A stretch of DNA of 32,000 nt from Candidatus Saccharimonadota bacterium (GTDB lineage Bacteria; Patescibacteriota; Gracilibacteria; UBA4473), in assembly GCA_963677105.1 (NCBI GenBank), contig OY781871.1, positions 900,001 through 932,000 of the forward strand, written 5' to 3'. Below, piece after piece: positions 1-32,000 of this stretch (positions within the stretch are counted from its first letter, which is position 1; every line of letters starts with the position of its first letter). The position numbers and the translations under genes are program-made. The notes under the pieces were generated by a model. The model worked only from the letters and a program-made list of their open reading frames with translations. It did no database searches and was not told where the DNA came from.

Positions 1-161
1 GAAAACTTCGTGGAGATTTTCAACTTTCAGCAACAGCTGGAAAGGAAGAAGCAATTGCAGCCGCGAAAGATTTAGAAAGAGTTCAGAAATATTTAAGCGA
101 AGGAAATATTGTGAAAGAAATCTTTGTTCCAGGGAAGATTGTTGGGTTTGTTGTGAAATAA
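1..161 (+). CDS. leuS: leucyl-tRNA synthetase, C-terminal end (gene starts upstream of the window)
   Basis: Reading frame 3 is open from base 3 to TAA 159-161. It is absent from the ORF track because the start lies outside the window. The translation ...GDFQLSATAGKEEAIAAAKDLERVQKYLSEGNIVKEIFVPGKIVGFVVK resembles the conserved LeuRS C-terminal tail (E. coli ...KVIYVPGKLLNLVVG). Confidence 0.7.
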   Translation, partial: KLRGDFQLSATAGKEEAIAAAKDLERVQKYLSEGNIVKEIFVPGKIVGFVVK

Positions 162-173
162 TTCATTTTTAAA

Positions 174-452
174 ATGACTTTTCACGATCGCGTTATCGAG
201 TGTGTTAAAAAAATTCCGAAAGGACAAGTGCGTACGTATGGTGAAATTGCGGAAATGGCGGGAAGTCCAGCGGCAGGAAGAGCAGTTGGTTCTATTATGA
301 AAAAGAATCGAGATAAAAATGTTCCATGTCATAGAGTTATTTGTTCATCAGGAAAAATAGGAGGATATAATGGGAATCTAGGAAAAAAGAAAGATTTACT
401 GGAGGCAGAAGGGTTTTTTGTTACGCCAAAAAATATGCTACAGTCACGATGA
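174..452 (+). CDS. single-domain methylated-DNA-protein-cysteine methyltransferase (MGMT/Ogt active-site domain only, 92 aa)
   Basis: Carries the active-site motif VPCHRVI (PCHR) and the TYGEIAEMAG...RAVG helix-turn-helix region typical of the Ada/Ogt C-terminal domain. Its TGA stop overlaps the ATGATG start of the next gene. Confidence 0.8.
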   Translation: MTFHDRVIECVKKIPKGQVRTYGEIAEMAGSPAAGRAVGSIMKKNRDKNVPCHRVICSSGKIGGYNGNLGKKKDLLEAEGFFVTPKNMLQSR

Positions 453-1285
453 TGAAAATCTCCATTATAATTCCAACGATTGGACGTTCGACTTTGCGCG
501 ATGTTTTGTATGGGATCATGAATTCAAAAAATTTCGCGAAAATTGATCCAGAAATAATTGTTGTTCGTGATGCGGTAGAAGGAGAGTTTTTATCTCAATT
601 AGAAATGGAATTCCCGAAAGTGTCTTTTTTCTGCACACCAGAAAAATCATATTCAGGTGGTGCACGAAATTTAGGTCTAGAAAAAGCAACAGGAGATATC
701 ATTGCTTTTTTGGGAGATGATACAGTTCCGCAATCAGATTGGTTGGAACGAGTTTTTGATTTTCATAGAAAAAATAAAAAGAAAGAAGAAGTTCTTCTGG
801 GAAAAGTTTCTTGGACACCAGAATTGGCACGAGATTCGTTTCATATTTGGTTAGAAAATAACGCACAGTTTTCTTTCAAATCAATTGCGAAACACGGAGC
901 AAATTGGCGACATTTTTATACTTCGAATATTTCACTCAAAAAAGAATTACTTGGCAAAGAACGATTTAGCGATGCATTTATTGGTTGGGGATTTGAAGAT
1001 ACAGAATTCGGTTACCGACTTTGGAAAAAAGGAATGAAAGTTTTGTACGATGAGAAATGTGAAGTACTTCATGATCATGCACAAGAGATTTCAAAAGTTT
1101 GGGGGCAAACACAGAATGCGCATAAAAATGCAGAGGTTTTTGAACGACTTCATCCAGAAATTCATATTCTTCCATCTGCTGGAAAACGATTTATTTTAAA
1201 AATATTAATTATTCTTTCTCATCTCATTCCTACGAAACAAATGAAGTGGTGGAGAGAGTGGAAGAAATCATGGCTGCTCAAATAA
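449..1285 (+). CDS. family 2 glycosyltransferase
   Basis: N-terminal ISIIIPTIGRSTL, then GGARNLG and the GDDT (DxD-like) motif, characteristic of a GT-A fold GT2 enzyme. The start may be 449 or 452 (ATGATG). Confidence 0.75.
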   Translation: MMKISIIIPTIGRSTLRDVLYGIMNSKNFAKIDPEIIVVRDAVEGEFLSQLEMEFPKVSFFCTPEKSYSGGARNLGLEKATGDIIAFLGDDTVPQSDWLERVFDFHRKNKKKEEVLLGKVSWTPELARDSFHIWLENNAQFSFKSIAKHGANWRHFYTSNISLKKELLGKERFSDAFIGWGFEDTEFGYRLWKKGMKVLYDEKCEVLHDHAQEISKVWGQTQNAHKNAEVFERLHPEIHILPSAGKRFILKILIILSHLIPTKQMKWWREWKKSWLLK

Positions 1286-1334
1286 CAAATAACAAAGTAC
1301 AAATTTTGAACTTTGAAGTTTGCAATTTGAAGTT
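1279..1334. repeat. heptad-phased CAAANNN inverted-array element, copy A
   Basis: There are 4 direct CAAANNN heptads (C at 1279, 1286, 1293, 1300). They are followed at once by 4 TGNANTT heptads (T at 1307, 1314, 1321, 1328), which are the imperfect reverse complement. The element starts inside the GT2 stop codon and ends about 13 nt before the convergent recR stop. Bases 1286-1302 are identical to 11818-11834. Confidence 0.6.
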
Positions 1335-1347
1335 TAGAGCCAAGCGA

Positions 1348-1953
1348 TTAGAGTTCACGACGATCCATCATGGCACGACTCAACGTTCCAGCATCAAGAT
1401 AATCGAGATCTCCTCCAGAAGGAATTCCGCGAGCAAGACGAGTTATTTTTGTTGGACATCCAAGTTGTTTGAGTTGATCAGCTAGAAACATAGCAGTAGC
1501 TTCGGCTTCTGTTGTTCCGGGAAGTGCAATTATTATTTCAGTTGGAGGTGTCTTGAGTACGCGATTTAATAATTCTTTCATGCGAATATCTTCTGCTTTG
1601 ACTCGATCAAGAGGACTAATTACTCCGTGTAATACATGATATTTTCCACGAAAAGCGTGCGTTCTTTCAAGTGCTAAAACATCCATTGGTGATTCTACAA
1701 CACAAATTTCTGCGTCTGAACGATCATTATTGGAACAAATAGGACAAAGAGATTCTTCTGCTAAATGACAACAATTATCGCATTCTTTCACTAAACTTTT
1801 TAATTCACACAAGGCATTTCCTATTTTTTTTTCGAGACCACTTTCATTTTTCAACAAAGAAAAGACTAATCGTTCCGCACTTCGAGTTCCAATTCCAGGA
1901 AGATCAGAAAGCGCTTCTATAGCTTCTGTAATCGCTTCAGGCAATAATTTCAT
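1348..1953 (-). CDS. recR: recombination protein RecR
   Basis: HhH motif LSDLPGIGTRSAERL, Cys4 zinc finger CDNCCHL...CPICS, and a Toprim-like C-terminal half. The ATG overlaps the hisS TGA (ATGA). Confidence 0.9.
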   Translation of the reverse strand: MKLLPEAITEAIEALSDLPGIGTRSAERLVFSLLKNESGLEKKIGNALCELKSLVKECDNCCHLAEESLCPICSNNDRSDAEICVVESPMDVLALERTHAFRGKYHVLHGVISPLDRVKAEDIRMKELLNRVLKTPPTEIIIALPGTTEAEATAMFLADQLKQLGCPTKITRLARGIPSGGDLDYLDAGTLSRAMMDRREL

Positions 1954-3269
1954 TTTTGTGCTTCCTCGTCTGAGCGCATTTTATCTTGATTTTTTCCCAG
2001 AAGTTTTTGCATATGTTCAACGACTGTATCTGCTGGAATAGTATCACTTCGTCCACTTTCCATATTTCGTATAATTACTTCATTTTTCTTTACTTCAAGA
2101 TCTCCCATCAAAATAGTATATGGAACATTAAATTTCTGCGCACGAGTGAGTTGTTCTTCCATAGAAGTTTTCCCCAATACTCCAACGGCATGAAATCCTG
2201 ATTCTCGTAATTTCACAAGAATTGGAAGCGCGTGTTTTTTTGCGATAGGTCCAGTTGCTGCCACAAAAATTTGAAGCGTGTCTTTTTTCGGAACCTTAAT
2301 ATCAAGATCTTTCATAAGTTGCATAACGCGTCCCATTCCTGCGGCAAGTCCACATCCTCCAAGATCACTTCCTGATCCCATTTTTTTCAACAATCCATCA
2401 TATCGTCCTCCAACGAGGATTTTTTGACGAGATTTTTTAATTCTAAATTCAAAAACAGTGTGAGAATAATAATGTAATGGACGAATAAGTGTCGGATCTA
2501 TAGTGTATTCAATACCAAAAGTATTGAGATAAGAAAGAGTTTGATCGAAAAACTCTTGTGATTCAGGAGAAAGATAATCTGTGATTTTTGGAGCCATTTC
2601 TGACAAAACCTTTTCATCTTCACTTCGTGGATCAGTGAGCAGTAATAAAAATTTCTTTTGTTCAAGTCTTTCGCGTCCTTCTGGAGAAAGAGATCGTTCT
2701 TTTCCAGAATAAAAATTCTCGAGAGCCACGATATATCTTTCTCGATCTTCGATTGTTCCAAACGTATTTATTTTTAGTTCACATTCATCGATAATATGTA
2801 AATCTGACAAAATTCGATGTCCCAAATACATAATTTGAGCATCAATTGCCGGATCAGATTCTCCTAAAATTTCACATCCAAATTGCCAAAACTCACGTTG
2901 AGTACGGTTTTGAGGTCGTTCAAAGCGAAAACATCTTCCGAAATAATACATTTCAGCGGGAAGAGCTTCTTTTTCTAGATTATGTTCAAGAAATGCTCGT
3001 ACCACTCCAGTTGTCATTTCTGGACGAAGTGAAAAATCTCTTCCGCGAGGATCTGCAAAAGAATACATTTCTCTTTTAATAATTTTACTGTTTGTACCAA
3101 GTGCACATTCAAATGTGGCTGTTTCTTCAAAAATCGGTGGTTCTATACGGCGAAACCCAGCTTGTCGAAAACGATGTCGTACCGCTTTTTTTACAAAGTT
3201 AAAGTAATCATGATCATCAGGCAAAATATCACCCGTTCCAGCTGGAGCTTTAAATTTTTTAGGACTCAT
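1950..3269 (-). CDS. hisS: histidyl-tRNA synthetase
   Basis: Class II aaRS motifs (GTGDILP..., FSLRPEMT, FRFERPQNRTQREFWQFG, GGRYDGL) and a C-terminal anticodon-binding domain. Confidence 0.9.
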   Translation of the reverse strand: MSPKKFKAPAGTGDILPDDHDYFNFVKKAVRHRFRQAGFRRIEPPIFEETATFECALGTNSKIIKREMYSFADPRGRDFSLRPEMTTGVVRAFLEHNLEKEALPAEMYYFGRCFRFERPQNRTQREFWQFGCEILGESDPAIDAQIMYLGHRILSDLHIIDECELKINTFGTIEDRERYIVALENFYSGKERSLSPEGRERLEQKKFLLLLTDPRSEDEKVLSEMAPKITDYLSPESQEFFDQTLSYLNTFGIEYTIDPTLIRPLHYYSHTVFEFRIKKSRQKILVGGRYDGLLKKMGSGSDLGGCGLAAGMGRVMQLMKDLDIKVPKKDTLQIFVAATGPIAKKHALPILVKLRESGFHAVGVLGKTSMEEQLTRAQKFNVPYTILMGDLEVKKNEVIIRNMESGRSDTIPADTVVEHMQKLLGKNQDKMRSDEEAQK

Positions 3270-3282
3270 TTAAAAGAATAGA

Positions 3283-3678
3283 TTATAAGTTCAGGATACG
3301 TTCTACAGCAAGTGCACAATTTTCCGGATCAATTACGGTAAGAACAGGAGTTTTACTTGGCATTTGTAATGTAGAATGAATATTTACTAAATAGTCTGAT
3401 TTATCTGAAAAAGGAGGACATGCAATAGTTACGTGATGCGTATTTGCACCAACAAATCCGGATAAAGCATTACTTCTTCCTGCGATGGTAACGTATACAA
3501 CTCGTTTTTTCTGATCAAACTCATTCAAAATTTCAAGAACACGTTGAGGTTGTTTATGTGCCGAAGCTGCAAACAATTCAACATTGAATTTTTTTCGAAG
3601 CGGTGTTGCAATTTTTTCTGCAAAAGAAAAATCACTTTCTGAGCCACAAATGATAACCACAGTAGAAGATTTAGACAT
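3283..3678 (-). CDS. PurE-family (AIR carboxylase/mutase fold) protein, short and divergent
   Basis: VVIICGSESDF and SAHKQP correspond to the PurE GSxSD and SAHRTP motifs. The second glycine-rich loop reads AGRSNALSG instead of AGGAAHLPG. The gene lies 13 nt upstream of hisS, probably in the same operon. Confidence 0.6.
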   Translation of the reverse strand: MSKSSTVVIICGSESDFSFAEKIATPLRKKFNVELFAASAHKQPQRVLEILNEFDQKKRVVYVTIAGRSNALSGFVGANTHHVTIACPPFSDKSDYLVNIHSTLQMPSKTPVLTVIDPENCALAVERILNL

Positions 3679-3716
3679 TTTAGAAAAATTAGCAATAAGA
3701 AGTTTCGCGTGCGGAG

Positions 3717-3745
3717 TTTACAAAATTTTTATACTTCTGTAAACT
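3717..3745 (+). promoter_or_regulatory. sigma70-like promoter for the YtxH-like gene
   Basis: TTTACA (3717-3722), 17-nt spacer, TAAACT (3740-3745), about 23 nt upstream of ATG 3769. Confidence 0.35.
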
Positions 3746-3768
3746 CAAGTTACTTGATTCTTTTTCAA

Positions 3769-4239
3769 ATGAAACATTTATTTAAATTTCTATTTTCGGC
3801 ATCACTTGGTGCAATGTATGGCTTATTTTTTGCTCAAAAGTCTGGGAAGAAGTTGCGAGACGATTTAAAAAAATCAAAAACTCCTGGAAAAAAATTATTA
3901 AACGAACTCAAAGAGGTGGCTTCAGAGAGTGGAAAAGAAGCATCTGATTGGGCAGAGAATTCAGAAGAATTACAAAAACTACTTAACGAAGCTCGTACGT
4001 ATTTTGATTCGCTCGTTGAAAAATCAAAAGATGTTTCTACTGCTGCAACAGGACGAGTAGAAGATGAATTTTTAGAGTTAAGTGAAAAAGCAGCAGAGGC
4101 GGCAAAAAGATTGAAAAAATCTGCAACGCAAAAAACGGTTAAATTTAAAAATGAGTTGGAAAAAGAAGTAAAAACCATTGCAAAGAAAACTATTGCAAAG
4201 AAAGCTGTTGCGAAAAAGAAAGTGAAAAAAGAAAAATAG
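3769..4239 (+). CDS. YtxH-like protein (N-terminal membrane helix plus Lys/Glu-rich coiled region)
   Basis: MKHLFKFLFSASLGAMYGLFFAQKSGKKLRDDLKK matches the YtxH pattern (G..G.LFAPKSG...R..L). The ORF-track start at 3709 is a GTG with an implausible 20-aa extension. Confidence 0.6.
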   Translation: MKHLFKFLFSASLGAMYGLFFAQKSGKKLRDDLKKSKTPGKKLLNELKEVASESGKEASDWAENSEELQKLLNEARTYFDSLVEKSKDVSTAATGRVEDEFLELSEKAAEAAKRLKKSATQKTVKFKNELEKEVKTIAKKTIAKKAVAKKKVKKEK

Positions 4240-4355
4240 TTGGTTCGCTTGGAATTGTCGATATAAAGCATGTTTTTTGAGGTCAGTGTGGAATTTATAA
4301 AACACTTGAATTTTTTTTTGAAATTTGTAGTGTAAAAACACTTTAGAATACACAC

Positions 4356-6545
4356 ATGACACAGAAAAAAGAAACATTCGAAGAGATTTTAAAACGACAT
4401 GGATTCCAATATGTTTTGGCTTGCAGTGTTTTGTTTTACGTTATTGGAACAATTATATTTAATATCTACTTTCGAAAATTGGGAAGTTTTGAATTTGATC
4501 TTTTGCAATTGCGATACATGTTTGTAGGAATTGCCTTTGTTTTGATTACATCTATTTTTCCTTTATTTATTTGGGCAGTATATGGAATTGTTCAATTAAT
4601 TCGTGGACCAGAACCAGAACCGACTCAGCGGTTGACGCCAATGCAGAAAGCAAAAATTACACGAGCAAAAAATGAAAAAAAAGCGCGTATTATGGGACGT
4701 TGGAAAATAGCATTTTTTATTTTTCTTCCTCTCTGGTTGGCGGCCTATTCATGGTTTGTGTTTCCAGCTCTTCCAAGTGGATTTGGTGGGGCAAAACCAT
4801 ATGCAGCTCGTTTGATTGGTACAGAAGAGGCAATTCGAAAAATAAATGATCAGATTGCCTTTGAGGCGGGAGTTCAGAGTGAAAAATTACCATTTGAATT
4901 TTTACCAGGAGTTTCTGGACTTACAACAGGAGCTAATGTTTTAATTCTCGATAAAAGTGATTCGCGTATTTTTCTGTTATTGACTCGTGATTTATATCTT
5001 TCTTCTACGTCCAGTTTTGCAAAAAAAATGTTGGCACTTGGGAAAATTGCTGATGATGTAGAGACAACAGACACGGAAACATTTCAAATAAAACCATTAA
5101 TTGTAAGTGCAGATGGAATTGATGGAATTACGTTAAGTTTGTATCAACCACCAGAAGTTACGACAACAGAAGATTTACAATTAGCAGCAGAGATTGTGGC
5201 GTCAGATCCAAAAAGAGCACAAGAAGTTTCAGATGCTATTTCTGAAGATTTTCCAGGAGTGGGAGAAAAAATTGTTGCGGCCGTTCAAAAGCATCAACAA
5301 GAAAATCCTATTGTGAAGCCGACAATAAATAAACCAGTTGTAGTAGAACCAGAAATTTCATTGGAAGATGTTATTACGGAAGTTATTGAAGACTCTGTAG
5401 ATACTACTTTTTTAGATTTTAGAGCTCGTTCATTTACAATGGCAACATCTTTGATGGAGCACGAAAGACGTTCTGGAATAAATTCTGAACGACGACGTTT
5501 ATTAATTCAATCTGTAACAGAAGACTTTAAGAAAGATTTTCCTAAAGCTTGGGCAGAGTTAGATCCAACACAAAACTTTTTAGTTATTGGACAATCCGAT
5601 CCTTATTTTCCAATAAAAATAAAAGAAGCTTTTCGTGGAGCAGAAAATGCAACAATGGTTATGAATCGATTGAACTCTACACCTAAAACGGAAGAAAATC
5701 CTTTTACAGAAGTGCGAGAAGGAGCAAGGGATTTATTAGAAAATTCTGTGCAAACAAATACTCAGGGAAATCGTGAATTTGTAGCGCAAACATTACGGAA
5801 CTACTTTAATAATCAAGCGCCACGGCAGAGAGAGTTTTGGTCTGGTGGATATATGGATTCCGGAATTTCTCATGAAAAATTTTTTGAAAATTTAACAACT
5901 GCTTTTGTGGAACCAAGTGATTGGGAATCATTCAAAACACTACTTGCAACATTTGAAGAAGAAATGAATGCGACCTGTGAAGATGGAATTCTAAACCAAG
6001 ACGAAACAGGAATAGATTGTGGAGGAGAAATCTGTGAAGCATGTGAAGTTACAGAACCAGAAGTAGTTGAAACCTGTGAAGATGGAATTCTAAATCAAGA
6101 CGAAACAGGAATAGATTGTGGAGGAGAAATCTGTGAAGCATGTGAAGTTACAGAACCAGAAGTAGTTGAAACCTGTGAAGACGGAATTCAAAATCAAGAC
6201 GAAACAGAAATAGATTGTGGAGGAGAAATCTGTGAAGCATGTGAAGTTACAGAACCAGAAGTAGTTGAAACCTGTGAAGATGGAATTCTAAACCAAGACG
6301 AAACAGAAATAGATTGTGGAGGAGAAATCTGTGAAGCATGTGAAGTTACAGAACCAGAAGTAGTTGAAACCTGTGAAGATGGAATTCTAAACCAAGACGA
6401 AACAGAAATAGATTGTGGAGGAGAAATCTGTGAAGCATGTGAAGTTACAGAACCAGAAGTAGTTGAAACCTGCGAAGACGGAATTCAAAATCAAGACGAA
6501 ACAGGAATTGATTGTGGAGGAAGTTGTTCGGTTGCGTGTGAATAA
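4356..6545 (+). CDS. membrane-anchored protein with an unknown extracytoplasmic region and C-terminal tandem 33-aa Cys-rich repeats
   Basis: 729-aa ORF with about 3 N-terminal hydrophobic helices (VLACSVLFYVIGTIIF, FVGIAFVLITSIFPLFIWAVYGIV, IAFFIFLPLWLAAYSWFVF). A ~400-aa region of unknown function follows, then 5.75 copies of TCEDGI(L/Q)NQDET(G/E)IDCGGEICEACEVTEPEVVE. Confidence 0.8.
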   Translation: MTQKKETFEEILKRHGFQYVLACSVLFYVIGTIIFNIYFRKLGSFEFDLLQLRYMFVGIAFVLITSIFPLFIWAVYGIVQLIRGPEPEPTQRLTPMQKAKITRAKNEKKARIMGRWKIAFFIFLPLWLAAYSWFVFPALPSGFGGAKPYAARLIGTEEAIRKINDQIAFEAGVQSEKLPFEFLPGVSGLTTGANVLILDKSDSRIFLLLTRDLYLSSTSSFAKKMLALGKIADDVETTDTETFQIKPLIVSADGIDGITLSLYQPPEVTTTEDLQLAAEIVASDPKRAQEVSDAISEDFPGVGEKIVAAVQKHQQENPIVKPTINKPVVVEPEISLEDVITEVIEDSVDTTFLDFRARSFTMATSLMEHERRSGINSERRRLLIQSVTEDFKKDFPKAWAELDPTQNFLVIGQSDPYFPIKIKEAFRGAENATMVMNRLNSTPKTEENPFTEVREGARDLLENSVQTNTQGNREFVAQTLRNYFNNQAPRQREFWSGGYMDSGISHEKFFENLTTAFVEPSDWESFKTLLATFEEEMNATCEDGILNQDETGIDCGGEICEACEVTEPEVVETCEDGILNQDETGIDCGGEICEACEVTEPEVVETCEDGIQNQDETEIDCGGEICEACEVTEPEVVETCEDGILNQDETEIDCGGEICEACEVTEPEVVETCEDGILNQDETEIDCGGEICEACEVTEPEVVETCEDGIQNQDETGIDCGGSCSVACE
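5973..6542 (+). repeat. in-frame 99-bp tandem repeat (5 full units plus 1 truncated terminal unit)
   Basis: Units start at 5973, 6072, 6171, 6270, 6369 and 6468. Units 4 and 5 are identical. Among units 1-5, differences fall only in codons 4, 7, 9 and 13, and the last ~60 nt of each unit are identical. Confidence 0.95.
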
Positions 6546-6574
6546 AAAAGACGCAGCTTTTAGCTGCGTCTTTT
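6544..6574. terminator. bidirectional intrinsic terminator
   Basis: A-tract, then a perfect 9-bp stem GACGCAGCT (6550-6558) / AGCTGCGTC (6562-6570) with a TTT loop, then TTTT. It sits between convergent genes. Confidence 0.8.
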
Positions 6575-6599
6575 AAGTATTTAATTGCTAGAGTCTTTT

Positions 6600-7532
6600 T
6601 TATGCTTTTCGTTTCATTTCATAAAAGTTCATTCCAAAGAGAAGCGTAAGGATGATCAAGCAAAAGAATGGAATATTTAAAATTATCCCAAGAGGGAACA
6701 GTAATAACGTAATGAAAGAAAAGTGAAGCATTGCCATAAAACTCTTTTCAAAATCCCAATCTTTAATTTTCACAAGAGCTCCAATTCCCCAGAAAAGAAG
6801 TGCCCAAACGAGAGCAGCAATAAGGTTAAATGCAATAATAACAGCACAAGTTACACAAAACACAATTGCTAAAGTAGTAAAAAATATTTTTGCAATAATA
6901 CCTTTTGAGTTTTCTATATTTTCAATGTTTACCGTAAGAGGAAGAGGGGACTCTTCTGCATCAGCAAAAATTTCTTCAAAAGTTAATATTTCAGTTTTTC
7001 TATTATTTTGATCCTTAATTAAAACTTTGTCCTCCAACAAGAAAAAAGCATTTTCGAAAATTTCAGCATCTTGGGACGAAATCATTGGTTCTTTCGTATT
7101 AATAACAATTACAGTTGAAGTTGTTGCTTCATCAATTTCATTTATTGCATTTACAAATACTGGTTCTTCGGATTCTTTGTCAATCGCGACGATCATTGGG
7201 TCAGGAATGTTTTTTGTTTGAATTTTAAAATTTTTATCAATAGTAAATTCAAAATCTTGGAGAATAGTTTTCATGTCATATTGTTCTCCATTTGGAAGTT
7301 CAAAAGATTTTTCCGTAGAAATTTTTTCAATCAGACTATGAGGAAATGAAGACAACATAATCGTTGCCAAAATGCTCAGTGTGATTGTCGGAATTATAAT
7401 CAATAGAAAAGTACTCAAAAACAAAAACCCCCATGACTTACCAGAAGATTTTTCTTTATTTAATCGTGATAAAAATGTCGGAGTAAATACGATTATAAAT
7501 CGACGCCAAAGACCAAGAGATTTGTTTTTCAT
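6600..7532 (-). CDS. hypothetical polytopic membrane protein
   Basis: Long ORF with an N-terminal helix (WGFLFLSTFLLIIIPTITLSILATIML), a ~150-aa acidic soluble region, and 3-4 C-terminal helices. The start is set at MKNKSLGLW (7532); the ORF-track start at 7586 adds 18 low-plausibility residues. It may belong to the DUF1189 family, but that is a weak recollection. Confidence 0.6.
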   Translation of the reverse strand: MKNKSLGLWRRFIIVFTPTFLSRLNKEKSSGKSWGFLFLSTFLLIIIPTITLSILATIMLSSFPHSLIEKISTEKSFELPNGEQYDMKTILQDFEFTIDKNFKIQTKNIPDPMIVAIDKESEEPVFVNAINEIDEATTSTVIVINTKEPMISSQDAEIFENAFFLLEDKVLIKDQNNRKTEILTFEEIFADAEESPLPLTVNIENIENSKGIIAKIFFTTLAIVFCVTCAVIIAFNLIAALVWALLFWGIGALVKIKDWDFEKSFMAMLHFSFITLLLFPLGIILNIPFFCLIILTLLFGMNFYEMKRKA

Positions 7533-7594
7533 ATTATTTATTTTATAAATCAAAAAAAGTTTAGAATATTTCTTCATAAAGTACAAAATTCAAA

Positions 7595-7622
7595 TTGAAG
7601 TTTTAAGCGAATCGACTACACT
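7595..7622 (+). promoter_or_regulatory. sigma70-like promoter; -10 only 7 nt from the ATG (leaderless candidate)
   Basis: TTGAAG (7595-7600), 16-nt spacer, TACACT (7617-7622), then 7 nt to ATG 7630. No SD. Confidence 0.45.
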
Positions 7623-7629
7623 TTTAGCG

Positions 7630-8601
7630 ATGAAAAAGAAAATATTAGTTACCGGTGGAGCGGGATTTATTGGTTCGAATTTCTGCAATATAAATAATGA
7701 AAAATATGACATTGTAGCGCTTGATAACTTATTTCTGGGGACTCCAGACAACTTAAATTCAGAAGTGGAATTTAGAGAAGGAGATGCCTGTAATATGTCA
7801 GATTTGGAGAAATGTGGAAATCAATTTGATTATATTCTTCATTTAGCTGGGACAAGTTCTGCGCCAATGTTTACCGATGAAAAATTATCAGAAGCGTATA
7901 GAAATTCGGTAGAAAGTTTCACAACAGTGTGTCAGTTTGCATTGAAATGTGGTGCAAAAAAAATTCTGTTTGCATCAACTTCTTCATTATACGGAAACAA
8001 TCCAATGCCACTTGTGGAAACACAGCAAGTAACGCCACCAAATCACTATTCTGTAACGAAATTTTTATACGAACATTGTGCAAAATGTTTTCAATCAACG
8101 CATAAAGATCTGGATATTATTGGATTTCGATTCATGTCGGTTTATGGACCAAATGAAGAGGCAAAAGGACAATATGCAAACATGATTTCCCAATTTGTAT
8201 GGGATATTGCACGAGATAAACCACCGGTTATTTTTGGTGATGGAAATCAGTTTCGGGATTTCACAAATGTAAAAGATATAGTGCAGGGAATTACTCGAGC
8301 TATTGAAACAGAGAAAAAGCTCGGAGCAGAAATTTTCAATATTGGAACGGGAAAAACCTGTTCGTTTAACGAAATTATTGATCAGGTAAATGCAGCGTTT
8401 GGGAAAAATGTTATTCCGACGTACATAGAAAACCCAGTGAAAGAAACGTATGTTCGCGGACAACATGCAGATATTTCTAAGATTTCAAAAGTGTTAGGAT
8501 TTAAACCAACTGTTTCTCTTGAGGAAGGGGTAAAAGCACAAGTTGAGGATCTTGATGTTTTTAAAATTAAAGAAACGAGTTCAGATTTATTTCGAAAATA
8601 A
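7630..8601 (+). CDS. NAD-dependent nucleotide-sugar epimerase/dehydratase (extended SDR)
   Basis: Rossmann motif VTGGAGFIGSN and catalytic YSVTK (YxxxK). Length of 323 aa is typical of UDP-sugar 4-epimerase-like enzymes. Confidence 0.85.
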   Translation: MKKKILVTGGAGFIGSNFCNINNEKYDIVALDNLFLGTPDNLNSEVEFREGDACNMSDLEKCGNQFDYILHLAGTSSAPMFTDEKLSEAYRNSVESFTTVCQFALKCGAKKILFASTSSLYGNNPMPLVETQQVTPPNHYSVTKFLYEHCAKCFQSTHKDLDIIGFRFMSVYGPNEEAKGQYANMISQFVWDIARDKPPVIFGDGNQFRDFTNVKDIVQGITRAIETEKKLGAEIFNIGTGKTCSFNEIIDQVNAAFGKNVIPTYIENPVKETYVRGQHADISKISKVLGFKPTVSLEEGVKAQVEDLDVFKIKETSSDLFRK

Positions 8602-8632
8602 ATATAATGAACGAACGAAACAGATGAGATCT

Positions 8633-8660
8633 GACAGCGAAGCCGTCTTTTAGGTTTTTA
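8633..8660 (+). terminator. probable intrinsic terminator of the epimerase gene
   Basis: Stem GACAGC (8633-8638) / GCCGTC (8642-8647) with one A.C mismatch and a GAA loop, followed by TTTTAGGTTTTTATTTT. Confidence 0.4.
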
Positions 8661-8709
8661 TTTTAAATAAAATATATAAAAAGAAATAAAAGAAAAATTT
8701 GACAAAATC

Positions 8710-8739
8710 TTGAAAAAAAATACTTTTGTGGCGTAGTAT
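8710..8739 (+). promoter_or_regulatory. sigma70-like promoter; -10 5 nt from the ATG (leaderless candidate)
   Basis: TTGAAA (8710-8715), 18-nt spacer, TAGTAT (8734-8739), then 5 nt to ATG 8745. Confidence 0.4.
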
Positions 8740-8744
8740 CAATA

Positions 8745-9131
8745 ATGTATTTACAAATGGGAGTTGTAGCATCTGGATTGGAATTCAATTCAGTAACACC
8801 AGAGGAAGATAAAGAGAAGCAATTGAAAGAAAACATGCTTCTTTCATTCCAAATGGTTGCGGCTGCAGTGAGGAAAATCATAGAGAAAGAGCCAGAGGAT
8901 ATACGAAAAAACTTTTTTGAAAAATTACCAGAATTAGGGAATAAAACGAGATTTTTAGTTATAGTGGAATCGCTTATAAATACGATTTCATTAAAGACAA
9001 AAGAAATAATACAGAATGGAAAAGATGGCGAGGGAATAAATGAAGATTTAATAATTGTTCCTCAGGACATAAAGAGTCGAGTAAAGGAAGAGATAGAAGT
9101 GGTAAAAATGCAACAGAATAAATTAAACTAA
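8745..9131 (+). CDS. hypothetical protein (128 aa, Glu/Lys-rich)
   Basis: ORF with coding-like composition and no recognisable motif. It is followed 16 nt later by the methyltransferase gene. Confidence 0.5.
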   Translation: MYLQMGVVASGLEFNSVTPEEDKEKQLKENMLLSFQMVAAAVRKIIEKEPEDIRKNFFEKLPELGNKTRFLVIVESLINTISLKTKEIIQNGKDGEGINEDLIIVPQDIKSRVKEEIEVVKMQQNKLN

Positions 9132-9147
9132 TTTTTTTATTTTTTAA

Positions 9148-10113
9148 ATGGAATATCAAGAAGACGCTTCTGTTGATAAAATAAAAGCCTTATTTCTTGA
9201 TGAGCTTGGTGGTGATAATGATGAAGAGAGTAATACAAGTATGCAATCTGAAGATATTGATTTAAGGAATTGTCATCCATCTGAATATGACTTGGCAACG
9301 GGTTGTATAGGTACAGGGTTGGGAAAATTACATGATGGATATTTTGGGAAAGCAGCAATTGCAGAAGTATTTCGAAACGCTGTCATGGAGATAGTTCATG
9401 AACTTCCAGATGAACCAGTTATATTAGGAATTGGTTCTGGTCCTGGATTACCAGAAATACAAGTAAAGCGTATTTTAGAAGAGGTGGGGAAAAGACCGAA
9501 ATTAATTCTTTCAGATAAAATTGGAAGAGCTATGAAAGGTCATTATAAAGGATTTGAACCAGGAGAAAATACAGAAAAAAAAGTTTTTGATAATAAACGG
9601 ATGCAGATAGGGAGTGAATCAATAGATATTGTTATTGCACGTTCATCAGTTCATTATGAAAAGACAGAAGCAGCTCGATTAGTTGTTTTGCGTGAAGTAC
9701 AAAGAGTATTGAAACCAGGAGGAGTTTTTCTTCATCAAGAACATGCTATTTCTACACAAGAGGAGGCAGATTTTGCAAACATGGAAAGAGGATTAGTAGG
9801 AAAACATTCTACTCATATAACTACACAACGTGAGCTTGAAATGCATGAAATGGTGTTTAGCGAAGAGAATGTTCGATTAGCTGATGTGCAACCAGCGCCT
9901 CTTTATGATGATTGGAAAAATTTTTGTAAACGATTTAATTTAAATGATGAGGCTAAAAAAGAGGAGAAAGAGAGAATTTTGAAGACAATAGTGGCTTATA
10001 TAGAACCAAGACTAGCGCAAATGCCGAATGTTTCTTTACGAGATGATGAAAACAATAAATATCATCACATAACACCATTTCAATTAATTATTGCTAAAAA
10101 CAAGGAATTATAG
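9148..10113 (+). CDS. class I SAM-dependent methyltransferase with an acidic ~60-aa N-terminal extension
   Basis: Motif I ILGIGSGPGLPE, an acidic post-I residue (LILSD), and motif IV-like VLKPGGVFL. The substrate is unknown. Confidence 0.7.
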   Translation: MEYQEDASVDKIKALFLDELGGDNDEESNTSMQSEDIDLRNCHPSEYDLATGCIGTGLGKLHDGYFGKAAIAEVFRNAVMEIVHELPDEPVILGIGSGPGLPEIQVKRILEEVGKRPKLILSDKIGRAMKGHYKGFEPGENTEKKVFDNKRMQIGSESIDIVIARSSVHYEKTEAARLVVLREVQRVLKPGGVFLHQEHAISTQEEADFANMERGLVGKHSTHITTQRELEMHEMVFSEENVRLADVQPAPLYDDWKNFCKRFNLNDEAKKEEKERILKTIVAYIEPRLAQMPNVSLRDDENNKYHHITPFQLIIAKNKEL

Positions 10114-10149
10114 AAGAAAATGAGAAAGAAGGTATTGCTTAAAAATATA

Positions 10150-10923
10150 TTATTTTAAATTATCCCAAGCGTTGTCGAAAATAGTTCGGAATAGTTTTGT
10201 AATAACAGAACCTTGGAACACAAATCCAACCGGTTTTTTCTTGTCAAAAGTAATGACGGCGACTTTATCACCATAAATACGAATATCTCCTTCAATAGGG
10301 AAATTTTCAGCAAATTTAATTTCTCGGTTTTCATTTTGTTGTGCATGTTTCAGCGTCATTTCATTCTTTGGTAAGATGTCGTGAGAAGTTATACATTTTT
10401 CGGTTCGTTTTTTTATGTATTTTGGGACATAGTCTGCTCCCACCATTTCATATGTTTTTTCAATATCAATCCAACTATAAATGTTTTTATCAGTCGATTC
10501 TGCTGTTTGCAACATATCTTCATAAATTTCAACAATTCCTTCTTTGCCTTCGTAATACATTACTTCAGGTTTCCAGGAACTTTTGTGAATATCTGATAAA
10601 AAAGCATGTATATCTAATTTTGCTTGATCATACACAGATTGATTTGTGTTTTTTTGCTCATCAATCCAATTTAGAAATTCTTGTTCAGAGCAAACTTTAA
10701 ATACTTCTTCTTCTCCAGGAGTACAGGTTATTAATCCTTTCGAGATAAGTTTTGAAAGATAGTATTGTACGGAACTAAAAGCAATGGTGCTTTCTTTACT
10801 TATTTCACGAGCAGTAAATTCTTTGTGATGAAATAAAATATTGAGAATTTTAATCTCACTGTCTGAAAACCCAAGAGATTTCAGAGACTGTCGGATATGA
10901 AGTGTCGAATAATGTGCACCCAT
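10150..10923 (-). CDS. TrmB-family transcriptional regulator
   Basis: N-terminal winged HTH LKSLGFSDSEIKILNILFHHKEFTAREISKESTIAFSSVQYYLSKLISKGLI matches the TrmB pattern. The C-terminal ~170 aa form an effector-type domain. Confidence 0.7.
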   Translation of the reverse strand: MGAHYSTLHIRQSLKSLGFSDSEIKILNILFHHKEFTAREISKESTIAFSSVQYYLSKLISKGLITCTPGEEEVFKVCSEQEFLNWIDEQKNTNQSVYDQAKLDIHAFLSDIHKSSWKPEVMYYEGKEGIVEIYEDMLQTAESTDKNIYSWIDIEKTYEMVGADYVPKYIKKRTEKCITSHDILPKNEMTLKHAQQNENREIKFAENFPIEGDIRIYGDKVAVITFDKKKPVGFVFQGSVITKLFRTIFDNAWDNLK

Positions 10924-10933
10924 GAGTTATTTA

Positions 10934-11554
10934 CTAATGTTTTTGTTGTTCATAGTCTTCAATAACAGATTCTAATTCATTCATAAGATTAGAATACATG
11001 TTTTGATAACTAAGAGAAATTTGATGAAAGTGATCTGACATCAATGGAATATATGTATTTTTTAATTCATTGATCCATTTTTCTTGCTTTTCAGGAGACA
11101 AAGAGGCAAGCGTTTTGAGATTATGAATCAAATCTGCAATTTTTAAAAAAAAGACAGACGCATCCATCTTTAATGCTTCTTCAATTTGATTAAAATATTC
11201 TTTTTGTTGTACAGCTCGATCTGTTAGATCTGTGTTTTTTGAAACAGCTTGAATGAGATAAAAAATGTCGTTTCCAAACTCTTTATAAATTTTATTTTCT
11301 ATTGCTTCTTTTTCCTCTTTTGTTTTGCTATCTTCAATCACATCATGGAGAAGTGCCGCAATTATCATATCTTCACTTCCTCCAATTTTATACAAAATAG
11401 AAGCCACTTCTATCGGATGAACGATAAAAGGTTCACCAGATTTTCGTTTTTGATTTGTATGTACTTTTTCTGCAAGTTCGTATGCCTTCAGAACATTTTC
11501 TAAATTAAAATGAACATCATCTTTTATTCGATTTTTCAAATCACTAAAAGGCAT
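10934..11554 (-). CDS. HD-domain (p)ppGpp hydrolase-like protein (SpoT/RelA hydrolase-domain-only, small alarmone hydrolase type)
   Basis: AEKVHTNQKRKSGEPFIVHPIEVASIL...AALLHDVIEDS is the SpoT/Mesh1 hydrolase signature. The start is set at MPFSDLK (11554) because the ORF-track extension to 11656 overlaps the tRNA-Asp promoter. Confidence 0.8.
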   Translation of the reverse strand: MPFSDLKNRIKDDVHFNLENVLKAYELAEKVHTNQKRKSGEPFIVHPIEVASILYKIGGSEDMIIAALLHDVIEDSKTKEEKEAIENKIYKEFGNDIFYLIQAVSKNTDLTDRAVQQKEYFNQIEEALKMDASVFFLKIADLIHNLKTLASLSPEKQEKWINELKNTYIPLMSDHFHQISLSYQNMYSNLMNELESVIEDYEQQKH

Positions 11555-11580
11555 ATTTAGAGAAACAAAACGACTTTTCC

Positions 11581-11609
11581 ACTTTAGGAGAAATGTATAT
11601 TTTTGGCAA
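11581..11609 (-). promoter_or_regulatory. sigma70-like promoter for the HD-TrmB operon
   Basis: On the minus strand: TTGCCA (11609-11604), 17-nt spacer, TAAAGT (11586-11581), about 26 nt upstream of ATG 11554. Confidence 0.4.
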
Positions 11610-11633
11610 GTAATAACTATTTCGTAAAAAAAG

Positions 11634-11661
11634 TTGACCGGATAAAATTTTCTCATACAAT
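11634..11661 (+). promoter_or_regulatory. sigma70-like promoter for tRNA-Asp
   Basis: TTGACC (11634-11639), 16-nt spacer, TACAAT (11656-11661), about 36 nt upstream of the tRNA 5' end. The leader contains a CTGC-TTCG-GCAG hairpin. Confidence 0.55.
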
Positions 11662-11697
11662 TCGCCTGCTGCTTCGGCAGAGTTCTTTGTTTGGTAT

Positions 11698-11774
11698 GAG
11701 AGTGTAGCTCAGCTGGTTAGAGCGCCGCCCTGTCACGGCGGAGGTCGCGGGTTCGAGTCCCGTCATTCTCGCCA
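11698..11774 (+). tRNA. tRNA-Asp (anticodon GTC), CCA encoded
   Basis: Manual cloverleaf: acceptor GAGAGTG/CATTCTC, D stem GCTC/GAGC, anticodon stem CCGCC/GGCGG with loop CTGTCAC, T arm GCGGG-TTCGAGT-CCCGT, then discriminator G and CCA. Length 77 nt. Confidence 0.93.
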
Positions 11775-11790
11775 CAAAAGAAAAAACAAA

Positions 11791-11815
11791 ACATCCAGAA
11801 ATGGATGTTTTTTAT
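11791..11815 (+). terminator. intrinsic terminator after tRNA-Asp
   Basis: Stem ACATCCA (11791-11797) / TGGATGT (11802-11808) with a GAAA loop, followed by TTTTTATTT. Confidence 0.75.
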
Positions 11816-11817
11816 TT

Positions 11818-11908
11818 CAAATAACAAAGTACAATGTACAAAGTAGAAAATTAAAAACAAAGACCGTTTCATATTTGATCTTTGCTATTTGTAATTTGAA
11901 ATTTGATT
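11818..11908. repeat. heptad-phased CAAANNN inverted-array element, copy B
   Basis: Direct heptads have C at 11818, 11825, 11832 and 11839. The inverted arm has TTTG at 11874, 11881, 11888, 11895 and 11902, in perfect 7-nt phase. The arms are about 2/3 complementary. The element abuts the stop of the convergent gene at 11907. Confidence 0.6.
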
Positions 11909-12473
11909 ATGCTTCTACTTCAACTTTTTCTGGTATAACATTCTCAATTGCTCCCCATGTAGCAATTCCATCTTCAGGAATAGTTACTGTTACAGTATCT
12001 CCTATATTTGCGCGGAAGAATGTTACAGAAGCATATAAAACGTTATAGCTTCGAATATCACCTAATACTTTATATTGGGTTCCATCGAGAATAAGTTTTC
12101 CTGTAGCGAGTTTTCGTGGAATAAGTTCAATTTGCTTATAAACAAAAGCTCCATTTGGTTTAATGGTGAGTTTTAATGTATCTCCTTCAACAAGTTTTGA
12201 TTTTGATGCGTAATTAGCTGGAACGGGATAGGTTTGATTGTCAGCAGTTACCATATTTTTTCCGTCGAATAATCCTTCAAGAACCTGTTCTTCGCCCAAA
12301 TCTTCTGCTCCAATTTCCATATCTTGAATGCGAGATTTTAATGGATTCAGTTCTACATCATGATGTTGTGCAAGAACATCAAGCCACTTTTCAGCAGCAT
12401 CAAAGGCAGCTTTCCCCGTAGAGATTGAGTCACTTATTTTTTTTACAATATCTGCGGGATCAGTATTTTTCAT
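11907..12473 (-). CDS. hypothetical protein (188 aa)
   Basis: Clean ORF behind a near-consensus promoter. It has a helical N-terminal third and a beta-rich C-terminal part (TLKLTIKPNGAFVYKQIELIPRK...VTVTIPEDG). I recognise no family. Confidence 0.6.
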   Translation of the reverse strand: MKNTDPADIVKKISDSISTGKAAFDAAEKWLDVLAQHHDVELNPLKSRIQDMEIGAEDLGEEQVLEGLFDGKNMVTADNQTYPVPANYASKSKLVEGDTLKLTIKPNGAFVYKQIELIPRKLATGKLILDGTQYKVLGDIRSYNVLYASVTFFRANIGDTVTVTIPEDGIATWGAIENVIPEKVEVEA

Positions 12474-12500
12474 GTGTGTTTTAGGTTTACGTTTCCAGCC

Positions 12501-12529
12501 ATTATATCAAAAAAAATGAGATTTTTCAA
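12501..12529 (-). promoter_or_regulatory. near-consensus extended -10 promoter
   Basis: On the minus strand: TTGAAA (12529-12524), 17-nt spacer, TGaTATAAT (12509-12501). It lies about 27 nt upstream of ATG 12473. Confidence 0.6.
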
Positions 12530-12581
12530 CTGGTTTTCTCAGAAAATTTAAGTAAACTATCCTTGTTCCTTATATACAAAA

Positions 12582-13958
12582 ATGGCAGACCAGAAATTGA
12601 TGGAGAAAATTGTTTCCCTTTGTAAGCGTCGTGGAATTATTTTTCCGAGTTCAGAAATTTACGGAGGATTCGCAAATTCATATACATATGGACCACTTGG
12701 GTCAGAAATTAAAAAGAATATAAAGGATCTCTGGTGGCAGCGATTTGTTCGAAATCGTGAAGATATGGTAGGAATTGATGGACCAATTCTTCTTCATCCA
12801 AAAACGTGGGAAGCAAGTGGACATATTGCGGGATTTAACGATCAAATGGTTGATTGTAAAAATTGTCGTGCGCGACTGCGAGCAGACCATATTGTTGAGG
12901 AAGCTTTGAAAATTGATTGTGAAGGATTAGAAGATGATGCAGTTTCGAAGTTAATTGAGGAAAATGATATTAAATGTCCGAAATGTGGAATGAAGGATTT
13001 TACGGATGTACGAAAATTCAATCTGATGTTTTCTACGGAAATGGCGAAAACAGGAGATGATTCAAAGGCCTATTTACGACCAGAAACAGCTCAAGCAATT
13101 TTTCTTGAATATAAAAATGTAGTGGATTCAACTCGTGTAAAATTACCATTTGGTATCGGTCAAATAGGAAAAGCGTTCCGAAATGAAATTACGCCGGGAA
13201 ATTTTATTTTTCGTGTGATTGAGTTTGAGCAAATGGAAATTGAGTATTTTATCCATGAAAAAGATTGGAAAGAATATTTTGATAAATGGTTTGATGAAAT
13301 GAGAAAGTGGTGTAGTGATATTGGCTTGCCAGCAGAAAATTGTCATGAATATGAACACGCAAAAGAAAAATTGTCTCATTATTCAAAGCGAACAGTAGAT
13401 ATTGAGTTTGATTTTCCATTTGGGAAAAAAGAATTATATGGACTAGCATATCGAACAGATTTTGATCTTTCTCAACATGAGAAATTTTCAGGACAAAAAT
13501 TGCGATGGCGTGATGAAGGAGGAGAACCATTTGTTCCTCACGTGTTAGAACCAACTTTTGGTGTAGATCGTTCCGTTTTAGCAGCCATTTGTGCGGCGTA
13601 TACAGAAGAAAAATTAGAAGATGGATCTGAGCGCGTTGTTTTGAAAATGAAACCCGTAATTGCGCCGGTAAAAGTGGCTGTTTTTCCGCTTATGAAAAAA
13701 GATGGAATGCCTGAAAAAGCACGTGAAATTTTACAGAAACTACAAATTTTTGGTGCGGTTCAATACGACGAGGGAGGAGCAATTGGGAAACGATATCGTC
13801 GACATGATGAAATTGGAACGCCTGTTTGTATTACTGTTGATTATGATACATTAGAAGACAACACCGTTACTGTTCGAGATCGAGATACGATGGAACAGGA
13901 GCGAGTAGCTATTCCTGATTTAGTTTCTCTTTTGAATGAAAAATACTTTATCGCCTAG
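12582..13958 (+). CDS. glyQS: glycyl-tRNA synthetase (dimeric GlyQS type)
   Basis: N-terminal CKRRGIIFPSSEIYGG...YGPLG and class II motifs (RPETAQAIF, GIGQIGKAFRNEITP, FRVIEFEQMEIEYF), plus a C-terminal anticodon-binding domain. Confidence 0.9.
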   Translation: MADQKLMEKIVSLCKRRGIIFPSSEIYGGFANSYTYGPLGSEIKKNIKDLWWQRFVRNREDMVGIDGPILLHPKTWEASGHIAGFNDQMVDCKNCRARLRADHIVEEALKIDCEGLEDDAVSKLIEENDIKCPKCGMKDFTDVRKFNLMFSTEMAKTGDDSKAYLRPETAQAIFLEYKNVVDSTRVKLPFGIGQIGKAFRNEITPGNFIFRVIEFEQMEIEYFIHEKDWKEYFDKWFDEMRKWCSDIGLPAENCHEYEHAKEKLSHYSKRTVDIEFDFPFGKKELYGLAYRTDFDLSQHEKFSGQKLRWRDEGGEPFVPHVLEPTFGVDRSVLAAICAAYTEEKLEDGSERVVLKMKPVIAPVKVAVFPLMKKDGMPEKAREILQKLQIFGAVQYDEGGAIGKRYRRHDEIGTPVCITVDYDTLEDNTVTVRDRDTMEQERVAIPDLVSLLNEKYFIA

Positions 13959-14229
13959 TCAGCAGACCAAAAAATATTGGTTTCGACCAAAACGATATGG
14001 ATATGGATTTGAACCTATTTCATGGGAAGGTTGGTTGGTGACGTTTTTATTTATTCTTGCAATATTGGGATGGGGAAAATTTATAGGATTTTTTTCGCCT
14101 GAAGGAGATGGAGAAAAAGGAGTTTTAGAGTTTTTGCTGGGAATAGGAGCACTTATTTTTGTTTTCTTTCAAATAGCAATTCCTCGATGTAAAGGAGAAT
14201 TGAAGTGGAATTGGGGCTTGAAAAAATAG
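13936..14229 (+). CDS. small hypothetical membrane protein (97 aa)
   Basis: Two hydrophobic helices (WLVTFLFILAILGW, LLGIGALIFVFFQIAI) follow a basic N-terminus containing KRYGYGFEPISWEGW. The ORF overlaps the glyQS end by 23 nt. Confidence 0.45.
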   Translation: MKNTLSPSQQTKKYWFRPKRYGYGFEPISWEGWLVTFLFILAILGWGKFIGFFSPEGDGEKGVLEFLLGIGALIFVFFQIAIPRCKGELKWNWGLKK

Positions 14230-14279
14230 TTTTATTGTGCTATAATTGTCTTTCTTATTTTTATAAAACAAACAAACTT

Positions 14280-14927
14280 ATGAAAGCAGTAGATTTTCCT
14301 ATCAATTCAGGACTTGATCCAGATCACTTTCGTGTTGCTATTTTTGGTTCAGCACGAATCAAACCAGAAGATGAAATTTACAAAAACACGTTTGAATTAG
14401 CATCGGAAATTGGGAAAAAAGACATGGATGTAGTCACAGGAGGAGGTCCAGGACTTATGGAAGCGGCCAATTACGGACATAAAACAGGTTCTACGCCAGA
14501 ATTTAAATCAATTGGTCTTACGATTGAGCTTCCGCATGAACAGGATGGAAATAAGCATCTAGATATAAAAGAGCATTTTCAACGATTTGCAGAACGTCTT
14601 GAAACATTTATGCAACTTTCAAACGTTGTGGTAGTGATGCCTGGAGGAATTGGAACAGCGCTTGAGTTGTTTTATTCTTGGCAGTTGGTGCAAGTAGGAA
14701 AAGTTGGTCGAGTACCAATTATTCTCCACAGTAATGCATGGCATAGAATTCGTGATTGGGTTCGTGATAATCTTCTTGCGGGAGGATTTATTAGTGCAGA
14801 AGATATGGATTACATTTACTGTGTTCAAAATAATGAAGAAGCAATGGAGCTTATTGATGAGTTTCATTCTCAATTCAAAGAGCATGGAGAAACATATAAC
14901 CTTGATTCTAAGAAATATGTAGTCTAA
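14280..14927 (+). CDS. LOG-family (TIGR00730, lysine-decarboxylase-like) nucleotide phosphoribohydrolase
   Basis: VAIFGSAR..., VVTGGGPGLMEAAN and PGGIGTALEL are the LOG signature motifs. The start is set at MKAVDF (14280) rather than the track start at 14205. Confidence 0.8.
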   Translation: MKAVDFPINSGLDPDHFRVAIFGSARIKPEDEIYKNTFELASEIGKKDMDVVTGGGPGLMEAANYGHKTGSTPEFKSIGLTIELPHEQDGNKHLDIKEHFQRFAERLETFMQLSNVVVVMPGGIGTALELFYSWQLVQVGKVGRVPIILHSNAWHRIRDWVRDNLLAGGFISAEDMDYIYCVQNNEEAMELIDEFHSQFKEHGETYNLDSKKYVV

Positions 14928-14950
14928 TCAAATTATTTGAAACCAAAATA

Positions 14951-14976
14951 AGGCAGACGAAAGTCTGCTTTTTTTT
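14951..14976 (+). terminator. intrinsic terminator after the LOG gene
   Basis: Stem GCAGAC (14953-14958) / GTCTGC (14963-14968) with a GAAA loop, followed by 8 T (14969-14976). Confidence 0.8.
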
Positions 14977-15003
14977 ATATGAAATATCGTTATACTTCAC
15001 TCG

Positions 15004-15978
15004 ATGTCACGAGTTTTAACCGGTATTCAGCCAAGCGGAAATCTTCACTGGGGAAATTATTTTGGTGCGATTCGTCCCATGATTGAAGCACAAAAAGGAG
15101 AAGAAGAGCTTTTCTTTTTTATTGCAGATTTACACGCTTTTACGTCAGTTCGTGATCCAAAATTATTTCGTGAAAATCAAAAAAATATTATTTTAGATTA
15201 TTTAGCCTTGGGATTAGATCCAGAGAAATCATTATTTTATCGTCAATCTGATATTGCAGAACATGCAGAATTGGCGTGGTATTTGAACTGTTTATGTCCG
15301 ATTGGACTTTTGGAACGAGCACATTCTTTCAAAGACAAAAAAGCAAAAGGATTAGAAGCAAACGCAGGTTTATTTACGTATCCAATGTTAATGGCAGCGG
15401 ATATTTTATTGTATTCTGCAAATAAAATTCCTGTTGGAAAAGATCAGAAACAACATGTAGAAATGGCGCGTGATATCGGACAAAAGTTTAATCATCAATT
15501 TGGAGAAATTTTTGTATTACCTGAGCCGATGATTGCGAAACAAGTACAAACAATCCCAGGATTAGATGGACAGAAAATGTCAAAATCGTATGGAAACACG
15601 ATTTCTATTTTTGAAGAAGAGAAAAAACTGAAGAAACAAATAAATTCAATTAAAACAGCTTCTATTGAAATGGGAAATCCGATCGATCCAGACACGTGTC
15701 CAATTTTCGCGTTTCATACATTGTTTGAAACACCAAATTTAGATAATTTAGCAGCACAATATCGAGCAGGTGAAATTGGGTTTGGTGGATCCAAAAAATT
15801 ATTATTTGAACGAGTTTGGGAATATTTTCGTCCAGCGAGAGAGAAACGTGCTGAATTTGAAAAAAACTTCGATCAAGTAGAGAAAATCATGAAAAAAGGA
15901 GCAGAAAAAGCGAGAGTTATTGCTCGGAAAAAATTAGATGAAGTGAGAAATACAATAGGAATAGGCGCTTCGTTTTAA
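15004..15978 (+). CDS. trpS: tryptophanyl-tRNA synthetase
   Basis: TGIQPSGNLHWGNYFG (HIGH region) and KMSKS, with the class Ic architecture and a length of 324 aa. Confidence 0.9.
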   Translation: MSRVLTGIQPSGNLHWGNYFGAIRPMIEAQKGEEELFFFIADLHAFTSVRDPKLFRENQKNIILDYLALGLDPEKSLFYRQSDIAEHAELAWYLNCLCPIGLLERAHSFKDKKAKGLEANAGLFTYPMLMAADILLYSANKIPVGKDQKQHVEMARDIGQKFNHQFGEIFVLPEPMIAKQVQTIPGLDGQKMSKSYGNTISIFEEEKKLKKQINSIKTASIEMGNPIDPDTCPIFAFHTLFETPNLDNLAAQYRAGEIGFGGSKKLLFERVWEYFRPAREKRAEFEKNFDQVEKIMKKGAEKARVIARKKLDEVRNTIGIGASF

Positions 15979-15982
15979 GCAT

Positions 15983-16033
15983 CAAATATCAAATTTCAAA
16001 GAGCAAAGTACGAAATTGATAAATTGTATTTTG
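15983..16033. repeat. heptad-phased CAAANNN element, copy C
   Basis: Heptads have C at 15983, 15990, 15997, 16004 and 16011. A short inverted arm has TTG at 16024 and 16031. The element begins 5 nt after the trpS stop. Confidence 0.5.
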
Positions 16034-16066
16034 ATATAACTTTTTGTGTAGAGCAAGCTGGGTGGG

Positions 16067-16095
16067 TTGAAAAAAGGCGTTAAATCAGGTATAAT
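16067..16095 (+). promoter_or_regulatory. consensus-like sigma70 promoter for the sortase gene
   Basis: TTGAAA (16067-16072), 17-nt spacer, TATAAT (16090-16095), 21 nt upstream of ATG 16117. Confidence 0.6.
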
Positions 16096-16116
16096 GTCCT
16101 GAATTTTTCGTAAAAA

Positions 16117-17001
16117 ATGTCACATCAACTAAAGATATCGTTTGGGCTAAAAGAGCCAGAACAACAGCCAGAAACTCAACTTTCGTTGGCTGATTACTGG
16201 GAATTGATACATTCGCCTGATGAGCGAGAAATTTTAGATGAACCAGAAATAGAAGAACAAGAAAAAACCGTTCCATTTAATTTTAAACTTAAACGAAGAC
16301 GTCCTTTTTGGAAAGACTTAGCAACATTTGGTGCTACTTCATTAGTTATGTGGGGAATTTCTAATGTAGCCTTAAATTTTTCAGCATTTGCAGAAATTAC
16401 AGAATATAAAGCCAAAAGTTTAACCACATCGGTTGTATCAATATTTGAGATGAAGCAAGAAACGCCTTTAGTTTTAGAGGGGAAAAGTATTCCTCAAAAA
16501 AAGATCCAAAAAAATCATGTAGCAGAGGTTTTTGAAAGTTGGAGTGTTCATCCATCAGATGATCGTTTGGTTATTCCTCGTATTCATAAAAATGTTCCAC
16601 TTGTTACTGTTCCGACACATCGAAATTGGAAACAATTAGAAACAAATATTCAGAAAGGATTACAAGGTGGAGTGGTTGTACATCCAGTTTCTCATTCACC
16701 AGAAAGCATGGGAAATTTTTTCCTTACAGGACATTCTTCGTATTACGCGTGGGATAGTGGTCGTTACAAAGATGTATTTGCCTTACTTCATGAAGTGCAA
16801 AAAGGGGATATTGCTGAGGTTTACTGGAAAGGAAAAAAATATGTGTATGAGTTAACGCAGACAAAAATTATTCCGCCAACGGAAACATCTGTTTTGAAAC
16901 AACCAAATGATCGTCGAATTATTACGTTGATGACGTGTACACCAGTTGGAACGAATAAAAATCGATTGATTTGGACCGGAAATCTTATCAAGGTCGAGTA
17001 G
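16117..17001 (+). CDS. sortase-family transpeptidase
   Basis: N-terminal membrane anchor (FGATSLVMWGISNVALNF), catalytic His (FLTGHSS), the TLMTCTP cysteine motif and a downstream Arg (NKNRLIW). Confidence 0.8.
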   Translation: MSHQLKISFGLKEPEQQPETQLSLADYWELIHSPDEREILDEPEIEEQEKTVPFNFKLKRRRPFWKDLATFGATSLVMWGISNVALNFSAFAEITEYKAKSLTTSVVSIFEMKQETPLVLEGKSIPQKKIQKNHVAEVFESWSVHPSDDRLVIPRIHKNVPLVTVPTHRNWKQLETNIQKGLQGGVVVHPVSHSPESMGNFFLTGHSSYYAWDSGRYKDVFALLHEVQKGDIAEVYWKGKKYVYELTQTKIIPPTETSVLKQPNDRRIITLMTCTPVGTNKNRLIWTGNLIKVE

Positions 17002-17022
17002 TCGTCTCGCTTTGCGAGACTC

Positions 17023-17097
17023 CAAATATCAAACTACAAACTACAAATATGGATAGATTTGTTATTTTGAATCTGAAGCTTGAAGATTGTAGTTTAG
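17023..17097. repeat. heptad-phased CAAANNN inverted-array element, copy D
   Basis: Heptads have C at 17023, 17030, 17037 and 17044. The inverted arm has TG at 17060, 17068, 17074, 17081 and 17088. AAACTACAA (17031-17039, repeated at 17038-17046) is perfectly complementary to TTGTAGTTT (17087-17095). A 7-bp hairpin GTCTCGC-TTT-GCGAGAC (17004-17020) precedes the element. It lies between convergent genes. Confidence 0.55.
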
Positions 17098-17106
17098 AAG
17101 CCCAAT

Positions 17107-20052
17107 TTATTGGGCTGACTGTTTCCCAAAATTTTGCCAAAAATCTATATCGGCATCTCCTTTTGGATTTTCAATGAGTGGGAATTCGAGATTTAAAATT
17201 TTCATATGTGCATTTTTCAGTTCAGCCAAAACTTCTTGTCGATCACTATCTGTTACTTGTAATGATTTTGTTTCGAGTTTCCCCTTTTCACTTGGAGTAA
17301 GAAATTCCAACTCGCAAGATTCTACTTTCCAGGGAGCACCAGCAGCACGTACAAGCAAATCATAAAAGACCAATTGTCGCCAATATCGTTCACCAGCTTT
17401 AATTGGTTTTGGTTTTCCAGATTTGTAATCTATTACGCGAGCAGATTTTTTCCCTGCATCTAGAAATACGATTTTATCGACTTTTCCTGTAATTTTTATT
17501 CCATCAATTTCTGGATGATATTGTCCAAAATTAATTTCTGTTTGTACATTTTCAGCTCGCCATGTTTCAGATTTTTCTTTGAAATTCTGTTTCAAAATTT
17601 CAGTTCCGTGTTCTTTTATTCGTTCAAAATCATTTAGAGCAAGATTTTGTCCACGAAGCGCACGACCAAAGTATTTCAGTAAATTTTCCTGTGTAATTTC
17701 TTCTCGGAGAGTTTTTTCTAATGCTTCATGTAACGCCACTCCTAGAGCGAGTTGAGGTTCTGGACGTGGATTTCTTGGGAAACGAAATAATTGCTGAAAT
17801 AAAAATCGTCGAGGACAGTCAAGATAGTTTTGAAGGGCAGTTGCTGACCAAACAAAATTCTTTACTCGATCGTGCAAAATAGTTTTTTCATCAGCGGTTA
17901 AATGTAATTCTTTTCCCGCGAGCAATAATGTTGGTAATAATTTTTGAGCACGTTCTTCAATCGGATCTGCATCAAGATTTGTACAAAGTTCATCAGGAAT
18001 TTCATGCCAAAAGAGTGATGGATTGTGATCTCGTTCAGAGTTGTCAGTTGTTGCATACGAAAGGAATACTTTTTTTCGTGCACGAGTTAATGCTACAAAA
18101 AACAAACGTCGTTCCTCTGAATTTTCGTCAAACTGAGCATCTTTCTCTTTAAATAATTGAGGAAGTGGAACGCTAGAATTTCCAGTTCGAGGATTTCCCC
18201 AAACCTTATCCACCAAACCGGGAATAAATACTACATCAAATTCGCGTCCTTTTGATCCATGAGCCGTCAATAAATGTACACTTCTGTGATCTGCAGGAAG
18301 TGAGTCTGGACGAACTCGAATGTTGAATTGTTGTATCAAATCCAATCGTTCTAAAAGATCGTTCAAATTTGCACAACGTTGTTCTCCAATCCAACTTACT
18401 AATTTTCTCACAGCAGCAAGTGATTCGTTATTTTCTTCCTTCACCAGCAAATCAAGAAGCCCAGAAGAGTAGAGGAGTTTCTCTGTCAAAACTTCAGGAC
18501 GACAATGCCAATAATTTTTTCGTGATTCAGTAAGCCATGTAACAAATGTATGTGTTGAACTTTTCTTAAACTCTGGTTCGGAAAGAAGTTGTTCTATAAC
18601 GCGTTCTCCGTGTTTTCGTTTCATAGATAATTTCAATAATTCTCCAGCGGAAATATCCCAATATGGAGCATGAAGAATCTCCCAAACAAGGTCGTCCATT
18701 TCTGGAGCCATGAAAATTTGTAACAATAAAATGGTTTGATGAACATATTCATTCTCAAAAATATTGCCTCGAACATTCGTAGCAACAGGAATTCCAAATT
18801 GTGGAAGAATGCGGGATAATTCATCAATCTCTCGGTTTTTTCGTACGAGAACAGCAATTTCATTTGCCGGAACACCATTCGCCATTTCAGTACGAATTTG
18901 CTCGACGATATGAGTTTGTTCCGCACTTATGGAACCAACAACGGCGCGAGTTATGTTTTCAGTAAATGCTTTATTTTTTCCACTAGAAAGAAGCGTGCGA
19001 TTTTCATCAGCTCGATCAGTATTGTTTTTAATTACCGTAAAAGCCGCATCTAATATTTTTTGTCCAGAACGATAATTTTCTTCCAATGAAATTTCTGTGA
19101 GATCGGGGAATCGTTTGCGGAACTCTCGAATATTTTCCGTGCTGGCTCCCTGAAATCTATAAATAGATTGATCATCATCTCCTACGGCAAAAACATTCGG
19201 TTGTTCGTAGTCTGTAAGTGCCCAAACTATCGAATTTTGAGCGCTATTCGTGTCTTGGTATTCGTCCACGAGAATCCATTGATATTTCTCTTGTAGATCA
19301 AATTTCAAGTTTTCGTCTTCTTTCAATGTCGTTGTTACCCAATTTATTAAATCATTGAAATCATATCCACCGCGTTTTGCTAATTTTTCCTCAAATACTT
19401 CCCACAATTCAGAAAATTCTTGCATTCGCGCGATTCTGTTTTCTAGTTTTTCGCGTTCGGCAGGTTTTTCATCTCCTGGATTAAAATTTTTATATTTCTT
19501 TTTGTAGTAGTTTTTTTCATCCGCTTCCCAGTATTTTCGTTCTTCCGGAATCAATTCACGAAGTTGAGTGGGTGAAATATGTTCTTGTTTTAGATTCGAA
19601 ATTGCAGAAAGAACATCGTATTGATTCGCTAATTCATCATAAATTGGACGGAAATATTTCCAGTGTTTTTCTTTCACCGCATCGCGATAAGCGAGTGCTT
19701 TCATGAGATCATCTGCAAGTTCACGATCAGATTTCAGTTTCTCAAATTTCAATGGATATTCATTCATTACTAATTCTGCGAATCCATGAAATGTGCAGAT
19801 CGTTACTTTATGTGCTTCTTTCCCGATTTTTTGAAACAATCGTTCCCGCATTTCTACTGCGGCAGCATTCGTAAAAGTGAGACATAAAATGTTTTCAGCT
19901 TTCGCATCCGTTTGTTGCAAAATGTGTCCGATACGAGTCGTCAACAAATGCGTTTTTCCTGTTCCTGGACCAGCGAGCACGAGAACGGGACCAAAAACAG
20001 TTTTTACTGCTTGGCGTTGCGCATCGTTCAGTTCATCGAGGAAATCTACCAT
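17107..20052 (-). CDS. UvrD/PcrA-type superfamily 1 helicase fused to a C-terminal PD-(D/E)XK (RecB-like) nuclease domain
   Basis: Walker A AGPGTGKTH, motif II LVDEYQDTN, and later SF1 motifs (VHLLTAHGSKGREFD, FFVALTRARK). The C-terminal ~220 aa carry LQNYLDCPRRF, GVALHEALE and GKVDKI...VIDYKSGKP (D...DxK) plus Y..QL..Y, typical of RecB/AddA-family nucleases. Confidence 0.85.
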   Translation of the reverse strand: MVDFLDELNDAQRQAVKTVFGPVLVLAGPGTGKTHLLTTRIGHILQQTDAKAENILCLTFTNAAAVEMRERLFQKIGKEAHKVTICTFHGFAELVMNEYPLKFEKLKSDRELADDLMKALAYRDAVKEKHWKYFRPIYDELANQYDVLSAISNLKQEHISPTQLRELIPEERKYWEADEKNYYKKKYKNFNPGDEKPAEREKLENRIARMQEFSELWEVFEEKLAKRGGYDFNDLINWVTTTLKEDENLKFDLQEKYQWILVDEYQDTNSAQNSIVWALTDYEQPNVFAVGDDDQSIYRFQGASTENIREFRKRFPDLTEISLEENYRSGQKILDAAFTVIKNNTDRADENRTLLSSGKNKAFTENITRAVVGSISAEQTHIVEQIRTEMANGVPANEIAVLVRKNREIDELSRILPQFGIPVATNVRGNIFENEYVHQTILLLQIFMAPEMDDLVWEILHAPYWDISAGELLKLSMKRKHGERVIEQLLSEPEFKKSSTHTFVTWLTESRKNYWHCRPEVLTEKLLYSSGLLDLLVKEENNESLAAVRKLVSWIGEQRCANLNDLLERLDLIQQFNIRVRPDSLPADHRSVHLLTAHGSKGREFDVVFIPGLVDKVWGNPRTGNSSVPLPQLFKEKDAQFDENSEERRLFFVALTRARKKVFLSYATTDNSERDHNPSLFWHEIPDELCTNLDADPIEERAQKLLPTLLLAGKELHLTADEKTILHDRVKNFVWSATALQNYLDCPRRFLFQQLFRFPRNPRPEPQLALGVALHEALEKTLREEITQENLLKYFGRALRGQNLALNDFERIKEHGTEILKQNFKEKSETWRAENVQTEINFGQYHPEIDGIKITGKVDKIVFLDAGKKSARVIDYKSGKPKPIKAGERYWRQLVFYDLLVRAAGAPWKVESCELEFLTPSEKGKLETKSLQVTDSDRQEVLAELKNAHMKILNLEFPLIENPKGDADIDFWQNFGKQSAQ

Positions 20053-20071
20053 CAGAAGAAGTATAACTGTT

Positions 20072-20099
20072 TTGCGTAAAATTTGAAAATATCTACACT
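20072..20099 (+). promoter_or_regulatory. sigma70-like promoter; -10 6 nt from the ATG (leaderless candidate)
   Basis: TTGCGT (20072-20077), 16-nt spacer, TACACT (20094-20099), then 6 nt to ATG 20106. No SD. Confidence 0.5.
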
Positions 20100-20105
20100 C
20101 TGTTC

Positions 20106-21458
20106 ATGCAAGAAAAGACGGCATTTCTCGGAACACATAAAATAAAGAATTTGCTTTTTCGAATGTCCGCACCAGCGATGGTGGGAATGTTGGTCATTTC
20201 TCTTTATAATTTAGTTGATACAATTTTTATTGGAAGGGCAATAGGAGAATTGGGGATTGCAGGAGTAACTGTTTCTTTTCCAATTCAAACAGCATTTTTT
20301 GCAATTTCTTTATCAATAGGAATCGGTGCAGCGTCAGAGATTTCTCGTTTAATTGGCGCGAAAAAAACAGAACAAGCTGAGCGAGTACAAGGAGTTGCTG
20401 CATGGCTCGTTATTGTTGGAAGTGTGGTTTTGTTAGGATTGGGATTGTTTTTTCTGAAACCGCTTTTAATTGCTTCAGGAGCAAATGAGGAAGTACTTCC
20501 TTTTGGAAGAGAATATACGAGAGTACTTTTGTATGGAGCACCATTTTTGATTGCATCAGTAGTAGGAAATAGTTTAGTTCGAGCAGAGGGAAATGCGCCA
20601 TTAGCAATGATGGTTATGATTTTTGGTTCATTAGTAAATTTATGTTTGGACTGGCTCTTTATGTTTCCTCTAAAAATGGGAATTGAAGGAGCAGCTTGGG
20701 CAACTTTTATTTCAAATCTTGTTTCATTTGGAATCCTTGTTCCTTATTTTTTTAAAAAGAAAAACGCAATTCCTTTTATTTGGAAATATGTGCGATGGAA
20801 TTTTAAAGTTGTAAAGAAAATCATGACGATTGGATCAGCTTCATTTATGCGTGAAGTAGCGTTTATTTTAGAAATGGTAGTACTGAATCACGTTCTTATT
20901 TCTCTTGGAGGGACAGTGGCAATTGCTGCAATTGGTATTATGCTTCGGTTAGCAATGATGGTATTGATGCCTATTTTTGGTGTTGTTCAGGGGTTGCAGC
21001 CGATTGCGGGATATAACTTTGGAGCAAAGAAATTTGAAAGAGTTCGTGAAGTTTTTTGGGTTGCTCTTTTTTGGGCGACGGGATTTTCAATTATAGCTTT
21101 CTTAATTCTTTATTTTTCGCCAACATTTTGGGTAGAGTTATTTGCGAAAGATGGATCTCGGGAATTGATTACGATGACAACAGAAGGTTTAAAGTGGATG
21201 GTTATGGCTTTTGCTGTAGTTGGAGGACAAGCTATTATTGGAGGTCTGTATCAAGCTCTTGGGTTTGGAAAACAAGCCCTTCTTTTATCATTACTACGAC
21301 AGGTGATTTTCCTTGTGCCATTTGTATTTATTTTATCGCATTATTTTGGATTGATTGGTGTGTGGTGGGCATTTCCTCTTGCAGAAGTAGGAGCATCGAT
21401 TGTAACAGTGATAATGATTTTTTATGACAGAGAGAAACTTGGATTAAAACGAATTTGA
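20106..21458 (+). CDS. MATE-family efflux transporter
   Basis: 450 aa with about 12 predicted helices. The N-terminal pattern LLFRMSAPAMVGMLVISLYNLVDTIFIGR is typical of the MATE/NorM family. Confidence 0.85.
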   Translation: MQEKTAFLGTHKIKNLLFRMSAPAMVGMLVISLYNLVDTIFIGRAIGELGIAGVTVSFPIQTAFFAISLSIGIGAASEISRLIGAKKTEQAERVQGVAAWLVIVGSVVLLGLGLFFLKPLLIASGANEEVLPFGREYTRVLLYGAPFLIASVVGNSLVRAEGNAPLAMMVMIFGSLVNLCLDWLFMFPLKMGIEGAAWATFISNLVSFGILVPYFFKKKNAIPFIWKYVRWNFKVVKKIMTIGSASFMREVAFILEMVVLNHVLISLGGTVAIAAIGIMLRLAMMVLMPIFGVVQGLQPIAGYNFGAKKFERVREVFWVALFWATGFSIIAFLILYFSPTFWVELFAKDGSRELITMTTEGLKWMVMAFAVVGGQAIIGGLYQALGFGKQALLLSLLRQVIFLVPFVFILSHYFGLIGVWWAFPLAEVGASIVTVIMIFYDREKLGLKRI

Positions 21459-21510
21459 TTTTTTTTGCACTGAATGACAATATTCATTCGTTAAAAATAA
21501 ATACATAAAC

Positions 21511-22290
21511 ATGTTTGAAAAAGGAACTGATATCGGAAAGCCATTTTTGTTTCCAGCACTTGCGTTGGGGATTTCTTTTATTTTAGCAACGTCCATTGTA
21601 TCGCATACAATGTTGCGAATTAAAAACCAAAATAGTGTTATTTCTGTGGTTGGAGCAGCAGAAAAAATTGTAACTTCAGATACGGTTAAGTGGACTGCAA
21701 AGTTTACAACTTCAATTGGTGTAGATGATCTTTCTTCAGGAATGGATGAGATGAGAGAGAACAGGGAAATAATTCGTGCTTATTTTGCTGAAAATGGAAT
21801 TGGAGAGGATAGTTTTACTATTTCACCAGTAAAGTTTTTTGAGAGTTGTAGAAGTCAACAGGATCGAGTTTGGGCAGAAGGAGGAGAACATTGTTCAGCA
21901 GGAACGCTTGTTGCTTATGATCTTGCACAAATAGTTACGGTTGAATCAAATGCAATTACCGAAGTAACAGAATTAGCAGAAAAAATGCCATATGATTTGA
22001 TTGCTCAAGACTTAATGTTTTCCTCTGAAAATTTAGAATATTTTTATTCTCAATTAGATGAGTTGAAATTAGAGATTTTATCTGAAGCAACAGCGAATGC
22101 GAAAAAGCGAGCGGAACAAATTGCTGGAAGTACTGGATCTCAGATTGGAAATGTGAAAGAGGCGAGTGTAGGAGTATTTCAAGTTGTTGCACCAAATTCA
22201 ACAGAGTTTGCTAATTACGGAGCATATAACGCTTCAACGATTGAGAAAAAAGTAACGAGTACTGTGCGTGCATCCTTTTTACTAAAATAA
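21511..22290 (+). CDS. SIMPL-domain (DUF541) protein with an N-terminal membrane anchor
   Basis: Matches the SIMPL/26-kDa periplasmic immunogenic protein pattern: ...ATANAKKRAEQIAGSTGSQIGNVKEASVGVFQV... and a C-terminal ...VTSTVRASFLL. Confidence 0.65.
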   Translation: MFEKGTDIGKPFLFPALALGISFILATSIVSHTMLRIKNQNSVISVVGAAEKIVTSDTVKWTAKFTTSIGVDDLSSGMDEMRENREIIRAYFAENGIGEDSFTISPVKFFESCRSQQDRVWAEGGEHCSAGTLVAYDLAQIVTVESNAITEVTELAEKMPYDLIAQDLMFSSENLEYFYSQLDELKLEILSEATANAKKRAEQIAGSTGSQIGNVKEASVGVFQVVAPNSTEFANYGAYNASTIEKKVTSTVRASFLLK

Positions 22291-22302
22291 TCAGTAAAAA
22301 AG

Positions 22303-22330
22303 TTGCCAGAGAAAAGAGTTTGGGTAAACT
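22303..22330 (+). promoter_or_regulatory. sigma70-like promoter for tRNA-Ser
   Basis: TTGCCA (22303-22308), 16-nt spacer, TAAACT (22325-22330), about 17 nt upstream of the tRNA 5' end. Confidence 0.45.
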
Positions 22331-22347
22331 CCAGTCGCTCACACCGC

Positions 22348-22437
<90 letters not shown>

Positions 22438-22453
22438 GAGCAAACACTAAGAG

Positions 22454-22500
22454 CGTCCGTTTCCTTTCCACTATAGTAGAGAGGAATGCGGACGTTTTTT
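22454..22500 (+). terminator. intrinsic terminator after tRNA-Ser
   Basis: CGTCCG (22454-22459) pairs with CGGACG (22489-22494), and TTCC pairs with GGAA further in. Six T follow (22495-22500). Confidence 0.7.
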
Positions 22501-22673
22501 CTTTATGGAATATTTTGTTATTGCTATGGCTTGGTTTATGGGTTTTATAGGAGGAGTCTTTTTACCATATGAAAAGAGTGCATTAATGGCACTTGAACTC
22601 TTTTTTTCATAGCCTTGTTAAAAGACAATAAATGGATAAGATTTAGCAGAAGTTATTCTTTCTTTTTCGACTA

Positions 22674-24473
22674 ATGAAAATATTTAAATTTTTGAATTCA
22701 TTATTGCGTGGTATTAAGTATTTATTTATACGGTTTCCTGTACCAGCAGTTATGGCAATGGTCGCTGCGACAATTTCTATATTTATAATTCATGATGTTG
22801 AAAATGATGCATTTGGAAATATTCTGTGGACAATTTCTCTAGGTTTCCCTCTATTCATTTCAGCGCGTTTATTAGCAGAAAAAAAGGATTGGAAAGGAAA
22901 GCATTATGTATTTTTATTTGGCGGATGTTTTTTATTTCTCGTGGGTTATTATTTTTTGCTGCCAGAAGATATATTAGACTCTGTAAGATGTACGGCTCGG
23001 TCATTACTTTGGGGGATCAGCTTTATTTTGTTGATTACTTTTATTCCTTTTTTAGATAAAGAAGAGAAATCTACTCTGCGATTTTGGAATTTTAATAAGA
23101 AATTATTATTAAATATTTTGCAGGCATGTTTTTTTGCTGTGACGATATTTTTTGGGGTAGCTGCTGCCATTTGGGCAGTAGAAGAATTATTTAATTTGGA
23201 TATTTCAGGTGAGAGATATGCTGAATTGTGGACGCTCTGTTCTTTAGTGATCGCGCCTTTTTTGTTCCTGCATAATGTGCCAGGGAACCTGCAGGAAAAT
23301 TTAAAGAAGGAATACCCAAAAGGGTTACTGATTTTTACGCAGTATATTTTGTTGCCATTAGTGGCTTTGTATTTCGTGATTTTGTATTCTTACACAGCTA
23401 AAGTAGCGATAACGTGGGAGTGGCCGAAGGGGATTTTGTCGTACATGATTGCCTGCTTTTCTTTCGTAGGAATTGTGCTGCATTTCTTTATCTATCCACG
23501 CTTAAAGGAAATGAAGTGGTTGGAAAAGTTTGTGAAGATTTTTTATCTTATTTTGATTCCTCAGATAGCGATGTATTTTATGTCGATTTGGATGCGAGTG
23601 AATCAGTATGGGATAACAGAGAAACGTTACTTCGTAGTAGTCGGAGGATTATGGTTATTGGGTATCGCACTGTATTTCTTGATATCAAAAAAGAAAGATA
23701 TTCGGGCGATATCGGCATCATTGTTTGCCATATTGCTTCTGTCTTCGTTTGGACCATGGGGGGCATTTTCGGTGTCAGAAAGAAGTCAGGTAAAACGATT
23801 GGAAGAGTTGTTGCAGAAAAATAAGATGTTCGATAAAGAGGGGATGGCGAAGAAGACTGAGGAAAAAGTTTCTTATGAAGACGCAAAGGATATTAGTTCG
23901 ATTGTGCGTTATTTAAATCGGCAGCATGATTTCGATCAGATCCAGTTGTGGTTTGAGAAAGATTTAGAGAATCTGGAATCAGAGAAGGTTAATAGTTTTT
24001 CAATAGAGGAAAAAGTTGTTGAGTTGCTGGGAGTAGAATATGTGGACCAATGGGAGGCGCGAAATTCAGACGAGAAATATTTTTCTTTTCGTGTAGATTA
24101 TGACAAGGGCTTTGCTGTTAGTGGATACGATTACTTGGTGCCAGTTTCGTCTAATATTAATGACGAAAACAATGTTTTAGAGAAGGCAGGGATAGGGTAT
24201 AAATTTTACTTTTTGCCTAAGAAAAAAAAGTTTGTGATATGGCATGGCGAAGATAATAATGTCGTAGATTTGTCAGCATATTTTGACGAGGTTGTAGATA
24301 AGAATGTCGGGAAAAATGAATTAGTGAATGGAGATGAATTTTTTGAAATGGAAACAGATAAAATAAAATTTAAAATACGATTTGAGCGTATAAGTGGGAA
24401 CTTCAATAAAAGTAAAAATACCTATACGTTAGATTCTCTAGGGGGGAATGTGCTCTTTAAAATGAAGAATTAA
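22674..24473 (+). CDS. large polytopic membrane protein with a soluble C-terminal third (possibly DUF4153 family)
   Basis: 599 aa. About 10 hydrophobic helices cover the first ~370 aa, followed by a Lys/Glu-rich soluble domain. The DUF4153 assignment is a recollection of overall architecture, not a motif match. Confidence 0.6.
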   Translation: MKIFKFLNSLLRGIKYLFIRFPVPAVMAMVAATISIFIIHDVENDAFGNILWTISLGFPLFISARLLAEKKDWKGKHYVFLFGGCFLFLVGYYFLLPEDILDSVRCTARSLLWGISFILLITFIPFLDKEEKSTLRFWNFNKKLLLNILQACFFAVTIFFGVAAAIWAVEELFNLDISGERYAELWTLCSLVIAPFLFLHNVPGNLQENLKKEYPKGLLIFTQYILLPLVALYFVILYSYTAKVAITWEWPKGILSYMIACFSFVGIVLHFFIYPRLKEMKWLEKFVKIFYLILIPQIAMYFMSIWMRVNQYGITEKRYFVVVGGLWLLGIALYFLISKKKDIRAISASLFAILLLSSFGPWGAFSVSERSQVKRLEELLQKNKMFDKEGMAKKTEEKVSYEDAKDISSIVRYLNRQHDFDQIQLWFEKDLENLESEKVNSFSIEEKVVELLGVEYVDQWEARNSDEKYFSFRVDYDKGFAVSGYDYLVPVSSNINDENNVLEKAGIGYKFYFLPKKKKFVIWHGEDNNVVDLSAYFDEVVDKNVGKNELVNGDEFFEMETDKIKFKIRFERISGNFNKSKNTYTLDSLGGNVLFKMKN

Positions 24474-24571
24474 GATAAGATTATACTATAGGCTCCACTA
24501 AGGGCGTCCGAATTCGATCCACTCCGTCACAAGTGAGATAAGTTAATTATATGATTTAGGTTTAAAAAAAC

Positions 24572-24599
24572 TTGCACACCTTTTAAAAATTCATATTAT
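24572..24599 (+). promoter_or_regulatory. sigma70-like promoter for tRNA-Val
   Basis: TTGCAC (24572-24577), 16-nt spacer, TATTAT (24594-24599), about 17 nt upstream of the tRNA 5' end. Confidence 0.5.
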
Positions 24600-24616
24600 C
24601 GGCCTGTCCGTTTAAC

Positions 24617-24693
24617 GGGCGATTAGCTCAGCTGGCTAGAGCGTCTCGCTTACACCGAGGATGTCACAGGTTCGAGTCCTGTATCGCCCACCA
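24617..24693 (+). tRNA. tRNA-Val (anticodon TAC), CCA encoded
   Basis: Acceptor GGGCGAT/ATCGCCC, D stem GCTC/GAGC, anticodon stem TCTCG/CGAGG with loop CTTACAC, T arm ACAGG-TTCGAGT-CCTGT, then discriminator A and CCA. Length 77 nt. Confidence 0.93.
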
Positions 24694-24846
24694 GAAAACA
24701 TTTCTTTACATCCAATAGGTGCAGAGAAATTTTTTATTATCTAATTTTTTAAAAAATTATTTACTAAAATAAATAACAATTTATTTGCTTTTTAAATAGT
24801 TATGAATATATACTCATAATGGTTTTATAATTTAATTTTAAATATT

Positions 24847-25092
24847 ATGCCAAATTTTGACAAAACGGGACCGGCAGGAGAAGGAGTTGCTACAGGAAGG
24901 GGATGGGGTTCTTGTATTGAGAATCAACAAGGAAATACCATGAATTATGGTTGCGGAGGTTGTAGAAAAGGAGGAAGGGGTTTTAGAAATAGACAAGGAA
25001 TTGTTTCACTGGATGATCAAGAACAAGTTTTAGAAAAAAGGCTTGCAGAAGTTCGTGCTGCAAAAAAATTAAATTCAAAGAAGGATGCCTAG
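24847..25092 (+). CDS. DUF5320-family small Gly/Cys-rich protein
   Basis: N-terminus MPNFDKTGPAGEGVATGRGWGSC matches the DUF5320 pattern (MP..D.TGP.G.GP.TGRG.G.C). The C-terminal part is a coiled helix. The ORF overlaps the next gene by 8 nt. Confidence 0.65.
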   Translation: MPNFDKTGPAGEGVATGRGWGSCIENQQGNTMNYGCGGCRKGGRGFRNRQGIVSLDDQEQVLEKRLAEVRAAKKLNSKKDA

Positions 25093-25360
25093 ACCTCGAT
25101 TGAGAAGAAGAATGGAATTAGATCCACGTGTGACTTTTTATAAGCCACAAGGAATTCCATTGCAAAATTTGAGTGCTATAGAATTGACGCATGAAGAGTG
25201 GGAATCATTGCGATTGAGAAATGTTGAGGAATTGGATCAGCATAAATCAGCCGAAAAAATGAATACTTCTCAAAGTACTTTTCAACGAATCTATTCAAGT
25301 GCTCAAAAAAAAATAGGAACAGCAATTGTGAAAGGAATGGCTATCAGAATTATTAAATAA
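25085..25360 (+). CDS. DUF134 (UPF0251) predicted DNA-binding protein
   Basis: MPRPRLRRRMELDPRVTFYKPQGIP....L...E.E.LRL....L.Q..AA.KM..S..TF.R....A..K matches the DUF134 consensus (MPRP.K.R.V...P....FKP.GIP) with a sigma-70 region-4-like HTH. Confidence 0.75.
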   Translation: MPRPRLRRRMELDPRVTFYKPQGIPLQNLSAIELTHEEWESLRLRNVEELDQHKSAEKMNTSQSTFQRIYSSAQKKIGTAIVKGMAIRIIK

Positions 25361-25380
25361 GTTTTTTTTCTTTATTTAAT

Positions 25381-27429
25381 TTACTTCTTTTGTTTTTTCA
25401 TCAATTCTTCTGGATCGGTAGTGATAATTTGATCTTCTTCAGGAGAAGCAACAATTTGAATTGCTACATGTTGGTTTCCAGCGAAAAATAATCCTTGTCC
25501 AATTTTTGAATTTAATAACAGAGAAGTTTCTTGTTCGGTGAGATCAAATACTTTCTTTAGTCGTTCAGTAGCAACGGGAGCTTGTCGCAATAAAAGTTGT
25601 AATGACGAGTTGGTAATAATTGGTTTTCCCCATGGAGAATCCAAGAAATCTTCCACATCCTGTGTAATAGTTGTTACTCCAAGATAATATTTACGAGCAC
25701 GTTTCACGAGTCCATGAAGGAATCGTCCAGAATCTTCGTGTTGAACAATATTCCAAGCCTCATCAACGATGAGAAGTCGACGTTTTAGTTCTGATCGCAC
25801 TTTATTCCAAATAAAATTCAAAAGAATATACATTGAGATTGGACGAAGTTGGTCTTCTAGGTCTCGAATACAAAACGTTACGAGTCCAGATTCAAGATTT
25901 ACATTTGTTTGATCAGAGAAAAGTCCAGAAAAAGTTCCTTCGGTAAATCGTTCTAGTCGTACCGCAAGTTCGTTTCCACCTTCGAGAGATTCTAAAACAT
26001 TTTTCAAATCTTTCATTGTTGGCATTTCCAACTCATGAGGTTTTTCTGTATCAGGTGTAATTCCTTTCAATTCATATGATTGTAAAATTGCACGATCCAT
26101 AAGTCCTTGTTCGATCGGAGATAACGTTCCAAGCATCAAATTCATCAATCCAGATAAATTAATCGCCGCTTCACGAAGTGATTCTCCAGGTTTTTCTTCT
26201 TTTGAAAATGTAGCGGGAAGATCGAAAGGATTAATTCGTTGATCTGAATTCAATGAAATATTGATATACGTTCCACCAATTGTTTTTGTCAGAGTTTCAT
26301 ACTCATTTTCAGGATCAAGAATAATTACATCCGTTCCCATCATAATTGAACGTAATGCATCCAGTTTCACCGCGTACGATTTACCAGCACCAGATTTCGC
26401 AAACACAACTTGGTTTGCATTTTCCATTTTAAATCTATCAAAAATGATTAACGAATTATTGTGTCGATTCAGTCCGTACATAATTCCTTCATCCGAAGTA
26501 AGATCACAAGAAACAAAGGGAAAAGTCGAAGAAAGGGGAGCGGTATTCATGTTTTGTACCACATCAAGCATGTCAGTTGCTTGCGGTAAGGTTGATTCAA
26601 ACGCACGTTCTGTTTGAAAATCTCCAGAACGAACCATCACCATCTGACTTCCGAGCAAAGTTTCAAGTTGTTTGCAAACGGTATCTAATTTTTCAGGATC
26701 CTCAGCATATACAGTGAAATAAAGTCCAACTTGGAAAAATCGTTCTTCTCCACGTTGTAAATCAACACGTAATTGTTCTGCGTCTTCAAGAGCTGTATCG
26801 AGTGCAGTATCGTTAATTGATCCGCGTTTAGAATTAATACTTTTAGTAGAAAGCATTTCTGCTACTTTCTTTCGCAATATTTTTAGCATTTTGTCTGATT
26901 TTGTTGGATATATAAACATTGAAATATCCATCGTTACATCAAAATTTATGATTGGGTTCAGCCAGTTTGCATCGAGAAATCGAGGATAATTAAATACAAA
27001 AAAGCTTTTTGTATATACGCCATTCAATTTAAATTCTTTTGATTTTATCTCTACAGAAGTTGGTGCCACAAGATCTTTTATTGATGAAATTCCATGTTGA
27101 TAGACTTTTTCTGCAGCAATAATTTGGCTTCTCATTTTTTTCGTAAGCTTTTTCTTGTCTTTTTTCGGATCAAAAGATTCAAAGAGATTTCTTACTTCAT
27201 CACTATCTTCAATGATTGTTGCAACACTTGGATCTTCTGGCGCTTCTTCAATTGTACTTTCTTTTCCTTCAGTTTTTGTTTTTGATGCATTTTTTGCGGC
27301 AATTGCTTTGTTTTTTTCAACATGAGCTTGCCATTTTCCTTTCAGTTTTTCGAGCACTCCATGTTCAGGAGTACCTTTTGTTTCTGTATTTTCAAACGTA
27401 ATTTTTCCGGTTGTTTGTTTGTCTGGCAT
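25381..27429 (-). CDS. VirB4/TraC/TrsE-like (DUF87-type) type IV secretion ATPase
   Basis: Walker A FAKSGAGKSY and Walker B RRLLIVDEAW. The N-terminal domain has the FFVFNYPRFLDANWLNPIINFDVTMDISMFIYP pattern seen in Gram-positive VirB4 homologues (PrgJ/TrsE type). The start is set at MPDKQ (27429) because ATG 27474 lies upstream of the predicted -10 box. Confidence 0.8.
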   Translation of the reverse strand: MPDKQTTGKITFENTETKGTPEHGVLEKLKGKWQAHVEKNKAIAAKNASKTKTEGKESTIEEAPEDPSVATIIEDSDEVRNLFESFDPKKDKKKLTKKMRSQIIAAEKVYQHGISSIKDLVAPTSVEIKSKEFKLNGVYTKSFFVFNYPRFLDANWLNPIINFDVTMDISMFIYPTKSDKMLKILRKKVAEMLSTKSINSKRGSINDTALDTALEDAEQLRVDLQRGEERFFQVGLYFTVYAEDPEKLDTVCKQLETLLGSQMVMVRSGDFQTERAFESTLPQATDMLDVVQNMNTAPLSSTFPFVSCDLTSDEGIMYGLNRHNNSLIIFDRFKMENANQVVFAKSGAGKSYAVKLDALRSIMMGTDVIILDPENEYETLTKTIGGTYINISLNSDQRINPFDLPATFSKEEKPGESLREAAINLSGLMNLMLGTLSPIEQGLMDRAILQSYELKGITPDTEKPHELEMPTMKDLKNVLESLEGGNELAVRLERFTEGTFSGLFSDQTNVNLESGLVTFCIRDLEDQLRPISMYILLNFIWNKVRSELKRRLLIVDEAWNIVQHEDSGRFLHGLVKRARKYYLGVTTITQDVEDFLDSPWGKPIITNSSLQLLLRQAPVATERLKKVFDLTEQETSLLLNSKIGQGLFFAGNQHVAIQIVASPEEDQIITTDPEELMKKQKK

Positions 27430-27453
27430 TTTTAAGTGATCAGCAATCTGTGA

Positions 27454-27482
27454 ATTATACCTTAAAACAGGCAATAAATCAA
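27454..27482 (-). promoter_or_regulatory. near-consensus sigma70 promoter for the VirB4-like gene
   Basis: On the minus strand: TTGATT (27482-27477), 17-nt spacer, TATAAT (27459-27454), 24 nt upstream of ATG 27429. Confidence 0.6.
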
Positions 27483-27539
27483 CTAAAATCCCCTAAAGTT
27501 TAAACTATAATCATCACTTTTGAAATTATAAATTGAGGT

Positions 27540-27899
27540 ACAAAAAAGCATGTCCGGTTTTTCACATCGTAGAGAGGTGACGAACATGCTTATATTTGGC
27601 TCCCATACAGTCCCCGTTAGATATTTTTAAGAGTGTCTAACGCACTCAGTTTATGTGTTTTTGTTTTAGTTGAATTTTTCTCTTTTGTTTGTGAAAGGGA
27701 AAAACAGGTTTTTTCTATAGAGATAGAAGTTCTCTGTCTTTCACTCGGAGTTTCAATTGCTTGAAACGGGGAGAGGAAGGCAGGGAGCTAGTCCGACTTC
27801 GATCTCCTACTGTTTTTTCAAAATTAATAAATTTGGGTGTCGGGAGTTCAAATTCGGGCGAATCACTGCCTTCTTTGGGATGATGTTGTCGAAGAACGA
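27540..27899. ncRNA. candidate structured non-coding RNA locus of unknown class; possibly convergent overlapping transcripts
   Basis: No credible ORF. The region contains a compound hairpin at 27546-27591, a hairpin at 27631-27647, a three-way junction at 27691-27744, a perfect 7-bp hairpin at 27750-27767 and a GC-rich hairpin at 27770-27807. A promoter-like element and a T-tract terminator are present on each strand. The strand is unresolved. Confidence 0.4.
27770..27818 (+). terminator. plus-strand intrinsic terminator with no upstream plus-strand gene
   Basis: GGAGA (27770-27774) pairs with TCTCC (27803-27807), GAAG (27776-27779) with CTTC (27797-27800), and inner GG(G) with (T)CC. TAC-TGTTTTTT follows (T-run 27813-27818). 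Confidence 0.55.
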
Positions 27900-27905
27900 A
27901 AAGAC

Positions 27906-27934
27906 ATTATACCCCAGATTTCGAAAAAAAACAA
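27906..27934 (-). promoter_or_regulatory. orphan minus-strand sigma70-like promoter pointing into the non-coding region
   Basis: On the minus strand: TTGTTT (27934-27929), 17-nt spacer, TATAAT (27911-27906). The next minus-strand signal is the hairpin at 27591-27546 followed by TTTTTT. Confidence 0.45.
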
Positions 27935-27975
27935 GAGCGAAATTGACTTTTTGCGTTAAATTGTTTAAACGTAAC

Positions 27976-29100
27976 ATGATGGAACGAAAAGAGGGGATTT
28001 CATTTTACAGGAATATAGATGGACTGGGAGTTATTCAGTCTTTGGCACAATCAGTGGTAGATTCAGTAAAACGAATTATTTCTCCTCCAGAGGAAGAAAT
28101 AACAAATGCCTCAAAGGAAGTGCTGGAGAATGCGATTGAAAAATTAAAATTAGAACTTACAGCGAGTGAATATAAAGAATTACTTCATGTTATTGAAGAT
28201 ACGTATTTAAGCGATTCAAACGGTGAAATAGACATTTCAGAATTGATGAAAAATAAGATTCTTATCAATGTTCATTTTTGGGTGCAGGTTTTGCGTGATA
28301 AAAAACTTGGATCACTGGGAAGAAAATTAAAACCGTTTGATGTGGAGGAAATAGCACAAGAACCACTTGAAAATAATACGGCAGAATGGATTATTGAAAA
28401 TAGAATAGAAAATTTACCAGAATTAGAAAAACAATTTCTTCAGTGGGCGGAAGACAATAATATTCGAGAATTACTAGAAAAAGGTTCATTGCAAATAATT
28501 ACAAATCATGATCAATGGGCGACACAACAATTATCTCTTTACTTTTTTCAAAAATATTTAGGAATTCCAAAAGAAAAATCAATGACAATTATGGGACTTC
28601 GAATTGCAGCTTTCAAAAAGTTTGAATTTGATCCAGAAGAAATTGCTCGTGGGCAAGGACATGTGTATAGAACAATTCCTCCAACGAAAAATGGAAGACA
28701 TGAGTCGTTTGATTCAACATTAATTGGAAGTATGGGATTGTCTTATTTGAGAAAGTTTACTGAATTTTTAAAGACAAAGGGAAATATTTCCACGATGGCT
28801 CCAACCGGAACACGTGATAAATTTCGACAAAGAGAAGGAAATAATCGTGATATTTGTCCTGCGCATATAAGTGATCAGGTAGTGAAACTTTTAGAAAAGA
28901 TTCAATCGAAAACAACTATTATTCCTCTAGCGTTTAATCATGGAAATGGATTTCATTTAGAAAGAACACATGAAAAATTTCGAGTTGACTTGGAATGGGG
29001 TTCACCAATTGAACAAGGAGGAAAACTTTCTGGAGAAGAAATTTGGCAAAAAGTATTGGATATTATTCCCAATTACGATTCATCGCTTTTGAAAGATTAA
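27976..29100 (+). CDS. hypothetical protein (375 aa); faint glycerolipid-acyltransferase-like blocks
   Basis: Good coding composition starts at MMERKEG (27976). The ORF-track start at 27757 adds 73 residues rich in R/G/F/C that overlap the hairpin region. MAPTGTRDK and TTIIPLAF resemble acyltransferase blocks III and IV, but the HX4D block is not intact (NHDQWAT). Confidence 0.6.
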   Translation: MMERKEGISFYRNIDGLGVIQSLAQSVVDSVKRIISPPEEEITNASKEVLENAIEKLKLELTASEYKELLHVIEDTYLSDSNGEIDISELMKNKILINVHFWVQVLRDKKLGSLGRKLKPFDVEEIAQEPLENNTAEWIIENRIENLPELEKQFLQWAEDNNIRELLEKGSLQIITNHDQWATQQLSLYFFQKYLGIPKEKSMTIMGLRIAAFKKFEFDPEEIARGQGHVYRTIPPTKNGRHESFDSTLIGSMGLSYLRKFTEFLKTKGNISTMAPTGTRDKFRQREGNNRDICPAHISDQVVKLLEKIQSKTTIIPLAFNHGNGFHLERTHEKFRVDLEWGSPIEQGGKLSGEEIWQKVLDIIPNYDSSLLKD

Positions 29101-29810
29101 CCAATCATATTGATAATATTTCTCAATAATGCGCGGTTATATCCGTAATTCATTCGCATTGGTCCAAGAATCCCAATGTGTCCTCGCACTCCATTTTTAT
29201 CAAATCGTAAAACAAGCATGGCGCAACTTTGTACTTCTTCGAATAAGTTTTCATTTCCAATGAATATTTTTACCTCATTAAGGTTCAAGTCCAGTGATCC
29301 GAGCATTTCTTGGAATTTTTCTCGACGCTCAAATACTTCTACAATTTGCGCTCCGCGTTCTGGTTGTGCCATGAATTCAGGACTTCGTAACACTTTTGAC
29401 AAACCTAAATACAGAGATTGATCGTTTTCAATTGAAGTAAAAGCGACGTTCCCGGAGAGGTGAGAACAGAGTTTAATCATATCAAACAATGATTCACGGA
29501 TTTTTTCCAAATGGTATTCTTGAATATGTTTTGCAAACAGTTCTTGAATTTTTCGTTCTTCTTCTGCGTCTTCTTTTAGCAATTGATCAACAAAAAATCG
29601 ATATCCTTTTTCTGTTGGAACTTTTCCTGCACTTACGTGTGGAGATTCGATGAATCCAATTTCTTCCAGCAAAGCGAACTCATTTCGTACCGTTGCAGAA
29701 GAAACACTGAATTTTCCGGACTGAAGAAGTTTTTTACTAGCAACAGGCGTTGCAGACTCTACAAAGTCATCAATAAGTGCAGCGAGAATGCGAAGAGTTC
29801 GTTCTTTCAT
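29097..29810 (-). CDS. hrcA: heat-inducible transcription repressor HrcA (short form)
   Basis: N-terminal winged HTH MKERTLRILAALIDDFVESATPVASKKL...SSATVRNEFALLEE.GFI..PH.SAG.VPT.KGYR and C-terminal GHIGILGPMRMNYGYN. The start is set at 29810 (238 aa); the track start at 29936 adds 42 atypical residues. The stop shares TTAA with the convergent gene. Confidence 0.8.
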   Translation of the reverse strand: MKERTLRILAALIDDFVESATPVASKKLLQSGKFSVSSATVRNEFALLEEIGFIESPHVSAGKVPTEKGYRFFVDQLLKEDAEEERKIQELFAKHIQEYHLEKIRESLFDMIKLCSHLSGNVAFTSIENDQSLYLGLSKVLRSPEFMAQPERGAQIVEVFERREKFQEMLGSLDLNLNEVKIFIGNENLFEEVQSCAMLVLRFDKNGVRGHIGILGPMRMNYGYNRALLRNIINMIG

Positions 29811-30028
29811 CGTTGGCAGAGTGCCATGGAGAGTGATAAAAGTCAACGTCAGAATTTCTTTCATACATTCGGTAGCTCGCTTATCGCGAACGACCTGCTG
29901 TATTTCAGAATTCTTCCTTTTCAAATCAAAACACATTTTATCTCGTGTTTTAGGAATTTTGATTTGGTCTATTCTGCGAGAGTTATTACAAAAGGCGTAT
30001 TACTACGTGAGGGATAATTATAAACTAG

Positions 30029-30049
30029 ATTCTGAAATAAATTCAGAAT
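30029..30049. promoter_or_regulatory. perfect palindrome between divergent hrcA and priA (candidate operator)
   Basis: ATTCTGAA (30029-30036), 5-nt spacer, TTCAGAAT (30042-30049). It overlaps the -35 region (ATGACA 30048-30053) of the priA promoter (TACACT 30071-76). It also sits just upstream of a minus-strand TATAAT (30022-30017). Confidence 0.4.
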
Positions 30050-30084
30050 GACAGAGCGTCATTCTTGTTCTACACTGCGCACGA

Positions 30085-32000
30085 ATGATCTACGCTCAAA
30101 TATACCTCCGAAGCGTACGCGATACGTACACGTGGCACAGTGAAAATCCTGTGCGTCTAGGAGCGCGTGTTTCATTGAAATTTCGAGGACGACCACGAAC
30201 GGGGATTGTTATTTCCATTTCAGAGAAAAAACCAGAGTTCAAAACACAACCGATTGATGAAATTTGGGATGAACAATTCATTCCAGAAACATGGATAAAA
30301 TTAGCTCACTGGATTGCTGAGCAAAACTTTACCAACATTTCAAATGTGATGAGCTTGGTGATTCCTGAGAAATTTCTTCTCCAACGAGATCCTGTTGCAC
30401 GTGAGAAGTTTTGGAGTTTAACCGGAAATGAGTTTGAGAAATTGAGAGGAGTGAAACAAAAATTAGTGATTGAGCGATTGCTTCAATCAGAGGCGACAGA
30501 TTCGGAATTGCGTGAGTTGGCAAGTCCAACTGTTTTAAAAAATTTAGCAGAAAAAGAGATTATAACCTTTCGTCTTGGAGAAATTGTTCCAGCTGCGCAG
30601 CCTGATTTTACGCGTCCGACACATAATTTATCTCTTGCACAACAAGAAATATTTGAGAACATTTCTAAATCAAAAAAGCCGTGTTTGCTCTGGGGAGTTA
30701 CGGGTTCTGGAAAAACAGAAATTTATAAAAAGTTGGCGGAAAAAGTTATTTCTGCCGGAAAACAAGTACTTATTTTATTGCCAGAAATTGCACTGACGCC
30801 ACAACTTATTGCAGAATTTCGTTCAGTTGGTTCGGTTGCCGTTTGGCACTCAAAACTCTCAGAAGGAGAACGAGTTCAAGAATGGGCAAGATGTGCTTCT
30901 GGAGAAGCTCAGATTTTAATTGGAGCGAGAAGTGCAGCCTTGATTCCGTTGCCAAATGTAAAGCTTATTGTTTTGGACGAAGAACATGAATGGACGTTTA
31001 AATCAGAAACAGCACCACGATTGTGGACACATGATGTAGCAGAATGGCTGAGTTTTATGTTACAAACAAAACTTGTATTTGGTTCAGCAACACCGCGATT
31101 AGAAAGTTGGATGCGTTGTGAAAAAGGGGAGTGGAATCGTTGTGATTTGAGGGAACGAGTAAACGAAACAGAATTACCCAAGATTCAGTTTGTCGATATG
31201 AGAAATGAAGTGAAATTTGGGAATTATGGACCGATTTCTTCTTATTTAGCAGAAGCCATTGGAGAAACCGTTGACGCTGGAAAACAAGTAGTTTTATTTC
31301 TCAATCGTCGAGGATTTTCGGGGTCTACAACGTGTCGTATGTGTGGAGAAACCCATAATTGTCCGTACTGTGATGTTCCCATGAAATTGCATAGAAATGG
31401 AGCAAATTCACGAATGATCTGTCATGTATGTGGACATTTAGCGCCGTTTACAGATCGATGTCCAAATTGCGATGCAGAAGATTTTGTATTTCGTGGATGG
31501 GGAACACAACAAGTAGAACACGAATTGAAAGAAAATTTTCCAGGACTTCGTGTGCTGCGCGCGGATGCAGATTCAGTAGGAGGAAAACACGATTTTCGAA
31601 AGCTCTGCGATAGGTTTTCTGCGCATGAAGCAGATGTTCTTTTGGGAACACAAATGGTGGCGAAAGGATTAGATTTTGAAAAAGTAGCACTCGTTGGAGT
31701 TATTCTCGCAGATGTTGGATTATCGCTTCCTGATTTTCGTTCAGAAGAACGAGCGTTTCAGTTACTAACACAAGTTTCTGGACGCGCTGGAAGAAGAAAA
31801 ACGCAGGGAAATATTCTCATTCAAACTTTTAAACCAGATGAAAAAGTATTCTCGTTCGTAAAAAAACACGACACGGGAGGATTTCTCGATTGGCAAAAAA
31901 CAGCCCGTTCTTCCACAGGATTGCCTCCGTTTGGAGCGATTGCGAAAATAGGATTTTCAAATGAAGATAAAAAAGTTTCGTTCCAATTGGCACAAGATCT
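30085..32000 (+). CDS. priA: primosomal protein N' (replication restart helicase PriA), 3' end beyond the window
   Basis: Frame 1 is open from ATG 30085 to the window edge; it is not in the ORF track because there is no stop inside the window. Walker A GVTGSGKTE, LDEEH box, Cys-rich zinc region CRMCGETHNCPYC...CHVCGH...CPNC, and motif VI QVSGRAGR. Confidence 0.9.
   Translation, partial: MIYAQIYLRSVRDTYTWHSENPVRLGARVSLKFRGRPRTGIVISISEKKPEFKTQPIDEIWDEQFIPETWIKLAHWIAEQNFTNISNVMSLVIPEKFLLQRDPVAREKFWSLTGNEFEKLRGVKQKLVIERLLQSEATDSELRELASPTVLKNLAEKEIITFRLGEIVPAAQPDFTRPTHNLSLAQQEIFENISKSKKPCLLWGVTGSGKTEIYKKLAEKVISAGKQVLILLPEIALTPQLIAEFRSVGSVAVWHSKLSEGERVQEWARCASGEAQILIGARSAALIPLPNVKLIVLDEEHEWTFKSETAPRLWTHDVAEWLSFMLQTKLVFGSATPRLESWMRCEKGEWNRCDLRERVNETELPKIQFVDMRNEVKFGNYGPISSYLAEAIGETVDAGKQVVLFLNRRGFSGSTTCRMCGETHNCPYCDVPMKLHRNGANSRMICHVCGHLAPFTDRCPNCDAEDFVFRGWGTQQVEHELKENFPGLRVLRADADSVGGKHDFRKLCDRFSAHEADVLLGTQMVAKGLDFEKVALVGVILADVGLSLPDFRSEERAFQLLTQVSGRAGRRKTQGNILIQTFKPDEKVFSFVKKHDTGGFLDWQKTARSSTGLPPFGAIAKIGFSNEDKKVSFQLAQD

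Follow-up and report, generated by a model that had tools for sequence, protein, structure and literature searches.

A probable structured non-coding RNA gene adjoining the gene of a VirB4-like ATPase in uncultured Patescibacteria

The longest gene-free gap in the window, by which we mean the whole 32,000-nucleotide stretch of DNA that was analysed, probably contains a separate minus-strand gene whose product is a structured non-coding RNA about 355 nt long. The same element is found at 13 distinct loci of related genomes that are labelled Peribacteria or "Gracilibacteria" and represent an uncultured sub-lineage of the Patescibacteria, and the RNA lies outside every Rfam 15 family. Candidate Phyla Radiation (CPR) bacteria of this lineage have tiny genomes with little dispensable DNA. 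To our knowledge few large bacterial RNAs have intricate folds that are backed by covariation, and every one of them eventually led to unexpected biochemistry. An RNA that is more conserved among close relatives than the adjacent protein genes, and that is tied in position to a VirB4-like ATPase, offers a testable entry to lineage-specific RNA biology, and the 13-locus set can serve as the seed alignment of a new RNA family; should the RNA be merely another orphan small RNA (sRNA), the gain would be limited to annotation.

The gap, its flanking genes and its transcription signals

The gap spans positions 27430–27975 (546 bp), and no longer stretch of the window is free of genes and known RNAs; the remaining long gaps contain tRNAs, and 30052–32000 is an open reading frame (ORF) running past the window end. 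The initial annotation had described it as the longest non-coding gap in the window, bounded by divergent gene starts at 27429 (minus strand) and 27976 (plus strand) and free of credible ORFs, and in all these respects it was accurate. Both starts are matched by database proteins of 682 and 374 aa, the former (P0009) identical to the VirB4-like product over its whole length, and the ATGCCAGACAAACAAAC start of the virB4-like gene is kept in relatives. None of the gap ORFs matches a protein family, including three candidates of 56, 43 and 34 aa, and alignments show that the short ORFs on either strand are not kept in relatives, where the start codon is lost or the frame is shifted. The VirB4-like product scores 370.6 bits with NCBIfam NF045971 (the CD1110 family; cut-off 325) and also matches the Pfam families P-loop_TraG, AAA_10 and DUF87. 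The divergent 374-aa neighbour is fast-evolving, and its predicted fold resembles glycerol-3-phosphate acyltransferase. The genes and signals in and around the gap are as follows.

25381–27429, minus strand: VirB4-like conjugal-transfer-type ATPase gene, co-oriented with the RNA gene and immediately 3' of it
27454–27482, minus strand: separate promoter of the virB4-like gene, TTGATT-N17-TATAAT, from a consensus scan
27542–27899, minus strand: predicted transcribed region of the RNA gene, about 355 nt, with the 5' end placed from the -10 box and the 3' end at the terminator U-run
27542–27591, minus strand: predicted intrinsic terminator of the RNA gene, with an 11-bp outer stem, an inner UCAC/GUGA stem and U6 (27547–27542)
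27906–27934, minus strand: predicted promoter of the RNA gene, -35 TTGTTT (27934–27929), 17-nt spacer, -10 TATAAT (27911–27906)
27943–27971, plus strand: candidate promoter of the plus-strand neighbour, TTGACT (27943–27948)-N17-TAAACG (27966–27971)
27976–29100, plus strand: divergent neighbour gene, 374 aa, protein on record (P0001), outside the RNA

The minus-strand promoter, hairpin and U-run that the initial annotation had picked out are present as described, are kept in relatives, and bracket a region of full-length homology in 13 loci, as would be expected of a promoter and terminator pair that delimits a structured RNA. Both ends of the RNA gene, and its expression, are read from these sequence signals. 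The promoter geometry is the same in 13 of 13 loci, where TTGAAA, TTGATT, TTGTGT, TTGCAT or TTGCTT is followed by N17 and TAGAAT, TACAAT, TATAAT or TAGGAT, in most cases with an extended -10 TGn. The terminator is a compound hairpin (27591–27546) with a conserved apical CACCUCUCU (27579–27571); its predicted stability ranges from -11 to -19.5 kcal/mol and it carries tails of U4–8 in all lineages. A predicted, conserved sigma-70 promoter and intrinsic terminator, the attributes of a stand-alone bacterial RNA gene, are accordingly found at each of the 13 loci. The second minus-strand promoter, which the initial annotation had assigned to the virB4-like gene, is likewise conserved in all relatives, in L001 as TTGCAA-N17-TACAAT. 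On the other side of the gap the divergent promoter outside the RNA gene most likely drives the plus-strand neighbour, so that the promoters of the RNA gene and the neighbour would stand back to back rather than converge.

Homologues, fold and coding strand

The initial annotation had proposed a search of related genomes combined with a covariation check, and it is this approach that delivered the 13 loci and base pairs that covary above slid and shuffled controls. A single-sequence search matched L001 only; a profile search then added L002, L003, L164 and L129, and later L210 and L214. Full-length homology extends across the 13 loci (nhmmer E-values of 1e-39 to 1e-95). A covariance model (R1) found nothing beyond these loci among the 93 sources searched, and a profile HMM identified no further members in all fetched loci, including 120, mostly chance matches, that came from a metagenome pattern scan. 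In close relatives the RNA is 88.8–90.2% identical to the window, compared with DNA identities of 80.5–82.7% for virB4, 76.5–82.2% for hrcA and 65.6–68.8% for the neighbour gene. Without expansions the RNA measures approximately 330–380 nt, and with variable expansions up to 600 nt.

The proposed fold, which is kept in all loci, consists of a closing helix P1, the hairpin domains P2 (compound), P3 and P4, an A-rich linker and an H-type pseudoknot. In the window its parts, all on the minus strand, are located as follows.

27877–27897, minus strand: P1 5' strand, GUUCUU (27897–27892) and UCCC (27880–27877), paired with 27599–27614
27599–27614, minus strand: P1 3' strand, GGGA (27614–27611) and GGGAGC (27604–27599)
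27776–27873, minus strand: P2 domain, with outer stem GAAGGCAG (27873–27866) paired with CUGCCUUC (27783–27776), inner stems 27857–27843 paired with 27807–27793, and a 35-nt apical loop (27842–27808)
27770–27788, minus strand: near-invariant block GCUCCCUGCCUUCCUCUCC, comprising the P2 3' strand and a pyrimidine-rich junction
27750–27767, minus strand: P3 hairpin, GUUUCAA-GCAA-UUGAAAC, expansion site 1
27691–27744, minus strand: P4 domain, GUGAAAG/CUUUCAC, ACAG/CUGU and an inner hairpin (27728–27713), expansion site 2
27732–27739, minus strand: invariant AGACAGAG inside the P4 loop
27648–27690, minus strand: A-rich single-stranded linker with the conserved AAACAAAAACA (about 27667–27656)
27616–27647, minus strand: H-type pseudoknot, with S1 GAGUG (27647–27643) paired with CACUC (27635–27631), S2 GUUAGA (27641–27636) paired with UCUAAC (27621–27616), and an A-rich loop 3 (27630–27622)

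In alignment A4, with ten sequences and 77 proposed pairs that take in the pseudoknot, the paired fraction of cells is 92.5%, compared with 34–47% when the partners are slid. Twenty-six pairs are changed on both sides, against 3–8 with slid partners and 8.2±2.0 after shuffling, a number reached by 0 of 500 shuffles in a control that ignores kinship, the 13 loci forming one narrow clade with seven close relatives. The signal is carried mainly by six diverged sequences (L210, L001, L164, L002, L214 and L003). For the 5' domain, a model-built alignment of 13 sequences (A7) gives 90.1% pairing against 35–52%, with 14 double-change pairs. Both alignments thus display the covariation expected of a conserved structured RNA, for one clade and with statistics that take no account of phylogeny.

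Helix 1 is 100% paired in A4, with 3 double changes; P1 extends to 17 bp in L001 and beats shuffles in L001, L164, L002, L214 and L003, and in the AT-rich group it is weak, with an ambiguous register. The P2 outer stem is 95–96% and the inner stem 87–95% paired, with 4–7 pairs changed on both sides. The GCUCCCUGCCUUCCUCUCC block, which served as the pattern for the metagenome scan, is identical in 10 of 13 loci and carries 1 change in L001. The P3 hairpin persists while its sequence differs from lineage to lineage (both sides changed in 6 of 7 pairs), and it is about 110 nt longer in L082 and L084. P4 occurs as GUGAAAG/CUUUCAC, GAGAAAG/CUUUCUC, GAGAG/CUCUC and GAAAGA/UCUUUC, is undercounted in the A4 statistics because MAFFT misaligns its 3' strand in L001 and L164, and carries a 120-nt insert in its loop in L082, L088 and L089. 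Judging from the loci compared, helical expansion segments can evidently enter at the P3 and P4 tips. The AAACAAAAACA motif of the linker is present in 13 of 13 loci, and the terminator stem is 99% paired in A4 with both sides changed in 7 of 11 pairs.

The pseudoknot follows the H-type order 5'S1-5'S2-3'S1-3'S2 with support for both stems, each of which is 100% paired in the ten sequences of A4 (S1 5/5 pairs, S2 6/6); 5 of the 6 S2 pairs and 1 S1 pair are changed on both sides. S2 varies between GUUAGA, GUCAGA, GCCACC and GUCGCC, and reads GAAAAUC in L002. L003 seemingly has no S1, and L002, L214 and L003 deviate at the 3' end with an extra hairpin and a different P1. A resemblance of this region to CIRCE, the HrcA operator, is confined to the sequence of the window, and in relatives its arms covary; a preQ1-I-like pseudoknot was rejected, since the ligand-pocket nucleotides are not conserved and there is no Rfam match. 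A hammerhead core was discarded too, CUGAUGAG being present in L088 alone.

The strand on which the RNA is encoded bears on a further proposal of the initial annotation, namely that a second transcript starts at a plus-strand TATAAT (27506–27511), ends at a GC-rich hairpin followed by TGTTTTTT (27770–27819), and overlaps the minus-strand RNA as a convergent antisense switch beside a type IV secretion system (T4SS) gene, akin to prgQ/prgX of pCF10. Both plus-strand elements exist, the whole region folds better than shuffles on either strand (z = -3.9 and -4.2), and between two invariant blocks the plus strand can form a 15-bp hairpin that includes 4 G.U pairs. As promoter and terminator, however, they are weak. 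The TATAAT has no -35 element, lies in an unconserved spacer and was missed by the consensus scan, as was the hairpin, which is not conserved either: together with its T-run it is the complement of P2 and its apical loop, so that the supposed terminator has a 27-nt loop and a T-run in the variable apical loop, absent from L001 and altered in L164, L002, L214 and L003. The GC-rich patches that had been taken as marks of a plus-strand RNA turn out to be the complement of the invariant block of the minus-strand RNA, and good folding on both strands is what any helix-rich RNA gene is expected to display. G.U cells outnumber A.C cells by 62 to 22, which favours the minus strand; the closing pair of S2 is G.U in 7 of the 10 A4 sequences, in keeping with that strand, and a U.G pair of P2 in L002, L214 and L003 fits the minus-strand RNA only. 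A plus-strand RNA suggested by RNAalifold on two sequences, by way of the 15-bp G.U-rich hairpin, was overruled by the promoter, the terminator and the G.U/A.C balance in 10–13 sequences. Two conserved, facing promoters with overlapping transcripts were not found in these loci. While prgQ/prgX is also a non-coding region beside a conjugation-type gene, the conserved signals here lie on one strand, the flanking promoters diverge, and the locus is chromosomal and syntenic rather than plasmid-borne. We therefore regard a convergent switch as highly improbable.

That the gap encodes no RNA at all, and is instead a DNA element (an origin, a transfer origin or a protein-binding array) or a small-protein gene, is barely conceivable. 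Its position next to a conjugation-type ATPase gene and its many inverted repeats would suit a DNA element, but neither DnaA boxes nor a skew switch were found, for which reason a replication origin was rejected, and the element has no match among viral contigs, plasmids and phages. The interleaved pairings with G.U pairs, framed by a promoter and a terminator, indicate an RNA, and the unconserved short ORFs with products outside known families speak against a small protein.

Comparison with known RNA families

The initial annotation had suggested a novel structured RNA without RNase P, tmRNA, SRP or 6S signatures, a view that both Rfam and inspection bear out. At gathering thresholds, Rfam 15 detected only tRNAs in the window and 10 homologous loci; permissive scans of the element in the window, L001 and L214 returned only chance-level matches to models of eukaryotic miRNAs, snoRNAs and the like (11–20 bits, E 0.7–9). 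In the literature we found no description of a non-coding RNA specific to this CPR lineage.

A strongly diverged universal RNA that escapes the Rfam models is nevertheless worth weighing. RNase P RNA or tmRNA would be compatible with the length of 330–380 nt, the closing helix, the pseudoknot, the expansions and the strong conservation, and failures of Rfam have a precedent in other CPR genomes, where 10 of 35 RNase P RNAs fall below the cut-offs (Lui et al. 2021, PMC8172020). The parallels with bacterial RNase P RNA, diverged CPR forms included, extend from size, the helix closing 5' and 3' ends and the pseudoknot to helix extensions that vary and a conservation exceeding that of the adjacent genes. 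In contrast, the gap RNA has no RNase P P4 core, conserved nucleotides or S-domain/C-domain layout: the covariation-supported fold contains no long-range helix of the RNase P P4 type with AGGAAAGUCC and ACAGAA-CCGGCUUA segments, and instead of a P1-P4/P7-P12/P15 architecture it presents three hairpins and one local pseudoknot. In L001, L214 and the window no RNase P model produced a match with E <= 10, and the same is true of the other three families. ARAGORN and Rfam find no tmRNA in the window; P1 (GYUCUU/GGGAGC) has no G3.U70, and the RNA has no tRNA-like acceptor or T-arm, no encoded CCA and no tag reading frame. Neither an SRP helix-8 motif with a GNRA loop nor the long duplex with central bubble of 6S RNA is present in what is a multi-branch junction, and neither family has an Rfam match. 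With the hallmarks of all four absent, a diverged universal RNA appears very unlikely.

The closest counterparts are OLE, the raiA motif RNA, ROOL, GOLLD and HEARO, which are likewise stand-alone genes several hundred nucleotides long, with many covarying helices and a pseudoknot among them, highly conserved unpaired blocks, helical expansion segments, a lineage-restricted distribution and a characteristic neighbourhood. The gap RNA differs from them in having no sequence or structure match in Rfam 15, in its patescibacterial host and in its neighbourhood (hrcA ... RNA, virB4), and OLE, ROOL and GOLLD are larger than its 330–380 nt.

Possible roles beside virB4

At each of the 13 loci the RNA is the immediate upstream neighbour of virB4, in the same orientation. 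The co-occurrence with VirB4 homologues that the initial annotation had proposed to check is thus seen wherever the RNA was found. L211–L213 encode VirB4 orthologues (69–76% identical) that do not adjoin hrcA and whose upstream gaps of 88–234 bp lack the RNA. The fixed place hints at a functional link to the machinery of the VirB4-like ATPase, and it also fits a role in cis, in which the RNA would be a virB4 leader (an attenuator, or riboswitch-like) and a sensed signal would permit read-through of the terminator. The layout is suggestive: the P1 3' strand ends 8–10 nt ahead of the terminator, the usual spacing of aptamer and expression platform, and riboswitch and attenuator leaders such as T-box and cobalamin share the P1-closed fold, the terminator within about 10 nt and the co-oriented downstream gene, T-box leaders also having a pseudoknot. 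The gap RNA departs from these leaders in that a well-conserved virB4 promoter intervenes between terminator and gene, no antiterminator was found, and T-box or riboswitch signatures are missing. No alternative partner for the 5' arm of the terminator is better than about -8 kcal/mol (the best range from -5 to -8), which compares poorly with the terminator hairpin itself. The orthologues whose upstream gaps lack the RNA also argue against a leader, and for a sensor a length of 330–600 nt with variable expansions would be unusual. Given the separate promoter of virB4 and the missing antiterminator, a leader role is less likely, and overall we deem it unlikely; with that promoter placed after a strong terminator, the RNA gene is predicted to be independent of virB4. 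It likewise appears independent of the plus-strand neighbour, as L001, where hrcA abuts the RNA promoter, keeps the RNA without the 374-aa gene; a tie to this gene, whose product looks like an acyltransferase, was rejected.

Base pairing with mRNAs offers another possible mode of action. As a regulatory sRNA, the transcript would recognise purine-rich mRNA sites through two exposed, pyrimidine-rich seeds, CUCUCCCC (after P2) and CACCUCUCU (part of the terminator hairpin). Two invariant, C/U-rich unpaired segments and a stand-alone promoter and terminator are in keeping with such a role, and the motif in the terminator loop is similar to the 3' tail of 16S rRNA (GAUCACCUCC). Yet none of the 25 window genes checked has a clear Shine–Dalgarno core, the closest being GAGGA before 1348–1953 and AAGGA/GAAGG before 25085–25360, and the anti-Shine–Dalgarno-like seed is therefore without an obvious target class. 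Furthermore, the UCAC part of the motif is paired within the terminator hairpin, and at least seven covarying helices, a pseudoknot and expansions exceed the needs of a base-pairing sRNA, which makes this role unlikely.

A leader and a base-pairing sRNA are both less likely than a folded RNA that acts in trans. By analogy with OLE, raiA and ROOL, we would guess at a structural RNA that works in trans and may have a link to virB4; it would probably be bound by protein and serve as the scaffold or ligand of a ribonucleoprotein. Its invariant unpaired blocks are candidate contact surfaces, namely CUCUCC (following P2), AGACAGAG (P4 loop), AAACAAAAACA (linker) and CACCUCU (tip of the terminator hairpin). 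These bacteria are episymbionts thought to depend on secretion and DNA-transfer machinery, to which the VirB4-like ATPase belongs. A more specific and rather unlikely proposal, which we put forward tentatively, is that the RNA founds a new class of large RNAs with complex folds, specific to this lineage, and that it works as a catalytic RNA or a dedicated ribonucleoprotein in functional coupling with that ATPase, as opposed to a generic regulatory sRNA.

An RNA gene in the gap upstream of virB4

The gap at 27430-27975 contains a conserved gene, with a promoter and terminator of its own, for a highly structured RNA of about 355 nt (minus strand, about 27899 to 27542). The window belongs to an AT-rich Patescibacteria genome (about 35% G+C, standard genetic code), whose nearest public relatives carry the labels Candidatus Peribacteria, Gracilibacteria or Peregrinibacteria. 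The gap is real, as both flanking starts were confirmed by identical database proteins: the virB4 start at 27429 by a 682-aa entry, together with first codons that are conserved in relatives, and that of the 374-aa neighbour at 27976 by entry P0001. No ORF within the gap matched a protein family. Because the other long gaps of the window are occupied by tRNAs, and 30052-32000 is an ORF, this is the longest stretch without a gene or known RNA. The latter region (plus strand) looks non-coding through its absence from the ORF tool's list; its ORF comprises at least 649 codons, runs past the window end and is PriA-like by synteny with the related loci L084 and L088.

Features of the gap and its flanks (P1, closing helix; P2-P4, hairpin domains)
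25381-27429, minus: VirB4-like ATPase gene (NCBIfam NF045971, 370.6 bits, cut-off 325; Pfam P-loop_TraG, AAA_10, DUF87)
27591-27542, minus: intrinsic terminator, hairpin 27591-27546 then U-run
27647-27616, minus: H-type pseudoknot, stem 1 of 5 bp, stem 2 of 6 bp
27690-27648, minus: A-rich linker holding AAACAAAAACA
27744-27691, minus: P4, invariant AGACAGAG and inner hairpin
27767-27750, minus: P3 hairpin
27775-27768, minus: junction, invariant pyrimidine-rich CUCUCC, then two more C
27873-27776, minus: P2, outer stem GAAGGCAG/CUGCCUUC, inner stems, 35-nt apical loop
27897-27877 with 27614-27599, minus: P1, closing pairing
27943-27948 (TTGACT), N17, 27966-27971 (TAAACG), plus: plausible promoter of the neighbour gene
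27976-29100, plus: neighbour gene, 374 aa

With a single sequence as query, nhmmer returned one homologous gap, L001 (E 1.7e-11), among 80 genomic VirB4 loci. Further loci were drawn from contigs on which a homologue of the 374-aa neighbour is encoded, from a scan of metagenomes for the invariant block CTCCYTGCCTTCCTCTCC, which yielded mostly chance matches, and from the contigs of five additional VirB4 homologues. Profile searches place the element at 13 distinct loci.

Loci with the RNA, by VirB4 identity
86-88%: the window plus L081, L082, L084, L086, L088, L089
82%: L210
72-73%: L001, L164
66-67%: L002, L214, L003

Co-occurrence with VirB4 homologues, a question raised in the initial annotation, is seen at all 13, where the RNA gene immediately precedes a co-oriented virB4 and hrcA lies further upstream. 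The element was not found at the 77 remaining genomic VirB4 loci (at most 63% identical in VirB4), most of which have an upstream gap below 200 bp, nor at the VirB4 loci L211-L213 (69-76% identity, gaps of 88-234 bp, hrcA not adjoining virB4), and searches of viral contigs, plasmids and phages gave no match. So far, the family is restricted to one Patescibacteria sub-lineage; its constant position may denote either synteny alone or a functional link. Among close relatives, RNA identity to the window is 88.8-90.2%, above the DNA identity of each flanking gene (virB4 80.5-82.7%, hrcA 76.5-82.2%, neighbour gene 65.6-68.8%).

Coding strand

Three lines of evidence, namely the promoter, the terminator and the ratio of G.U to A.C pairs, point to the minus strand as the one encoding the RNA. 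Every sequence feature described in the initial annotation was found at the coordinates given there, including a promoter/terminator pair on each strand, and the minus-strand pair is conserved at every RNA locus. The promoter keeps its geometry throughout (-35 TTGnnn, 17-nt spacer, -10 TAnAAT/TAGGAT), with an extended -10 TGn at most loci; the terminator hairpin carries a conserved CACCUCUCU at its tip, has a stability of -11 to -19.5 kcal/mol and ends in tails of U4-8, and 7 of its 11 stem pairs are changed on both sides while 99% remain paired. The 756 pair cells include 62 G.U versus 22 A.C, and P2 and stem 2 of the pseudoknot contain diagnostic U.G or G.U pairs.

The signals proposed on the plus strand do not withstand the tests that the minus-strand ones pass. 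No -35 accompanies the TATAAT at 27506-27511, which sits in unconserved spacer and was missed by the promoter scan. The supposed terminator at 27770-27819 (GC-rich hairpin and TGTTTTTT) corresponds to domain P2 read on the opposite strand, and the apical loop containing its T-run is missing or altered in L001, L164, L002, L214 and L003. A second transcript, and with it the proposed convergent antisense switch of the prgQ/prgX kind, is thus not supported. Since a plausible separate promoter (27943-27971) precedes the neighbour gene and puts the gene's start at a tandem ATGATG, the two promoters would stand back to back. At 27729-27788 on the plus strand, the complements of two invariant blocks (GUUCUCUGUCUUUC, GGAAGGCAGGGAGC) can pair into a 15-bp hairpin that includes 4 G.U pairs; read on the minus strand, this pairing shows A.C mismatches. 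Since block C (GAAAGACAG) is also similar to the P2 5' strand (GAAGGCAG), it might alternatively pair with block B; both blocks are invariant.

Fold and covariation

Pairing is preserved through double changes at levels above those of slid and shuffled controls. In A4, an alignment of 10 sequences, 92.5% of cells are standard pairs versus 34-47% with the 3' partners slid by 1-3 columns, and 26 of 77 pairs are changed on both sides versus 3-8 slid and 8.2 ± 2.0 shuffled (0/500 shuffles). Re-alignment of all 13 sequences with R1, a covariance model built for the 5' domain, gave 90.1% paired cells versus 35-52%, with double changes at 14 of 30 pairs; in P3 they affect 6 of 7 pairs. P1, a 17-bp helix in L001, beats shuffles in L001, L164, L002, L214 and L003 and is weak in the AT-rich group. 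The pseudoknot has 1 nt between the 5' strands of its two stems, none between the stem 2 5' strand and the stem 1 3' strand, and an A-rich third loop of 9 nt; in L003, stem 1 is seemingly missing.

Expansion segments of P3 and P4, located within the RNA gene (L082 2626-2810; L084 4460-4580; P4 loop of L088 and L089), occur in some close relatives only. The P3 tip bears a 110-nt helical extension in L082 and L084, in which repeats of roughly 8 nt (AGTT.. / ACTTTT) form a long A-U helix, and the P4 loop is expanded by about 120 nt, in two or three hairpins, in L082, L088 and L089. The most diverged copies (L002, L214, L003) are closed by another P1, ACUCACC/GGUGAGU, and contain an extra domain, GGCAGGUGAGUCCG-hairpin-CGAACCC, between pseudoknot and terminator (L002 about 5300-5420; L214 about 3740-3860; L003 about 5650-5780).

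Identity and likely mode of action

The RNA of the window and of ten homologous loci had no match in Rfam 15 at gathering thresholds, and matches at E <= 10 were at chance level. As the RNase P RNAs of CPR bacteria are known to be missed at Rfam cut-offs (Lui et al. 2021, PMC8172020), the fold was inspected by eye, and neither a P4-type long-range helix nor an RNase P core sequence was seen. A tmRNA was rejected (ARAGORN negative, no tRNA-like domain or tag frame), as were SRP RNA (no helix-8 motif), 6S RNA (no bubble), a replication origin, and a protein-coding gene, the short frames being frameshifted or deprived of their start codon in relatives. HrcA binds the CIRCE operator, and in the window, with hrcA nearby, the pseudoknot sequence GAGTGCGTTAGACACTC (27631-27647) resembles overlapping CIRCE half-sites (TTAGCACTC/GAGTGCTAA); the arms covary in relatives and the likeness, confined to the window, is probably due to chance. 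With its conserved promoter and terminator, covarying fold and lack of an Rfam match, the element supports the earlier reading as a novel structured RNA: it is a new family of the general kind 'orphan structured ncRNA gene'.

We infer that the RNA functions in trans, folded and probably bound by protein. A base-pairing sRNA would not require a fold nearly this elaborate, and the expansion segments sit at helix tips, as they typically do in scaffold-like RNAs. No antiterminator was found to compete with the strong terminator, and virB4 keeps a conserved promoter of its own downstream of it. Action by masking of ribosome-binding sites through the anti-SD-like CACCUCU is unlikely, because none of 25 window genes checked is preceded by a clear Shine-Dalgarno core, the closest being GAGGA before 1348-1953 and AAGGA/GAAGG before 25085-25360. 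Several window genes have a -10-like box (TATACT, TATAAT, TAGAAT) only 5-10 nt before the ATG, which suggests that mRNAs with no leader or a very short one are widespread in this genome.

The 374-aa neighbour has no Pfam or NCBIfam match. Its AlphaFold model (mean pLDDT 65) resembles soluble plastid-type glycerol-3-phosphate acyltransferases (1IUQ, 1K30, 8IA1; Foldseek E 4e-7 to 6e-6), with an invariant NHDxW motif and a conserved APxGTRD motif, in which R and D alone are invariant, whereas A, P, G and T occur only in the majority. The protein evolves very rapidly (40-55% amino acid identity where VirB4 and HrcA have 82-88%): positional orthologues in L164, L210, L214 and L002 are barely recognisable, it is missing from L001, and in L003 an 860-aa ORF, P-type ATPase-like by eye only, takes its place. 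Just past the virB4 3' end lies a DUF5320 and DUF134 gene pair (24847-25360, plus strand), which is also found near virB4 in L210 (7494-8148).
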